Below, one piece after another: positions 1 through 64,000 of a stretch of DNA of 64,000 nucleotides. The stretch is taken from positions 1,249-65,248 of IMG/VR virus record IMGVR_UViG_3300036770_006429. One strand, 5' to 3'. The notes beneath the pieces were generated by a model. It was not told the DNA's origin, did no database searches, and saw nothing but the letters and a program-made list of their open reading frames with translations. The position numbers were made by a program, and so were the translations under genes. The stretch's first letter is position 1, and the number at the start of each line of letters is the position of its first letter. The DNA is from a virus. Lineage: Duplodnaviria > Caudoviricetes.

Positions 1-423
1 CACATAACAGATAATAAGGATTTTAAAATAAGCGATAAAATTTCACCAAGAGATATGTCTTCAGTGGCTTATGGAACTAACAGCGAAAATTATGGTGATT
101 TAATGGTAACTGGTGATTTAGAATATTGGGATAATTACTATAACACAAATCCAAGAACTTGGAAAAAAGAAATAAAAAGAAATTATGTTGCTTTATTTGA
201 TGCAAGTGAATTAAACCCAAAATCATTAAGACAGGTTTCAAGAGGATTTGGTAATGAAATTTATTTAGATAAATCAGAGGCAAATAGATTAAAATTAATT
301 GGTGTTTATAATAGAGAATATGCAAGGAAATTAAATAATAAATTCCATAAAATGATTCCACAATCTGAAAATGAATTATTAAATTTGTGGAATTATGCAC
401 ATAAAAATGTGGGTAAAAAATAA
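1..423 (+). CDS. 3' part of hypothetical protein, possibly ART-like; 5' end lies outside the window
   Basis: Frame is open from base 1 (HITDNKDF...) into the 55..423 ORF; H...VT...GNEI pattern is loosely ART-like. Confidence 0.55.
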   Translation, partial: HITDNKDFKISDKISPRDMSSVAYGTNSENYGDLMVTGDLEYWDNYYNTNPRTWKKEIKRNYVALFDASELNPKSLRQVSRGFGNEIYLDKSEANRLKLIGVYNREYARKLNNKFHKMIPQSENELLNLWNYAHKNVGKK

Positions 424-725
424 AACAAAAAGATTATAACCACAAAACTTAATACGAAGTAGAAACGTAGCATTGCATATAACTACTGTATTAGCGAACC
501 CCAACAAAGTAAAACCCTAAATATTTCACCCTTACTTTGTTGCTTATTATTTCGCTTATATCCCTTATCTGCGGGGTTTACCCTTTGATTCACTCGTTTT
601 ACCCTCACTTCGCCCAAATAAGTAAAGCCGAAACAAAGGCTTTCCACTACAGAACGATGAAGCATCACCCCTTTTGCCCCGTCAAGCAATAGAAGAGTTT
701 GAATATGTAACAGAAAATTATTAAC

Positions 726-753
726 AAAAAAGGGGGGACTTTCGTCACCCCCT
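726..753 (-). terminator. Rho-independent terminator
   Basis: Minus strand AGGGGGTGAC-GAAA-GTCCCCCC-TTTTTT, just downstream of ORF 773..1015. Confidence 0.8.
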
Positions 754-772
754 CAAATTATATTAACCTAAT

Positions 773-1015
773 TCAACGTTTTCTCGGCCTCTTCCAACTG
801 TAACATCTCTGGTAGCTTCTCTTCTTTGGTTTTCTGGGTGAACCGCAATATTGCCCAGAGAAATCTTTGAAAAGCCATTTTGCGTTTTGTGGCCATATCT
901 CAACTGCCGCTCCGCACTTCACACCACGACGATTAACCACATATGTGCCTTGCGAAAAAATGCTTGTGGAAATTAGGCAAACGATAATAAAGAGTAATGT
1001 TTTTTTGTTAATCAT
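773..1015 (-). CDS. Small basic exported protein with Sec signal peptide
   Basis: MINKKTLLFIIVCLISTSIFS|Q signal peptide; Cys- and Lys/Arg-rich mature part. Confidence 0.6.
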   Translation of the reverse strand: MINKKTLLFIIVCLISTSIFSQGTYVVNRRGVKCGAAVEIWPQNAKWLFKDFSGQYCGSPRKPKKRSYQRCYSWKRPRKR

Positions 1016-1307
1016 TTTTGTTGTTTTTCAAATATTCAAACAGTTCCTCAATATTTTTGAAATAAATAAATCCCCGAAGATTGGGGTTGGTTCTTCCGTA
1101 ATCACAGTCATAAATGAAGTAATAAATTTGACTTATTTGCTCTTCATTATAATTGGTCTTCAAAAAGAAATCGACCCAAGTTTCAAAGTCATTTGTTGCT
1201 TGTTCAAGATTCTTTTCCATTTCTTCCAATTGCAAACCAATTGAATCCAAGTTTTTCCTCGATACCTTGTGATTATCAATAATCATTTTAAAATTTTCAA
1301 GATTCAT
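1008..1307 (-). CDS. Hypothetical phage protein
   Basis: 99-aa ORF in a tightly packed minus-strand run; IYYFIYDCDYG motif. Confidence 0.65.
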   Translation of the reverse strand: MNLENFKMIIDNHKVSRKNLDSIGLQLEEMEKNLEQATNDFETWVDFFLKTNYNEEQISQIYYFIYDCDYGRTNPNLRGFIYFKNIEELFEYLKNNKND

Positions 1308-1329
1308 GTTAATCTGTTTTTGTTGTTAG

Positions 1330-1521
1330 TTAAAACGTTTCTCCAAACGTATTCTTACAAATTAACTCGTAACAATCTTTTTTGTTCGAGCATATTACAA
1401 CATTTCCTCCTATTTCATCAATAGAAGAATCTAACGTTCCATGCAAAGGCATGGATCCAGCATAAGGAATATAGTAAAAACCTGTCCTGTCATTATCAAT
1501 AATGTAAACATATTCTATCAT
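1330..1521 (-). CDS. Hypothetical protein
   Basis: 63-aa ORF in the operon. Confidence 0.55.
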   Translation of the reverse strand: MIEYVYIIDNDRTGFYYIPYAGSMPLHGTLDSSIDEIGGNVVICSNKKDCYELICKNTFGETF

Positions 1522-1531
1522 TTTAAATTTG

Positions 1532-1822
1532 TTATTTTATTGCCAATGACATTTTAATATCTGCAACCTGTTTGTTTACATCTACCTCACAAGTTACCCA
1601 AAGTGGATTGTAGTTGATGGGCCAAAAGAAATCACCAATTTCAAAACCAATTGGGTCAAATCTGATAATTTCATTTCCATCAAAATCTGAGATATTCTTA
1701 ATGATGGAATTTTTAATCATTGATGCAACAAACATTTTAAAAACATCTTCTCTCAACAAATTGCAGGTGGAACTTTCGCCTACTTTCTCATGATATGGAC
1801 ATTCATAACAGTTATTTGCCAT
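1532..1822 (-). CDS. Hypothetical Cys-containing protein (likely start MANNCYECPY)
   Basis: ATG at 1822 lies just after the stop of the upstream gene; CxxC...C motif. Confidence 0.6.
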   Translation of the reverse strand: MANNCYECPYHEKVGESSTCNLLREDVFKMFVASMIKNSIIKNISDFDGNEIIRFDPIGFEIGDFFWPINYNPLWVTCEVDVNKQVADIKMSLAIK

Positions 1823-1823
1823 G

Positions 1824-2204
1824 TTATATGTTTTTAATATAATGTTCACCATTTTTAACAACCCAACCATTCTCAACCATATACCCCAACCATTCCCTCG
1901 CAATATCATATCTGATATCAGTCTCAAAAGCATTGGAAATCATATCCAACAATCGGGTTTCATTGCATCTCTGGTCTTTAATTAAAACACCCAAAACGGA
2001 TTTTAAATGTTTATCTTTGATATGTCCATAACGCTCAGAAAGGCATTTTGAGTAAGTCTCCATCGCGGACAACTGAATGGTCAATAAGCTCTTTTGCGTT
2101 TCATCCAGCTCGTTGTATGGCTGCGTGTTGATGTAATTTCTCAACTTGTAAACCTTGTTTTTTAAATCAAGTTGTTCTTCATGCAATCTGTCCAAAAAAT
2201 TCAT
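1824..2204 (-). CDS. crAss001_48-like domain protein
   Basis: FLDRLHEEQLDLKNKVYKL...LLTIQLSAMETYSKCLSER matches this common phage helical domain. Confidence 0.6.
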   Translation of the reverse strand: MNFLDRLHEEQLDLKNKVYKLRNYINTQPYNELDETQKSLLTIQLSAMETYSKCLSERYGHIKDKHLKSVLGVLIKDQRCNETRLLDMISNAFETDIRYDIAREWLGYMVENGWVVKNGEHYIKNI

Positions 2205-2214
2205 GCTTTTATTT

Positions 2215-2397
2215 TTAAAGTGTTGAAGATAAAGGCAAAATGCCTTGTGATATATTTAAAATAACAATTCTTTGCTTCTCTTTGTTCAAAATATCAAATG
2301 CTTTCTTTATAACATCTTTTGATGGTGATGGATTTGTCGCGTCCTTTTGATGGAGAAGATAGTTGTCCATAACTTTAAGTGCCTCTTGAATGCTCAT
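2215..2397 (-). CDS. Hypothetical protein
   Basis: 60-aa ORF overlapping the upstream stop. Confidence 0.55.
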   Translation of the reverse strand: MSIQEALKVMDNYLLHQKDATNPSPSKDVIKKAFDILNKEKQRIVILNISQGILPLSSTL

Positions 2398-2801
2398 AAT
2401 GAAATATTTAACAAATTTCTGCTATATCCTTTTTTCCAAATTAAAAATCGTGAATCAATATCAATGGATGTTACTCCAGAAGAACCAACGCAATCACCAT
2501 TCCAATCATTATTTTCCTCATCAAATGTTGGCTTGTTTACAAAGAATGAAACATTTCCAACATCATCAATGGTGCAAAAGTTGGATTCACCCGGCAAATT
2601 ATTTTCCGGTATGGGGCATTCAAGAAGGAAAGGGGGGTGAGCAAAGAAAACCTCAAAGGTTTCATGCTTATCATCATATTTTATTTGCTCTCTTTTAATC
2701 AAATCAAGAATATCTTCCCTACTTGGATTTGCTTCCAATGTTGCATGAAAAATATAATCATCTTCTGTTTTTCTCTTGATGCGAATTAAGTAATTTGCCA
2801 T
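2394..2801 (-). CDS. Hypothetical protein with C-terminal 'IP...D.G...KP...W...IWK' phage domain
   Basis: Pattern shared with ORFs at 3409, 6060, 6756, 7390 and 34309. Confidence 0.6.
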   Translation of the reverse strand: MANYLIRIKRKTEDDYIFHATLEANPSREDILDLIKREQIKYDDKHETFEVFFAHPPFLLECPIPENNLPGESNFCTIDDVGNVSFFVNKPTFDEENNDWNGDCVGSSGVTSIDIDSRFLIWKKGYSRNLLNISL

Positions 2802-2891
2802 ATTGTTTTAAGTTCTTATCCACAAACATTTTACATCATCATCTTTCATGATTCTTGCTTCTTTGAATGATTTGTCTTTCATTTTTTTTAA

Positions 2892-3365
2892 TTAAAAATA
2901 TTCCTTAAATGTTGCTTCAATATTTTTCAAATCATCTTTATGCTTATTGTTCTTATCGGAGTATGAAATCTTAGCCATGATTGCATAATTTACATTCTGA
3001 ATGCGAATTTCACGACCAAGAAAGCGCACCTTTGAATGCTGCAATTCTTCAGTTGAAACCTTGAAGCAGCAAGTTTTAACGCCAGCAATTATTGCGCCAG
3101 TGCGTTGAATTGAATCTCCGTTTACGTCTGTGACAGTATCCGACAATATTTTTCCGTTAGCTTCTTGAATAAATCCGTTTTCGCTTAAACTATCAGTCCG
3201 ATGGAAAAACAAATCGATATCAGATATTTTTCTTTTAATTAAACCCACCGCATTTAAAGCTATTGAACCACCAAAAACAGCAGTTGGTACATTTTTGATA
3301 ATAATATCAATTGCATTTAACATTTCATCGGAAAGAATCTCTTTATCCTCCAAGTTATTTTTCAT
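2892..3365 (-). CDS. Minimal nucleotidyltransferase (Pol-beta superfamily)
   Basis: FGGSIAL...ISDIDL (GS...DxD) motif; C-terminal K...R/K..K...D helix. Confidence 0.7.
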   Translation of the reverse strand: MKNNLEDKEILSDEMLNAIDIIIKNVPTAVFGGSIALNAVGLIKRKISDIDLFFHRTDSLSENGFIQEANGKILSDTVTDVNGDSIQRTGAIIAGVKTCCFKVSTEELQHSKVRFLGREIRIQNVNYAIMAKISYSDKNNKHKDDLKNIEATFKEYF

Positions 3366-3408
3366 TTGTTATTACTTTTGTTAAAATGTTTATCCTGATT
3401 TCAATATT

Positions 3409-3768
3409 TTAATCGGGTCGTTTCCAAATATACATTTGACAGCCTGCTAATTTTTGTCCGTAATGGCAATAATATCTTTTACCTCCCTCTTCAGAAAACC
3501 AAATTCCCTTAATTTTCATACTACTATACACCAAAAACTTAGGTTTATCTTTCCAAAAATAAACACCACCATCATAATCAACAGTGCAATAATTTTCATC
3601 GTCCTTCCATTTTTCTATGTCGATTGGACATTTTTTACCAAATTCATTTACTAAGTAACGTTTGTCGTCCGCAGTGCAATCAAGTTGATAAGCTAACTTT
3701 CCTCTTGAGTAGAGGTAGATGTTATATATAATAGCAAGCGAAATTGTTAAAATTATTATTTCAACCAT
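3409..3768 (-). CDS. Membrane-anchored hypothetical protein of the W/RP family
   Basis: N-terminal TM helix; YCTVDYDGGVYFWKDKP...IWKRP. Confidence 0.65.
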   Translation of the reverse strand: MVEIIILTISLAIIYNIYLYSRGKLAYQLDCTADDKRYLVNEFGKKCPIDIEKWKDDENYCTVDYDGGVYFWKDKPKFLVYSSMKIKGIWFSEEGGKRYYCHYGQKLAGCQMYIWKRPD

Positions 3769-3774
3769 GGGTAT

Positions 3775-4311
3775 TTATATTTTTATCGAACAACGGATAA
3801 TTTTTGTGTATTTATCTTCTACACCATCCTCCATTTTTAATTGAAATATTTTGTTTAATTCATCCATAGGCATTTCTTGAATAATTTTTTTTGCAACCTC
3901 CCGATATAAATTATCAACACCAACAGCCGAAATATCAAATGTACTAAGCTTCAGATAACTATCGTAAGTGGTTAATTTTTGCGATGGAACTTCCCAGATA
4001 CATTTACCAAAAAACGGCTCATATCCGTTATTGATAACAGATAATGCAACTTGTAAAAAATCACCTTCAATTACTACTTCATAACAGCTCTTATAATCAG
4101 AGGACCATCGAATTTCATCTATTCTTATGCACGGACGATTTCTCGTGCTTACAAAAGAATAAGGCTTATCTACAAAATATTGCATAAGAATCTTTGATGC
4201 ACTAACTCCGCTTCCCTCGCCAAGTTCAGCAGTAATAAACCTTACTCCATCTGGAATAGTTTCTAAAGCAATTGGGCATTTATAGCCCCAATTGTTTTCA
4301 AAATATGTCAT
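3775..4311 (-). CDS. Hypothetical protein (likely start MTYFENNW)
   Basis: ATG at 4311 overlaps the end of the upstream Zn-finger ORF. Confidence 0.6.
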   Translation of the reverse strand: MTYFENNWGYKCPIALETIPDGVRFITAELGEGSGVSASKILMQYFVDKPYSFVSTRNRPCIRIDEIRWSSDYKSCYEVVIEGDFLQVALSVINNGYEPFFGKCIWEVPSQKLTTYDSYLKLSTFDISAVGVDNLYREVAKKIIQEMPMDELNKIFQLKMEDGVEDKYTKIIRCSIKI

Positions 4312-4531
4312 TGTGTTTGTTTTTGCGCGTTTTTGTATAGCCATATATCTTCTGCAATTCGGGGGTAATCCTTTTTGGCTCGCATTCACCGCAGAATTTT
4401 AAAGTGTGTGCAACTCCTTTATATAAAAACTGCCGAAAACCCAACCATCTTCAGTGGTTGGGTAGTTCACATTGAACCAACCATTCGCTTGTAGCTTTTT
4501 TGCCACAATCATCGCATTTTCCCCGCATCAT
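4298..4531 (-). pseudogene. 61-aa CxxC..CxxC zinc-finger gene interrupted by a 48-bp IS scar
   Basis: Removing 4423-4470 restores MMRGKCDDCGKKATSEWLVQ|YKGVAHTLKFCGECEPKR...; the insert brings an in-frame TGA. Confidence 0.8.
4423..4470 (+). mobile_element. 48-bp collapsed IS200/IS605 element (single hairpin)
   Basis: TTTAT|ATAAAAACTGCCGAAAA-CCCAACCATCTTCAGTGGTTGGG-TAGTTCAC; 46/48 identical to the left/right-end fusion of element 30234..31583. Confidence 0.9.
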
Positions 4532-4532
4532 A

Positions 4533-4751
4533 TCAATCAATTATTAATTTACCTATTAAGTTCCTATGCGTGTTCATGAAAGAATCAGTTGCAGCATCGC
4601 GCCTCATAAGCATGAAGTCAGAGTAAATTTCCATGAAATCAACATACAACATATCAATATTGCCATTTTCATTCCAATGAACCCCTTCAACATTTTTAAC
4701 TCCAAAATCTTCTCCGTGAATATTAACAATATGAATTTTTGGCCTTTTCAT
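4533..4751 (-). CDS. Hypothetical protein
   Basis: 72-aa ORF with ATGA overlap to the upstream gene. Confidence 0.6.
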   Translation of the reverse strand: MKRPKIHIVNIHGEDFGVKNVEGVHWNENGNIDMLYVDFMEIYSDFMLMRRDAATDSFMNTHRNLIGKLIID

Positions 4752-5098
4752 TTTTTTTGTTTTTTAATTCGCCAAACACATTTTCCAAAACTAACATCTG
4801 AAATATCCTTAACATTTGGATGTAATTCCGATATGAATTTACTAAATTCAACATTATAGTCATTTATGACATTAACTACTAATTTTGTATCGTCTGAAAA
4901 CCATTGCAGGTCTTTTAAAAGACTATTACCAGCATATGGTTTCTTCTTATGGGCCATAATGAATATACTATGAATAATTCCGTTTAGTTTAACACATTCT
5001 GCCGTAATATATTTAAATTTAAAATTTATTTTAGAATCACTTAAAATTTCATCAACATTAAGCGAAAAATTGTAATCAAATTCATTTTTGAGTTCCAT
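4748..5098 (-). CDS. Hypothetical protein, distant W/RP-family paralog
   Basis: KNEFDY start and FGKCVWR end resemble ORFs 6060 and 6756. Confidence 0.6.
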   Translation of the reverse strand: MELKNEFDYNFSLNVDEILSDSKINFKFKYITAECVKLNGIIHSIFIMAHKKKPYAGNSLLKDLQWFSDDTKLVVNVINDYNVEFSKFISELHPNVKDISDVSFGKCVWRIKKQKK

Positions 5099-5153
5099 AT
5101 TAATCTAATTAAAAACGGTTATCTAATCAGGTTGGGTGTGGCTAACAAAAAAG

Positions 5154-5241
5154 CGGAAGAGGAGGGATTCGAACCCCCGGTACCTTTTACAGTACAACAG
5201 TTTTCAAGACTGCCGCAATAAACCAGCTCTGCCACTCTTCC
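5154..5241 (-). tRNA. tRNA-Ser (anticodon UGA)
   Basis: GGAAGAG/CTCTTCC acceptor, GCAGT-CT-TGA-AA-ACTGT anticodon arm, long variable arm, GGTTCGAATCC T-loop, G discriminator, no encoded CCA. Confidence 0.92.
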
Positions 5242-5340
5242 GGATGTTTACAAAAATTACATATACAAGTCTTTTTTTTAATGATTAATAATAAGGCTGT
5301 TTTCCCCCGATCACATTTAACACCACTTACACGCCCCCTT

Positions 5341-5365
5341 GTGGAGACGCAGGATTCGAACCTTA
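5341..5365 (-). pseudogene. tRNA 3'-half remnant
   Basis: AGGTTCGAATCCTGCGTCTCCAC T-arm and 3' acceptor strand with no matching 5' half. Confidence 0.4.
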
Positions 5366-5387
5366 TGGTGATGCACCTTTTATGTTT

Positions 5388-5576
5388 GTAGCCAGAGCTG
5401 GATTCGAACCAGCAAACTCCACTTAACTTCGGTTGAGTTAACAAACGCTCACTCCATAAGCGGACCCAGCCATTTAAGGCGAGTAGCTTCTTCCGTTAAC
5501 AAATCCTCTTACTTCTGCGGAGGCATAAATGCTGACCAGCCTTTGCTGCGCGTCTGCCGTTTTCGCTATCTGGCTA
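5388..5576 (-). ncRNA. tRNA-like RNA (~189 nt) with a very large insert replacing the anticodon arm
   Basis: TAGCCAGA/TCTGGCTA acceptor, GCG-AAAACGGCAGA-CGC D-arm, GCTGG-TTCGAAT-CCAGC T-arm, ~135 nt of small hairpins between. Confidence 0.7.
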
Positions 5577-5594
5577 TATTTTTTTAATGTTATT

Positions 5595-5903
5595 TTAGAT
5601 TTTGAGTTTAATCATTTTACAAATCATATCAAATTCATTCATAGTATTACATTCACCATTAAACTTAACAGAATGATTTGGCCCGTCTTGATTAAATCCA
5701 TTATCTGTTGTTGTAAGTATTACTGTGTATGTGTTGAGTGAATAATTTTTACCGTCCGTTTCATATTCAGTTTTTTTTGTTTCTAAATATAAAAAGGCAC
5801 CTTGTCCATCGTCTTTCCATATATCACCTTTTTCAAAGTTCATTACGTTGCCAAACTCATAACTAAATCTCCAACCCCTTTGTTCAAAATCTTCTTTTTT
5901 CAT
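5595..5903 (-). CDS. Hypothetical phage protein
   Basis: 102-aa ORF ending in FNGECNTMNEFDMICKMIKL, a common Bacteroidetes-phage pattern. Confidence 0.65.
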   Translation of the reverse strand: MKKEDFEQRGWRFSYEFGNVMNFEKGDIWKDDGQGAFLYLETKKTEYETDGKNYSLNTYTVILTTTDNGFNQDGPNHSVKFNGECNTMNEFDMICKMIKLKI

Positions 5904-5940
5904 ATGTTCTTCTTTTACATCGTAAAATATACATTATTTT

Positions 5941-6044
5941 AGGGGTCGGCAGGGGACTCGAACCCCTAACAGTGTTATACATTCCTGTTTCCCCTATGAT
6001 TGGGAGCGCCTATGCTTTATAAGGCCATTTCGCCAACCGACCCC
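5941..6044 (-). ncRNA. Non-canonical tRNA-like RNA with enlarged D-loop and ambiguous anticodon (CAU or UCA)
   Basis: GGGGTCGG/CCGACCCC acceptor, AGGGG-TTCGAGT-CCCCT T-arm, TCCC-AATCATAG-GGGA arm, AACAG...CTGTT variable arm. Confidence 0.7.
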
Positions 6045-6059
6045 CAAAAATAACTTATA

Positions 6060-6389
6060 TTATGGCCTTTGCCATATAGCTTTCCCAAATTCAATTTTTC
6101 GACCCCCAGTGTGCTTCAGGACTCGCAATCTAATCTCTTCTTCTTGTTCCGGTTCAAATGCAATGTGATGTTCGTAATTTTTATCTGGGTCATCGCTTAA
6201 CCACTTGATTTCATTGTACGGTTCTGCGACAAAAGGAAATGGCATTCCTTTGAATGCGCTCACAATATATATTAAACCCATTTCTGCGCCCCGAATATAA
6301 TGGTTGCGCTTATTTAAAGCCACCCACTTGTATTCTTTTGGAATTAAATCCCAGCTCAAAGGCATTTCGTAATCAAAGTGGTTTTTCAT
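6060..6389 (-). CDS. W/RP-family hypothetical protein
   Basis: MKNHFDYEMPLSWDLIPKEYKWVALN...GKAIWQRP; close paralog of 6756..7379. Confidence 0.75.
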   Translation of the reverse strand: MKNHFDYEMPLSWDLIPKEYKWVALNKRNHYIRGAEMGLIYIVSAFKGMPFPFVAEPYNEIKWLSDDPDKNYEHHIAFEPEQEEEIRLRVLKHTGGRKIEFGKAIWQRP

Positions 6390-6400
6390 GGCTTTGTGTT

Positions 6401-6610
6401 TTATTTTAAAGTTTTAATATAATCTTTCACCAAATCACCGCAGTAAAAAGTGCTAACCAACAAATCATCTCCATTTTCGATAATGGAATATTTTTGGCGA
6501 TTTTGTTTTGCGAATTCGACGAAATCAGATTTAACAAATCTTTTTTCATCTTTACGCATGTCGGAAACTTGCTCATGTCGCTCACCTACCCAATTTACCG
6601 AATGTTGCAT
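6401..6610 (-). CDS. Hypothetical protein
   Basis: 69-aa ORF behind a TAnnTTTG promoter. Confidence 0.6.
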   Translation of the reverse strand: MQHSVNWVGERHEQVSDMRKDEKRFVKSDFVEFAKQNRQKYSIIENGDDLLVSTFYCGDLVKDYIKTLK

Positions 6611-6646
6611 ACTTTAATGTTTTATGGTTTCGTAAAAATAACACCA

Positions 6647-6654
6647 CAAAGATA
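6647..6654 (-). promoter_or_regulatory. Bacteroidetes sigma70 -7 box (TATCTTTG)
   Basis: CAAAGATA on the + strand, 37 bp upstream of the ATG at 6610. Confidence 0.7.
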
Positions 6655-6708
6655 CGGCGTTTTTTTGGATAGTGCAATTTTTTTTGAAAAATTTTATGCT
6701 TTTTTTAT

Positions 6709-6755
6709 ATAAAAGAGCGTAAACCCCAACCATCTTCAGTGGTTGGGTAGTTCAC
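6709..6755 (+). mobile_element. 47-bp collapsed IS200/IS605 element
   Basis: TTTAT|ATAAAAGAGCGTAAAC-CCCAACCATCTTCAGTGGTTGGG-TAGTTCAC; intergenic, abutting the stop codon at 6756. Confidence 0.88.
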
Positions 6756-7379
6756 TTATGAAATTTCTGAATTGCGCTTGTTTTCATCCAAATCCTTATC
6801 TAAAGGAAAATTTTTACTTTCAACTTTTGGTAGGTTTTCAAATTCTTCATTTGTGTAAAGTTTGTAACCATCTGATTTTAACAAGTCAAATCTTTTAGCA
6901 GCATATTTTAGTGCGTTATTGTAGAAAGCCATTGTTGAGTTTGGCTTATTCAGAGTTGGTTTAAATATATCGGACATAGTGTCTATGCTATCTAACAATC
7001 GCCACAATTGTTCCGCAATCTCCCTCATAGAGGGGCTATCGCCATTATATGGCCTTTGCCACAAAGATTTTCCAATATCAATTTGATTTGCATCCAAATG
7101 TTGAAGAATATGCTTTCTAATTCTCACAGAATCAGAAAAATCAAATCTAATTTCATATTCATTTGACTCTTGTTCATCACTGACCCAAATTATCTCATCA
7201 TCAAACAATGGATATGGCATCTTTTTAAAGCCATTTAAAACATAACTCACTCTAATTTCCCCTATCATATATTCTTTTCCTTCTGGAAAATCGTAGGTAA
7301 TATTCAAAGCAACCCACTTATATTCTTCTGGAATATCATCCCAACTTATTGGCAACTCGTAATTGAAATCGTTTTTCAT
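6756..7379 (-). CDS. W/RP-family protein with extra C-terminal domain
   Basis: MKNDFNYELPISWDDIPEEYKWVALN...GKSLWQRP followed by an AEQLWRLLDSIDTMSD domain. Confidence 0.75.
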   Translation of the reverse strand: MKNDFNYELPISWDDIPEEYKWVALNITYDFPEGKEYMIGEIRVSYVLNGFKKMPYPLFDDEIIWVSDEQESNEYEIRFDFSDSVRIRKHILQHLDANQIDIGKSLWQRPYNGDSPSMREIAEQLWRLLDSIDTMSDIFKPTLNKPNSTMAFYNNALKYAAKRFDLLKSDGYKLYTNEEFENLPKVESKNFPLDKDLDENKRNSEIS

Positions 7380-7389
7380 TGTTTTATTT

Positions 7390-7797
7390 TTATGGGCGTT
7401 TCCAGATACATTTTCTAACATCAATTACCGTGTCTTGGGTATGGCGGATTGTGTGGTTTTCGAGAATCTCATATTTGTAATCAACAAATTCATGTCTGTG
7501 ATTTTCGTTGTTTTTGATATCCCAAATGAAACCAACATTTTTTGTGAATAATGAATCCGGCATCTCCTTTGTATTGTTGACGACAAGCATCACTTTTGTA
7601 ACCACCTTATCCGTTTCGTTATCATATTCCTGATATTCTTCTCGGTGCATGGTGATGAATTTGTATCTCTTTGGAATTTCATTCCAAATCAATGGACAAA
7701 TGTAACCATGTTCATTTCTAACTTCTTTTGTTGGTTCTTGTTCGCAACCAAACAAAAGTAGAGCAATTGTACAAAAAGTTAATGTTGTTGTTCTCAT
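7390..7797 (-). CDS. Predicted lipoprotein of the W/RP family
   Basis: LLLFG|C lipobox; WNEIPKRYKF...CIWKRP. Confidence 0.7.
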   Translation of the reverse strand: MRTTTLTFCTIALLLFGCEQEPTKEVRNEHGYICPLIWNEIPKRYKFITMHREEYQEYDNETDKVVTKVMLVVNNTKEMPDSLFTKNVGFIWDIKNNENHRHEFVDYKYEILENHTIRHTQDTVIDVRKCIWKRP

Positions 7798-7799
7798 TG

Positions 7800-8000
7800 T
7801 TAATCAATTTTTGGAACTCCGCATTCGTTGCAGGTTCTGATAATTATGAAATAATTTCCTTGATTATATAATTCCTTATCTTCTGGATTTTTGTTCCTCC
7901 AATCGGTTTTAACATATTTGGTTGGCCTGAGAATTGTTCTTTCAACATGCTTTACATTGTGACAAAAATCACAAACATCCATCTCAATTTCTCCGCTCAT
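7800..8000 (-). CDS. Small zinc-ribbon protein
   Basis: CDFC...CNEC; likely start MSGEIEMDV at 8000. Confidence 0.6.
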   Translation of the reverse strand: MSGEIEMDVCDFCHNVKHVERTILRPTKYVKTDWRNKNPEDKELYNQGNYFIIIRTCNECGVPKID

Positions 8001-8014
8001 ATTAGTATTTTTTG

Positions 8015-8097
8015 ATGCCGAGAGTGGAATCGAACCACCTACCTTTGTCTCTTGCAAATAAACGCTCACCAACGCGCTACCAATGCGCCACTCGGCT
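8015..8097 (-). ncRNA. tRNA-like RNA with distorted anticodon arm
   Basis: GCCGAG/CTCGGC acceptor, GCGC-ATTGGTA-GCGC D-arm, GGTGG-TTCGATT-CCACT T-arm; no clean 5-bp/7-nt anticodon arm. Confidence 0.65.
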
Positions 8098-8397
8098 ATT
8101 TTTAATCTCTTTTTCTATTCTTTCGAAATGTGCTACTAACTTTGTTATATTTTCATTGCATTCCGATATCCGCTCTACTTCGTCGGAAATTTTTATCTCC
8201 AAGTTTCTAATCAGCTTTTTTGCGGCATCTCCAAATGTTTTAAAAAAAAGGACATCAATTGATTGTTTTGGACATTTTTTGATTTTTCCATCTTTAAATT
8301 TAAAACAAGCAAGACCAGTATCACAATTTTCAAGTAACTCAACCTCATCAACATTATATGTTTTAGTGTTTGGGTAATAATATGTTTTATTAAACAT
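8077..8397 (-). CDS. Hypothetical protein
   Basis: 106-aa ORF whose 3' end runs into the tRNA-like RNA. Confidence 0.6.
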   Translation of the reverse strand: MFNKTYYYPNTKTYNVDEVELLENCDTGLACFKFKDGKIKKCPKQSIDVLFFKTFGDAAKKLIRNLEIKISDEVERISECNENITKLVAHFERIEKEIKNSRVAHW

Positions 8398-8404
8398 TTG
8401 TTGT

Positions 8405-8827
8405 TTATTTTTGAGAAATGAAAATCTTTAATGTTCTTCCTTCATCCTGAAATTGCAATTCAACCCTGTTATTTGGTTTCCAATTGGTATAACTGCGCCC
8501 ATGTTCATCAATAACCTCTACTCTTGTAACTTTATCCGTGGGTGAATGCGAAAGTTCACGCGCCACTTCACTTACGATTTTTTTTCCCGTTAAATCAATC
8601 ATGAAATTCTGAAGCTCAACTTTCAGTCCCGTTATATCAAGCATATCAGATTCATTGCTGTTCAAAACCTCAAATCTCATTTCCGTGTCATCATTTGAAT
8701 GTTTATACACGAAAACGTGATATTCTGATTTTAACAAACCATTCACTTTGTCATATAACTTGATTACTAATTCATTCTCCCATTCTTGGGGAACTTTAAC
8801 AAGAACAATAGGTTTTGCTGTGCTCAT
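8405..8827 (-). CDS. Hypothetical phage protein
   Basis: C-terminal VTRVEVIDEHGRSY...LQFQDEGRTLKIFI phage domain; TATCTTTG promoter at 8850-8857. Confidence 0.7.
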   Translation of the reverse strand: MSTAKPIVLVKVPQEWENELVIKLYDKVNGLLKSEYHVFVYKHSNDDTEMRFEVLNSNESDMLDITGLKVELQNFMIDLTGKKIVSEVARELSHSPTDKVTRVEVIDEHGRSYTNWKPNNRVELQFQDEGRTLKIFISQK

Positions 8828-8872
8828 TTTGTTGATTTTAAATTTTCTACAAAGATAAGCAACAATTTCATA

Positions 8873-9415
8873 TTATGCAAGCAAATCAATAGATAATATT
8901 TTTATGTTCGAATCATCTATTATTACAATTTCATTTTCCAACCATTGTGTGCTTCTCTCCCATAAAGTTCTTTTCATGTCTATATTGTCTTTGGTTGTTT
9001 GCCCCTTAACCATATAAACTACACCATCTTTATTTTTAAATGGTTTTAAATAATCCAACATATCAAAAAATCCAACCATATTGATTTGATTCGGATTCGA
9101 AAACCAACTTTTACCTAATTTATTTCTATTCAAATCTTTTATATCTTTTAATCTAATTAAACGATATATTATTGGTTTTTTAGGTATATTACCCAATTCA
9201 AAAGGATAAGGTTTTGATAAAAACAACTTAAAATCATCAACAGCACATTTTATGGCATCTTCAATTTTTTCAGCATCGTCCCAGCAAGCACTTGTCGAGT
9301 ATTCACCTTCCAAACCCCATTTTGCAATATGATATAAATCAATATCACTTATTAAGATTTTATTCTCGTTAATATATTCTTTTACAATATTTTTTATGAT
9401 TTTTTTAATGTTCAT
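8873..9415 (-). CDS. Putative ADP-ribosyltransferase-fold protein with virion-targeting leader
   Basis: IYR...LGKSW...ENEIV (R-S-E pattern); leader MNIKKIIKNIVKEYINE. Confidence 0.5.
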   Translation of the reverse strand: MNIKKIIKNIVKEYINENKILISDIDLYHIAKWGLEGEYSTSACWDDAEKIEDAIKCAVDDFKLFLSKPYPFELGNIPKKPIIYRLIRLKDIKDLNRNKLGKSWFSNPNQINMVGFFDMLDYLKPFKNKDGVVYMVKGQTTKDNIDMKRTLWERSTQWLENEIVIIDDSNIKILSIDLLA

Positions 9416-9443
9416 ATTATTAAATTATATCACAATACTAAAA

Positions 9444-9571
9444 ATAAGATTGAGGCAGGATTTCCACCTGCAAGGGGACTGATTAATGACTAACCCTCCA
9501 TTAGTTTTTACGGTATTTCGCCGACGAGCAAAGCCCCCGCATCTGCGTTTAGTTCCGCCACTCAACCTTAT
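9444..9571 (-). ncRNA. tRNA-like RNA (~128 nt) with a branched domain in place of the anticodon arm
   Basis: ATAAGGTTGAG/CTCAATCTTAT closing stem, GCG-GAACTAAA-CGC D-arm, GCAGG-TGGAAAT-CCTGC T-arm, GGGGCT...AGTCCCC stem enclosing two hairpins. Confidence 0.65.
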
Positions 9572-9591
9572 TTCGTCCGTATATAAGATAA

Positions 9592-10497
9592 TTATTTGAT
9601 ATATTTGTCAAATTCACCATCTCTTTTCATCTGCATGAACTTTTTTATTTGCTTGGGGAAAAAACCAGAATTTTTTAAATCATATTCATTCACATGGAAC
9701 TCCAAGAAACTCGCCAACCAACTACTTTCATAATCCCCACGAAAATATTTTTGGACAAACTCATCGAAATCAAACTCATCATTAGGGAAATATCTTAAAT
9801 TTCTGCTTCTTTCGGCATCAATTTTTAATTTTTTTATAAATTCTTTCCTGCTCATTCTCACCCAGTCGCCATTTATCCTTCTATCTTTGTGTAAAACTTC
9901 GTTGTACCACACAGCTTTTATCATATTCGGATTCAAATCACCAATATATAATGCTTGCTTTTCTGGATTATCAAATATTGTATCAGCCAATTCTGGTCTA
10001 TCTGATTTTGAGATGAAATCATATGGCGATTGTCCGGCTCTCTGCCTATTGATTAATCTTTGCTGCTCTCTTTCTTCCAAATTTTTAAATGAATGGGCAT
10101 ATTCGCCTTGAATAAAATAACTCCTACCGCCAACCCAAACTGGTGCTTCCAAATCACTAACCTTTGTCGAAAATTCAATTATAACGCCACTATGAGCAAA
10201 ACCACCACGTTTAATTACATTAAAATCTACTGTAACAAATAATCCATAAGGATTATTCCCCATTTCATATGAGTAAATCCTTTTCGCCCTTTCTTTTCCT
10301 GATAGTCCGTTCTTTAAAACATCAACCGCATCATCAAACTTATTGAAGCCATGATAAACTCTAATTGTTTCAGTATCTTTTAAAGGCGTTTCCTTATGAA
10401 TGTCTTTGCTTTTGATATATCTGACTTCATTAAATAGGTCGCTTTCCCTCAAAACATCCCTCACCGTAGCTCTAACAAATTCTCTCAAATTCTTCAT
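9592..10497 (-). CDS. Putative ART-fold protein with virion-targeting leader
   Basis: VYHG...GLFVT...EKQ pattern; leader MKNLREFVRATVRDVLRE; TATTTAT motif at 10513-10519. Confidence 0.5.
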   Translation of the reverse strand: MKNLREFVRATVRDVLRESDLFNEVRYIKSKDIHKETPLKDTETIRVYHGFNKFDDAVDVLKNGLSGKERAKRIYSYEMGNNPYGLFVTVDFNVIKRGGFAHSGVIIEFSTKVSDLEAPVWVGGRSYFIQGEYAHSFKNLEEREQQRLINRQRAGQSPYDFISKSDRPELADTIFDNPEKQALYIGDLNPNMIKAVWYNEVLHKDRRINGDWVRMSRKEFIKKLKIDAERSRNLRYFPNDEFDFDEFVQKYFRGDYESSWLASFLEFHVNEYDLKNSGFFPKQIKKFMQMKRDGEFDKYIK

Positions 10498-10534
10498 TAT
10501 GCGAACTTTAACATAAATATTATGTCACAATCTT

Positions 10535-10867
10535 TTACATCCAATCAATATCAATCTTTCGCATCCAATATTTGTGAAATTTTATAAAACTTTTGTTGTG
10601 GTTGAAATATCTTTCCCCGGTAATAATCCACCTCAGCATAACAAACAAAGCGGTTAAAATCACATAAGGCACAATCAAAGGAATGGTGAGCCTCCACAAG
10701 AGGCCACCATTTTCACTTTTTTCTTCCTTAAAAATATAATATTCGCTTTCATTCGGAAAATTATCATTTTGCATTTTGTTAATAACCGAATGATCCAAGT
10801 CATATTCCTTAATTACATAATTTCTGAACTCGTAAGGATGCGCTTTTTTTAAATTTATTAATTTCAT
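10535..10867 (-). CDS. Membrane protein
   Basis: LWRLTIPLIVPYVILTALFVMLRWIITG TM segment. Confidence 0.65.
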   Translation of the reverse strand: MKLINLKKAHPYEFRNYVIKEYDLDHSVINKMQNDNFPNESEYYIFKEEKSENGGLLWRLTIPLIVPYVILTALFVMLRWIITGERYFNHNKSFIKFHKYWMRKIDIDWM

Positions 10868-10882
10868 AATTCACATTTTTAA

Positions 10883-11902
10883 TCAAAAAGAAAGTTTTTC
10901 AAAATCGGGCTTTATCATATTCCAAATTTTGCCTGAATAATCTTTGCCATCCAACATTGAAAACAACAAAGAAGCACAATTTGGAAAAGTAGTGTTCGCC
11001 GAATTCGCAAAAGTTTTTCTATCGGGACAATCCCTCAAAGACTCGAACGCATCAAGTGCGCCCGCCTCTATAACGGAATATTGCGTAAGCAAATCTTCTT
11101 TCACCTTTCTTACCGAATCGTAAAACTCATCAGGAACATTGTTCAATATTTCATCAAATGGCAAACCATCCTTCAGGTATTCCCATATGGTTAAAGTCGA
11201 AACATTGGTCAATATCCGGTGCAAGCGAACATATTCATCGCCTTTGATTTTAACCCTAAAACCATTTGAGAAACGAACAACATAACCTTCTCTGTTGGAT
11301 TCTATTGCAGATGTATTCAATAGTTCCTTCAAGTTCTTATTGTTATGCTTTTCAACGGTCCTGAAGCCTTTTGGCCACTCAGAATATGGCATTTCATAAC
11401 CATCAGATGTTCTTATCACTCCGATTAAAACCATATCCTCGAAATCGTATCGGCAGACAATTACGTTCTCATCGTATATGATTTCAAACATATAGGTATA
11501 AGCAGGGTCAAACTTGTGATACAAGTTCAAAGAATCCAACATGGCTTTACCTCTTATCGCTTGTTCGGATTTGAAGGAACCTCTGGTTGCCAAGTGCCAA
11601 TCACCAGAATAATAAAACAATATGCCAGCCGAGCCATCCATTTTTTCAAAAACCTCGAATGGCAAATTGGGTATTTCTTCTGGTCTATGCTCAGAGAAGT
11701 TAAAGAACTTCGGAAATGGACGCGCAACAATGACATCACCAGACATTACCAAACCCCTGCATGTTAATGTAACATTATCCCAAAACTTTTCATATTGAGT
11801 TTTGGGGGTATAATTGTAAATGGACAAATCAAGATTTTCATGGGTTTGAAAATCTATTAAACCATTATCCACATACCGCATTAATATATCCTTGGTTATC
11901 AT
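10883..11902 (-). CDS. T4 Rnl1-like RNA ligase
   Basis: IYNY, CRGLV, PFPKFFN, EKMDGS (motif I), FEII, EGYVV, RVKIKGDEY. Confidence 0.93.
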   Translation of the reverse strand: MITKDILMRYVDNGLIDFQTHENLDLSIYNYTPKTQYEKFWDNVTLTCRGLVMSGDVIVARPFPKFFNFSEHRPEEIPNLPFEVFEKMDGSAGILFYYSGDWHLATRGSFKSEQAIRGKAMLDSLNLYHKFDPAYTYMFEIIYDENVIVCRYDFEDMVLIGVIRTSDGYEMPYSEWPKGFRTVEKHNNKNLKELLNTSAIESNREGYVVRFSNGFRVKIKGDEYVRLHRILTNVSTLTIWEYLKDGLPFDEILNNVPDEFYDSVRKVKEDLLTQYSVIEAGALDAFESLRDCPDRKTFANSANTTFPNCASLLFSMLDGKDYSGKIWNMIKPDFEKLSF

Positions 11903-12282
11903 AGCATTATTTCGAATCTGCTTTTCATTTTTGTTAATACATCATCAGGTACATTATGTTCGTTAATTCCACCATGCCTATTCTCAACAATGATTGAGAA
12001 AACTATGTAGTTATGTTCTTTCGCAAGCTCAATATAATTTTTAAATTCCCATTTGCGAGTAAACGTGTTTGAAACTGCAACTTTTTCATTGCCATCAATC
12101 ATCGCATTCATGACTTGGTTATAGCACCAATCGTGAGCATCGCGTATTTTTTCTGGAACAAAGTTATATCCATTTTCGGTTGTAAAAAACATATCTGCTT
12201 CGAAATGTGGGCAATCCAAACTTTTCGCAAATGTGCTTTTTCCAGAACCGGGTAAACCTCTGACAATATATAATATTTTCAT
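11899..12282 (-). CDS. Polynucleotide-kinase-like P-loop kinase (AAA_33)
   Basis: RGLPGSGKST Walker A; EAD; VSNTF; HNVP. Confidence 0.85.
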   Translation of the reverse strand: MKILYIVRGLPGSGKSTFAKSLDCPHFEADMFFTTENGYNFVPEKIRDAHDWCYNQVMNAMIDGNEKVAVSNTFTRKWEFKNYIELAKEHNYIVFSIIVENRHGGINEHNVPDDVLTKMKSRFEIML

Positions 12283-12908
12283 ATGTGGTGATCTTTTGGT
12301 AATATAAGGTTTTTAATTTTGTTATATCTAAGCATCTCAAAAACATCATCTAGCAATATGGGTTTCAAATCGTTCCCGTCAATTCCAACATCCATATACC
12401 GACCATCAGAAACTCTTAATTCTTTTGATAGGTGAGTATGCCCATGCAAATGGAAAACCCCCCGACCCATGCTAGGCCAAGAGAAAACTGGAAGGTGCGA
12501 AATGAAAAATTGATAAGTTTTTCCTTCGAACTTCCTTTCCAAAACCATGCTTTCACTCACATCCGAGAACAAATTTCTAATGCCTTCCTTATTATTCTCA
12601 ATATGGTGGTCGTGGTTTCCGAGAATCAAATATATATTTTGGCAATTTATCTGTTCTCGGAATTTTCTGATATTTTCAAAGCCACCAAAAGAGAAATCAC
12701 CAAGATGGATTAATATATCATCAGTGCCAACCATGCTGTTGATATTGTTGAGGATATGGTCATTCATCTCATCCAAAGTTTGGAAATTTCTGGTAATATC
12801 CAAAATTTCCCATGTGGATGTTCCCCTGCAAATATTTGCATGCCCAAAATGTGTATCGGAACATAACCAAATCTTTCTATCTGCTTCAAATTTTGTTACC
12901 CTGTTCAT
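12279..12908 (-). CDS. Calcineurin-like metallophosphoesterase
   Basis: SDTHFGH, LGDF, GNHD, HGHTH, DVGID; promoter CAAAGATA at 12928-12935. Confidence 0.9.
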   Translation of the reverse strand: MNRVTKFEADRKIWLCSDTHFGHANICRGTSTWEILDITRNFQTLDEMNDHILNNINSMVGTDDILIHLGDFSFGGFENIRKFREQINCQNIYLILGNHDHHIENNKEGIRNLFSDVSESMVLERKFEGKTYQFFISHLPVFSWPSMGRGVFHLHGHTHLSKELRVSDGRYMDVGIDGNDLKPILLDDVFEMLRYNKIKNLILPKDHHI

Positions 12909-13144
12909 TTTATTTTGTTTTGTGCGACAAAGATATGAACCATTTTTGGTTTGAGCAACAATTAAAGCAATTTAATTTGATTGTTCTTATATTTTTCCTT
13001 TATGATAAGGGAAATGATGAAGATGAAAAATAAGAAGAGAAAACCAAAGATTAACCGCAATGCAATAACCATATTATTTTTTGATTAACATATTAAATAT
13101 TTAAGAAAAAAATATAGTTATGATAATGTAAATTAGAAGAACAA

Positions 13145-13426
13145 ATGAAGCTATATCTGATTATTTTCCTCAGTCAAGCACTTTTTAACATTTTTAAAAC
13201 ATATGAAATTAAATTTACCTATGAAAACAAAATCAATCATTTGTTGCTAAACTCCATTTGGATTAATTTGATTTCATTGGCATTGGCTTATTATTCTCTG
13301 GATAGCTTATTCAAAGGTGATTATTTTGTGATTCCTTTCTATTTGCTTGGGGGATTGGTTGGCAAATATATATCCATGAAGGGAATGAAAAATATTATAT
13401 CAACTTTTGCTAAGTTGCGAAAGTGA
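13145..13426 (+). CDS. Small three-TM membrane protein
   Basis: Hydrophobic helices with YLLGGLVGKYISM. Confidence 0.65.
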   Translation: MKLYLIIFLSQALFNIFKTYEIKFTYENKINHLLLNSIWINLISLALAYYSLDSLFKGDYFVIPFYLLGGLVGKYISMKGMKNIISTFAKLRK

Positions 13427-13460
13427 AAAAACGTTTATATCTTTGTGAAAAATATTTAAC

Positions 13461-13613
13461 ATGAAAATTTCAAACAAACATTTCTTCCCAAAAAGAATCA
13501 AGAAAAAAGTTAAAACCAAAAAACAATTGAGGGAAGAATATGATAGGGCTGTTTTGCTGATGGAGCATGTGGAAGCCGAAATAACTGATAGAAATGGTTG
13601 TGAGATGTTTTAG
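13461..13613 (+). CDS. 50-aa basic hypothetical protein (not in ORF track)
   Basis: MKISNKHFFPKRIKKK...; TATCTTTG at 13438-13445 directly upstream. Confidence 0.55.
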   Translation: MKISNKHFFPKRIKKKVKTKKQLREEYDRAVLLMEHVEAEITDRNGCEMF

Positions 13614-14176
13614 TTGTTATTTTGCAAACAATCAATTATATCTGATCTCATCAATCCACTATAATCTTTGGTTTTAAACGGTAAAAATTTATTAATTATA
13701 TCTTTTTGCACATATAATTCATTATTATTTGAATTTATATGTTTTTCGATATAATATTTGTAAAATCTATCTTTTTTATCGAATTTGTCCCCCATTGCCT
13801 CATATCTTAATTCAACAACGTTTGGTTCTTTTTCGAGAACATCGGAAATAATTTTCATAACCGTTGCCATTATTAAAAATGGTTTGTTTAAATTGGTTAC
13901 GTTAACGGTCCACAAGTTTTCATATTTTGCAGTTCTAAAAGATATTTCCAAACCGCTTAATCCATCCAAGCACGGAGAATTCTCTGAAATGTTTTTGATG
14001 TAATCAAGGTCAACCTTCATTCTATCAATTATTTCTCCTTCTTCATTTTCTATAGTGAAATATGCAACATAACCATCTGAAGTTTTCTTTAACTCATATG
14101 GAAGTGGATTGCTTGCTTCAATCAAAATATGTTGAGAAATATTTCCAAATTGCTTCTCAGTTATTAATATTTTCAT
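13610..14176 (-). CDS. Putative internal virion protein
   Basis: MKILITEKQF...ILIE leader shared with neighbours. Confidence 0.6.
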   Translation of the reverse strand: MKILITEKQFGNISQHILIEASNPLPYELKKTSDGYVAYFTIENEEGEIIDRMKVDLDYIKNISENSPCLDGLSGLEISFRTAKYENLWTVNVTNLNKPFLIMATVMKIISDVLEKEPNVVELRYEAMGDKFDKKDRFYKYYIEKHINSNNNELYVQKDIINKFLPFKTKDYSGLMRSDIIDCLQNNN

Positions 14177-15624
14177 ATTACAAATTTGTACCTAAGTTTG
14201 GGATATTTTTCACCTAACTCTCCAGATTTAAACTGTGATTCCAATGGGGTATTTTTTATATATATGCTTTTTTCTACATTATCAAGTTTACCCAAATTTT
14301 TTAGCGAAGTACAATCCCTCACATCTACATATTTCGCGGATTCAAGATTATCCAAACTAATTAGTGATGTGCAACCCCTCAAATGTATCAAATCACCAAC
14401 TCTTTTAAGTTTCCCCAAATTTGTTAATGAAATACAATCTCCCAAGTAAAAATCTTTACCGACTTCTTCAAGTTCCCCCAAATCATTTAATTCTGGGCAG
14501 TTACTCGCATCTAAGTTTCTATCAACTCTCTCAAGAAAACTAAATGTTTTTAAAAGTGGACAATTGCTTGCTATTAAATCAACACCAACAGTCTTTAATT
14601 TACCAAAATCTATCAATAGTTTAGAGCTTGATATCTCTAATGTTTTTTCAATTTCTTGTAATTCACCCAAATTTGTTAAAGAGCAACCACGCAAATTCAA
14701 ATTCCCAGTAGAACCATTTGAAATATATATATTTAATTTTTCTTCTTGTTCTTCTATTAATATATAATCCAAATCTCCTTCTTCCATCATCTTATATAAC
14801 TTCCAATATTGTATATCCAAAAACTTATCTACATCAGATGCACCAACTTTTCGCATGGTTTTAGCCAAAAGAGTTAGAAAAGCCCAATATTTATCATTTT
14901 CATACATCAGGCTTATGATACGTTTAAAATTTTTTCTATAAACGCTATTATTTTTATAAAAAAGCAACAAACGATCGTACAAAACTTTTTTATTTATAAA
15001 TTTTAACCAATGTAAATTTTTGTTAGTAATATAAAAAATTGAAAGGAAAGAAATTAAGTTATCCTCTAATATATTTCCTTTAACATTTTCAGGATAATCA
15101 GGGGTCTGTAATGTTATTTCTTTTTCAGCTTTCTTTTCATCACCTTTAACGTAATCCCTTTTATATTCAAAAAAATAAATTGGAATATTAAGATTGGTCG
15201 CCAATCTATAGATTTCACTATTATATTTTCTATATTTAGCAGCAAAAACGTCAATTCTGGTGATATAATCAGATGCAACCAAATAAGCCTCATTCATCAA
15301 AATTCTTTCCTCATGTTCAGTCGATTTTTTCTCACCAAAAAAGTTAATTGGTATAACTTTGTATTTCTGTTTTATTTTTGAATAATCCAAGTAAATCCGA
15401 CAATCGTACCCCAAAAAAACAAATTCTTTAACTCTCGTTGTTGATAAGAAAAACATTCTACCCTTGCTGAAATATTTCTCAGACCAATCAACCAATGATG
15501 CCCTTATTTTATTCGTTTGCAAAATATTCACTAAAGATTCTTTGGAACCATAATGATATAAAACACTATCCCTTCCCTCATATATTAACCATCTTAATTG
15601 ATCCTCAGTTATTAATATTTTCAT
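14173..15624 (-). CDS. ART-like N-terminal domain plus leucine-rich repeats
   Basis: MKILITEDQL leader; LYHY...LSTTR...EHEERI; LxxLGxLxxVxxxLxLxxC repeats. Confidence 0.65.
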   Translation of the reverse strand: MKILITEDQLRWLIYEGRDSVLYHYGSKESLVNILQTNKIRASLVDWSEKYFSKGRMFFLSTTRVKEFVFLGYDCRIYLDYSKIKQKYKVIPINFFGEKKSTEHEERILMNEAYLVASDYITRIDVFAAKYRKYNSEIYRLATNLNIPIYFFEYKRDYVKGDEKKAEKEITLQTPDYPENVKGNILEDNLISFLSIFYITNKNLHWLKFINKKVLYDRLLLFYKNNSVYRKNFKRIISLMYENDKYWAFLTLLAKTMRKVGASDVDKFLDIQYWKLYKMMEEGDLDYILIEEQEEKLNIYISNGSTGNLNLRGCSLTNLGELQEIEKTLEISSSKLLIDFGKLKTVGVDLIASNCPLLKTFSFLERVDRNLDASNCPELNDLGELEEVGKDFYLGDCISLTNLGKLKRVGDLIHLRGCTSLISLDNLESAKYVDVRDCTSLKNLGKLDNVEKSIYIKNTPLESQFKSGELGEKYPKLRYKFVI

Positions 15625-16934
15625 ATTTCAAATTTTCCTTTAAATTGTGGATATAACTTTTCAAGTTCACCGGATTTAAGCAATTCTTCTAGTTTTGGTG
15701 TTTGTTTTATGATTATCTTCCCACCTACCTCTTTTAATGAACCCAAATCATTTAATGCGTTGCATTTCCCTAAAAGCAAGGAGCCACCAACCCTTTCCAA
15801 ATTCCCCAAACTCTTTAATTGCGGACAATTCCATATGGTTAACTCTTCATCAACTTCCTTTAAACTACCCAAATCAACTAATTTATTAAGCCAACGCAAA
15901 ACCAATGAACCATCTTTTACTTTTTCAAGCGAACCTAACGTTTTTACATGCTTTTCATTCAAAGAAAGGTCGCCAACAGAGCCTTTCAAAATGTAAGATT
16001 TAATGATGTTTGGTACGTCTCCATAATTAATTATATTTTTTGAATATAAATTTATATCATTAATAATATTACCACCATTCACCATTTCAATCAGTTTTGA
16101 ATACTCTTTGTTTATAAATTCATATATACTATTACTTCCACTTTTTCTAATTGTTTTTCCAAGAAAACTCAAAAGAGGTAAGTATTCTTTATTTCCTTGC
16201 ATATATTTTAAAACTTCTAAAAACGCTTCTTCGTATTGTGTTTTATATTCGTAAAAATATTTTAATTTCATTCCTAACTCTTCCTTATCTATATGTTTAA
16301 ACCAATGCAAATCACTTTGGCTTATATAAAAAATAGAAAAAAATAAAATTAAATCATCTTCACTTACCCTATATTTAACAATTCGGTTATTAAAAGATAC
16401 AGAATCGAAATCAAGTTCAATAGATTTTTTTTCATCTCCTTGTTGATAAAAGTACCTATTATCAAAAAAATAAACCGGAATATTAATTTTTTTAGATAAT
16501 TTAAGAATTTCTACCCCATAATCATAAGAGCGCTCATTTTCAATAAGAACATCAATTCTGGTGATGTAATCAGATGCCACCAAATATGGGTCATCCATTA
16601 AAATTCTTTCCTCATGTTCAACCTTATATTTCTGTCTCCCACCAAAGTAACTAACCGGAACAATTTTGTATCTTTGTTTTAGCTTTTCAGCATCCAAATA
16701 TATTCTGCAACCTTTACCACCAAAAACGTATTCTTTAATTCTAGTGGTGGATACGAAAAATAACCTTTTTTTACTAAATTTAATCTCAGCCTTAGTAGCT
16801 GATGATGATGCTCTAATCCTATTCGTTTCTAATATATCTATTAGTGAAATTTTAGTGCGATAATAATATAAAACATTACCCCTTCCCTCGGATATCAACC
16901 ATCTTAATTGATCTTCGGTTATTAATATTTTCAT
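15621..16934 (-). CDS. Tandem paralog: ART-like domain plus LRRs
   Basis: Likely start MKILITEDQLRWLISEG at 16934; VSTTR...EHEERI; LRRs; TATTTAT at 16952-16958. Confidence 0.65.
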   Translation of the reverse strand: MKILITEDQLRWLISEGRGNVLYYYRTKISLIDILETNRIRASSSATKAEIKFSKKRLFFVSTTRIKEYVFGGKGCRIYLDAEKLKQRYKIVPVSYFGGRQKYKVEHEERILMDDPYLVASDYITRIDVLIENERSYDYGVEILKLSKKINIPVYFFDNRYFYQQGDEKKSIELDFDSVSFNNRIVKYRVSEDDLILFFSIFYISQSDLHWFKHIDKEELGMKLKYFYEYKTQYEEAFLEVLKYMQGNKEYLPLLSFLGKTIRKSGSNSIYEFINKEYSKLIEMVNGGNIINDINLYSKNIINYGDVPNIIKSYILKGSVGDLSLNEKHVKTLGSLEKVKDGSLVLRWLNKLVDLGSLKEVDEELTIWNCPQLKSLGNLERVGGSLLLGKCNALNDLGSLKEVGGKIIIKQTPKLEELLKSGELEKLYPQFKGKFEI

Positions 16935-17010
16935 CCAATTTCTTTTCACCAATAAATATATCAAAATTAAACATTTTTTTGTGGAAATCATATATTTATA
17001 AATAAAAATC

Positions 17011-17628
17011 ATGCCCAAAATAACGTTAAAAGAATTCTCCCAATGGCTTGATTTTGACCCAAGTGATGTTAAGTTAGCATTATCTGAGGTTGAAAAATCA
17101 AACCCGGACGATGCTTATAAAATTTTAAGAGAATCAAAAAAACATGATGCGGCAAGGGTTGTTAGCATTATATATTTTGATTATGGTTCTCTAAAAGAAA
17201 CTCTTAAAAAATACAATAAGTCAATTCTTTCGGAACAAGCCCAACCACAATTGGGCAGACCAGAACGACTTGTATTTTCAGATTTCAAAATATATGACAG
17301 AAATACCAGAGAACTATTAACCAAAAAAGAAATGGTCTCAAAACTAAATTACTATTATCCAAAACAAGATAGGGCAACCATTGAAATCATCATTGACATA
17401 TTCTTAAACGGAAGCGATGAATTGAAACGTATTACCGATATCTATTCCAAAATGAGCAATGACATCGCAAGACAATTTTTTATAAAACTCATCAAGAAAC
17501 CGAAAGATTACTCTTATGCTCCACCAGACCCACAAATGCAATATGCCCAAAAGGCAATGGAGAAAAAGAAATTCAACAAATATGCCTTACCACCCAGCAA
17601 GAGGATTTACCATCCCGGAAAAATGTGA
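17011..17628 (+). CDS. Hypothetical late protein
   Basis: 205-aa ORF with TATTTAT at 16993-16999 upstream. Confidence 0.65.
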   Translation: MPKITLKEFSQWLDFDPSDVKLALSEVEKSNPDDAYKILRESKKHDAARVVSIIYFDYGSLKETLKKYNKSILSEQAQPQLGRPERLVFSDFKIYDRNTRELLTKKEMVSKLNYYYPKQDRATIEIIIDIFLNGSDELKRITDIYSKMSNDIARQFFIKLIKKPKDYSYAPPDPQMQYAQKAMEKKKFNKYALPPSKRIYHPGKM

Positions 17629-18344
17629 TTATGAAAGAGTTTCAATGGTGCGGATATAACTGGATAACTCAAGAAAGATGGGGGGAAATACATCCAGAAA
17701 AATCCCATTGGTGGTACGATTCATCCCAAGTAGAAATAGGCGAAACATTGAAACTAAAAACAGACCTTAATCCAAAGTTTTTTCGAGAATTGAACCTCAC
17801 CTCCAACATTGGAGTTGGGCTTGTTTCTTGCACAAATGAATTTTCCTATGGGACTTTTGAAATTGAAGCCAAACTTCCAACAGGATTAAACTTATGGCCA
17901 GCATTTTGGATGTACTCATGGTATTCTTGGCCTCCAGAAATTGATATTTTAGAAGGATATTCTGATAATAGTCCAAGATTCATAACAAGAAGAGGATTTT
18001 TTAATTTCATCAATCCCCAATATGATGTCCAAACAAATTTACATTATAGAGAAAATGATATCAACAAATATATTGGTGGACAAAGAACAAATTTAAGAAA
18101 AGATGTAACAAGAAATTTCATAAAATATAAATGCGATTGGCAAAAAGATTATATTAGATTTTATTATGACGATATTCTGGTAAGGGAAATTCTGGATAAA
18201 GATATATTATCAAAATTCGATGGACATAAAATGAATGTAATCATCAATAATGGTGTTACATCTTTTGTGAACAAAAATAACCCACCCAAGTCTACATTTG
18301 AAATAAAATATTTCTCTTACAAAAAGGAAAGCCCCACCATATAG
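17625..18344 (+). CDS. Glycoside hydrolase family 16
   Basis: YGTFEIEAKLP, LWPAFW, catalytic EIDILE motif. Confidence 0.88.
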   Translation: MIMKEFQWCGYNWITQERWGEIHPEKSHWWYDSSQVEIGETLKLKTDLNPKFFRELNLTSNIGVGLVSCTNEFSYGTFEIEAKLPTGLNLWPAFWMYSWYSWPPEIDILEGYSDNSPRFITRRGFFNFINPQYDVQTNLHYRENDINKYIGGQRTNLRKDVTRNFIKYKCDWQKDYIRFYYDDILVREILDKDILSKFDGHKMNVIINNGVTSFVNKNNPPKSTFEIKYFSYKKESPTI

Positions 18345-18377
18345 GCAGGGCTCTCAAAAACTCTCACTAACAATATC

Positions 18378-19295
18378 TTAAATTACTGGAATCTTCGATA
18401 ATTCCGCAATTGCGCTTCCGTAAATCGGACTCGGATATCTCATCATATCAATATTGAAATGAATATCATCATATTCAACATTCTCAGGATAATTTTCAAC
18501 ATCAATCTTGTCAATCAAAAAATGAATTTTTCCCAATGAGAACCCGCATTCGTAAGCAATAACTTTTAGAACCAATGAATACAAGGTGAAAGCAAAAGAA
18601 AAGAAAACCAACCCTTCCATCCTTTGTGCCTTTACCGTCAAGTCCAATTTTGTTGACCCATCTTTCTTCCGCTTATTAAATGCCAATTGACAATTAAAAA
18701 CATTCGGCAAAGAACTATCAAAGTTCGCAATATTCATGGAAGACTCGCTTTTGAATTTCAGTTCATCCACAACCTTTTTGACTTGGTTGTTCACATTATT
18801 TTCAAAAACATATCCATGATTGGACATAAATCTTTGGTCCTTCAAGATATTCGCACAAAACTCTTTGTAAGTCAATCTCTTTTCGTTTGTAACATCCCAT
18901 TCAAACTTATTGTTCCCCAGTTGTCGTATCTTGCTTTCAAGATGTGACAAATACTTGTTGTACATAAGGGTTGGTACGAAATCCAAATCAGATTTAATAA
19001 ATGCGTTAACATAACTCTCCCCTTTAAGTAACCAAGTAGCACAATACACCACATCGAAAACTGTATATTTCCCGATGGTGGGATAAAACTTTGAAAGTTT
19101 ATCCATGGAAATGGTTTTCATAAAAGCCGCCTTTGATTCCTTGCTTTCCACTTTTGCTGTGCCATTGAGATAATCAAAGTACAAAGATTTTTTGTAACCG
19201 ATAATCAATGGCAAACCATTCTTTCCGAGATTATAAGAAATCTTAACATTCTTTTTCCCTTCAAGAATCTTTTGAATTTTTTTGGAAATCTTCAT
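18378..19295 (-). CDS. Highly degenerate thymidylate synthase (ThyA-fold) homolog
   Basis: WLLKGES, EFCANILKDQRFMSNHG, LDLTVKAQR...YSLVLKVIAYECGFSLGKIHFLID align to the ThyA scaffold, but the PC, RSxD, N and HxY motifs are lost. Confidence 0.6.
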   Translation of the reverse strand: MKISKKIQKILEGKKNVKISYNLGKNGLPLIIGYKKSLYFDYLNGTAKVESKESKAAFMKTISMDKLSKFYPTIGKYTVFDVVYCATWLLKGESYVNAFIKSDLDFVPTLMYNKYLSHLESKIRQLGNNKFEWDVTNEKRLTYKEFCANILKDQRFMSNHGYVFENNVNNQVKKVVDELKFKSESSMNIANFDSSLPNVFNCQLAFNKRKKDGSTKLDLTVKAQRMEGLVFFSFAFTLYSLVLKVIAYECGFSLGKIHFLIDKIDVENYPENVEYDDIHFNIDMMRYPSPIYGSAIAELSKIPVI

Positions 19296-19308
19296 TTTAA
19301 TATTTTTT

Positions 19309-20232
19309 TCAGTTAGGAAATGTTGACCTCAACTTCCAGTATTCCCTGCTTATAGCAGCTCTTCTTGACCAGTTATTCGCTGTGTGATAACCTGAACGGT
19401 ATAAACACTTGCAAATTTCCCCGGCGTACTTGTACGTTTTGCAATCAGCATATCTTTCGTTGTTAAAAACAGAAGACCAGCCGTTCACCATATCATTATA
19501 AGTCTCATACACAGCAAAATCACAAAGAATTGGTTGGCCTGTTTTATTGTAGCAATCGTCATATTTTTTGGCCTTCTTTCCAACCCCCCTGAATTTAACA
19601 CCACCCGGATTCATATAGTTTCGCATCAAATCAGATTCCACGCCTTGAACCGTAGCCTCCATTATAAAATAACAATATATAATGGATATTGGCAATTCCG
19701 TTTTGTAATGTACGTCCCAGAAGAATTGGTCGTAGCTATATGCCAACCATATCCTTCTAATCATACCAGTGGAATATTTATCAAGATTGTTGAAACCCAA
19801 AGATTCCATGTAATCTATAAGTTCATTTCTTGTTAAATTTTTCATTTGGTATCCAGCATTTTTTATGAATGGAACATTCAATGGTCTCAACCCACCGCCT
19901 TCACTTTCAATGAACACATCATTTTCCTCGATTTCTCTTGTTACAACGCTTGGGTCATAATTTTGTCTCATTTTATCAAGTTCAGCAATCCTTTCATATA
20001 ACCCATTAAAGTTTTCCTCTGGAATATCTGGAGGGTTATTTAAAACGGCATATATGTCAATATATTCCTCCCTATATTCTTCAGGTAACTCCGAAGCATT
20101 TCTTGCAATTTCTGTGCTTGCCAAGTCTTCCGGACTTGGATACAAAGTATCAATAGTCCTAACCCCTTTCTTAGAAGAAATAAAGAAATAAAACAAACAA
20201 GTCGAACAAACAGCATACAAAACCCTATTCAT
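19309..20232 (-). CDS. GH73-like glucosaminidase/peptidoglycan hydrolase with N-terminal membrane anchor
   Basis: FIMEA...SDL...NPGGVK...FAVY...ERY...SGYHT; hydrophobic N-terminus; promoter at 20249-20256. Confidence 0.7.
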   Translation of the reverse strand: MNRVLYAVCSTCLFYFFISSKKGVRTIDTLYPSPEDLASTEIARNASELPEEYREEYIDIYAVLNNPPDIPEENFNGLYERIAELDKMRQNYDPSVVTREIEENDVFIESEGGGLRPLNVPFIKNAGYQMKNLTRNELIDYMESLGFNNLDKYSTGMIRRIWLAYSYDQFFWDVHYKTELPISIIYCYFIMEATVQGVESDLMRNYMNPGGVKFRGVGKKAKKYDDCYNKTGQPILCDFAVYETYNDMVNGWSSVFNNERYADCKTYKYAGEICKCLYRSGYHTANNWSRRAAISREYWKLRSTFPN

Positions 20233-20308
20233 AACAAAAAATTTTCCACAAAGATATGATATGCCTACCTTTTTTCCAAAAAAAACTTACCTTTGTAGTA
20301 AAAAAAAT

Positions 20309-20974
20309 ATGAAAGCAGAATTAATTGATTATTTCGGGGACGATTTGAGGGTTTGTGATGTTGCCAGAGTTTCTTATGATAAATTGGCATCAACATACAC
20401 CAATGAGCAAAATCAGAAACTCATCAAATATTTGGCATCCCACAAGCACACAAGCCCTTTCAGACATCCACAATTATCTTATAGGATTACTTGCCCCATA
20501 TATGTGGAAAGGCAGCTCAGGAAGCACGAGGTAGGGTTAGAGGTGGAAACAATGGAAAATACAAGCGTAAATTCCATATCAGGAAGGTATGTTGATTTTT
20601 CCGATTCCTACACCAAAATTACCGAGTGGAGAAAACAATCAAAATCAAGCAAACAAGGTAGCGAAGGTGTGGTCGAAAACCAACAAAGGTGTATCGAAAT
20701 TGAAAATGAAATTATAGAACTTGCAAAAGTAAGATACGAAGAATTGATTGCTTTGGGTGTTAGTAAAGAACAAGCCAGAAGTATTTTACCACTAAACCTT
20801 AATACCACATTCGTTTGGACCGGATCTTTACTTGCTTTTTTTCATTTGTTCGAACTTAGACTGAAGCCTGATGCACAAAAAGAAACCAGAGATGTTGTAC
20901 AATTAATGTTCGACCAGATTAAAAATTTAGACGGAAACCCATTCGCATGGAGTTTGGATGCTTTTGGCTTTTAA
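20309..20974 (+). CDS. thyX: Flavin-dependent thymidylate synthase
   Basis: ARVSY, HTSPFRH, RQLRKH...NSISGRY, EQARSILP, LRLKPDAQKE; TACCTTTG at 20288-20295 supports a start at 20309. Confidence 0.93.
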   Translation: MKAELIDYFGDDLRVCDVARVSYDKLASTYTNEQNQKLIKYLASHKHTSPFRHPQLSYRITCPIYVERQLRKHEVGLEVETMENTSVNSISGRYVDFSDSYTKITEWRKQSKSSKQGSEGVVENQQRCIEIENEIIELAKVRYEELIALGVSKEQARSILPLNLNTTFVWTGSLLAFFHLFELRLKPDAQKETRDVVQLMFDQIKNLDGNPFAWSLDAFGF

Positions 20975-21438
20975 ACCATATATTTTCTAATTATTTTAAG
21001 TGAGGTTGAATCTTTGAGCAATTTCTTTAATCCACTATGCTTTGGTTCGATTGAAAGAAGTTCTTCAAAATCAACCCACTTAAAATCCTGAGTTTCCCAG
21101 TTAATTTTTGGCGAAAATTCTTCTTCGATTATTCCCAAGTAATTGAAAAACGTTATATCTTTGCGTTCATTAATCAATAATGGAATTAACATGATTTTGC
21201 CGGAATATCCACTTTCTTCTTTTAATTCACGAATGGCCGCCTGTTTTGGTTGTTCATTTGAATCCACTTTTCCACCCCACAAGCACCAAGTGGAACCTTC
21301 AACAACATGCCTTGAACGAAGTGGAATGGAAGCTCGCTTTGTGGATAAGGCAACTGGCAAAATTCCCGCACCTTCTTTTAATTCATTTATTTTATTTTGC
21401 TCAAGCAAAATTTTAAAACGATTAATGATTTCTCGCAT
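20971..21438 (-). CDS. Nudix hydrolase
   Basis: GGKVDSNEQPKQAAIRELKEESG Nudix box; leader MREIINRFKILLEQ. Confidence 0.9.
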   Translation of the reverse strand: MREIINRFKILLEQNKINELKEGAGILPVALSTKRASIPLRSRHVVEGSTWCLWGGKVDSNEQPKQAAIRELKEESGYSGKIMLIPLLINERKDITFFNYLGIIEEEFSPKINWETQDFKWVDFEELLSIEPKHSGLKKLLKDSTSLKIIRKYMV

Positions 21439-21485
21439 ATCTTTTTAAGTAAATATATTCAAAAATTCAAACAATATAAACAATT

Positions 21486-21719
21486 ATGAGCCAAGAAATT
21501 TATGTTTTAGAAATTTTTAAAAAGTTTAAGGGACAATTTAAATCGCACTTTAAAGATGAATTCAATAGTCAACGAGAAGGCGTTCAAAACTTCAAAGATT
21601 ATTTCTCCAAATATGGGTTAAATGAAACAGCCATCGAAAAATACAACAAAAATGATGAATTTATATGGCGTTTCAAAAACGATGATTCATTGATTGTTCT
21701 TAGAAAAGAAATGAAATGA
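21486..21719 (+). CDS. Hypothetical protein
   Basis: 77-aa ORF with ATGA overlap. Confidence 0.6.
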   Translation: MSQEIYVLEIFKKFKGQFKSHFKDEFNSQREGVQNFKDYFSKYGLNETAIEKYNKNDEFIWRFKNDDSLIVLRKEMK

Positions 21720-22228
21720 TTTATTACTACGACGTACATTCCGAAGCGGGTAACAAAGCCCAGCTAATCGGGGAGAATAAAATAGACGAGCTATCAAAGA
21801 AAATTCAAAGGGGCTTTTTCTTTATAAAAGATGAAAAAGATAAAGACATAACTCCACTTTCTTTTGATGGGTTCATATGCAAAAGCCACATTGTTGTTGC
21901 CATGTTCGAAGTCAGGACAAGAAAAGGACACGTCTATAAAGATGGAATTGTGTTCAGGGGAAGGAAATATCCCACATATATGATAACAAAGAAAAAGTTG
22001 GATAAATGTGCAGAATATTCAAAATACTTGAACTTGCCATTCGTTTTGTTTGTTTATTTTGAACTTAATAACTCTTTTTTGGTATATAAAATATCAGATA
22101 AACGTGGCAATTTTTTAATAGATTTTGAAACCCAAAAAACCAAAAGCCAATACTCAGTTAATGGCGGTGTGGCTTATAGGGAAAATGCTTTTATTGATGT
22201 CGCAAAAGGAACAATTATTAAAATATGA
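21716..22228 (+). CDS. PD-(D/E)xK nuclease-like protein
   Basis: GE...FDGF...FEVRTR...MITKKK pattern. Confidence 0.55.
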   Translation: MIYYYDVHSEAGNKAQLIGENKIDELSKKIQRGFFFIKDEKDKDITPLSFDGFICKSHIVVAMFEVRTRKGHVYKDGIVFRGRKYPTYMITKKKLDKCAEYSKYLNLPFVLFVYFELNNSFLVYKISDKRGNFLIDFETQKTKSQYSVNGGVAYRENAFIDVAKGTIIKI

Positions 22229-22446
22229 TTGATGAAGATTACAAAGAAACCGTAACATTGATTGAAAGATATTCATGGAGAATATTATCACTAATATCCA
22301 TGATTGAACATAATGAATCTTTCTATTCAAAATTTAAAGACACCAAAGAAGCCGATGAAGCGTTCGGAAAAAACGAAAAATATAAAGAAAACATAATCAC
22401 GCTTAACAAACAATTATTAGAACAACTTAAAAATTTAAAGCCATGA
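22225..22446 (+). CDS. Hypothetical protein
   Basis: 73-aa ORF with ATGA overlaps. Confidence 0.6.
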   Translation: MIDEDYKETVTLIERYSWRILSLISMIEHNESFYSKFKDTKEADEAFGKNEKYKENIITLNKQLLEQLKNLKP

Positions 22447-22982
22447 TTAATTTTAGGAACTTTTTTTCTGATTCTCATGATAGAGAACTTTTCATCAAAA
22501 TTGCCAAATGGTGCGAACAAAATTATATCGAAGAGAATGGTAAAACATTTTCCAAATATAACCAAGTTTTTGAACGCTCTTTGCGAATTATTTGGAGGTT
22601 ATATCGCTATCAACCTTCGGTTATTTCAGGCGCAAGCATCGGAAAAGATAACATAGAATACCAGAACGTCGCAAAACATATCCATGATAATCTAAACCCT
22701 ATTATTGATTTAAATGATGCTCATGAAATTCTTGATGCTTTCATTAATATCGGGTTATTAAACGTAACAGAAAAAGAAGAAGAATATCAACTCGAAGATT
22801 ACAAATTCGGTATTAAACAATTTTTCTGCAAGTTTAATGCTTTTGAAATTTATGATTTTGAGGAGTTTAAGACGGATTTGGAATTTAAGGATATCAATGA
22901 TTCCGAAGAAAATTTGAAAGAGCTATACTATAATTATATTTTTAGAATCATGAAAGGCGGATTTAAAACCACAATAAGTTGA
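22443..22982 (+). CDS. Hypothetical protein
   Basis: 179-aa ORF with ATGA overlap. Confidence 0.65.
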   Translation: MINFRNFFSDSHDRELFIKIAKWCEQNYIEENGKTFSKYNQVFERSLRIIWRLYRYQPSVISGASIGKDNIEYQNVAKHIHDNLNPIIDLNDAHEILDAFINIGLLNVTEKEEEYQLEDYKFGIKQFFCKFNAFEIYDFEEFKTDLEFKDINDSEENLKELYYNYIFRIMKGGFKTTIS

Positions 22983-23154
22983 ACAACGAGATTATATTCA
23001 TTGGCAAATTGCTCGTTGGAATTGCCGTTCTGGTTGTTGTTTGCCTGAGCGTTGAAAAAGCCTTTCCGAGAAAAGGAGATGATATTTACATTATGGTTTT
23101 GATTGGCATTTTTTTGATATTATTTGGCGAATATCGCAAAAGCAAAAAATAATA

Positions 23155-23346
23155 TCAATCCGATATTTTTTTTAGATTCGGAAGGTCAAAACCAAACATC
23201 ATGGTGAACTTATCATCTTCTTGTTCCTTAATTTGTTCAAATGCCATTTTGACTCCAGCAAAAAAAGCTTCTCTAATATTGGCTTCTTTGTTTTCTTTTA
23301 ACCAATCTTCAAAAGACATATTTAATTTTTCTTTCGATGCGTTCAT
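23155..23346 (-). CDS. Hypothetical protein
   Basis: SFEDWL...REAFFAG small phage motif. Confidence 0.55.
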   Translation of the reverse strand: MNASKEKLNMSFEDWLKENKEANIREAFFAGVKMAFEQIKEQEDDKFTMMFGFDLPNLKKISD

Positions 23347-23348
23347 TC

Positions 23349-24260
23349 TTAATATATTGAGTAAAAATTATTGATACTATTGTTCATTCCTCTTATAACC
23401 GAGCTCTTATTGGAGCCATATAAAATTACCTCTTGTAGTGTTCCTGAAATTCCATTAAGAGATGACGTCGTGGAACTACTGGCTCCGATAATTCCAGAAT
23501 TATAAAGCGGTGTCCACTCGAAATTGTTATCCCATATCCTATAAAATTGCGCTCCATTAGTGCCTGCTCCACTCCATGTGCCCGCATAAATTCTATAAGT
23601 CGTAAGCGGTACAGGTACATTGTTAATGTTGATTCCCGTTGACCCGCCCCTTGTGCTGTTTGGTGAAGCGGCAACCAACAGCCTTCCATAGCTTACGTCG
23701 TTGTGCATTATGGCGATATACATACTAGTTGCCGCAGATGGATTTCCAATGTCAAGATAATTTTGATACTGAGGTAAAGAATCCCTTTTCGTAACAATAA
23801 AATGTGTTGCAGCGGTAAGGCTAATCTCCGCAAATTCAAGCCTGTCGTTGATGCCATCCCATTTCAACGCGACTTTAGACCCCTGCTTAATCAATGCGCC
23901 TGAAGCAATAATCTGCGGCTGATTTGCATCTGTCGTCATTGTGGCGTTCCTGCCGTTGCCGGATTGGTCAAACCACACGCGCACAAAGCAATTATTCGCC
24001 CCGCAAAACGTTTTCATCGTCGCGGTATCGAGATAGTCGTTCACGAACCCTATCGTGTCAAGTGCATTGTCATTGCTTCGTCTAACAACAACGCAACTGT
24101 CGCCGTAATCCTTGTCAAGTTTTCTTAGCGAAAAAGCCACCTCTGCACTTGGGTATTCATCTAAAAAAAGTATATCATAAAACCTATCAACATAAATTTG
24201 ACCAAAAATATCGGATGCCAAAATAAAAAAAAAGAAAAATAAAAAATATCTTATATTCAT
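23349..24260 (-). CDS. Exported LamG/AbfB-like beta-sandwich protein (paralog 3)
   Basis: MNIRYFLFFFFFILASDIFG|Q; AFSLRKL...VRR...IGF...WFDQSGNGRNA...QP; ends INNFYSIY. Confidence 0.75.
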   Translation of the reverse strand: MNIRYFLFFFFFILASDIFGQIYVDRFYDILFLDEYPSAEVAFSLRKLDKDYGDSCVVVRRSNDNALDTIGFVNDYLDTATMKTFCGANNCFVRVWFDQSGNGRNATMTTDANQPQIIASGALIKQGSKVALKWDGINDRLEFAEISLTAATHFIVTKRDSLPQYQNYLDIGNPSAATSMYIAIMHNDVSYGRLLVAASPNSTRGGSTGININNVPVPLTTYRIYAGTWSGAGTNGAQFYRIWDNNFEWTPLYNSGIIGASSSTTSSLNGISGTLQEVILYGSNKSSVIRGMNNSINNFYSIY

Positions 24261-24264
24261 GTTG

Positions 24265-25215
24265 TTAATATATTGAGTAAGCTCTATTAATATTGTCATT
24301 TATCGCGCTGCGATTTGACGTTTGATCGCTTTTATATATAATAATTTCCTGTACTTTTCCATTAATAAAATTGACTGAACGGCTGTGGTCGTACATTATA
24401 CCTTTTAAACTTGTTGGTTCTGTTGTAGAACCCCATCCGCCAAAGGAACTATTGGTAAGTGTTTTGAGTTCATTATTTCGATATAATGACGGCGCAGCGT
24501 TAGGGAAAATAAATGAATACAAATTATTAGATGCCGCTATGTTTTCGCTTGTTTCGCCGTATCCCCTTACGGTTACATCCTGCAATGTAAGAATAGAAAT
24601 TCTTTCATTCGTTAATGTTGCGGTCCAGTTTCCACCAAAACCAACGGATAAAAATGCGTTTTCATTTCCTGAAATGCCAGTGAAAAAAGCTCCAGTAATG
24701 CTTGTGTTATTGATTTCATTTGTATTTCGAAAAACAAAAAACCAAGAAAAAGCATTGCCATTAAATAATACCGCGCTATCCATTACAAGTCGGTCGTTGG
24801 TTCCGTCAAATACCATCGTAGCGTTACTGCCATCTTTTTCAAGTACGCCTGAAGTCAATATTCTTGGTTGATTAGCGTTAATTGTTGATGTTGTATTATT
24901 AGCATTTCCGCTCTGATCGAATACCCTTCTTACCCAGCAGCTATCTCCCGCGCCCGTACCGCAAAAGTTTTTTAAACTTATTGTGTCAAGATAATTATTC
25001 CTAAAACCTATATTGATTGTATCGCCATTAACTCTTCTAACAGTAACACAAAAACCAGTATAATCTTTGTCTAACTTGCGCAAGGAAACCGCTACCGCCG
25101 CCGAAGGAAATGAATCCAATAAAAGATCAGAATCAAACCTATCAAAATATAATTGCCCAAAAATATCTGATGCCAAAATAAAAAAACAAAAAAATAAAAA
25201 ATATCTTATATTCAT
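24265..25215 (-). CDS. Exported LamG/AbfB-like protein (paralog 2)
   Basis: Same signal peptide and motifs; FDGTND; GKVQEIIIY; ends INRAYSIY. Confidence 0.75.
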   Translation of the reverse strand: MNIRYFLFFCFFILASDIFGQLYFDRFDSDLLLDSFPSAAVAVSLRKLDKDYTGFCVTVRRVNGDTINIGFRNNYLDTISLKNFCGTGAGDSCWVRRVFDQSGNANNTTSTINANQPRILTSGVLEKDGSNATMVFDGTNDRLVMDSAVLFNGNAFSWFFVFRNTNEINNTSITGAFFTGISGNENAFLSVGFGGNWTATLTNERISILTLQDVTVRGYGETSENIAASNNLYSFIFPNAAPSLYRNNELKTLTNSSFGGWGSTTEPTSLKGIMYDHSRSVNFINGKVQEIIIYKSDQTSNRSAINDNINRAYSIY

Positions 25216-25219
25216 TTTT

Positions 25220-26173
25220 TTAATATATCGAATAAAATGTATTAATGTTTGTTTGCATACCTGTTCTATCGCCACGTTTGTCAGAATTGTAAATAATAAG
25301 TTCTTTTATACCCCCGTTAAGGAAATTAGCTGAAGTTCCTACCGAACCGATACCAAGGTTATTTGAAGCATTATTTGTTGTTGGAAGGGCAGTTCCCGCA
25401 TTGTTTTTTATCGCGACTCCGTTATTAATGTAGTTTTCACTTCTATTTTCCGGAATTGAATTATCCGCATCCGTAAAACCAAAAATCAAAAAATGTTCAG
25501 AATTTATAAGTGGATTATCGTTGCTATAATTACCAACTGGAAATAAAAAAGGATTTACAACCACCGAACCTAAGTTGTTAGGAATAGAGTTCGACTCCCA
25601 AAGAACAAACCCAATGTCACTCCCAGTTACCCGATTAGTACCAAAAAAAATCTGACCTTTTACCACATTTTTGTGAGCCACCAGCAAAAAAGTTGAAAAA
25701 CTACCATTATGCATAAAGTTATAAATCGCAGTGCTATTATTCACACTCATAAGGTCATTAGTACCATCAAAATCAGCAATCACATATCCCTCATTGCGCA
25801 CTATTGTTCCAGCATTTACAATGGTCGGCATATTTGCTTTAGTCTCCTGAACAAAGTTCCTGCCATTACCAGTTTGATCGTACCATGTTCTAATACGACA
25901 ACTATTGCTACCACAAAATCTTTTTAAAGCAACGGTATCTAAAAAATTACCAGCAAAACCAATATTGCTAGTTAAATCTCCGGTACTATCCTTCAATACT
26001 TCAACACATCGTCCAGAGTAACCGTCACGCAGTTTTCTAAATGAAATAGCCGTATGAGCATTGCCGAACTCATCTAAAAATAAACTAGGGTCAATACGAT
26101 ATATGTATGCTTGCCCAAAAATATCAGAAACAAAAATAAAAAAACAAAAAAATATAAAATACCTTATATTCAT
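25220..26173 (-). CDS. Exported LamG/AbfB-like protein (paralog 1)
   Basis: MNIRYFIFFCFFIFVSDIFG|Q; WYDQTGNGRN; FDGTND; ends INTFYSIY. Confidence 0.75.
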   Translation of the reverse strand: MNIRYFIFFCFFIFVSDIFGQAYIYRIDPSLFLDEFGNAHTAISFRKLRDGYSGRCVEVLKDSTGDLTSNIGFAGNFLDTVALKRFCGSNSCRIRTWYDQTGNGRNFVQETKANMPTIVNAGTIVRNEGYVIADFDGTNDLMSVNNSTAIYNFMHNGSFSTFLLVAHKNVVKGQIFFGTNRVTGSDIGFVLWESNSIPNNLGSVVVNPFLFPVGNYSNDNPLINSEHFLIFGFTDADNSIPENRSENYINNGVAIKNNAGTALPTTNNASNNLGIGSVGTSANFLNGGIKELIIYNSDKRGDRTGMQTNINTFYSIY

Positions 26174-26204
26174 TTTATTGCATTATTGAACAAAAATAAT
26201 AACA

Positions 26205-26636
26205 TCATTCATTACCATTATCGGAAGGCGGTTTTATGTAACCATTTCTATACATCCAAGCCTTTACAATTTCACCCCACAAACCACTTACATACGCATA
26301 AATCAACTCATCAGGCGTTTCAAGTTGCGCCCCCTGCGTAAGTGCCGCATTTGTGAATAAAGAAACAAAATAACGATTATCCCCCTCCGTCACAACAAGA
26401 GACGCAAAAATTTTTTCGTAGTACTTCTCCATTGTACTTTGATTAGTGGTATCAACCAAAGCCTGACCAGCCCGAATATACATCGCAACACCAACCCTAC
26501 TCCTAAATGTCTCATTGCGACTTAACTCAACAACAGTAGCAAAAGGAGTGTTAAACTGCGACAAGCTATCAACAGGCACTTGTGCAGATAAATTAGAAAT
26601 AAAAAAAATAAAGAAAAACAAAAATAAAATCCTCAT
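26205..26636 (-). CDS. Exported helical protein, possibly a fibre-associated chaperone
   Basis: MRILFLFFFIFFISNLSA|Q; FRSRVGVAMY motif; lies just downstream of the fibre gene. Confidence 0.65.
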   Translation of the reverse strand: MRILFLFFFIFFISNLSAQVPVDSLSQFNTPFATVVELSRNETFRSRVGVAMYIRAGQALVDTTNQSTMEKYYEKIFASLVVTEGDNRYFVSLFTNAALTQGAQLETPDELIYAYVSGLWGEIVKAWMYRNGYIKPPSDNGNE

Positions 26637-26662
26637 TGATATATGTTTTAATTTTATATTAC

Positions 26663-29600
26663 CTAATAACCAACCTCCGTTAAATATACCGTCGCAACAA
26701 CACGAATAACCGTATTTGAAGCCGCGTCAAAAGGAGGAGTGAACTGAACCCTTAACGCCTCGTTCGTGTCATCCGCATCTATTGTAACCACGCACGTTTC
26801 CATCCCCAAATCACTTTGCGGGGTATGATCGGTTTGAACTGAACCTATTAATGAAGTATTTGTCCCAATCCGCTTAATCCCAAGTGTGTAATTCCCGATA
26901 AAAGAAGAACCAGCAACAAGTGTGTCCGGTCCCGTACCAACCGTTACCACAGTAGCAACAATTTGTACACGAGCATTCCAAATTCTACCGCTTGTTGGCC
27001 CACTACCAGTTCCATAAGTAATCGGCAAAACAGCTCTAAGTGAACTTCCGTCAAGAAATAATTCAGTTTGACTTGTGCCAGTGATAGCCCGACGCAAACG
27101 CATATTAGATGTCTGCGCATCACTACTGCTAGCGATTGATCCACTTCCAATTGCCATAAAACCATATAAATCAGATCTGGCGCCGCCACCAAATGATACA
27201 CTATGAGTGGTAGTCGCCAACGAACTTGAACCAGCCATAACAGCAGAGTTTACACCGGATGCCGTGCTTGAGGTGCTCGCAATAATACCAGACACTGAAC
27301 CAGATGCTGTGCATGCGGTACTACCAACAACAGAGCTATTTGCCCCACTAGCAGTCGATGTATTGCCTCCAACAACAGAGCTATTTGACCCACTAGCAGT
27401 CGATGAACTACCTCCAACTGTAACAGATTGAATTCCCTGTGCTTTATTTACTGTTCCACCTAAACACGCAGCATTTGTGCTACTTGCTGTATTGCTATCG
27501 CCACCTAATACGATTGATTGACTTGCCGTTGCGTAATTTACAGAACCACCAACAACGGAAGATAAATCTGCGGTTGCTCTGCTATTTGATGCACCTAAAA
27601 TAGCAGAACGATTACCGCTAGCAACATCTATATTTGACCCACCTAATTGTAAATCGACTGCACCATTACCTCTAGCGTTTCCTGATTCTCTTGCCACAAT
27701 AGCACCATTGCCCTTTGGTGCAATTGTAATTCCAATACTCCCATCAACACCAGCGGCAGCAATCGTTGCTGTTGCTTGAGTTGTCGCCGCTGTATTTCGC
27801 CCAATTTCAATTCTCCCATTGTCAAGCACTCTAAAATTATCTATGCCAGATAAATTTTCAACAACAAAAGTCTCATTAGTCGTAGTACCAATACCTCTAA
27901 CGTGCAGTTTTGCTGATGGTGTGCTGTTGCCAACCGTTAATAACCCCTCCAAATAATTGTTTGCTGAACCAGAACCATACAACCCAAACCCGCTATTGTT
28001 ACTCCATTCTATAGACCTCCAGTCTGGCGCAGATGTTAGAGTAGGATTTAAATACAAACCTCTTGTCACACCTACGGCATTTGATTGATTGACTATTGGA
28101 GCACCATACATAAGGTTAAAAGTGCCAGCACCAGACGTCGGAGCAAAAGATGTCTCAACACCAAGCGCAATGTATGTACCGCTAGAATTTGTAACCGTAA
28201 TGGGTGGGATAGCACCTGAAGCACCCGCAACTATAATATCTTGACCAGACCCATTCTTAACATTAAAAGCAGTTCCAGAGGCCGATCCTGTAATAGCCGT
28301 ATTCCCCCCTAATGAACTTGTTCCGTTAACGTCTAATGTTGCTGTAGGAGATGTTTTGTTAACACCTAATCTCTTGTTTGTGTAATCCCATGATAGCGAG
28401 TCATTTGCAACAGCACTCCCGGTTGAATCCGCATAAAAAACCCTTCCGTCGGTACCAGTTACACTACCACCTCCTCCAGTACTTGTTATTGTTAATGTGT
28501 TGCTATTTGCGGAAAAAGAAATACCCGAACCCGCACTCAAAACCACATCTGTCCCAGTACTGCTATTTAACGTCACGGGCGAAGATGTGCCCGAAAAAGA
28601 TAAATCGGTACTGCCAGAATATTGCGGAATATTAAGTGTATCATTTGATAGAGTTGCCGCACCAGAATTATTGTTGGTGGTAAGTGTTATTTTCCCTTGA
28701 TAATTAGCCAAACTATCTTTGACACTTTGAGATAAATCCGTATAAGAAACGCCACCATCAATTATCTTTGTGCTATCGATAGCGTTATTGGCAATATTGA
28801 CCGTATTAATAATGCCAACATCTGATGCCTTTATGATTGAATCATTTTTCCAATACAAAGAATCAGCCAAATATCTTATTGTTTGTCCATTTGTTGGTGA
28901 GGTAATCAATACATCGTGAAGCTCTTCGAGCTCATAACCATTCTGAATTTTAACAAATATTGTACCATCGGTCGTGCTTGTAATGCAATAACCAACCAAA
29001 ACTGCATGAAGAGGCGCATGAGGTTTTACATTCGTAAATTGTCCGGCAATGGTGTCCAACCAAAGAGCCTGACCCGGAGTATAACTACCCGTGTTTATGC
29101 CTCTAACATATCCGCTAACTGTAACAAACCCAGATTGCCCAGAGGTTATTGGTTCCGTTACAACCCCAAATGTAACGCTGCTGCCTATTTCAGTGTCAGA
29201 TTCCGATCTTTGAACAGTCGGTCTTTGCCCAGATACACCATTTATATATACAACAGTACCGACAGTTAAAGGTGTGCCAGTCTCGTTTCTAACATAATGC
29301 AACTCTTCTTGGCCAATCTGAAGGGTAACATTCCCACCCTTCATTCCAAGTAGCAAAGTGCCATCCGTGTCATTCCAAGCAAGCTCGCCCGTACTAACAA
29401 TAGAATCATTGTCTGTGTTAAATATAATACTATCAACGGGCATTTTTAGATTGGCCAATATGTTTTTCCAAACCCCATCATCATAATGATATACTATATT
29501 TGAAGTAGTGTCCAAATACATCCAAGCATTATTAGTAGATGTGGGAGTGTACACAGGCGCACCAGACCCTCTATATACCAAGCCATCTCCGGTTGTTTGC

Positions 29601-29704
29601 CAAATTAACCTTAACTTATTCCCCGCAGGCATAGGGGTTATTTGGCCAAAAGAATTATAAGAAATAAAAAGTAAGCCTAAAATGATATAAATTGATGTTC
29701 GCAA
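26663..29704 (-). CDS. Tail-fibre/adhesin-like protein with Sec signal peptide and YadA-head-like 14-aa repeats
   Basis: MRTSIYIILGLLFISYNSFG|Q; GELAWNDTDGTL...LQIGQE and ELEELHDV fibre modules; RLGVNKTSPTATLDVNG; ASGxNSSVVGG repeats; TATTTAT at 29722-29728. Confidence 0.8.
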   Translation of the reverse strand: MRTSIYIILGLLFISYNSFGQITPMPAGNKLRLIWQTTGDGLVYRGSGAPVYTPTSTNNAWMYLDTTSNIVYHYDDGVWKNILANLKMPVDSIIFNTDNDSIVSTGELAWNDTDGTLLLGMKGGNVTLQIGQEELHYVRNETGTPLTVGTVVYINGVSGQRPTVQRSESDTEIGSSVTFGVVTEPITSGQSGFVTVSGYVRGINTGSYTPGQALWLDTIAGQFTNVKPHAPLHAVLVGYCITSTTDGTIFVKIQNGYELEELHDVLITSPTNGQTIRYLADSLYWKNDSIIKASDVGIINTVNIANNAIDSTKIIDGGVSYTDLSQSVKDSLANYQGKITLTTNNNSGAATLSNDTLNIPQYSGSTDLSFSGTSSPVTLNSSTGTDVVLSAGSGISFSANSNTLTITSTGGGGSVTGTDGRVFYADSTGSAVANDSLSWDYTNKRLGVNKTSPTATLDVNGTSSLGGNTAITGSASGTAFNVKNGSGQDIIVAGASGAIPPITVTNSSGTYIALGVETSFAPTSGAGTFNLMYGAPIVNQSNAVGVTRGLYLNPTLTSAPDWRSIEWSNNSGFGLYGSGSANNYLEGLLTVGNSTPSAKLHVRGIGTTTNETFVVENLSGIDNFRVLDNGRIEIGRNTAATTQATATIAAAGVDGSIGITIAPKGNGAIVARESGNARGNGAVDLQLGGSNIDVASGNRSAILGASNSRATADLSSVVGGSVNYATASQSIVLGGDSNTASSTNAACLGGTVNKAQGIQSVTVGGSSSTASGSNSSVVGGNTSTASGANSSVVGSTACTASGSVSGIIASTSSTASGVNSAVMAGSSSLATTTHSVSFGGGARSDLYGFMAIGSGSIASSSDAQTSNMRLRRAITGTSQTELFLDGSSLRAVLPITYGTGSGPTSGRIWNARVQIVATVVTVGTGPDTLVAGSSFIGNYTLGIKRIGTNTSLIGSVQTDHTPQSDLGMETCVVTIDADDTNEALRVQFTPPFDAASNTVIRVVATVYLTEVGY

Positions 29705-29755
29705 TTTATGAATATTTACCCATAAATATATCGAACTTCAAAAAAAAATAAAGCC

Positions 29756-29998
29756 TCATATGATAATTGCACAAGTTAAATCACAATCGGATTTAAAAAA
29801 ATATTTGGTGCATTTTTCATGACCAGATATATGTTCAAAGATGAATTTAAAATCTTTTGAATTTCCGCTTTCACTCAATATCGAAAAATTTCTTTTTGAA
29901 AAAGTAATATCTCCACTAACTTTAATCAAATCCGAAGCCGATGCTATTAATCTATTTTTTTCTCTGTGATATTGGAAAAGATTTCCCGGATATATCAT
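29756..29998 (-). CDS. Hypothetical protein
   Basis: 80-aa ORF with ATGA overlap. Confidence 0.6.
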   Translation of the reverse strand: MIYPGNLFQYHREKNRLIASASDLIKVSGDITFSKRNFSILSESGNSKDFKFIFEHISGHEKCTKYFFKSDCDLTCAIII

Positions 29999-30233
29999 TT
30001 AATTCTGAAATTTTTTCTGACTTCCTTCCAGCAATCTTTATATAGAGTTAACTCATTATTAATTGCCTCAGCCTCATAAGGATTATCTCTCCATGGTAAA
30101 TTGCGATATTTGTTATATTTTGTTTTTATCGGTTGCAGTGTGTGGGTATATTCGTGAATGATTGTTTGAACGAAATCTCTTATGTATTCATTATTTTTAA
30201 CGTAAATCGTCATTTTGTTTTTATAAGGCTCAT

Positions 30234-31583
30234 GTGAACTACCCAACCACTGAAGATGGTTGGGCTTCCAGATTATAAGTATCTGGAACTTTGGAAGTTT
30301 CATCGGTTGTGCCAACTGGTGTTGGTCTTATTTCACCTCCACTTCTGTAATCGGATGTCCCGTCCGATATTATTTTACATCCTTCTTTGAGGATATTTAT
30401 GCTTGCGTTCAAATCTCTATCCAAATTTGTATTGCAGGATGGACAAGTCCATTCCCTCATATCCAATTTTAGATTTTGATTTATATATCCACAACAATTG
30501 CATGTTTTGGAACTCGGAAAAAATCTATCAATCTTGACAATTTCTTTATCATTCCATTCTGCTTTGTAAGTCAAAAGTTCTATGAACTTTGACCAACTAA
30601 CATCGGCAATGTGTTTTGAAAGTTTATGATTTTTCATTAATCCCTTAACGTTCAAATCTTCCAATATGATTTTATCATATTTTCTGATTAACTCTGTGGA
30701 TATTTTGTGCAAATTATCTACACGAGAATTGGTTATTTTCTTGTGTAGCTTTGCAACTTTCAATCTTTGTTTTTCGTATCTTTTTGAGCCTTTCTTCTTT
30801 CTGCTCAGATGTTTCTGAGCATTTTTGAGTAAAGTCTGATATGTTCTTGTGTATCTATTGTTTTTATACCTATATCCGTCACTGGTTATAACAAAATCTT
30901 TTATGCCCAAATCGATTCCAACAATTTTCCCTGTTTTCGGGAGTTTTTTATGTTCCGTTTCAACAAGAATTGAGACAAAATATTCATTTGTCGGGGTTTT
31001 TGAAATTGTGCATTGCTTAATGGTTCCAGTAAATTTTCTGCTTAGGATTAAATCAATTGGTTCTTTAAACTTAGGTATTACTAATTTTCCATTCTCTAAT
31101 TTCACTGACTGTGGAACAGAAAATGAACTCCTGTTTCGTTTTGATTTGAACTTTGGAAATCCTTTTTTAAATTTAAAAAAGTTTTTATATGCGGTTTCCA
31201 AATTTTTCAACGCAGTTTGTAGTGATTGCGAATTGATTTCGTTTAACCAATAATAGTTTTCTTGTTTTTTTAATTCCGTTAATGCTTTTGCATTATCATA
31301 ATAGTTAATAGTATTTTTGTTATCTTCATATTCCTTTTTTCTTTCATTAAGAAAAAAGTTATAAACAAATCTAATGGAACCCAGATGCTTATTCAAAAGC
31401 ACCTTTTGTTCATCATTAGGTTTAAGTTTATATTTATATGCTTTTAACATTTATCAGAAATTCATTATATATGATAAATACATTTTAATTTATTAAAAGT
31501 TCATATTTATTAAAAATTTAACAATTATTTAACAACCTTTCATCCCAACCACTGAAGATGGTTGGGTTTTCGGTTGTTTTTAT
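30234..31583 (-). mobile_element. IS200/IS605-family (IS1341-type, tnpB-only) element, 1350 bp
   Basis: Inserted 3' of TTTAT (31588-31584); ends in TTCAC; identical 23-bp hairpins at 31544-31566 and 30242-30264; no target duplication; no tnpA. Confidence 0.93.
30239..31450 (-). CDS. tnpB: RNA-guided endonuclease TnpB
   Basis: KAYKYKLKP HTH; GIDLG, ILEDL and DRDLNA RuvC triad intact; CNCC...CPSC zinc finger. Confidence 0.96.
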   Translation of the reverse strand: MLKAYKYKLKPNDEQKVLLNKHLGSIRFVYNFFLNERKKEYEDNKNTINYYDNAKALTELKKQENYYWLNEINSQSLQTALKNLETAYKNFFKFKKGFPKFKSKRNRSSFSVPQSVKLENGKLVIPKFKEPIDLILSRKFTGTIKQCTISKTPTNEYFVSILVETEHKKLPKTGKIVGIDLGIKDFVITSDGYRYKNNRYTRTYQTLLKNAQKHLSRKKKGSKRYEKQRLKVAKLHKKITNSRVDNLHKISTELIRKYDKIILEDLNVKGLMKNHKLSKHIADVSWSKFIELLTYKAEWNDKEIVKIDRFFPSSKTCNCCGYINQNLKLDMREWTCPSCNTNLDRDLNASINILKEGCKIISDGTSDYRSGGEIRPTPVGTTDETSKVPDTYNLEAQPSSVVG

Positions 31584-31747
31584 ATAAACCCATGAAAGCA
31601 GAAATATCGTTTGTTATGCACAAGCTCTGCCTTATCTTGTGCCTTTTGTTGACGCCCAAATTATTCTCAAGCCAAAACAACGTATGTTTTGCAATATCCA
31701 AAAGCTCGTCAAGAGTTAAAGTTTCGGTTTTTCGAATCAATGAATAC

Positions 31748-31939
31748 TTATGGCGCATGGTTTTTTCTTTTATATTCAACAAATGGTGCAACCAACAAAA
31801 TCAATAAAGTTATTACAAAAGGAATCGGCCTTGATATCACTATCAAAGCCCTGTCTTTAACAAAAAATACATCCGCAACAGCAAATGCAAATATCAAACA
31901 AATAATCAAATATGATACATATATAAATATTCTGAACAT
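31748..31939 (-). CDS. Small two-TM membrane protein
   Basis: Hydrophobic ORF; likely start MFRIF. Confidence 0.5.
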   Translation of the reverse strand: MFRIFIYVSYLIICLIFAFAVADVFFVKDRALIVISRPIPFVITLLILLVAPFVEYKRKNHAP

Positions 31940-32116
31940 CTCATAATTTTTTTTTCTTTTACTTTTTGTGGCTACCAAATCTTATGTGAATGCTAACCAA
32001 CAACAATGCTATCGAAAAAAGATAACGTTTATGGGAATGGAGTGAGGTTTCCATGAAAGAAATCCCCACTTCCAGCCACCATAGCTCATCATCAAAACCG
32101 TGCCAAACAACCTCGA

Positions 32117-34267
32117 TCATTTTATGCCCATATATTGAGCAGTCTTCTCGTAACTTTCGAGGAAGTCATTGAACTCAAAAATCTTTTCAGCGTCCTCTTT
32201 GTTCACAACTTGAATGCCCCTTGCGGAAACATGAAGCCTTAGCAAATCATACAAACTGAATTTCGGAGGCGTAATAAACTGGGTTATCGCATCCATGATG
32301 TTTCGGCTATCGCCGCTTGCCCAAGTTGCACCATCTGAATCAACATCCAAAACAATGTATTCCCTTGTCTCCAAATCAAGAACGCAAACATAAGTGTTTG
32401 ATTTCTCCGATGTAAGAACGTATGCACTCGAAATGGTTTCAGGGACCCAAATGGGGTTCGCTTCAGGAAATTCCCTTTCCATGAAACCAAATGATGGTTT
32501 CATGCTTTTAAGTGACCCACCATTGTAATTTCTCACATCCACAAGGCAATATTTGTAACCCATAGAGACAACATCAGCGATATCAATATCGATATATTCG
32601 GCGCAAGCACCTCTTCGATGCCTAACATCACCAGAGTGAACGCTATAACGACCAACCTGCTTATTGTGATAGCTTATATTGGCTCTCTTGTCATCACCAA
32701 CAAATGTTGCACTCAGGTCAATATCAATGTTACCTCTCTCATCAAACCAATGTACATAAGCCCTAATAACCTTTGTGTCCTTATTACCAAAAGGAAACCT
32801 TGTTCCCCTAACCATCGGACGTGTCGACGCGCTCATGTCGCGCATATTCGATGGCAAAGGAATCTTCTTCAATTCCGGATCAATCCAGCATTTGCCCAAA
32901 CCATCCTCTTTTTTGAACTTGTTGTACAACACATCATAAATCAATAATGTCAAATCCTCAACAACGAAAATCGGTAGCGGATTAAGAGTCGGAAGCGTTT
33001 TTCGACTTCTTTTTCCCTTAATCATAACGGAACGGTTTGCAGATTTATCTGAACGTTTTTCAAAGTGATTTGCCAATTCAAAAAGCACTTTATTGCTAAT
33101 CTTGTCTGCGACACTCTGAAATTCACCCAAAATGTACTTGTATTTATTGATATTTTTGCGCACCAACGAATCCAATTTTCTGGCAAATTCTCCCGGTTTT
33201 TGCCGCAAAATTGAAATTTGCTTCACCAAAGACTCCTTTCTCGCCTTTTCAAGTTTTGCATTCCAAGTTTCAATTTTTCCATTGCGCAACTTATTAAAAG
33301 CATCAAATGCCTTTGGATAACGCTTTGCAAATTCTCCCGGATGGATTTTTTCGCCAAGACGGAGCCACCTTTCGCGATGTGTAGCCATATCGGAAATGTC
33401 GAGATTGTTATTTTCAAACATTTCCAACAATGTCCTTCTCTCCGCACGGGTGAAGTTCTTGAACTTAAATGCGTCACGGGTTGGTTGTGCTGAAGTTTGA
33501 AACCATGAAGTCATCCCTGTGTGACTGATATTGGCATATTTATATTCACCCCTTTTTTTCTGCTCTTTGGGGACAGCAGGAAGTGATACATCCCCACCGG
33601 ACATATAAACTGCAACCCTCAGAATATCCGTAACGCTTTTGATGTTCACACCTTTAACACCAGACGCAACCAACATGCACAATGTTTCCTTGAAAGGAAT
33701 TTCATTGGGTAGCTTGAGTTCAATACCAGAATTGATAAACCACTCCACAATTGACTTATCTTGTGGTGTCAAGCTGGTATTAATCCCACAAAGCGTTGTG
33801 AATATGTTATTGAACTCCTTCGCACGAGCCAATTTCAAAATAGTATATTTGGCACCCTTTTCCAACTTATATGGTCGAAGCTGTTCTACGCTTTCTGGGA
33901 CGAAATCACCATTTGTCATGTAATGAAGGATTGCATTGATGAAAAATTCGCAATCACTCATCTCCATCACTTCTCTCGGAAAGTTCTTATAAATTGGCTG
34001 GTAGTTACGGTCATCGCCAATAACAGATTTGATGTGATTAACAATAGACTCGTTCAGTTCAAACAAATAATCAAATGGCGCAAAAGACAGTTCGTCAATA
34101 ACTTCTTTATCAAACATATATCCATATCTCAGGATATTTGCTTGAATGGTTGCGATTAACCTTGGATTGTCAGCGACCAAGTTGACATAGTTTTTCTTGT
34201 GGAAAGTTTGGCATGTCTTAGGATGGAGAACATACCCTTTTAATAGAGCCACAACATGAATGTTCAT
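32117..34267 (-). CDS. ROT/TROVE-like repeat plus C-terminal TerD-domain protein
   Basis: PIYKNFP, TDILRVAVYMSGGDVSL, IHPGEF, PGEFARKLD; TerD-like DIDLSA...HSGDV...AEYIDIDI; promoter at 34299-34306. Confidence 0.72.
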   Translation of the reverse strand: MNIHVVALLKGYVLHPKTCQTFHKKNYVNLVADNPRLIATIQANILRYGYMFDKEVIDELSFAPFDYLFELNESIVNHIKSVIGDDRNYQPIYKNFPREVMEMSDCEFFINAILHYMTNGDFVPESVEQLRPYKLEKGAKYTILKLARAKEFNNIFTTLCGINTSLTPQDKSIVEWFINSGIELKLPNEIPFKETLCMLVASGVKGVNIKSVTDILRVAVYMSGGDVSLPAVPKEQKKRGEYKYANISHTGMTSWFQTSAQPTRDAFKFKNFTRAERRTLLEMFENNNLDISDMATHRERWLRLGEKIHPGEFAKRYPKAFDAFNKLRNGKIETWNAKLEKARKESLVKQISILRQKPGEFARKLDSLVRKNINKYKYILGEFQSVADKISNKVLFELANHFEKRSDKSANRSVMIKGKRSRKTLPTLNPLPIFVVEDLTLLIYDVLYNKFKKEDGLGKCWIDPELKKIPLPSNMRDMSASTRPMVRGTRFPFGNKDTKVIRAYVHWFDERGNIDIDLSATFVGDDKRANISYHNKQVGRYSVHSGDVRHRRGACAEYIDIDIADVVSMGYKYCLVDVRNYNGGSLKSMKPSFGFMEREFPEANPIWVPETISSAYVLTSEKSNTYVCVLDLETREYIVLDVDSDGATWASGDSRNIMDAITQFITPPKFSLYDLLRLHVSARGIQVVNKEDAEKIFEFNDFLESYEKTAQYMGIK

Positions 34268-34308
34268 AATAAAAAATTTAAGCGTTAAAAAATCTACGCA
34301 AAGATAAG

Positions 34309-34662
34309 TTATTTTGGTTTAGCTTGCAAGGATTTTTCAAAAGAATTTCCATTTATTTTTGAAAACCCCGCATGATTGAATTTGGTGGGCAATGCACTTG
34401 TCCAATAACCATTTGTTAGTTTCGGTTTTTGGAAGTGCCACCTCCATGTTCCATTTTGGTCTTGTGCGACATATTTTGCCCATTCGGGAGCCTTTGACCA
34501 ATCGGGCAAACGTTCTTTCTTTAAATTCAGGATAAGATTTTTTTGAAACCTAAAAAACGAAAAAAGCACTTTTGGTTTAAAAAACATCAAATACAAAGAA
34601 AGCGAAACAAAGCCCATGAAGAAATAGAACTCCCAGCTTGAAAAAATTTGTTTGATTGACAT
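34309..34662 (-). CDS. Membrane-anchored W/RP-family protein
   Basis: TM helix then PDWSKAPEWAKYVAQDQNGTWRWHFQKP...SLQAKP. Confidence 0.7.
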   Translation of the reverse strand: MSIKQIFSSWEFYFFMGFVSLSLYLMFFKPKVLFSFFRFQKNLILNLKKERLPDWSKAPEWAKYVAQDQNGTWRWHFQKPKLTNGYWTSALPTKFNHAGFSKINGNSFEKSLQAKPK

Positions 34663-34677
34663 ATGAAAAATTTTAAG

Positions 34678-35091
34678 TTAAAAAATCTCTGTAACCGATA
34701 ATGCACAATTCTCAAAATTGGCTATGCGCCAACTCAAGGTGTAAGTACCCGAATCCGTAACAATAATTAACTCCAAATCGGATTCTGTCATATGTGTCTC
34801 ACTAACAGATATTTGATAGTTAACATTAGTTATTTTTCCGGGCAATTTAACACCTTCGCTACCTATTATCTCCCACAGCCCACCAGAACAAGAAGGGGAT
34901 ATTGATATTCTTTTTTTATTGCTAACAAATATGAACCTGTTCTTGGCTTGTGGCTCAAAATGAGTTATTTCGAGACCAATCAAATCCGCAATCGATAGAT
35001 TTTTGGCCATTTTCCTTCTCACATAAGCACCCAAATCCATGTCATTTGGTGTGTTAAAAACCTCGTTCTCCGTTATTTCTATCCTTTTCAT
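34678..35091 (-). CDS. Hypothetical protein
   Basis: 137-aa ORF with TPNDMDLGAYVR phage motif. Confidence 0.65.
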   Translation of the reverse strand: MKRIEITENEVFNTPNDMDLGAYVRRKMAKNLSIADLIGLEITHFEPQAKNRFIFVSNKKRISISPSCSGGLWEIIGSEGVKLPGKITNVNYQISVSETHMTESDLELIIVTDSGTYTLSWRIANFENCALSVTEIF

Positions 35092-35221
35092 ATTTTTATT
35101 TTAAAAGGGGGACGTCGGCCAAAATGTCCAACGCCCCGTCTCCACCATCTTGTTTTAACGAAACAAGAAAAACGAAATGCAAATATATATAATTAATATC
35201 AGAAAAACAAATTTTTTGTAA

Positions 35222-35566
35222 ATGAATTTTTTATTAAATAACCACCAATTTTTCGGGAAAGTCGCAAAAACCAAAAAAGACATTCGAAATGGTATGATGT
35301 TTAAAACATTTAACTCCCCTCATAATGCAATGATATTTATGATGGATAATGGAAAGCATTGCTTCTGGATGAAAAATTGCATTATTCCTTTGGATATTGT
35401 TTTTATCAAAAACAAAACGGTAGTTAAAATACATAGCAATTGCCAACCATGCGTTTCACTTAAATGTGATTCTTATTGCGGTCATGGCGATATGGTTATA
35501 GAATTCGAAGGTGGGACTTGCATGGATAAAAATATAATAGAAGGTGATATTTTGGAATTCATTTAA
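35222..35566 (+). CDS. DUF192 family protein
   Basis: GMMF...MIF...FWMKNCIIPLDIVFI...VIEFEGG...GD. Confidence 0.85.
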   Translation: MNFLLNNHQFFGKVAKTKKDIRNGMMFKTFNSPHNAMIFMMDNGKHCFWMKNCIIPLDIVFIKNKTVVKIHSNCQPCVSLKCDSYCGHGDMVIEFEGGTCMDKNIIEGDILEFI

Positions 35567-35621
35567 AAAAATATTTACATTTCTTTTTAAACTCATATTT
35601 ATATAAAAAAAAAATCAAATT

Positions 35622-35777
35622 ATGGGATGTTCTTGCAAAGGAAATAACAGTGAGACACAAAAACCTCAGACAACAACACAGAATCAAACAACTAATCAAA
35701 ATACCGTTATGGAATCACTGGCCACAAAAGTCAAAAAAACGGTTGAGAAATACTACAACACAAACAAAACAAACTAA
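35622..35777 (+). CDS. 51-aa late protein starting MGCSCK (not in ORF track)
   Basis: Open frame from ATG 35622 to TAA 35777; TATTTAT at 35596-35602. Confidence 0.65.
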   Translation: MGCSCKGNNSETQKPQTTTQNQTTNQNTVMESLATKVKKTVEKYYNTNKTN

Positions 35778-35790
35778 TCATTAATATCAT

Positions 35791-36438
35791 ATGGTGTTAA
35801 GCGGCGAGTTGACGAGACAGCGCACTGTCAATCTATTGTCTGATTTTATCGTTAGAAAAATAGGACACAAATCAAAAATACAAATTGCAAGTGTAAGGAA
35901 TTTTTATCTTGTTTCTGGGGAAACTGATTATCCAGACCCAATTCCGATGAGTGATATTCTGGAAGAGTTTAATGAAAAATATCCTGTGTTCGATAAAATA
36001 TTAAACTCAATGGATTGCATAAACTATATTGAAAATATTGAAACCCCAATAAGTATATCTGCAATATTACACAACAGCATAAACCCATTATATTCTCACA
36101 AACAAATTATGAGAATAAGCGATAAAAAATCCTTTGACCATAATTTATTTGAAATTTCAGACGATATTCCCATCATAACATCTTTTTTCCCTTATGGGTA
36201 TTCAAACGATATGGGCAAAACCATGCTTAATCATCTCGTGAAAATATTCAATGAAATAGAAAAAAACAACATAAAAAGTTTGGGCGTTTCATTTAATATT
36301 GAAACGCCCGAATTTCATGTTTTTGAAATATCCACAAATAAATGGAACATTGAACTTTCAGATGAATTTATGAAATACCATAAAGAAATGGAAATGTGCA
36401 ATAATATTTCAGCTATAGAAAGTCTTTTATTATTTTGA
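35791..36438 (+). CDS. Hypothetical protein with degenerate MetK (SAM synthetase)-like N-terminus
   Basis: NLLSDFIVRKI...FYLVSGET and FPYGYS echo MetK DQISDAILD...vvGEit and mfGYA. Confidence 0.4.
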   Translation: MVLSGELTRQRTVNLLSDFIVRKIGHKSKIQIASVRNFYLVSGETDYPDPIPMSDILEEFNEKYPVFDKILNSMDCINYIENIETPISISAILHNSINPLYSHKQIMRISDKKSFDHNLFEISDDIPIITSFFPYGYSNDMGKTMLNHLVKIFNEIEKNNIKSLGVSFNIETPEFHVFEISTNKWNIELSDEFMKYHKEMEMCNNISAIESLLLF

Positions 36439-36688
36439 CACCTTCATTTAAGTGATTAAAATCTTTTGTCGGCGCATAACACAAAATTTTGTCCTCATCA
36501 GATTCTTCATTATAAAGCATAAAAGCTGGAATATAATCTATTTCGGTTGTGCGAACAAAATAGTCAAAAGCTTCTGGTTCTTCATTAATGTCATACTCCA
36601 AAAACAATATGTTCTCTTCCGTTAACATTTTTTTAAAAACCTGACAATGAGGACACCCTTTCATCGTGAAAACTGCAACTCCTTTCAT
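36413..36688 (-). CDS. Glutaredoxin/thioredoxin-like protein
   Basis: CPHC active site; cis-Pro IP motif. Confidence 0.85.
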   Translation of the reverse strand: MKGVAVFTMKGCPHCQVFKKMLTEENILFLEYDINEEPEAFDYFVRTTEIDYIPAFMLYNEESDEDKILCYAPTKDFNHLNEGVKIIKDFL

Positions 36689-36689
36689 A

Positions 36690-36944
36690 TTAATTTAAAC
36701 ATATTTCTCCGTATTCTGTCTTTATTATGGGTCCACTATTATTTATCCTTTCACAAATAAAGGATATTTGATTGTCATAAAGTTCGGCGTGGCCATAATT
36801 TTTTAAATTCTGCATGGAAATTTTTTCAAGTTCCTCAAAAAATAATTCCTTCTTTTCCAAAGGAATAAGATTGCGCAAATCCTCTGGATTGGCTTCAAAA
36901 AAATTTTTGATTTTGTTAATGTAGATTTTGATTTCAACATCCAT
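36690..36944 (-). CDS. Hypothetical protein
   Basis: 84-aa ORF; promoter CAAAGATA at 36978-36985. Confidence 0.65.
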   Translation of the reverse strand: MDVEIKIYINKIKNFFEANPEDLRNLIPLEKKELFFEELEKISMQNLKNYGHAELYDNQISFICERINNSGPIIKTEYGEICLN

Positions 36945-37000
36945 GTGAAATTGTTTTTGTTATTTTTAATAATTTAGCAAAGATATGAAAAAAGTAAACA

Positions 37001-37489
37001 TTAATAAACCAAAATACATCTATCTGGTCGCAATGTTGCTGTGATATCTGCCAAGACATCTGAATTATACGCCAAAGAACCAAAGTTAACATTTGTCAAC
37101 ATGGTATTGACCAAAATCCATTTTTCCACAACAACACCAGTAGGGTCTAGCATTTCCAAATCTACATTCCTCTTATAACCAGCCGCATAACCCATACGAC
37201 CAGTAACAGATTCTGCATGAAGACGAACCCACTCCATAAGGGCTTGTGATGCAGATGGGCCAATGGGATCTCTAAATTTAACGCTTATTGCTTCCCAAGT
37301 GAATCTTCCAGCAACCCAAGTGGAAGTATTAAGGAAAGGAATTTCTGTCTCGCCAATTTTTATTGTTGGTCTGCTTGCCGTTTCAACAAACCATTCATTA
37401 ATACCCAAATCCGAAGGAAACCGAAGGATGAACCTATTTTGGCGTTTAGGTTCATAGGGTATTGGCATTTTATTTAGTAAATCGCTCAT
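37001..37489 (-). CDS. Contractile-tail tube protein (T4 gp19-like)
   Basis: EPKRQNRF...RP...AGRFTWE...EW...GY..YKR..LEMLDPTG..VEKW...FGSL.Y; TATTTAT at 37541-37547. Confidence 0.85.
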   Translation of the reverse strand: MSDLLNKMPIPYEPKRQNRFILRFPSDLGINEWFVETASRPTIKIGETEIPFLNTSTWVAGRFTWEAISVKFRDPIGPSASQALMEWVRLHAESVTGRMGYAAGYKRNVDLEMLDPTGVVVEKWILVNTMLTNVNFGSLAYNSDVLADITATLRPDRCILVY

Positions 37490-37730
37490 ATGTTTTTTGT
37501 TTTTTTTTAATTAACCCTTTAAAAAATATTACTTTTTAATATAAATATTATGAAGTGTATTTTTAAATGAATTAACATGGAAAATTGCAAAGAGTGTAAA
37601 CAAAAAAATAGTGCGAAAGGCCAATTTTGGCTTGTCGCACTATCAATATATGTTTTCTTTTCAACAGTGTATATGAGCGTACATCTAATCCAACTCCTCT
37701 TCCACATGTTTTTTTAGAGAATAATGTGAA

Positions 37731-38231
37731 TTACTCGAAGTAAATCATATCATCGTCACCAATTGCGAGTGTAACCCCGCCCAACTTCTGTGCTGCTGAC
37801 ATAAGTTTTTCTTCTGTCTCGTCATTATCATACATTCTTTCAGCAAAACCCGCATCAGCTATGTTTCTGCTCAACCAAATATCAAAACCCAAATTTCTCA
37901 ATTTTTGATCCGTGATATCATCATAATCATTGGTCAAATAATCCATCACGGCATCTTCGCCAGCAAGTTCAAGGAATTTTTTGATGTCCATATATTGCTG
38001 AATTCTACTATCGAGGTCAACATCATCAATAGTAAAATCTTCTGGGTTAAATTTTGCTTTTTTGCCCGGAATAATGTTGCCCTGTGGAACAAGATTCCTT
38101 TCCTCTTGTTGAAGGGCAAAATCAATATAACCATTTAAAATTTGGCGCAAGTCCTTCTCTTTTAAAAAGTAAGTGTTTAAATCCAACTCCTCTTTGAGAA
38201 TTTGCTTTAATATTTCTTTAAAATTGCTCAT
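37731..38231 (-). CDS. Putative internal virion protein
   Basis: Leader MSNFKEILKQILKEE; GFDIWLSRN..AGF..R phage domain. Confidence 0.6.
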   Translation of the reverse strand: MSNFKEILKQILKEELDLNTYFLKEKDLRQILNGYIDFALQQEERNLVPQGNIIPGKKAKFNPEDFTIDDVDLDSRIQQYMDIKKFLELAGEDAVMDYLTNDYDDITDQKLRNLGFDIWLSRNIADAGFAERMYDNDETEEKLMSAAQKLGGVTLAIGDDDMIYFE

Positions 38232-38689
38232 ATATCATATTCGTTTGGTGCATCGCTTTGATGCCTATATTCTTGCCAACCTTCAATATCTGGATCTTCT
38301 TCTTCCTCCTCATCCCAACCTTCAACATCTGAACTTTCACGGCTTTCCATGAAATCCCCCCAAGACTTGAGGTGAAATTCTTTTTCTTGGGTATCGTATA
38401 TAACGGTGCGGGCATAAGTATCGCCCATGTCAATATATAATGCAATTACGTCACCCAAATATTTGTCATTTTCTTTACCTCTCAAGGCTTCAATCCCAAA
38501 GCCACCCATTCTATCATTCAAGATTTCCATAATCTCATCAACCATATCAGGGTTAATGAGATTCTTGTGGACATTAAGATTATTAACCACATCTTGAAGT
38601 TTTTTTCCCTCAAATTCTGATTGTTCCTTTATAACAGATTTGATAACCAGCCTTAATTCGTTCAAACTTAATTTTACAATTTTTTTCAT
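38228..38689 (-). CDS. Putative internal virion protein
   Basis: Leader MKKIVKLSLNELRLVIKSVIKEQ; GGFGIEAL...YIDMGDTY...SWGDF. Confidence 0.6.
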   Translation of the reverse strand: MKKIVKLSLNELRLVIKSVIKEQSEFEGKKLQDVVNNLNVHKNLINPDMVDEIMEILNDRMGGFGIEALRGKENDKYLGDVIALYIDMGDTYARTVIYDTQEKEFHLKSWGDFMESRESSDVEGWDEEEEEDPDIEGWQEYRHQSDAPNEYDI

Positions 38690-39054
38690 TTCATTTCTTT
38701 TTTTTCAAGCCAATTCAAATAAAAATCTTGATATGAAATTACCTTATATTCATTTTTAGATAAATCATAAAGAACAGTATCTTCTTTGTTTTTTGGCAAT
38801 TTAACATAAATAGCTATGGGCTGACGAAAAAAACCTTTAGAATATTTTTCAGTTGGCCTCAAAAATTCAACTCCAATGCCACCAATTTTATCAGAAACCA
38901 ATTCAAGCCTTTCTAAAATCTTATCAATATCTCTGTCGGGATTGCGATTCCAATTTGATAGCATCATCTTAACATCATCAGAAAGTTCCACTTCCTTTAT
39001 AACGGCCTTAATAATATTTGCAAGCTCATTTAGCTTAATCCTTCTAACCGACAT
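38686..39054 (-). CDS. Putative internal virion protein, paralog of 38228..38689
   Basis: IKLNELANIIKAVIKE leader; GGIGVEFL...TVLYD...SYQDF; TATTTAT at 39067-39073. Confidence 0.6.
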   Translation of the reverse strand: MSVRRIKLNELANIIKAVIKEVELSDDVKMMLSNWNRNPDRDIDKILERLELVSDKIGGIGVEFLRPTEKYSKGFFRQPIAIYVKLPKNKEDTVLYDLSKNEYKVISYQDFYLNWLEKKEMK

Positions 39055-39086
39055 ATTAATTTTACCATAAATATCCGCAATTTTAA

Positions 39087-39950
39087 TTATTTTTCCACCA
39101 AGATATCCAATTTAACAAAAAAATCGCCATTATTAAAACCTTTACCTCTAACTCGCAATGGATTATTTGTGCTATATTTATCTGGCAGTTTTATCTTTAA
39201 TGTTCCTGTTGGATGTGGAACATCAATAAACTCATCGTAAATATTTATCGACGATATAATTTTTTCATATATCAAACTATTACCATCCCTTTTAAAATCA
39301 TCATCCAAAACAGTGATTATAAGGATTAAATTCCCAGAATATGAACTTCCAATATTACCATATCCGCTTATTTGCAAAAAGTTATTAGTATTAATTCCAT
39401 GTGGAATATTAACATCAATAACTTCATTTTTGATTATATGCCTTTTGCCATTGCAGCTTCCGCATGTTGTTTTTAAAGTGTAGCCATTGCCACCACAAAC
39501 TGGACAACTCATTCTAAACATCTGAGAAAAAAACGAATTGCCCAAATTCTGGGTCACGTGGCCAATACCATTGCAATTTCTACAAACATCTTGTTCGCCA
39601 CCAAACCCATTGCAGCTCGAACATTGTTGTTTTCTATTATATCTTATCTTTTTAACGTTTCCAAGAAAAGATTCCGTTACCGTTATATCAACTTTAACCA
39701 TCAAATCCAATGATTCGTCTCTTCTTTCGAAAATATTAGCAGAACCAAACCTTCTGCTCACATCATATTGCTCTCGCTTTTTTTCATCCGATAATGTTTG
39801 ATAGGCTTCGTTAATTTCCTTAAATTTTTCTTCACCATCACTATTTACATCTGGATGATATTCCTTACTTAATTTACGATAAGCCTTCTTGATTTCATCA
39901 ATGGTGGCATATTCGTTAACCCCCAAAATAGAATAATAATCTTTCATCAT
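39087..39950 (-). CDS. dnaJ: DnaJ chaperone
   Basis: J-domain with HPD; four CxxCxGxG-type repeats; C-terminal domain. Confidence 0.93.
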
Positions 39951-40599
39951 GTACAGCGGAAATTATGTAATCGCTCTCTTTAAAGATAACAAACATAAAA
40001 AAGTTATCAAGAGCTTTGTTAGAAAAAAGGCAGCATTAAAGCATTTTGATAAATTAATGCAAAAGTCTGATAAAGTTTTATTCGAAAAGAAATTTGAAAC
40101 AAGCTGGCCCTGCAAATATGAACTCTGCATCGTGCAAAAGAAGACAGGTAAAGAAGATATTTTATATTTCAAAGACGATATGGGAAGAAATATAAAAGCC
40201 GTTTTGGATGATGAGCATTATTGCTTTTTGAAAGTTGCCCCTTATCGGAAAGAAGAAAAGATATTTGATATTCAAGAAGATAAACGTATTACCGTTCAGG
40301 AATTTATTGATAAGTATCTTTCAAAAAATTCAATCAACATGATTTCTGGATTAAACCACAAAATAATTGTTCAAAATTATGATGAAATATATCTGTTTTC
40401 GTTAAAAACAATGAGCGAATCAAAAAGATTCTTGGACTTTATACAAGAATATTCAATGAACGAAAAAAATATGATAAACTTAATTGTCAAAGATATAAGC
40501 ATCGCACAAAGAAGTTATCTGTATGATTTATTGGTTAAAAGTGGATATGATAAAAAGGCATTATACAAGCAATATACTAATTATCCGGGCTCAAAATGA
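39949..40599 (+). CDS. Hypothetical protein
   Basis: 216-aa ORF, divergent from dnaJ. Confidence 0.7.
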
Positions 40600-40783
40600 A
40601 AACAAATTCCGTCTTATCCATTTTAACAGAAAACTTATTAAACCCCTTATCAACATCTCTAAATGAAGATTGCGCCTTTGTGTATTCTTCTTTCCCAAGT
40701 TCTATCAATACTATGACATCTGAATTTGGGTACAAATCTTCCAAAGCCTCCGAAACATAACCCAGCTTTTCTACATTCTCCAT
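40577..40783 (-). CDS. Hypothetical protein
   Basis: 68-aa ORF. Confidence 0.6.
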   Translation of the reverse strand: MENVEKLGYVSEALEDLYPNSDVIVLIELGKEEYTKAQSSFRDVDKGFNKFSVKMDKTEFVFILSPDN

Positions 40784-40885
40784 AAAATAAATCTAATTTT
40801 TTCCCAAAAACTAACCTTTCGTTTTTTAACAATATCTTCTTTCTTCAAGTTTTTGATTTGATTCGCAAAATCATTCTTGCTTTTT

Positions 40886-41317
40886 TCAATTTCCTTCTTG
40901 TCCCTCTCCACTTCCTTCTCCAACCATTTTATCATCTTCTCCATCGAATGTGATTTTTATGTTTGATAACTCTTCCAAAGAACGGTTCATGAATATCTTT
41001 TTCAGGGCCTTTGCGCTTTCCATAAACAGTTCTTCCTTTCTTGCTAGTTCAAGATTATAATTTATAAACTCAATTGCCTTTGATTCGGTGTCTGATACAT
41101 CTTTCTCTGAGAACTCACAAACAAGCCTAATCAAAGTATTTCTTTCACCATTATCCGAAACCTCTTCACCAAAGTTAATGTAACCCACAAGATCTGAAAC
41201 GCTTTCAGGGATAACCCAGTGAACAGGAAATTTAAAATCAAACCAAATATAACCATTTATGATGCTCACCTTAAACAAATAAGGTGATAATGGCTCCAAA
41301 GCAGAAAATAATTTCAT
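40886..41317 (-). CDS. Hypothetical protein
   Basis: 143-aa ORF; FPVHWVIP and YNLELARKEELF. Confidence 0.65.
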   Translation of the reverse strand: MKLFSALEPLSPYLFKVSIINGYIWFDFKFPVHWVIPESVSDLVGYINFGEEVSDNGERNTLIRLVCEFSEKDVSDTESKAIEFINYNLELARKEELFMESAKALKKIFMNRSLEELSNIKITFDGEDDKMVGEGSGEGQEGN

Positions 41318-41499
41318 AACATTACAATATATGACACAACATAACTCAAAGATAAACCAAAAAACAACAAATCATATTTCCCATTGAGTATTGGTCTTGG
41401 CGTTGGAGATGTCAAAGACAAAATAAAACTCAAAACAACCCATAAGACGTACAAGCAACAAAAAACAAAAAGATAAAAAATTGCGAACTCAAATAACAT
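41314..41499 (-). CDS. Small two-TM membrane protein
   Basis: Hydrophobic ORF with ATGA overlap. Confidence 0.6.
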   Translation of the reverse strand: MLFEFAIFYLFVFCCLYVLWVVLSFILSLTSPTPRPILNGKYDLLFFGLSLSYVVSYIVML

Positions 41500-41977
41500 G
41501 AGATATTTTTTTATCAAAATCAACATTTTCAACCATCATTTTGTACATTTCATTTAATATTTCCAAATCTGCACTTGTTTGCATATTATCGATATTAAAA
41601 ATGGCATTAAAGAAAAACTCTATGGATTCCCTAATGCCACTTTCTTTTTGATTGTAAAAACTGTCATAAAAGAACAATTTCAAATATTCTTTATGACTGC
41701 CTTCTTTTGTGATGTAAACACCTTCTTGTTCAAAATTAAATAACAGTTTATTCCAACACCATTCAAAGTGATTCTCATTATCTTCCTCTGAATAATCAAT
41801 GCCATCATAACCAGTTCCGTGGGTACCCAAATAGGTGTCTTCAATAATCTTGTGAAGCGACATAAAGATATCCAAAAAAAGCTCCGTTTTCTGAAGATTA
41901 ATGTCGTTAGACTCAATGTATTTGTTAATATCTTGTTGACTTAATGGTTTCACTAGCCACCTAATAAATTTATTCAT
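41489..41977 (-). CDS. Hypothetical protein
   Basis: Likely start MNKFIRW; DTYLG...HFEWCWNK motif. Confidence 0.7.
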   Translation of the reverse strand: MNKFIRWLVKPLSQQDINKYIESNDINLQKTELFLDIFMSLHKIIEDTYLGTHGTGYDGIDYSEEDNENHFEWCWNKLLFNFEQEGVYITKEGSHKEYLKLFFYDSFYNQKESGIRESIEFFFNAIFNIDNMQTSADLEILNEMYKMMVENVDFDKKISHVI

Positions 41978-41981
41978 AAAA

Positions 41982-42012
41982 AAAACCTTCATAATTATGT
42001 TATGAAGGTTTT
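41982..42012. terminator. Perfect inverted repeat / bidirectional terminator
   Basis: AAAACCTTCATAA-TTATG-TTATGAAGGTTTT. Confidence 0.65.
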
Positions 42013-42037
42013 CACAAAAGTAAACCAAAAAATTAAT

Positions 42038-43867
42038 TTATTGTGTTTTTTTGTTATATCCAACCAAATGATTCATCTTTTTTATTTCTTCACTAATCAT
42101 CGAATTATTCAATTTGGTAGATTCATTCTCCTTAAAAATGGTGTCTAATCCACCTTTGGTCTTATCCTTCCCTGTATAATCAATAATCGTCTGGGGATAT
42201 CTATTATATGACCTATCTTTTTCTTTTTTATATAAATTTTTCTTTCTTTTTTCATTCATTTTATCACCAAGTTCGGTTTCTTCGGCATTAGCCCATTTGG
42301 GGTTATTACCAGTCATGGAAGAGCCTTTAATGTTTTTTTCAACCCACTCTTCGTTCGGATATATTTGGTCGTAATCAATATTTTCTAATCCGACCGAACC
42401 AAAATTTGCAATATATTCATCTACCGCATCTGATGCCTCATAAGCATGTCTATCACCACCATTTCTCTGTGGAAATTTTGTGGGATTTTCTTCGTATTTC
42501 TCCCCAACGTATGCTTTCATTTTCTTTCCAACATCGGCAAGACTTTTCTTATTTTCTTTTCCGCTAATACCGAGCATCCTGTTTGTAACCCTCAAACCTT
42601 CTGGCTCCCTATCTCTTCTGCTTGTTTTTTTTTCCTCGATTAGTGCTTCGTAAATCATATCCACCAATTCACTTTCCGTAATGCGTTGCACATTTTCTTT
42701 CAATGAACCCACATTAAGCGCAAAATTAACTTGCTTGAGCAATCTTGAATCAGCAGCACTTAGCTTCTTATCTCCTTCAGCTTTTGCACTCAACTGTTTT
42801 TTGAGTTTAATTAGCTTCGATTTGGGAATCTTTTCGCCCTCTGGAATACCAAAGTGCTTATGCAAAGCACCGGGACGCTTCACAGCTTTTTGAATCCACT
42901 TTTCCTCCTTTTTGGCTTCATCCATTTCACCAAAAAATTCTGCCCTTCTATCAAGTGCTTCTTTTGTTTCGTCTTTTTTATGCTTTGATTTCCTTAGCAT
43001 TTTGAAATCTTGAGCATCGAGTTCATTATTCTTATTTTTATCAAGTTTCTTCTGATTTCCAACAAGTTTTTCCTTAATTGTGCGTTCCGTCATTTCCTCT
43101 GATTTCTTGGAAATCTCCTCAGAAATAACATCATCAATAAATTTATCCAAATCCATATCTAAACCTTTACTATAAATATCTGAATTATCGTTTCTCATGG
43201 ATTCCAAGAACATATATCTAATATCATCAGCATCAATGTTATATTTTTCGGATATCTCTTCTATTTTGCCCTCATATATTTTGAGAGCCTTTATATCTCC
43301 CTGATTGCAATATGGATATGTCTTGCATTCCTTTTTAACCTTAACAAACTTGCCACCCGGATACATCGGTTTTTTCCCACCTCTCCATTCTTTGCTATTT
43401 TTTGCCCAAGCTACTGGAGTTTCATATGCCCCAACTGACCCGGTATCAGTTGCCTCTTTGGTTTCCATTTTGGAAAATAGCGGGGCGGAGTATTGCCCAG
43501 AAGAAGCTGTTGTTGTCGCCTCTTGAGCTTCCATCTTTTTCAATTTGCTATAATAAGATGGGTCTTCATACAAGTGATCCATCGCAATTTCTCTCGCTTT
43601 TTTAATATCTTCGGTATGCTCCTTTTCAGTGGTCATACCCATCTTCAATTGCTTCTTCAATTTTTCATATGTTGCTTCAACATCTCCACCTTTTTTGGTG
43701 TGGTGTTTTGCCAAACCTCTTAGGGTCATTTTATCAGAAAGACCACCTTTTAGTTTTTCAGTCTCACCAACCATTGACTTATATTTTAGCAAATCTTTAT
43801 GTGCTTCTGGATGTTTTGAATATGCACTATCCAGCGAATCTTTAAATGTTTGACTTGGGTCTGGCAT
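42038..43867 (-). CDS. Putative prohead core/internal head protein
   Basis: EKEHT...EIAMDHL.EDP.YYSKL module; LVGNQKKLDKNKNNELDAQDF EF-hand-like motif; WIQKAVKRPGAL; repeated EAT sites. Confidence 0.6.
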   Translation of the reverse strand: MPDPSQTFKDSLDSAYSKHPEAHKDLLKYKSMVGETEKLKGGLSDKMTLRGLAKHHTKKGGDVEATYEKLKKQLKMGMTTEKEHTEDIKKAREIAMDHLYEDPSYYSKLKKMEAQEATTTASSGQYSAPLFSKMETKEATDTGSVGAYETPVAWAKNSKEWRGGKKPMYPGGKFVKVKKECKTYPYCNQGDIKALKIYEGKIEEISEKYNIDADDIRYMFLESMRNDNSDIYSKGLDMDLDKFIDDVISEEISKKSEEMTERTIKEKLVGNQKKLDKNKNNELDAQDFKMLRKSKHKKDETKEALDRRAEFFGEMDEAKKEEKWIQKAVKRPGALHKHFGIPEGEKIPKSKLIKLKKQLSAKAEGDKKLSAADSRLLKQVNFALNVGSLKENVQRITESELVDMIYEALIEEKKTSRRDREPEGLRVTNRMLGISGKENKKSLADVGKKMKAYVGEKYEENPTKFPQRNGGDRHAYEASDAVDEYIANFGSVGLENIDYDQIYPNEEWVEKNIKGSSMTGNNPKWANAEETELGDKMNEKRKKNLYKKEKDRSYNRYPQTIIDYTGKDKTKGGLDTIFKENESTKLNNSMISEEIKKMNHLVGYNKKTQ

Positions 43868-43877
43868 TTTTTATATT

Positions 43878-44120
43878 TTAATTTCGTAGTTTACTTTCTA
43901 TGTACGAGTAATTCATGTACATATTCTCATAAAATTTCTTGAACAACTTCAACATCACATCCTTAACATCACCAGATATTTTCCCGCTTTTAACTTCTTT
44001 TTGGATTCTTTCAACAAGTTTATCCTCAAGCTGTTTAACGGTATTGGACCCCAAGAATGATTTTATCTCATTCTTTATGATGCTCTCAATTTCTCGTTTA
44101 TCCGATGATGTAAGTGACAT
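43878..44120 (-). CDS. Hypothetical protein
   Basis: 80-aa helical ORF. Confidence 0.6.
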   Translation of the reverse strand: MSLTSSDKREIESIIKNEIKSFLGSNTVKQLEDKLVERIQKEVKSGKISGDVKDVMLKLFKKFYENMYMNYSYIESKLRN

Positions 44121-44131
44121 AAAGTGTCTTT

Positions 44132-44536
44132 TTATTTAAATATCGCAAGCAACGCAAATATAACACCTGTGGCTATGCCAAAATTTGTTATTTTTTTCCT
44201 TTCCCTCAATAATTGATTTTCTGCTATATCAAGTTCTCTCGAAACTATTGCATTATTCTCATGCAAAGCGTCAATCATATCAAGATTATTCAAGTCCTTT
44301 ATTGTTAGATTAACAATCACACTATCCTTAATATTAACGAGAGTGTGCATATCTTCTATCTGACTATTCGCTACTTTGAGTTGAGCAATAGCTGAATCAC
44401 CTCTTAACAAATCTTTGCTTACCGCCCTTAATATTCTGACTGGCAAGCACATCAAACTATCTTTCTGTGTAACGATCTGTGAAAAAGCGCATAAGCTCAT
44501 CAACAGAAATGGTGTCAATAGCAGAAATCTTTTCAT
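44132..44536 (-). CDS. Spanin-like periplasmic coiled-coil protein
   Basis: Signal peptide AFS|Q, coiled coil, C-terminal hydrophobic segment; overlaps 44457..44795. Confidence 0.55.
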   Translation of the reverse strand: MKRFLLLTPFLLMSLCAFSQIVTQKDSLMCLPVRILRAVSKDLLRGDSAIAQLKVANSQIEDMHTLVNIKDSVIVNLTIKDLNNLDMIDALHENNAIVSRELDIAENQLLRERKKITNFGIATGVIFALLAIFK

Positions 44537-44795
44537 GATAATAATTTTTAATGATGACTTTTTGGGTCTCGTGATTTTGGATTTTTTCGGTTAAAGAATC
44601 ACCAACAATCTTGAAATTATCAATCTTTTCTCGCAAACCATTTTGCTTTTTGATAATTTCATTAATTTTGGAATTATCTGGCTTTGGTATTTCTTTGGTT
44701 TGAGTCGCCATTTTGAAAGCTATAACGAACAAAACAATCGTAAAAAATATATTTAAAATCCAAAGCACATTTTTAGTTTTCTCTAAAATATTCAT
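44457..44795 (-). CDS. i-spanin-like protein
   Basis: N-terminal TM helix plus coiled coil; near the amidase. Confidence 0.55.
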   Translation of the reverse strand: MNILEKTKNVLWILNIFFTIVLFVIAFKMATQTKEIPKPDNSKINEIIKKQNGLREKIDNFKIVGDSLTEKIQNHETQKVIIKNYYHEKISAIDTISVDELMRFFTDRYTER

Positions 44796-44844
44796 ATTTA
44801 TTTTTTTACTGATTCAGTAAACCACCCAAATCTAGAAGATTTCA

Positions 44845-45630
44845 CTAAGCAAAAACAACTTCGCCCATCGTAGCTAACTGGAAAAATACATCAGCATCGT
44901 CGGAATCATACTCATCCATAACAATATTTTCATATCTCTCCTTATAATTTCTCCTCATTATTTGAATTGCATCCAAAAGCGAATCCATATTCACATAACC
45001 TAATGGATCTGGTTTATTTGAATATATATTCAAATCACCCTCTTCATAGTCAACATGCACATCATCAAGCTCTTCTTTATCATAAATCGTTAATTCCCCG
45101 CCTTGTAAAACATATTTTCCACAAGCCTCTGAAAAAGCTAAACCCTCTTGTTTGGTCATATATGTTATCTCTTTAGGAACATCTAAAATATAATACCAGT
45201 AATTCGAACCACCCTCAAGAGCAGTCACAAAAACATCTATTATTTGTTCTCTACTTATTTTAGCCGTTTTAACTTTTTCGTTCCTTTGTTCTTGTTCCCT
45301 TTCTATCGCCATTTGTTGTTTATAACCAATAATAAATTGATTGATTATTTTACTTCTATAATCTTCAGGATTAGGTAACTTATCCAATTCATATCTAACA
45401 TTCTTTGAAAGAATATCGTACTGAGAATCATCAATGACACCATCCTTATGTGCTTTCTCAAATTTTTTATGTAGTTCTTCTTTTTCAAATTTTGTTTTCT
45501 GGAGATTGGCGATTTCTTCATCTGCTCGTGCCTCAATTGAACGCATAACATCTTCAGGTATTTGTTCCTCGTTCTCTATCAAAAATTTCGTTAATAGATT
45601 TAACTGAGATTCTGTGATTATAATTTTCAT
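44845..45630 (-). CDS. Putative internal virion protein
   Basis: MKIIITESQL leader; TALEGGSNYW...DADVFFQLATMGEVVF domain. Confidence 0.6.
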   Translation of the reverse strand: MKIIITESQLNLLTKFLIENEEQIPEDVMRSIEARADEEIANLQKTKFEKEELHKKFEKAHKDGVIDDSQYDILSKNVRYELDKLPNPEDYRSKIINQFIIGYKQQMAIEREQEQRNEKVKTAKISREQIIDVFVTALEGGSNYWYYILDVPKEITYMTKQEGLAFSEACGKYVLQGGELTIYDKEELDDVHVDYEEGDLNIYSNKPDPLGYVNMDSLLDAIQIMRRNYKERYENIVMDEYDSDDADVFFQLATMGEVVFA

Positions 45631-45642
45631 ATATAACTGTAA

Positions 45643-46155
45643 TTACTTCCTTGCCGCCAAAACATCGCCCCATTTGGATTTGAACTTATTGAAATAAGTC
45701 ATCAATTTTTGCAGAAACTCAATTGTGTTTTGATCCAATTTAACCAAGTTGACATTGTTTTCAGCGCTTTCTGTGTTGATATAAACACCAAAATTTTCGC
45801 TTATGGTGAAAATAAAATTTATGTTATATTCCGTTAATTTTCCAGACCACTCCACATTATCTTCATATACATTAAGCTCATTGAACTCAACCAAATCTGT
45901 AACATCATTTTGAAACTCCTTTATGGTTTCAATAAAGGCATTCTTTTCCAAATCTGTTATTTGGGTTTCTTGATTGTCACTGCCATATATTGCCAATATT
46001 TTATTGGATATTCTATATTTTTTTCGCTTATTTGCAGGTTCTTTTTCTGTGTCATCTTCTATTTTATTCTCAATATCTTTGTCAATATTAATCCTACCAT
46101 CCATCTGTTCTCGGATGATGTTGAGGAGTTTTTTCATTTCATCGTATCTATTCAT
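45643..46155 (-). CDS. Hypothetical (late/virion) protein
   Basis: MKKLLNIIREQ leader. Confidence 0.6.
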   Translation of the reverse strand: MNRYDEMKKLLNIIREQMDGRINIDKDIENKIEDDTEKEPANKRKKYRISNKILAIYGSDNQETQITDLEKNAFIETIKEFQNDVTDLVEFNELNVYEDNVEWSGKLTEYNINFIFTISENFGVYINTESAENNVNLVKLDQNTIEFLQKLMTYFNKFKSKWGDVLAARK

Positions 46156-46697
46156 CGCAATTCATTTTTAAAATAGCCAAAATCAAAAGAAGGGTTTAAA
46201 TCCGTGTGTGAAGCACTAAAATTGCTTCTTGTTATAATTCCCCTAAAGTATTCAATATCTTTTGTTTTGGTGTTATGTCCTATAAATATCTTTGGAATAT
46301 CGTTTTGTTCACATAACTCTGAACACAAGCCAACTAATTTTTCCATTTGAATGTCTGTGTATGGGTCCCAATAGCTAAAACCTCGCCAAGTTCTCATGAA
46401 TGGTTCGAGTTTTGGTTCTTCTCCCTTCCAGTTTAAGAACGTATCACCATCCTCTTTTAGATAACCAAGATTTTCAAGAACAATCGAAATAAAATTTTTG
46501 TGTACACCAGAGCTCTTGAATATGTTTGTTTTTTGATTAACATCCAACAATTTCTCGATATTTCCCATTTTATCTATGAAATAATGGGGCTTCTTATCGT
46601 ATTTTGAATTAAACCTAAAAGAAAGGGAAGCCAAGTAACCATTGGCCTCCCTATATGTGTGCGATAAAATAATGTGATTGAAATTTTCCTTCATCAT
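46152..46697 (-). CDS. N-acetylmuramoyl-L-alanine amidase (Amidase_2-like endolysin)
   Basis: IILSHT, PHYFIDKMG, ISIVLEN, YTDIQ..L..L, DLNPSFDF. Confidence 0.75.
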   Translation of the reverse strand: MMKENFNHIILSHTYREANGYLASLSFRFNSKYDKKPHYFIDKMGNIEKLLDVNQKTNIFKSSGVHKNFISIVLENLGYLKEDGDTFLNWKGEEPKLEPFMRTWRGFSYWDPYTDIQMEKLVGLCSELCEQNDIPKIFIGHNTKTKDIEYFRGIITRSNFSASHTDLNPSFDFGYFKNELR

Positions 46698-47440
46698 TTT
46701 GTGTAGTGTAACCTATTTGGTTTTGCCTCCTTTACTTCTTCTTGCGGTTGTTCAACCTCCTCTTGTTTTACTTCCTCTACGATAGGTTCTTCTTCAATAA
46801 TTTCAGAAACTTCTGCTTCATTCTTTTCCAGTATTTCCTCCAAATCTTCTTGAGTTATCACGTAATCTTCTTCTTTATGTTCCTCTTCATTCGGAATAAC
46901 TGCTTCATATTCACTATCAGTAGTTTCCACTATCTCGTTAATTGGTTCAATCGGATTTTCTTGAAAAATCTCCTTTTTATCCTTATCATCATGACCCATC
47001 TCTTCTATTTTCATCAACAAGTGCATGAAAAATAATGATATTGCCGGAAGAAACCCACCTTCCAGAACAGCTAGTAGTCGCTTATGGGCTGACATATCCG
47101 TTGGCTCAACACCCATCATATAAAATAGTGGTGAAGTTAACTCAACCCAGTCTTTGAACAATTCACCATCAACATCAATAAATTGAAAATTATAAAATAC
47201 ATTCCCAATGAATTGAATGATGGTTACCAAAATCAATGGAGGATATAAGAAACGCCCAAGTTTAATTGAAAACCCAGCCAATGCAGATAATGCCGCAATT
47301 TCCACACCAACGGACAAATATGTTGCCCACTTAATGGGGTTTGCAATACCATACCAAGTCGTGACGTGGCTAATGGAAACAAACGCAACCGCAATAATAG
47401 GAACCAAAAACGCAACAAATACTAATCTTCTAATATTCAT
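46694..47440 (-). CDS. Multi-TM membrane protein with acidic tail
   Basis: About four TM helices; Glu-rich C-terminus. Confidence 0.7.
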   Translation of the reverse strand: MNIRRLVFVAFLVPIIAVAFVSISHVTTWYGIANPIKWATYLSVGVEIAALSALAGFSIKLGRFLYPPLILVTIIQFIGNVFYNFQFIDVDGELFKDWVELTSPLFYMMGVEPTDMSAHKRLLAVLEGGFLPAISLFFMHLLMKIEEMGHDDKDKKEIFQENPIEPINEIVETTDSEYEAVIPNEEEHKEEDYVITQEDLEEILEKNEAEVSEIIEEEPIVEEVKQEEVEQPQEEVKEAKPNRLHYTK

Positions 47441-47724
47441 TATCTCAATTTTTCTAATTCAGTATCAATTTCCGTTTGACGCTGAACATCTAACATTTTT
47501 CTGTCTGTGGATTGAATAAACCTCTTTTCTGTCTCCAAACTCATAATTTTGAGCTTCTTATCCAATTCTTGTTTTGTGTAAGTAGAATCTTTTATTGCTG
47601 AAATGTGCTTTTCAATCTTCTGAATGCTCCTTGCTCTGGAACAATCATTCATAAATATGAAAAACATAAACACACACAAAATGACAAAAAAGTTTTTTTC
47701 CAAAAATTTTTTAAGACTTTCCAT
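47440..47724 (-). CDS. Membrane-anchored/lipoprotein-like coiled-coil protein
   Basis: Hydrophobic N-terminus ending MNDC. Confidence 0.6.
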   Translation of the reverse strand: MESLKKFLEKNFFVILCVFMFFIFMNDCSRARSIQKIEKHISAIKDSTYTKQELDKKLKIMSLETEKRFIQSTDRKMLDVQRQTEIDTELEKLR

Positions 47725-47733
47725 AATATAATT

Positions 47734-48486
47734 TTAAATGTAATTAAATAAAGGTAAAATATTGTTTCGCAACTTTCTAATGGCGATTTCTTTTATCTGC
47801 CTCACCCTTTCTTTTGTTAAATCCATTTTTTCTCCAATCTCTTCCAAATTTAAGGGTTCACAATCGATGCCAAAATAATTAATAATTATTTCTTTTTCTC
47901 TTTCATCCAAAAGGTGCAAGGCGTTTATGAGCTCCCTTTTTAATTTCGCCGAGTCGCCATCACCCAAATCCATCTCAAAAATAAATATATCATTTGATGT
48001 TATTTCATCTTGAACATGGAGTGGGAGTTCAACTTTCTGGCGCATAATGTTCTTATCAGACAAATTATTATTTTGTTTTTTGTCATAGATAATATTTACC
48101 GGAAGCCTCACCGTTCTTGAATTTTCATTCAATAATTGAAGCACGGATTGCATTATCCACCATTTGCCGTAAGATATAAATCTCACATTTTTCTTCCAGT
48201 CAAAATTATCAAATGCTTTAAGAAGCCCGTAATTGCCCTCAGATATCAAATCCTCCATGTCTATGCCCAAGTTCTGGTATTTCTTACATATCATCAATAC
48301 AAACTTCAAATTCCCAACTATCATCTCTTTCTTCAGCTCTTCCACCTCTTTTTCCGATAATTTGCCTGATAACACCAGTTTTCCTATCTCTTTTTCTCTT
48401 TCTGGCGTCATCACGGCGTAATTCTTAATCTCATCCAAGTAAATGGAAGACCCAAAACATTCTATGTATTTCTTATTTCCAACCAT
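47734..48486 (-). CDS. RNA polymerase sigma70-family factor
   Basis: NLKFV, DLISEGNYGLLKA, RFISY..WWI, SRTVRLP, LEEIG..MDLTKERVRQIKE. Confidence 0.92.
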   Translation of the reverse strand: MVGNKKYIECFGSSIYLDEIKNYAVMTPEREKEIGKLVLSGKLSEKEVEELKKEMIVGNLKFVLMICKKYQNLGIDMEDLISEGNYGLLKAFDNFDWKKNVRFISYGKWWIMQSVLQLLNENSRTVRLPVNIIYDKKQNNNLSDKNIMRQKVELPLHVQDEITSNDIFIFEMDLGDGDSAKLKRELINALHLLDEREKEIIINYFGIDCEPLNLEEIGEKMDLTKERVRQIKEIAIRKLRNNILPLFNYI

Positions 48487-48488
48487 AG

Positions 48489-50816
48489 TTATTTAATAAT
48501 TCTTGAAACGTTATCTGTTTTTTCAATTTGTAGAACGTGATCCGCCCAGTTATTTAATATTGGATTAAACGATATAAGGAATATCTTATCAAAATATGTT
48601 GTTAATTTCTTAAGAAAAATAACCACATATTCAAGCGATTCTATTGCAACCTTTCCGAAAGTTTCATCTGCCACCCATATATTTGGCTTTGGTAGTGAAC
48701 ACACTTTGCTCAACACAGCTCTTAGTGCCATGCTTGCTATGGTGCGTTCAAATCCAGAACCCGTTGACATAAGTTTTTCAACACCAGTTGTGTTGTCAAT
48801 CATTATAAATTCAACCTCATTCTTATCGTTAATCCTAACATCCAATTTGAAGTTGCAAGAATCTTCCAACAGTATTTCCAGTTCACGATTAATATATGGC
48901 AACATGGTTCGCATAATAAGTTTTGATATACCATTTTTACCGAATATTTCAAGATAAAGTTTATAAATCCTTTCCTTTTCAAACTCTTCGTCAATCTTGG
49001 CTATCTTTGTTTTGTTGTCATCAATCTTTTCGTTAAAGTTGCTTATGTTGTTCTCATTCAAATGTATTTTTTTAGTCAAAACATTTTTATTCGTTGCAAG
49101 CTCATCAAGACGCATTCTTGCCTTCATCAGCTTTTCTTCCAATTGTGCATTTTTATTAATCTTCTCCTGAACGTCGTAGTATTTTTGTAACTTCTGATTT
49201 GCCGTTTCAATCTTCAAATCAATACTCTCAATACTCAAATTGAATTTAGCCTCAATCAGTTTATTTCGTTCATACAAATCAAATTCTTTCTTTGTATCAG
49301 TGAAAGTCTTCTCCAACAATTTTTGTTGGTTTAATTCATTCAAAATAGCCTCATAATCTTTTTTAAAACCATCCAGACTATTGATTTTATTACGTGTAAT
49401 CTCCGCTTCTTTGATGCTCAATCCGCAATGTTCGCATTTTATTCCAGAACTATATTCTTTTATAAGAACCTGAATGTCAGAAATCTTAACGTTTAACTTA
49501 ATCGAAGATTCTTCCAAAGCCTTTATACTGTCTTTTACCTTATCGTGCTCTTCCTCGTTATAAGTGTTTTGTGGCTTTCGCAAATCTATTAATGCAATCT
49601 TACCTTTAATTTCATTTTTCTCATATTTCATCCTTTCGATATCATTCGAAATTTCATCTGGATTCAATCGCATTAAATCAGCATCGATATCATTGTATTT
49701 TTCTGAAAGCAAATTTTCTTTGTATTCCTCGCCAGTGGCAATCCTTTTATCTATCTCATCAATCTCTGATTGAAATGATTCATTACTTTTTTTGAGTTCC
49801 TTTATTTGAAACTCAAAATCAAGTATTTCATTCCCCAACTTTTCTTTATTGTACACATTGGAAAGCATGGTTTTGCCGTAAGCAGAATATATCTCTTTAC
49901 CAAGTTCTTCTTTTTTCTTTAGATGCTCAAAGCCAAGAAATTTGCTGAATATTTGCCCCCTCGCAGTAGGTTTTGATTCAAGCAAATCCTCCAAATTGGA
50001 TGCTGTTGTAACAATGGTCATCAAGAAATCCTCGATTGTGCCAATAGACCGCCGAATAAAGGCTTCTGTCTCCCGCCTTTGCTCTCCACTCTCATTAACC
50101 AAATCACCATTAGGTAAACGTCTGTTAAAGTCAAGAGTGGATGTCACTTTCCAAGAACCCATTTTATATTCCCTTTTAAGGGTTCTTGTTATAATATATT
50201 CAATTCCATCAATCAATACTTCTCCTTGAACAAACACTCTGTCTTCATCCGTAAACGTATTGAAAATTTCTTCGGCTTTGCTCGATTTGGTTGTGGTGTT
50301 GAAAAACAAAAACAACAGCAAGTCAACCGTTAAAATTGTTTTACCACCCGTATTCTGAGGATTAGATTCGACAACCACCAAACCATTATAATCATCGTAA
50401 TTTAATTCTTGATTAGCCCCAAAAGATAAAAAGTTGCTGAATTTTATATTCTTAATATACCACTTTTTAAATGGTGCGACATCTACGCCACTTTGAATAA
50501 CCTTTTCTTCAACAACGTTATCCAATTCTAATATGGCATTATAATCTGGTAATTGTTGCTTTGTCTCCAAAAAACTCTCTATCAATTCTCGCTGAAAGGC
50601 CACATCCCTTATATCTGAAGAAACGTCAAGCACCAAATCATATTCATCCTTTGCCTTTGAACGAGTAAGTATGGTAATGTTATTGGTGTTATATTTCTTC
50701 TTGAAATATTCCTTTACCCTTGCCTTCCTTTCTTTTGAAAAATCTTCTTGATAACCATCCCATATAACCTTTATATGGGGATTTTCATACCTTTCAATTT
50801 CCAATCGCTTATCCAT
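48489..50816 (-). CDS. sbcC: SbcC/Rad50/gp46-like recombination ATPase
   Basis: FSNFLSFG, NTGGKT Walker A, CEHC zinc hook, GSGFE signature, ADETFG Walker B. Confidence 0.88.
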   Translation of the reverse strand: MDKRLEIERYENPHIKVIWDGYQEDFSKERKARVKEYFKKKYNTNNITILTRSKAKDEYDLVLDVSSDIRDVAFQRELIESFLETKQQLPDYNAILELDNVVEEKVIQSGVDVAPFKKWYIKNIKFSNFLSFGANQELNYDDYNGLVVVESNPQNTGGKTILTVDLLLFLFFNTTTKSSKAEEIFNTFTDEDRVFVQGEVLIDGIEYIITRTLKREYKMGSWKVTSTLDFNRRLPNGDLVNESGEQRRETEAFIRRSIGTIEDFLMTIVTTASNLEDLLESKPTARGQIFSKFLGFEHLKKKEELGKEIYSAYGKTMLSNVYNKEKLGNEILDFEFQIKELKKSNESFQSEIDEIDKRIATGEEYKENLLSEKYNDIDADLMRLNPDEISNDIERMKYEKNEIKGKIALIDLRKPQNTYNEEEHDKVKDSIKALEESSIKLNVKISDIQVLIKEYSSGIKCEHCGLSIKEAEITRNKINSLDGFKKDYEAILNELNQQKLLEKTFTDTKKEFDLYERNKLIEAKFNLSIESIDLKIETANQKLQKYYDVQEKINKNAQLEEKLMKARMRLDELATNKNVLTKKIHLNENNISNFNEKIDDNKTKIAKIDEEFEKERIYKLYLEIFGKNGISKLIMRTMLPYINRELEILLEDSCNFKLDVRINDKNEVEFIMIDNTTGVEKLMSTGSGFERTIASMALRAVLSKVCSLPKPNIWVADETFGKVAIESLEYVVIFLKKLTTYFDKIFLISFNPILNNWADHVLQIEKTDNVSRIIK

Positions 50817-50830
50817 AATAAAAAATAAAA

Positions 50831-50860
50831 ATGGCATAACCATAGATATGATTATGCCAT
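50831..50860 (-). terminator. Hairpin/terminator just upstream of the sbcC start
   Basis: ATGGCATAA...TTATGCCAT followed by TTTTATTTTT on the minus strand. Confidence 0.5.
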
Positions 50861-50868
50861 ATGGTTAA

Positions 50869-51210
50869 TTAATTTTTTCCAATCCGTTCCAACATTTCAA
50901 CAAAAGCATTCAAAGCCCATATGCTTCCTGCTGCAAACATGCCATCATAAAACCAATGGATTTGTGGTGGGTAAAAGTGAAAGTAATAGTTTGATGGTGT
51001 GAAGAAAAACTCACCCAAAAAGAATCCCACCCATGTTCCGGTGCAAAGCATACAAGACGTCAATCCTTTGAAAAAAGAACCGAAACTACGAACAAGTACA
51101 TTCTCTTTTTTCGATAAGTCACAAAAAAATGTGCGCATCGGTTCAAAAATGGACCCCCAAACAATGATGGATGTCATACCATACGCGATTAAAACCCAAA
51201 TAAAAATCAT
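50869..51210 (-). CDS. DUF1360-like membrane protein
   Basis: SIFEPMR...LTSCMLCTGTWVG; three TM helices. Confidence 0.7.
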   Translation of the reverse strand: MIFIWVLIAYGMTSIIVWGSIFEPMRTFFCDLSKKENVLVRSFGSFFKGLTSCMLCTGTWVGFFLGEFFFTPSNYYFHFYPPQIHWFYDGMFAAGSIWALNAFVEMLERIGKN

Positions 51211-51212
51211 AT

Positions 51213-51518
51213 CTAATTGTTTTTAAAGTTAGAAATTTCTTTTTTAAGATTGAAATTAGTTTCTTCCAACATTTTTCTTTTATTATTGCAATCATCTAAT
51301 TTCTTTTCCAAATCCATTATTTTGTTCTCCAGATTTTTCAACTCTTCAGGGTCGGTTACTTCAATAACTTTTTCCTGATTGAGTAAACCATAACGTTCAA
51401 TATTAAATCCAATGATATAACATTTTTTGGTAAACTCTAATATGCCTAAACCATTTGCCAAACAAAAAGTTTCCAAATCTATCAATTCTTGCCGATTTAA
51501 TGATAAATCCATATTCAA
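51213..51518 (-). CDS. Hypothetical coiled-coil protein
   Basis: FCLAN...GFNIERYG. Confidence 0.65.
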   Translation of the reverse strand: MNMDLSLNRQELIDLETFCLANGLGILEFTKKCYIIGFNIERYGLLNQEKVIEVTDPEELKNLENKIMDLEKKLDDCNNKRKMLEETNFNLKKEISNFKNN

Positions 51519-52294
51519 TAATTTAACAAAACTTCTGTTTCATTTTCAATATCTTCAATTGACGAAATGGAAAAGCTAATATAAGGCGATGGGTTAAAAA
51601 CATCAACAAATTTATATTCAGATGTTTCGACATTATAAATGCCATATCCATGTTTAGTTATCGTCTCATCGTACTGTTGTTGAATAAGGCTCCCCACCAT
51701 GTATCCTTTTTTGTTATTCGGAATGGTGAATTCCTGTCTCTTATGTATATCGCCGCACAATACCACATCAAGGCCAGAAAATTTTGACATATCAAAACCA
51801 TCTTGAAAATTAAACCCCCTATCCGTTTTTAGTTTTTGAATTTGACCATGAAACAATCCAATATTGTGATTTCCGTTTCGGACAATTTCTGGCGGCAGAT
51901 TATTTTCAACCAAAGAATACACACACCAATTAACGTTTTCATCTACATACCATCCCCTTTCTTTGTATAAAGTTATTCTGGGGTTGTCAAGCATTCCAAG
52001 AGAAACGGAAATAGCATCCATTCTATCAGGGTTGTTTTCCAAGAAATCATGGTTTCCAAGTATCAATACAGTAGGCGCAATATTTGCACATTCTTGCAAA
52101 AACCAAGACATAAAATTTATTTGCTCTGGACTAATCTGATTCTTTGTGTGAAGTAAATCTCCGGTAAAGGCTATCCTATCAACATCAAGACGCGACCATT
52201 CCTTAATCAACCCGCTTAAAATGTTACGATACAAATCGAGCATCTTATAGGTTTTAATGTGAAGGTCACTAAAATGTAATACCTTGTTTATCAT
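51515..52294 (-). CDS. sbcD: SbcD/Mre11/gp47-like nuclease
   Basis: SDLH, GDLLH, GNHD, FHG, GDIH, GSLIQQ..E. Confidence 0.88.
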   Translation of the reverse strand: MINKVLHFSDLHIKTYKMLDLYRNILSGLIKEWSRLDVDRIAFTGDLLHTKNQISPEQINFMSWFLQECANIAPTVLILGNHDFLENNPDRMDAISVSLGMLDNPRITLYKERGWYVDENVNWCVYSLVENNLPPEIVRNGNHNIGLFHGQIQKLKTDRGFNFQDGFDMSKFSGLDVVLCGDIHKRQEFTIPNNKKGYMVGSLIQQQYDETITKHGYGIYNVETSEYKFVDVFNPSPYISFSISSIEDIENETEVLLNY

Positions 52295-53061
52295 TTCTTT
52301 AAAAATTTAAGCATCTTTTCGAAATCATTTCTCAAATCTGCACATTTAAAAATTTTGTATTCTTCATTAAGTTCATTAAACCATACAATATAAGTGTTTC
52401 CAATTTTCAAGTTCGTATTCTTCTCTATAATGTACTTGTATATCGACAACTGCAAAGAATAGGTGTTAAACTCACAAACATCCAAATGGGATATTGGTCT
52501 ATCAAACCTATTGCCATAAGCATTTGAAAATTCTATTGCCTTGTTTGTCTTCCAGTCAAAAATTTGTAATTCATTGTATTTCTTGTTATAGAATAATTGA
52601 TCTACAGTTCCAGATATATTGAAATCTTTATCCCCAACAATTAATTCAGAACGAATCGGAACAAGTGTGTTTTTTGAATCCGCATGAAATTGCTTGAAAA
52701 GGGTAATCATCTTTTCAACATTCTTAAGCATGGAATCACCAAATTGTGCAATTAAATCATCTTCATTATATTCAAATATTCGGTTGTAATACCAATTCTC
52801 GACAAATGAGTGAAGCGTTTTACCTTTTATGCTCGCATAATTTCTTGTATATTCCCATGATTCCAAAACTTCCTCATATACCAAACCACGCTTTGTCGCA
52901 TATTTTTCTGCTTCCTTTTCGCTATCAAATTTAGGTTTGAAATTACCAATAAAGGTTGTTACAGAAGTTTGTGGAATACCATCGTAATGGTATTGATGTG
53001 TAGAATCAATATACTTAATACCATTAAACTTGTTTAATTCATCGAACAACGAATAATCCAT
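52291..53061 (-). CDS. PD-(D/E)xK exonuclease
   Basis: SVTT, GKTLH, SE..V, GTVD, IFDWKT, YSLQLSIY; promoter at 53079-53086. Confidence 0.88.
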   Translation of the reverse strand: MDYSLFDELNKFNGIKYIDSTHQYHYDGIPQTSVTTFIGNFKPKFDSEKEAEKYATKRGLVYEEVLESWEYTRNYASIKGKTLHSFVENWYYNRIFEYNEDDLIAQFGDSMLKNVEKMITLFKQFHADSKNTLVPIRSELIVGDKDFNISGTVDQLFYNKKYNELQIFDWKTNKAIEFSNAYGNRFDRPISHLDVCEFNTYSLQLSIYKYIIEKNTNLKIGNTYIVWFNELNEEYKIFKCADLRNDFEKMLKFLKK

Positions 53062-53092
53062 GTTTATTTTTTAAAGCACAAAGGTAATAAAA

Positions 53093-53986
53093 TTATCTAA
53101 CATTTTCAATATAGTCCATGATATCTCCTCGGAGAGAAGCGACATCGGAATCCTTTGGTAGATGTAATATTTTAACCCTTCCATATAATTTTCCCGCATT
53201 TATAGTATGATAAATTTTTTTGGCCTTCTTCCACATGTCCGCATCATAAGCAATGATAATATCAGATTTCGCGTTTTCGTATAATGTTTTGGTCAAAAGT
53301 GGATACAAATCACAACCTAATGTCACAAGCGCATTACCAGCAAATATGCCATCCAAAACCCCCTCTACAAGAAAAACGGGTTCTTCCCAGTTTATAAGAG
53401 GCTGATTGAAGATAACATTTTCTTTTGGGTTATCGCAGTTTAAATATTTTGGTTTCGCATTTGACCATGTGCGCCCAATAAAATAGTTCAAAACATCATT
53501 TTCGCAATAAGATGGGAAAATTATTCTATTGGCAAACATCCCCTTTGTGGTTAAACCGATATTATATTTTTTAATAACATCATCGGCTATATATCTACTT
53601 CTAAGATATTCGAGTGCCTGTCTATGTGGGGGGTAATTTAAATTAATATCACAAAACTTTATGAAACCTTCAGGAAGCTCTACTTTCTTTACCCTCTTAA
53701 AAATTTGCGTTTTTGAGGGCGGTCTATGAAAAAGATATTCTTTGACCAGCCTTTCATTACCAAAATGCCTAAAAAATTTCAGAATAGAACCTTTGGTTTC
53801 CATGCTATCGTCACAAGACCAACAATGGTAAACATGGTTTTGAAGATTAAATTCCATATTGCCCTTATTTCGACCATAGTCACATAATGGACAGTTAAAG
53901 GCATATTGAAGTTTCTCATCATTGGAACGAATTGGGTCGCCAATGACGTCAATAATCATCTCAAGAATTATTTTGTTTTCATCCAT
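53093..53986 (-). CDS. DNA primase (zinc finger + TOPRIM)
   Basis: CPLC...HCWSC; RIIFP; KYLN; VEGVLD; YDAD. Confidence 0.88.
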   Translation of the reverse strand: MDENKIILEMIIDVIGDPIRSNDEKLQYAFNCPLCDYGRNKGNMEFNLQNHVYHCWSCDDSMETKGSILKFFRHFGNERLVKEYLFHRPPSKTQIFKRVKKVELPEGFIKFCDINLNYPPHRQALEYLRSRYIADDVIKKYNIGLTTKGMFANRIIFPSYCENDVLNYFIGRTWSNAKPKYLNCDNPKENVIFNQPLINWEEPVFLVEGVLDGIFAGNALVTLGCDLYPLLTKTLYENAKSDIIIAYDADMWKKAKKIYHTINAGKLYGRVKILHLPKDSDVASLRGDIMDYIENVR

Positions 53987-54036
53987 GTTTTGTCACTTCT
54001 TTTGATGAAGTACAAAAATAAAAAAACAAATTAAAA

Positions 54037-54633
54037 CTACCAAATTTTTTTCATCTTCATGAATCCGAGAACGGCACAATACGCATCTGACATATCAAAG
54101 CACTCTTTTTTAAGCGTATTGTTTTTGGTGTATAACCAATTGATTTGTGGCTCTCTTTTTGCTACTAAGTCAAATATAACCCGCTTTTTATCGGTGTCCA
54201 TAGGTAATCCCCCAAACAAAACAAATTTTCCTTTATTATTTTCTTGAATCAAATGTGGGAAAGCGTTTTTCCTTGCGTTATATGTTGAAATAAATTCTGG
54301 TACAATCCCCAAATTATCATATACTTCCTTACATATGATGGTATTGAAACGCATTAATGTCCCGACCGTATTGATATTGTTTGAGTTTAACAAAGGCTCC
54401 TCAATAACAACATTTTGCACACCCATATCTTTGTATGTGAGTATCTTTTCTTTGAAAATTGAACCCTTAATTAAGAGTTCCTCAATTTTGTTTTCCGATT
54501 TTTTCTTTGAAATCGGTGATACATGTGTTAGCTCCAATAATTTTCCTGAAGCAATATCAAACAATGCCACACCAATCGTTTTCGTTGATACATCCAACCC
54601 TATTACTTTGGGTGAATCTTTTTCAATTATCAT
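54037..54633 (-). CDS. ruvC: RuvC-like Holliday junction resolvase
   Basis: IGLDVST..IG, IEEP, K, DMSDAY. Confidence 0.8.
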   Translation of the reverse strand: MIIEKDSPKVIGLDVSTKTIGVALFDIASGKLLELTHVSPISKKKSENKIEELLIKGSIFKEKILTYKDMGVQNVVIEEPLLNSNNINTVGTLMRFNTIICKEVYDNLGIVPEFISTYNARKNAFPHLIQENNKGKFVLFGGLPMDTDKKRVIFDLVAKREPQINWLYTKNNTLKKECFDMSDAYCAVLGFMKMKKIW

Positions 54634-54634
54634 A

Positions 54635-56818
54635 TTAAAAATCCATTTTTATTAAAAACTGTTGTATGCCTTGCCTCCTCTGTGGAGATTGCAATTTCGA
54701 TATTATCATAAGCTCTTTATCGGAATTGTAAAGACCAATTTCAGTTACATATGGATTTTTATTCACATCCCAAGTCGGATTTGATGATAATGTGAATTGA
54801 TTATTGTTTAATGTCACCAAATAACGCATTTCATATATGGTTGCGGCAATATCTGTTTCGATATTTCCATAAAAAAAATATTCATCCCCAAAGTTTAGCA
54901 AATCCGATTCATTAGCTTGTGGGATATCCATATAATTTGACAGATTATATGTTGTTGCCGCAGAGTATTTTATCTCATCAATGATAAATGTATTTGAAGT
55001 TAAACCAGATGCTGTTATATGATTATTGATACTACTACCGCTTAGTTCAGAGGTATATTCCAATATCTTCCAATCAGTAGGTAATGGTTTTTCATTAATA
55101 TCCGTTATCTGAAAAATTAAAAATAATTTATTCGCGGAAAAACCCGAAAATGGTGATGTTTTCAAGAAAGGAAATTCATTGCCAAATCGAACCGCAACAT
55201 TTTGTGAAAAACCACTCGCCCCATCCACATAGCTATAATAATTGCAATGTAATGAATTTGTAGAATCCGTTGAATCCAGTCTATATGTTACCCACAATCT
55301 TTGTGATGCACTATCCAATAATCCGGTTGATGAAGTATCAAAACACAAATTAGGCGGAACCATGTTCACCTTTGGTGCTGGCAATGTCCAATTCCTATTT
55401 GATTTGTAAGATAATGCGGCAACGACTTCTTCATCATCAATAACAATTAATTGTTGATCTGGGAATACTTTTCCGATTCTATTTAGATTGTTTGAAGCAT
55501 CCGGATAATTATCCCATAACTGAAAATATCTTATTCCGGGATCATTCATATCATCACTTACTGATGACCTTATATAGTATGGTTCACATAAATCATATCC
55601 TATTGGATCAATAGAAAAAGTCGCACCAACATCTGTTCCATTGGATTTGTGCCACATCAAATTCGGTATGTGCAATTTGAAATGCCTAGCCATCCCAGTT
55701 TCATCTGAAGGGTCATTTGCATCATATGGTATAGTTGCAAATTTTTCACCATATACATTATCAATTGATTGATTTGTATAATGAATTATCGCAATAGATT
55801 TTTGGTGTTTCGGAGGCACAACAATTTTTTCTTTATATGAATTATAATAATACACCTGACCCGTATCAGTACCACCAGATGTGCTGTTATACCCCAATAA
55901 TTCTTTTGTTCCAAGATATGATACAGATCCGTAATCCAAGTAATCCTCGTGAGTTGTAGAAAACACACCAGCAGGTGATTCAGACCAAGGAACATTCATG
56001 TTCCAAATTCTTCCAACATTGTTATTGTATAAATTGCATGTAGATTCAAAATTTATAGCATCGTCGCTCCAATATGGAAATGGTGTTATACTATCATATA
56101 AGACAGTCATTCCAGATGGATATATCAAACACCTTGCATAATCCCCTGTAGTGGTATAAGCTGAATAGTTTGGTGCTCTTCTGTCCAAACCCACAACCCA
56201 AGAAGTTTGACCCGTTGTGCCCACAGAAGGAGTTAAACTTTGTATTTTATAATTTAATAATGGTAAATTGTTTTTTAACTCCCCGCAATTGTTATTTACA
56301 TCAACAAAAATAAACAAATAATCACCCACAGAAGGTGTTCCAGTAGTAGGAGAACAGGTATCAAGAGATATTGTTATTCCGGTCTGACCAGACAATGTAG
56401 ATAAATCAACTCTATAATTTGAAGTTATTGTATATGCCGATGTTGTCTGTGCCGTCCAGCCCGCTGTTGACCCAGTGATGAAAAAACCCTTTGCAGTCGC
56501 AGTATTATATACCTCTTCTGATATAGAATCCATGAATGGGATTCCGTAGGTGTTGCCGCTAATAGCATCAAGATAATAAGGGTATTTAATGTTTTCTTTA
56601 TTAGATTTAGGAATTCCGGTATCATTTTGTGCATTAAATGAAGGCAATAAAATATTATTATTTGTAGGGACAAAATTAGACGAAATTTCGTAAAAAACCT
56701 CACTATCACCTATTTGAAAGTAAGAAATATTAAAGTTACCCTGCGAAATATACTTTCTTCCAACATCAGTAATTCTGGTGTTTAATAAGCCTGATGTATT
56801 TTTTATTATATAACCCAT
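54635..56818 (-). CDS. Baseplate/tail-collar structural protein
   Basis: ITDVGRKYISQG...FQIGDSE N-terminus; YVTEIGLYNSDKELMIISKL C-terminus. Confidence 0.65.
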   Translation of the reverse strand: MGYIIKNTSGLLNTRITDVGRKYISQGNFNISYFQIGDSEVFYEISSNFVPTNNNILLPSFNAQNDTGIPKSNKENIKYPYYLDAISGNTYGIPFMDSISEEVYNTATAKGFFITGSTAGWTAQTTSAYTITSNYRVDLSTLSGQTGITISLDTCSPTTGTPSVGDYLFIFVDVNNNCGELKNNLPLLNYKIQSLTPSVGTTGQTSWVVGLDRRAPNYSAYTTTGDYARCLIYPSGMTVLYDSITPFPYWSDDAINFESTCNLYNNNVGRIWNMNVPWSESPAGVFSTTHEDYLDYGSVSYLGTKELLGYNSTSGGTDTGQVYYYNSYKEKIVVPPKHQKSIAIIHYTNQSIDNVYGEKFATIPYDANDPSDETGMARHFKLHIPNLMWHKSNGTDVGATFSIDPIGYDLCEPYYIRSSVSDDMNDPGIRYFQLWDNYPDASNNLNRIGKVFPDQQLIVIDDEEVVAALSYKSNRNWTLPAPKVNMVPPNLCFDTSSTGLLDSASQRLWVTYRLDSTDSTNSLHCNYYSYVDGASGFSQNVAVRFGNEFPFLKTSPFSGFSANKLFLIFQITDINEKPLPTDWKILEYTSELSGSSINNHITASGLTSNTFIIDEIKYSAATTYNLSNYMDIPQANESDLLNFGDEYFFYGNIETDIAATIYEMRYLVTLNNNQFTLSSNPTWDVNKNPYVTEIGLYNSDKELMIISKLQSPQRRQGIQQFLIKMDF

Positions 56819-56829
56819 ATCATATTTTT

Positions 56830-59604
56830 TCAACAAACACCTATCGGTGACCCCACAATACCATTGTTAGGATTCAAAATATAAATAGTATTGTTATATT
56901 TTATATATTGATATTCCAATAAAATATTATTATCAATCGTGTAAATTACACTGTTTGTTACAAAAAATGGTGTATTCATATAACCCGGTATAATGGTCGA
57001 AGAACATATATCGTTTAAATTATTGGAAACAGCAAAACTTATAGGATATTTGCTAAAAGTAGGTGGCGCAACCGTGCTAAGATAATTAAGATTGTGTTCA
57101 TCTATCTTAACTGGTAAATTGTCCCAAATTACACTGCAACAAGAGCAACCAGAATATATAAGCGAAGACAAACTGATGTATGTTTCTTGGGAAACCAAAG
57201 TTGCACATCCATTAGGTGCCAATTGACCATTTATTATATTGATGTATGATGTTGTCATCCCAGAGATAACATCATTTGCACCCATAGTAATACCATAAGA
57301 GTTAACTTTTGTTCCCTGTATTATGTTATAAGGCACACAATTTGGTCTGACTGTTGTCACTTGATTTGTAAATGAATCAGTTGGGGCAACATAAACATTG
57401 TTTTTATATACATTAGTTGTTGATTCAGTAGTACCACTTCCCGGCTGATAAATTTTAGATATCGAATTAGCATCTATGTTAAATGACAAATTTGTACCTA
57501 CTTCAATCTTTGGGTCCACATCTATGACCCATTCTATTTGCTTGACCGTACTACTTATCGAATTGAATTTTAAAATTTTTATGGATATGTTATATACGGT
57601 ATTAGTATTATCATAAGTTATTGTAGTTAATTTATTATTTGTCTTGCCAGAACTATCTATAACCGAAGCAACATATGTTCCCTGACACAAGTTTGTAAAG
57701 AAACTTGAAGACTTATAATTTAACCCACCATCAATAGAATACGCATAAGGCGCAGATCCACCTAAAACATCTATATTTATTGCGCCGTTACAATTATTTA
57801 TATCATTGCACTTAGTATTTGTTTTTTGAATATTCAAAATCATTGGCGGAGTAGTACATGCTCCTTGTTGAACAAATACATCCGCAGTTGAACTGCCACC
57901 AGCAATAAACCAACCATTATCTGGTATAAGAGAATTTGTTTTTGAAACTAATATACCATCAAATACTGTTAAACCTCTAATTTCCCAACGGCTATTGTTT
58001 GAACTCCAATATATTTGATTTACACCACCATCATAAGACCAACGAGGTTTGTTGTTTTCGTAACCGTAAAAAATAAAAGCCCTTGTTATTGGTAGTAAAT
58101 TATTACCAACCAAATAAAGACATAGATTTGGATATACGGTAGTAGGTGTCGGTGTATTTGTATTTGTAGGTGTTAACGTAGGTGTCGGCGTAGGTGCAAT
58201 CAAAGTACAAGTTGTACTTGCCGAGAAGTCACCATAAAAATCAACAACCGTAACACTATATTGACCAAAGTTTAAGTTATTTATAAAATCACTTCGTTGA
58301 CCATTAGACCAATAAAAACTATAAGGCGGCGTCCCGCCCGTTACAACTAAGTTTAACGAACCATCAAAGGATGTTGATGTGGTCGGATTAGTTGGTATAC
58401 ATCTAACACCAAGAGGAAATAACGTGAAAAAATCACACTCATTTTTAGTTGTGTATGCTATACTTGGCGTTACAAATGGTGTTGGTGTTGGCGATATGCA
58501 ATACGTACTGCCTGTAATATAACCATCTGGATCAACACCATAACAAATATTATCTTTGACAAATCTAAATTCATTTGTCACAGCCCAGCTATTAGATACA
58601 TCGTTTTGACAATTCGTCTGCCCTATAAAGTAACGCGCACCAATAGAACCATTAAATGATGAATATCTGCCATAAATACCGCCAAAAGTCCCGACATTGC
58701 ACACATAATCACAACCAAAATTATTTAAATCCCGCTTAACACTAAAAACTTGACACCCAAATGGAGAAGCCGTCGGTGTAACAGTTCCCGTCATTGTTGG
58801 TGTTTTAGTTGTTGTTGGCGTATTAGTTTTTGTTATCGTATTTGTTGGTGTCTGGGTAATTGTGGGTGTATTCGTCGGTGTAATTGTGTTAGTAGGGGTC
58901 TGTGTGGGCGTAATAGTGTTAGATGGTGTAATAGTGGGTGTAGGTGTTAAACCTACGGTATTACTTGGTGTCAATGTAATAGTATTAGATGGTGTAATCG
59001 TTGGCGTTGGTGTATTAGTGCTTGTTGGTGTCGCACTTAATCCAATAGTATTACTTGGGGTCAGTGTAATAGTGTTAGATGGCGTAATCGTTGGCGTTGG
59101 CGTGGGAGTAGGTGTTGAAGTTTCTGTGGTCGTAGGTGTGACAGAACATACTGCCTCATTATTTAAAACACCAGAATTTCCCATCACAGACCATACTTTA
59201 ACCCCGTCTGAATAATACCCATTCGGGGCAAAAGTGCTAAAACCAGAATCACTATAAATTGTCACACCAGTTGATAAAGTGGTGTAAAATTGCGTGTAAT
59301 ATGTAGAACAATCAATGCAAGGAGGGCCGTATCCGTTACAAGCATCAGAGGCACTAACATTGCTATAATTTAATATAAAGCTTTCATAACATAACCCTAA
59401 ATCACTAAGCGTCGCTATTCCGGGTGGACTAATACTGACTGCATTTTCTTCGCAAGAACAAAAATTATAACTGTTCCCAGCAACAACTACATGGTCTATA
59501 ATTGCACCGGAATCACAATTTTTATATTGTACGGTAACATTTTCTGATAGTGACCCGTTTACTAACAAATACGATTTACAACTCTGACTACAACTTAATG
59601 GCAT
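56830..59604 (-). CDS. Cys-rich fibre-like protein with Thr-Pro repeats and SprB repeats
   Basis: TPT runs; [22 protein letters not shown] and [22 protein letters not shown] SprB-like repeats. Confidence 0.75.
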
Positions 59605-59615
59605 ATATTATTTTT

Positions 59616-59834
59616 TTATTCGACATATGTTATGCCAGATATAATACTGTTATTTGAATCTATAATTTTTAACATATAAGCATTGTACTTATCATTAGGC
59701 GACGGTATATAAAATTCATAATTTGCTACATCTATCCTATCTATATAAAAACAATTTTCACCATTTATATCACAGACATAAACATCATAAGGGCTTTGCC
59801 CTGTTATAGATAATATATTTACAAGAGCACTCAT
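59616..59834 (-). CDS. Small structural module protein
   Basis: ITGQSPYDVYVCD..G..C...KIIDSN motif; likely start MSALVN. Confidence 0.6.
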   Translation of the reverse strand: MSALVNILSITGQSPYDVYVCDINGENCFYIDRIDVANYEFYIPSPNDKYNAYMLKIIDSNNSIISGITYVE

Positions 59835-59835
59835 A

Positions 59836-61803
59836 TTAACAACTATTACAATTAAAATATATTGCAGAAGCAAACCCAGCAAAATAATTGCCCAAAAAAT
59901 CTATTTGGGTTGCGCCAATAGGGTTAACATAAGATGCCGGATAAATACCAATATACTCCCAACAATTATTATAAGAATCTTTAACAACATTTCCAATAGT
60001 CAGCCCCGATACATAAGGTTCTGTTTGTTTAATATATATCAAATCTGTTTGCTCTGGTAATATAAAACAACTTTTAAAAACGTAAACCATATTCGAAGAA
60101 ACAGACGGCGTAGGTGTTATTGTCGGTGTTAAGGAAGGTGTTATCGTTTGTGTCAAACTTGGCGTTTGGGTTGGTGTGACAGTACAAATTGAGCAATTAC
60201 CATAAAAATCGATTACATTTTCTATATATGCGTTAGGACTAAAATCCAGAGTATCACCAACATATTCCAAACAAAAAACATTAGAGTTTATTTCACATTT
60301 AACAACTTGACCAATTGTTATTCCAGATAAATTATAAACGATATTCTGACCAATATAGTAAAGTTCATTTGTCGAACAATCGCGCATAACTTTAGATGAT
60401 ACCGAATCAAATGTTTTATCAAATAATGTGAAATTTACTGAGCCAGAAAATGAAACTGTTTTTGTTAAAGTCAATGAAGGTGTTGGCATAGGTGTTGTCT
60501 GTGTTGGCAATTCAGTAGAAACAATATTAAAATTAACACCAACAATTGGCAATGGTGTGCTACTTAATGTAGGTGTCGGAGTATTAGTAGGTGTCTGGGT
60601 AATCGTTGACGTAACACTAGGCGTTGGGAGAAAGTCACATTCAAAAATTGCATCAAAATCAACAACACTATAAGATGTTGGCGTAGGCGTTACTGTAGGA
60701 CAAAGTCCACCAGAAAAAACCCCGCTATTGAAATCCGGACACGAACTTAAGCATGGTGATGACCCTTTTATTAAACAAGAACCACCTAACGTGGAAGATA
60801 AACACCATTCAATACCATCAAAATATATAAATCCGTTTGAAATACCATTTCCCTGATAATAATTTCTATTATTATATGTGCCACCACTTACATAATCTCC
60901 AGAGTAATCTCTTAATAAATCAATGTTTGTCCTAAAACAATATTGACTCTGTTCGCAAATTGGAATAGTAGGCGTAACTGTAGGTGTTGCTGAAGGTGTT
61001 AATACTGGTGCTGACGGTATAGGAGTACAAAACGCACAATCTGCATAATCTGGTGTACCCAAATCTGGACCTCCGGGACCTGAAAATTCAATAAAAGAAT
61101 AACAGTTACCCTGATAAATGTAAACAGCCCCCAAGAATGCAGTATCTTCATCGACAATAGCATAAAAAATAGAACTATCAGAACATTTTTGTAATAGCGC
61201 AGCTTTGCTACATGATTGATTACAAACATTCTGAGAAACGTTTATGCCGAAATATTCCTTAGATGTATCAACGCAAGCGTATTCACCAACACTCGTACCA
61301 TAAACAATGTCTCCGCAGTAATTATAATATGACCAACCAGTTGTCCCTGTAGTAACACCAGAATAAGATGGACACTGTAATTCTTCTGTGATTATTGCTG
61401 AAGAGCCATCATAAACATTCGGCAACTGTTCAAAAGGAATTAGTGTGGCAGAACCAGTAAAAGAACCGCTGACTATATAATATACATTACCAACATCTAA
61501 AGTAGATGTCAATCCACTTAATATAAATTTATTCGTGCTATCATCACACTGTTGAAACGCATATAAAGAATCGCAACAACCTTCAAGACCGTATATAATA
61601 GATGGTGGCACAATCGGAGTGCCAATAGAGCAAATCGTAACAACATTTCCAGAACCCAAATCTTGAAAAATAGTAGAACTATCTACGCAAGAAGTATAAC
61701 TAAATGTATCAGTTGTCACCCCTTCATTACTTAGGGCATACTTACAACAATTGGTTGAACAGAATGTCGTATTACAAGTTGGAGCTGGAATTCCTGATGC
61801 CAT
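59836..61803 (-). CDS. Cys-rich Thr-Pro repeat structural protein
   Basis: Many Cys modules separated by TPT linkers; TATTTAT at 61874-61880. Confidence 0.75.
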   Translation of the reverse strand: MASGIPAPTCNTTFCSTNCCKYALSNEGVTTDTFSYTSCVDSSTIFQDLGSGNVVTICSIGTPIVPPSIIYGLEGCCDSLYAFQQCDDSTNKFILSGLTSTLDVGNVYYIVSGSFTGSATLIPFEQLPNVYDGSSAIITEELQCPSYSGVTTGTTGWSYYNYCGDIVYGTSVGEYACVDTSKEYFGINVSQNVCNQSCSKAALLQKCSDSSIFYAIVDEDTAFLGAVYIYQGNCYSFIEFSGPGGPDLGTPDYADCAFCTPIPSAPVLTPSATPTVTPTIPICEQSQYCFRTNIDLLRDYSGDYVSGGTYNNRNYYQGNGISNGFIYFDGIEWCLSSTLGGSCLIKGSSPCLSSCPDFNSGVFSGGLCPTVTPTPTSYSVVDFDAIFECDFLPTPSVTSTITQTPTNTPTPTLSSTPLPIVGVNFNIVSTELPTQTTPMPTPSLTLTKTVSFSGSVNFTLFDKTFDSVSSKVMRDCSTNELYYIGQNIVYNLSGITIGQVVKCEINSNVFCLEYVGDTLDFSPNAYIENVIDFYGNCSICTVTPTQTPSLTQTITPSLTPTITPTPSVSSNMVYVFKSCFILPEQTDLIYIKQTEPYVSGLTIGNVVKDSYNNCWEYIGIYPASYVNPIGATQIDFLGNYFAGFASAIYFNCNSC

Positions 61804-61895
61804 GTTTTATTTAAACCCAATCATTTTTTTAACTATCCAAAAACTTAATATGGTCGAAGTTACGTTATATTTTATAAATATAGTAGTTTATGAAA

Positions 61896-64000
61896 TCAAA
61901 TGGGACATTTTAATTCAGCAATCCAAAATGTGCCGTCCAACGGAGCAGTGACAGTTAATGTTGCCGTAGACGGTGAAGAAGTTGTTTTCGTAAAAGAAGC
62001 ACTGCCTTCGGCCACCCCAGAAACATCTGGATATCCTAACGCATTTAAATCTGCATTGTATGTATCTGAACCCCTAAATCCAGTATCTATAACTGTATTG
62101 CCATTCCAAGAAACAACAAATTTATCTGGGATTGAAAAAGCATTATAATTTAAAACCACTTCGCCAGTATTTTGGCCCAAATCAATTGTCACGGTGAAAA
62201 TACCTCTACCAGAACTACCTTCCCACGCATTTGTATCAATAATCTCATCGCAAGTAGTAGAACTAAAAAATAATGAAAATGGTGTGGCTGATGGTGTTAC
62301 TGTATTCGTTGGTGTTATAGTGTTTGTTGGTGTTATTGTATTAGTAGGAGTTGCAGTAATCGATGGACTAATAGTGATAGATGGTGTTATAGTGTTTGTT
62401 GGAGTTAGTGTCGGCGTAATTGTCGGTGTAGGTGTAGATGTTTGCGTTATAGCACAAATAGTCGTACCAGTAATGTCCCCGTTCTGATTAACACCATAAC
62501 ATTTTTCATCATAACCAATGAATCTATAATCTGTGGTCCAATCAATTGCACTCGAAACACAAGAACTTTCATTTAGATATAGTCGTTTTGTGGGATCCCA
62601 TTGTGGTGACTGAATCCAAACAGGTTCAGTTAAATTAGTTGTACTACATATTTCATCACAATTTTGGGTGATGAAGTTATTACTTACCTTTACAGTATAT
62701 GTACTACAGAACACAGGTGTTTTTGTTGGCGTTACCGTATTCGTAGGCGTTAGCGTATTCGTGGGTGTTACCGTATTCGTTGGCGTAATCGTTAATGTGT
62801 TCGTAGGTGTTACAGTAGAAGTGGGTGTATTCGTGGGGGTTACGCTAAAAGTAGGCGTATTCGTGGGGGTTACAGTAGAAGTGGGTGTATTCGTGGGGGT
62901 TACGCTAAAAGTAGGCGTATTCGTAGGTGTTACAGTATTAGTAGGTGTTTGTGATGGCGGAATACAATTATACGGAATACCTACAACATAATTTAAACTA
63001 AAATAATCAGTCTCCCAAGAAAGATTATTTTCTGATATATAAACGCCATAGGTAGAACGTATATTAACTGGGTCGGAGGTAACATTTTGTAAACATGCCG
63101 AGTTGCTGCTATATAAAACACTTTCTGGTTGTATATTAGGTGTTTTCAAATATACTGTTGTTGTTGATGTCGAATCACAAGCATTAACTAAACTTACATT
63201 ACTATATTTTATCGTAACCGCATAACAAAATGGTGTTGGAGTATTAGTAGGCGTATTTGAAGGTGTTACCGTTCTCGTAAGTGTATTAGTTGGCGTTACC
63301 GTACTTGTCGGCGTATTAGTTGGGGTAACTGTATTTGTAGGTGTTACAGTAGAAGTGGGCGTTGTTGTATTTGTAGGTGTTTGAGTGTTAGAAGGTGTTA
63401 GAGTATTTGTAGCCGTAACCGTATTTGTAGGTGTTACCGTCCTTGTCGGTGTATTAGTCGGTGTAACTGTATTTGTAGGTGTTACCGTATTTGTCGGCGT
63501 AACTGTGTTCGTAGGTGTAACTGTGTTTGTGGGTGTTATCGTGTTCGTCGGAGTTACAGTATTCGTGGGTGTTATTGTATTTGTAGGCGTTTGAGATGAT
63601 GTGTTCGTATTTGTAGGTGTTTGTGTAGGGGTTACCGTGTTTGTGGGTGTTACCGTATTTGTAGGTGTTTGTGTAGGGGTTACCGTGTTTGTGGATGTTA
63701 CCGTATTAGTAGGTGTTTGTGTAGGGGTTACCGTGTTTGTGGGTGTAGCAGTATTAGTAGGTGTTTGCGATGATGTGTTCGTATTAGTTGGTGTGATTGT
63801 GTTTGTTGGACTTTGCGTATTCACAGGTGTTTGTGTTGATGTTACTGTGTTCGTTGGTGTTATTGTATTCGTGGGTGTTATTGTATTCGTGGGTGTTTGA
63901 GTGGGCGTAACAGTACTTGTCGACGTTACCGTGTTCGTAGGTGTTATTGTATTTGTGGGCGATACAGTATTTGTCGGCGTTGAGCTTGATGTAGGCGTAA
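61896..64000 (-). CDS. Very Thr-Pro-rich structural protein; 5' end lies outside the window
   Basis: Frame is open to the window edge; (TPTNTV/I)n repeats; C-terminal [11 protein letters not shown]...DTGFRG...APL.GT.W domain. Confidence 0.8.
62715..64000. repeat. Degenerate 18/12-bp coding tandem repeats (TPTNTV)
   Basis: GT-rich periodic sequence on the + strand, interrupted by one Cys module at ~62960-63230. Confidence 0.85.

Follow-up and report, generated by a model that had tools for sequence, protein, structure and literature searches.

The elements in the window

The stretch of DNA analysed here (the window) comprises 64,000 nucleotides of a virus of the Caudoviricetes (IMG/VR record IMGVR_UViG_3300036770_006429). 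It holds one full-length, TnpB-encoding element and two far shorter ones, mini 1 and mini 2, and TTTAT lies to the left of all three (Table 1). The full element has the architecture of the IS200/IS605 family, in that each end has a subterminal hairpin and terminal inverted repeats are absent, and its TnpB exceeds the Pfam cut-offs for PF12323, PF01385, and PF07282. The two end hairpins are in direct orientation and identical at 23/23 positions; the final codons and stop of tnpB sit within the right-end hairpin and tail, and a 7-bp outer stem surrounds the left-end hairpin and covaries with that of a relative, the L006 element. An Rfam search returned tRNA only and no named ωRNA family. As for the Y1 HUH transposase TnpA, the 65-kb record, itself only 21% complete, has no PF01797 match, and because it lacks this enzyme, unlike its same-ended relative L006, the full element is classed as a non-autonomous, IS1341-type element.

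Its insertion is clean and polymorphic. Removal of 30234-31583 in silico restores a 137-aa HExxH ORF exactly, a 51-kb contig from X8 is precisely empty at this site, with zero duplicated bases, and a contig in X5 bridges the left junction of the occupied form. The X8 allele has a difference at target position 2.

Table 1. Features of the three elements and of the genes that they interrupt (window positions).
Feature	Position	Strand	Remarks
TTTAT target/TAM	4418..4422	+	directly left of mini 1
Mini 1, 48-bp terminal-only stub	4423..4470	+	17-nt left tip + 23-nt hairpin + 8-nt right tail
CxxC...CxxC zinc-ribbon-like small ORF	4298..4531	-	broken by mini 1
TTTAT target/TAM	6704..6708	+	directly left of mini 2
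Mini 2, 47-bp terminal-only stub	6709..6755	+	16-nt left tip + 23-nt hairpin + 8-nt right tail
Full TnpB-only IS200/IS605 (IS1341-type) element, 1350 bp	30234..31583	-	after TTTAT (31584-31588 on the plus strand, as complement)
tnpB, 403 aa	30239..31450	-	HTH_OrfB_IS605, OrfB_IS605, Cas12f1-like TNB
Left-end hairpin	31544..31566	-	guide AAAA before it
Right-end hairpin	30242..30264	-	guide GAAG before it, 8-nt tail ending TCAC after it
C-terminal half of split HExxH gene	29995..30233	-	divided by the full element
N-terminal half of split HExxH gene	31584..31758	-	divided by the full element

Two terminal-only remnants

The 23-nt hairpin has four exact matches in the window (4440-4462 and 6725-6747 on the plus strand, 30242-30264 and 31544-31566 on the minus strand), one per mini and one at each end of the full element, as against a chance expectation of 0.00 over 100 shuffles. 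Further copies in the window were found neither at ≤3 mismatches nor, by script, at ≤6. Both minis terminate in the 8-nt right tail of the full element, so that an exact-match search bears out the anatomy proposed in an earlier, sequence-only reading of this DNA, with each mini following TTTAT, a shared right tail, and the 23-mer at both ends of the full element. A terminal-only PATE consists of left tip, one palindrome, and right tip within about 50 bp free of any ORF; both minis have this composition and are what a core deletion has left of IS200/IS605 TnpB elements.

The left tips set the two apart. That of mini 1 is identical at 17/17 positions to the left tip of an autonomous 1754-bp element (L006+L010), and that of mini 2 is of the type found at L009 and L008, agreeing at 13/16 positions with the L009 full element; tips of 17 and 16 nt account for the stub lengths of 48 and 47 bp.

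Mini 1 lies in a coding sequence. With the stub present, the frame of the CxxC...CxxC ORF meets a stop inside it; once 4423-4470 is removed in silico, the 61-aa ORF is whole again, and an intact 61-aa homologue (P0001) reads through the insertion point with 63% identity over the C-terminal 40 aa. Mini 2 is intergenic, its right end adjoining the stop codon of a minus-strand ORF (6756..7424). A 271-kb metagenome contig (L011) has mini 1, letter-identical, at this same locus, and the right junction of the stub is also found in a contig of run X8 from a separate study, for which reason the elements are not assembly artefacts. Mini 1 is also stable, keeping its sequence at this locus in three sources with flanks ~2% apart.

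Could such sequences be independent functional hairpins, terminators or protein-binding sites that merely resemble transposon ends? The fold is stable (z of -4.0 for mini 1 as single-stranded DNA and about -4 for the hairpin in general), and mini 2 does lie between genes. The minis, however, have the left tips, the tail, and each of the 23 hairpin bases in common with full elements, and mini 1 lies within a conserved ORF and brings it to a stop, which leaves this reading a most improbable one. A terminator role in particular was rejected, as the hairpin is not followed by a T-run and mini 1 breaks an ORF.

Full-length relatives and the guide rule

An element with the same ends as the full element, at L006 on a related 271-kb phage contig, encodes a 136-aa TnpA (Y1_Tnp, E 3e-34) and is autonomous. 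Its end hairpins, too, form a perfect direct repeat, with 23/23 identity in both the window element and L006+L010 and 22/23 in L009. Among the IMG/VR relatives, a second copy of the right-end hairpin upstream (≤4 mismatches) is seen in 3/27 loci, with 4 mismatches each.

In IS608, a 4-nt guide 5' of each hairpin specifies the cut site, one guide/cleavage pair being AAAG/TTAC (PMC5027513). The sequence-only reading had extended this rule to the full element, where the left guide AAAA goes with TTAT and the right guide GAAG with TCAC. The rule holds in relatives: in 22/23 distinct full right ends guide base 4 pairs with the final base, a count that leaves aside two unparsed loci and one without a tail. 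The second IS608 pair is GAAT/TCAA, and the right ends of L013, L014, and L017 have precisely this combination, a GAAT guide with a tail ending in TCAA. At the corresponding position stand AAAA in mini 1 and AAAC in mini 2, neither of which fits TCAC, the right cut site.

Origin of the stubs by core deletion

If the ends of the full element recombine through the direct repeat, the computed product is 17+23+8 = 48 nt long, and our recomputation reproduces the match claimed earlier, with 46/48 positions equal to mini 1. Further evidence comes from a Colwellia genome (G003) in which the two end hairpins can be told apart. Left ends there have A4/T20 in 5/5 cases and right ends C4/G20 in 9/9, and the stub-like copies have A4/G20 in 3/3, combining the left arm of a left end with the right arm of a right end. 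Because TnpA cuts outside the hairpin, such a chimeric hairpin is not of its making, and crossovers inside the hairpin rule out TnpA-made stubs. With the chimeric hairpins of these relatives as evidence, the stubs were made by deletion between the two end hairpins.

Deletion is also recurrent. As the minis match different full-length left tips, they stem from two different parents; in Colwellia, too, the stubs have left tips identical to those of two distinct full copies that the genome carries. The three loci of the window carry three left-tip variants, each with its own full-length lineage, and the earlier count of at least three invasions in 64 kb may stand as a fair reading of this pattern, with the three loci probably recording three separate invasions.

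The following course of events would account for these observations. A full element inserts 3' of TTTAT by single-strand "peel and paste", with TnpA supplied in trans, and the ~1.3-1.7 kb between its direct-repeat end hairpins would afterwards be lost by replication slippage or short-homology recombination. With a repeat of 23 bp, as compared with hundreds of bp in LTRs, slippage or short-homology annealing is likelier than classical homologous recombination. The residue at both loci would then be left tip, one hairpin, and right tip, formed in place much as a solo LTR is. Such stubs are expected to be poor or dead substrates for TnpA, because the one guide left to them, AAAA or AAAC, is that of the left end and a misfit to TCAC, and because they offer a single hairpin to an enzyme that, in the IS608 TnpA structure, binds two. 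They would likewise be immune to TnpB, because the TAM no longer adjoins the old target. We consider this account as a whole, core-deleted remnants formed in place that TnpA moves poorly or not at all, to be probably correct; formation in place at both loci, immobility, and TnpB immunity are the parts of it that we infer.

A variant of this scheme would give TnpB the leading role at the birth of a stub. TnpB would cut the empty TAM and target in a co-infecting genome, repair would copy the occupied genome, and a template switch between the identical hairpins would leave a stub that TnpB can no longer cut. The TAM is the same as the TnpA target, and TnpB breaks are repaired from the occupied copy (PMC10055086). 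The full-element locus is polymorphic, full versus empty, in natural phage populations, and a stub does put 47-48 bp between the TAM and the old target. The product, however, is the same as that of plain slippage, so the two routes are inseparable by sequence, and we regard the TnpB-driven one as quite improbable.

Allele states at the loci

The sequence-only reading had proposed collapse in situ into immobile products and had called for a search for empty, full, and collapsed alleles of one locus. The deletion origin, from the chimeric hairpins, and the misfit of the guide speak for the first proposal; the search yielded full alleles (the window and X5) and an empty one (X8) at the full-element locus, and at none of the loci compared were full and stub alleles both seen. 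A stub joint at the full-element locus was absent from the assembled contigs of 4/23 listed runs, contigs being assemblies that drop rare variants. Other joints in those contigs were rejected as deletions and are patches of diverged paralogous elements.

At the mini 1 locus, where the stub is present in three sources, the sole empty form belongs to a distant homologue (63% identity). Synteny between the window and the related 271-kb contig, in the parts compared, breaks about 20 bp short of mini 2, and hence that contig offers no empty site for it. Among close relatives the data included no stub/empty pair. The exact 23-mer had 0 matches in IMG/VR and 0 in the genome contigs database, and no relatives turned up in IMG/VR with the 116-aa or the 716-aa neighbour protein. 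Among GenBank phages there was nothing close, only tRNA-Ser and weak tnpB matches, and a 55-nt mini query gave chance-level matches (E 0.3).

Stubs in other genomes: relics or mobile elements

One strict pattern returned 62 further distinct stubs from viruses, bacteria, and archaea. The left side of these stubs is in order, 56/60 having a left target that ends in T, in keeping with the AAAA guide. On the right, the cut site fits the guide base in only 5/62 distinct stubs, versus 22/23 full right ends, a statistic partly built in, as the search pattern fixed the guide as AAAA. The earlier claim that the stubs lack a fitting right guide is thus upheld for both minis and for 57/62 others. Stems are paired at 8/8 positions in 30/62 stubs versus 11/16 full right ends, and decay is not clearly greater in the stubs.

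These data bear on the chief rival, that the minis are mobile minimal PATEs. Here the core would have been deleted once or a few times, the 47-48-nt stubs would have spread by TnpA in trans, and mini 1 and mini 2 would have reached their loci already as stubs. Both minis are placed after the TnpA target TTTAT, and a related phage has a TnpA with matching ends. A second locus, L008, unrelated to that of mini 2, has a stub of the same type with differences at 2/47 positions, and two different organisms, represented by a phage contig (L054) and a Desulfobacteraceae genome (L115), have an identical 46-nt stub at loci that are unrelated. In the Methanosarcinaceae genome G001, where 30 loci of 34 matches were examined, the script classes comprise 11 stubs, 7 left ends, and 5 "right ends", so that stubs equal or exceed full copies in number, and 3 of the stubs have a common left-tip variant absent from all full copies. 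Mobilisation has also been suggested from six strain-specific 52-bp insertions (Dyall-Smith et al.; PMC3119063).

Against this stands the guide. A mobile lineage would be expected to retain or regain guide fit, and the sole guide of the stubs seldom fits the right cut site; neither mini 1 nor mini 2 appears, from its letters, to have a fitting guide at both ends. Each stub offers one hairpin in place of the two bound by TnpA of IS608. The left tips of the minis are strongly different and have separate full-element matches, so the two were not copied from one mini lineage, and the Colwellia stubs have a mismatched, chimeric stem and mirror two full-copy left tips. Solo LTRs, finally, provide a precedent for many near-identical immobile relics piling up. 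On balance, we think it rather unlikely that the minis arrived as mobile PATEs. That stubs are nonetheless still moved by TnpA in trans, along a route that needs one hairpin and tolerates a mismatched right guide, we hold to be improbable; were it true, no smaller transposons than these one-hairpin stubs would be known, and mobility would account for their being so widespread, with 62 distinct loci from one strict pattern and 11 or more in a single archaeal genome.

Comparison with known systems

The novelty implied by the earlier reading does not survive a look at the literature, as deletion of the core to yield terminal-only PATEs of about 50 bp was published in 2011. Dyall-Smith et al. describe 52-bp terminal-only PATEs arising by repeat-mediated core deletion, including from a 1500-bp TnpB element (PMC3119063). 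The 52-bp forms of Haloquadratum walsbyi belong to HqIRS46 and to the TnpB element ISHwa23; four loci retain the whole element in one strain and have lost its core in the other, and the six strain-specific insertions of ISHwa23 are all of the 52-bp form, from which it is held that the stub may be mobilised (PMC3119063).

The likeness is close. In both cases a ~1.5-kb IS605/IS1341-type element or PATE is cut to about 50 bp (47-48 bp here, 52 bp in Haloquadratum) consisting of left tip, one palindrome, and right tip, without target duplication, and the palindrome forms a direct repeat of 19-22 bp there and 23 bp here. The four loci caught in both states in Haloquadratum have no counterpart here, and the host is a large phage from freshwater/subsurface metagenomes rather than a haloarchaeon. 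A search of the literature for such stubs in phages found no paper. The stubs of the window are a clear new example of a remnant first described in salt-loving archaea in 2011; the kind of element was already known.

Other systems are more distant. Like IS608 and ISDra2, the full element has hairpins in subterminal position, inserts 3' of a fixed 4-5-nt site without duplication, and has a 4-nt guide 5' of each hairpin that pairs with the cut site; unlike elements of that type, which combine a Y1 HUH TnpA with TnpB, the window copy lacks tnpA and its end hairpins are identical at 23/23 positions. Solo LTRs arise when recombination of direct terminal repeats drops the body and leaves one immobile repeat, and they can be commoner than full LTR copies. 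REPs are single hairpins with a conserved flanking tetranucleotide, tied to IS200-type Y1 transposases (RAYT), and in REP/RAYT work single REPs are reportedly taken as remnants of a mobile doublet. Unlike the window stubs, REPs are not composed of the two tips, left and right, of any TnpB element; they are also host-domesticated.

Implications

This fragment of a giant phage documents the full life cycle of a TnpB element, from a recent, gene-splitting insertion whose empty site still circulates in nature, through an autonomous relative as a possible source of TnpA, to two old stubs, one of which disables a small conserved gene. The wider survey indicates that such stubs are common across viruses, bacteria, and archaea; because annotation misses them, past IS200/IS605 activity was greater than a tally of full tnpB genes suggests. 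The difference between stubs and full right ends in guide fit (5/62 versus 22/23) and the chimeric hairpins bear on a question, relic or mobile element, that dates from 2011. If the stubs resist both TnpA and TnpB, they would behave as resistance alleles against a TnpB homing drive.

Hairpin Copies and Element Anatomy

The 23-nt hairpin is present in the window in four exact copies (see table), and this count does not rise when up to three mismatches are allowed, as against 0.00 copies expected (100 shuffles). A script search allowing up to six mismatches likewise found no extra copies in the window.

Location of the four hairpin copies in the window
Hairpin copies	Position	Strand	Context
1-2	near both ends of 30234-31583	-	inside the 1350-bp full element
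3-4	one each in 4423-4470 (48 bp, mini 1) and 6709-6755 (47 bp, mini 2)	+	short elements (stubs)

The full element has a single gene, for a TnpB of 403 aa in which each of the three Pfam domains scores above its cut-off. No Y1 transposase was found in the 65,248-bp IMG/VR record behind the window, which is judged 21% complete; the window, being most of that record, is thus a fragment of a large phage. All three elements are preceded by TTTAT and end in an identical 8-nt tail, and deletion between the full element's hairpins is predicted to leave a 48-nt product with which mini 1 agrees at 46/48 positions. On all of these points the sequence-only reading was right in every detail checked. Folded as single-stranded DNA, the hairpin beats its shuffles in mini 1, mini 2 and the right end of the full element (z -3.7 to -5.3).

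Origin of the Stubs

The stubs are very probably products of deletion between the two end hairpins. In the Colwellia genome G003, positions 4 and 20, which pair in the stem, distinguish left-end hairpins (5/5 copies) from right-end hairpins (9/9). All three stub-like copies have the left-end base at 4 and the right-end base at 20, a mismatched stem, and their left tips are identical to the tips of two separate full copies of the same genome. Such features are the mark of crossover between left and right ends inside the hairpin, on more than one occasion. TnpA cleaves outside the hairpin and is thereby ruled out as the maker of these chimeras. The element type (IS200/IS605 TnpB stubs) had been correctly named, and deletion as the mechanism of origin is supported.

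Such an origin is not new. Dyall-Smith et al. (2011; PMC3119063) describe two near-terminal palindromes forming a direct repeat of 22 bp or 19 bp. Deletion mediated by this repeat reduces both HqIRS46, a PATE, and ISHwa23, a TnpB element of 1500 bp, to terminal-only forms of 52 bp, exactly the same kind of deletion product as the stubs seen here. At four loci one strain has the complete form and the other the deleted one, and the authors propose that deletion is a defence against IS605-type elements (PMC3119063).

Relatives and Full-Length Counterparts

An exact search for the hairpin returned eight metagenome loci but no match in IMG/VR or in 185,579 species genomes. One related phage, a 271-kb contig, carries an exact copy of mini 1 at the corresponding locus, where the flanks agree at 97.8% over 1341 nt. 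It also has a second stub of mini 2 type (L008) at another locus and an autonomous 1754-bp element (L006+L010) encoding a 136-aa Y1_Tnp TnpA and a 398-aa TnpB. The left tip of this element matches that of mini 1 at 17/17 positions, while a full element on another contig (L009) has a 16-nt left tip of mini 2 type (13/16), so that for each stub there is a separate full-length counterpart. Stub length tracks left-tip length, 17 nt giving 48 and 16 nt giving 47.

At the left end of the window's full element (31520-31580, -), a 7-bp outer stem surrounds the hairpin. The equivalent stem at L006:9915-9960 has 4-5 bp, its sides covarying with those in the window; none was seen at the L009 left end, and stubs retain only the 5' half.

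The three TnpBs that share the 23-nt hairpin (window, L006+L010, L009) are only 52-60% identical, whereas the TnpB closest to the window's (82%, L013) is flanked by different hairpins. The ends thus follow the moving transposase rather than tnpB, and on these comparisons ends and tnpB are swapped as modules, probably following the available TnpA.

Insertion Sites

With 30234-31583 deleted in silico, the two halves of a minus-strand ORF become continuous and encode a 137-aa protein that contains an HExxH motif. A 51-kb contig from run X8, of a different study, has 30231 joined to 31583 with one letter between, which is the precise empty site apart from a single synonymous substitution (TAT to TAC), and a 1265-nt contig from run X5 spans the left junction of the occupied form. 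The full element therefore inserted recently, is polymorphic in nature and produced no target duplication. The synonymous change affects window position 30232, the second base past the TAM and position 2 in the target predicted for TnpB; it may reflect chance variation or an allele that resists cutting. Were the full element to collapse, the HExxH gene (29995-31758, -) would be left with 48 extra nt (16 aa), in frame and without a stop, and its frame could thus be open again.

Removing mini 1 restores a 61-aa CxxC...CxxC ORF whose frame otherwise stops within the stub; a 61-aa homologue, P0001 (cluster of seven members), crosses the site uninterrupted. Mini 2 is intergenic, its right end abutting the stop codon of ORF 6756..7424. 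Synteny of window 6680-6708 with the 271-kb contig (piece L011) stops ~20 bp before mini 2, where a different gene then follows, placing mini 2 at a mosaic junction.

The window also encodes a tRNA-Ser (tga; 5153-5241, -) 91% identical to that of Flavobacterium phages vB_FspM_immuto, a likeness that hints weakly at a Bacteroidota host. ARAGORN calls a tRNA-Ala at 8014-8097 that is absent from the Rfam results.

Guides and Stubs Elsewhere

A second guide/cleavage pair of IS608 is GAAT/TCAA. The other is AAAG/TTAC (PMC5027513). The rule extrapolated from these pairs to the window, that the guide specifies the cut site, holds among 23 distinct right ends parsed from 31 IMG/VR loci with related TnpBs (two loci unparsed, one without tail): guide base 4 is complementary to the element's last base in 22 (G with C, T with A, A with T). 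Two metagenome right ends pair guide AAAA with a tail ending in TTAT. Loci L007 and L012, of one metagenome, have an identical AAAA/TTAT right end in two different flanks, its right cut site being the same as the left target. Mini 1 (AAAA) and mini 2 (AAAC) do lack the right guide, as had been noted, since neither fits TCAC.

A stub pattern requiring AAAA as guide, the family's loop within a CCC...GGG hairpin, and the right tail matched 31 times in IMG/VR (23 distinct) and 41 times in species genomes (39 distinct), with no same-strand tnpB within 1.5 kb upstream of any match. By record titles, hosts include Methanosarcinales, Colwellia and other Alteromonadales, Bacteroidales, Desulfobacteraceae and Cyanobacteria, among others. 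One 23-kb IMG/VR contig holds two unlike one-hairpin stubs (L048, L053), as does the window. Three loci of the Methanosarcinaceae genome G001 (L124, L132, L144) have the right tail on both sides of the hairpin, once inverted and once direct, forming a longer palindrome.

Probable Formation in Place and Predicted Protection from TnpB

We lean toward the stubs having arisen at their present sites and having since moved little or not at all, as the sequence-only reading held. A guide matching the right cut site is present in 5/62 stubs versus 22/23 full right ends, a contrast partly built in by a pattern that fixed the guide as AAAA, and the left target (TTTAT or TTAT, spaced as expected) fits in 56/60 stubs, de-duplicated separately. 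Different stubs mirror different full copies, both among the window's relatives and in G003, and mini 1 has the same sequence in three sources. Published strain pairs show in-place deletion (PMC3119063).

Against this stands the possibility that stubs move as such. Full and empty forms were found at the full-element locus, but no locus in the assembled contigs compared had both full and stub alleles. In G001, the 30 loci examined of 34 matches were classed by script as 11 stubs, seven left ends, five "right ends" and seven unclear. Inspection by eye confirmed just two of the "right ends" as true GAAG ends and recognised several of the unclear loci as degenerate stubs. Three G001 stubs have a common left-tip variant absent from full copies, and one 46-nt stub recurs without any difference at unrelated loci, in a phage contig and in a Desulfobacteraceae genome. 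Solo LTRs, too, occur as many near-identical relics, so copy number alone is no proof of mobility. Dyall-Smith et al. report six strain-specific ISHwa23 insertions, all 52-bp forms, and allow that a stub may be mobilised (PMC3119063).

After collapse to a stub, the old right flank is preceded by five bases of the right tail rather than by TTTAT, as it also is in the full element. TnpB requires a TAM adjoining its target (PMC10055086). With the TAM no longer next to the old target, we infer that a stub should be immune to cutting by TnpB.
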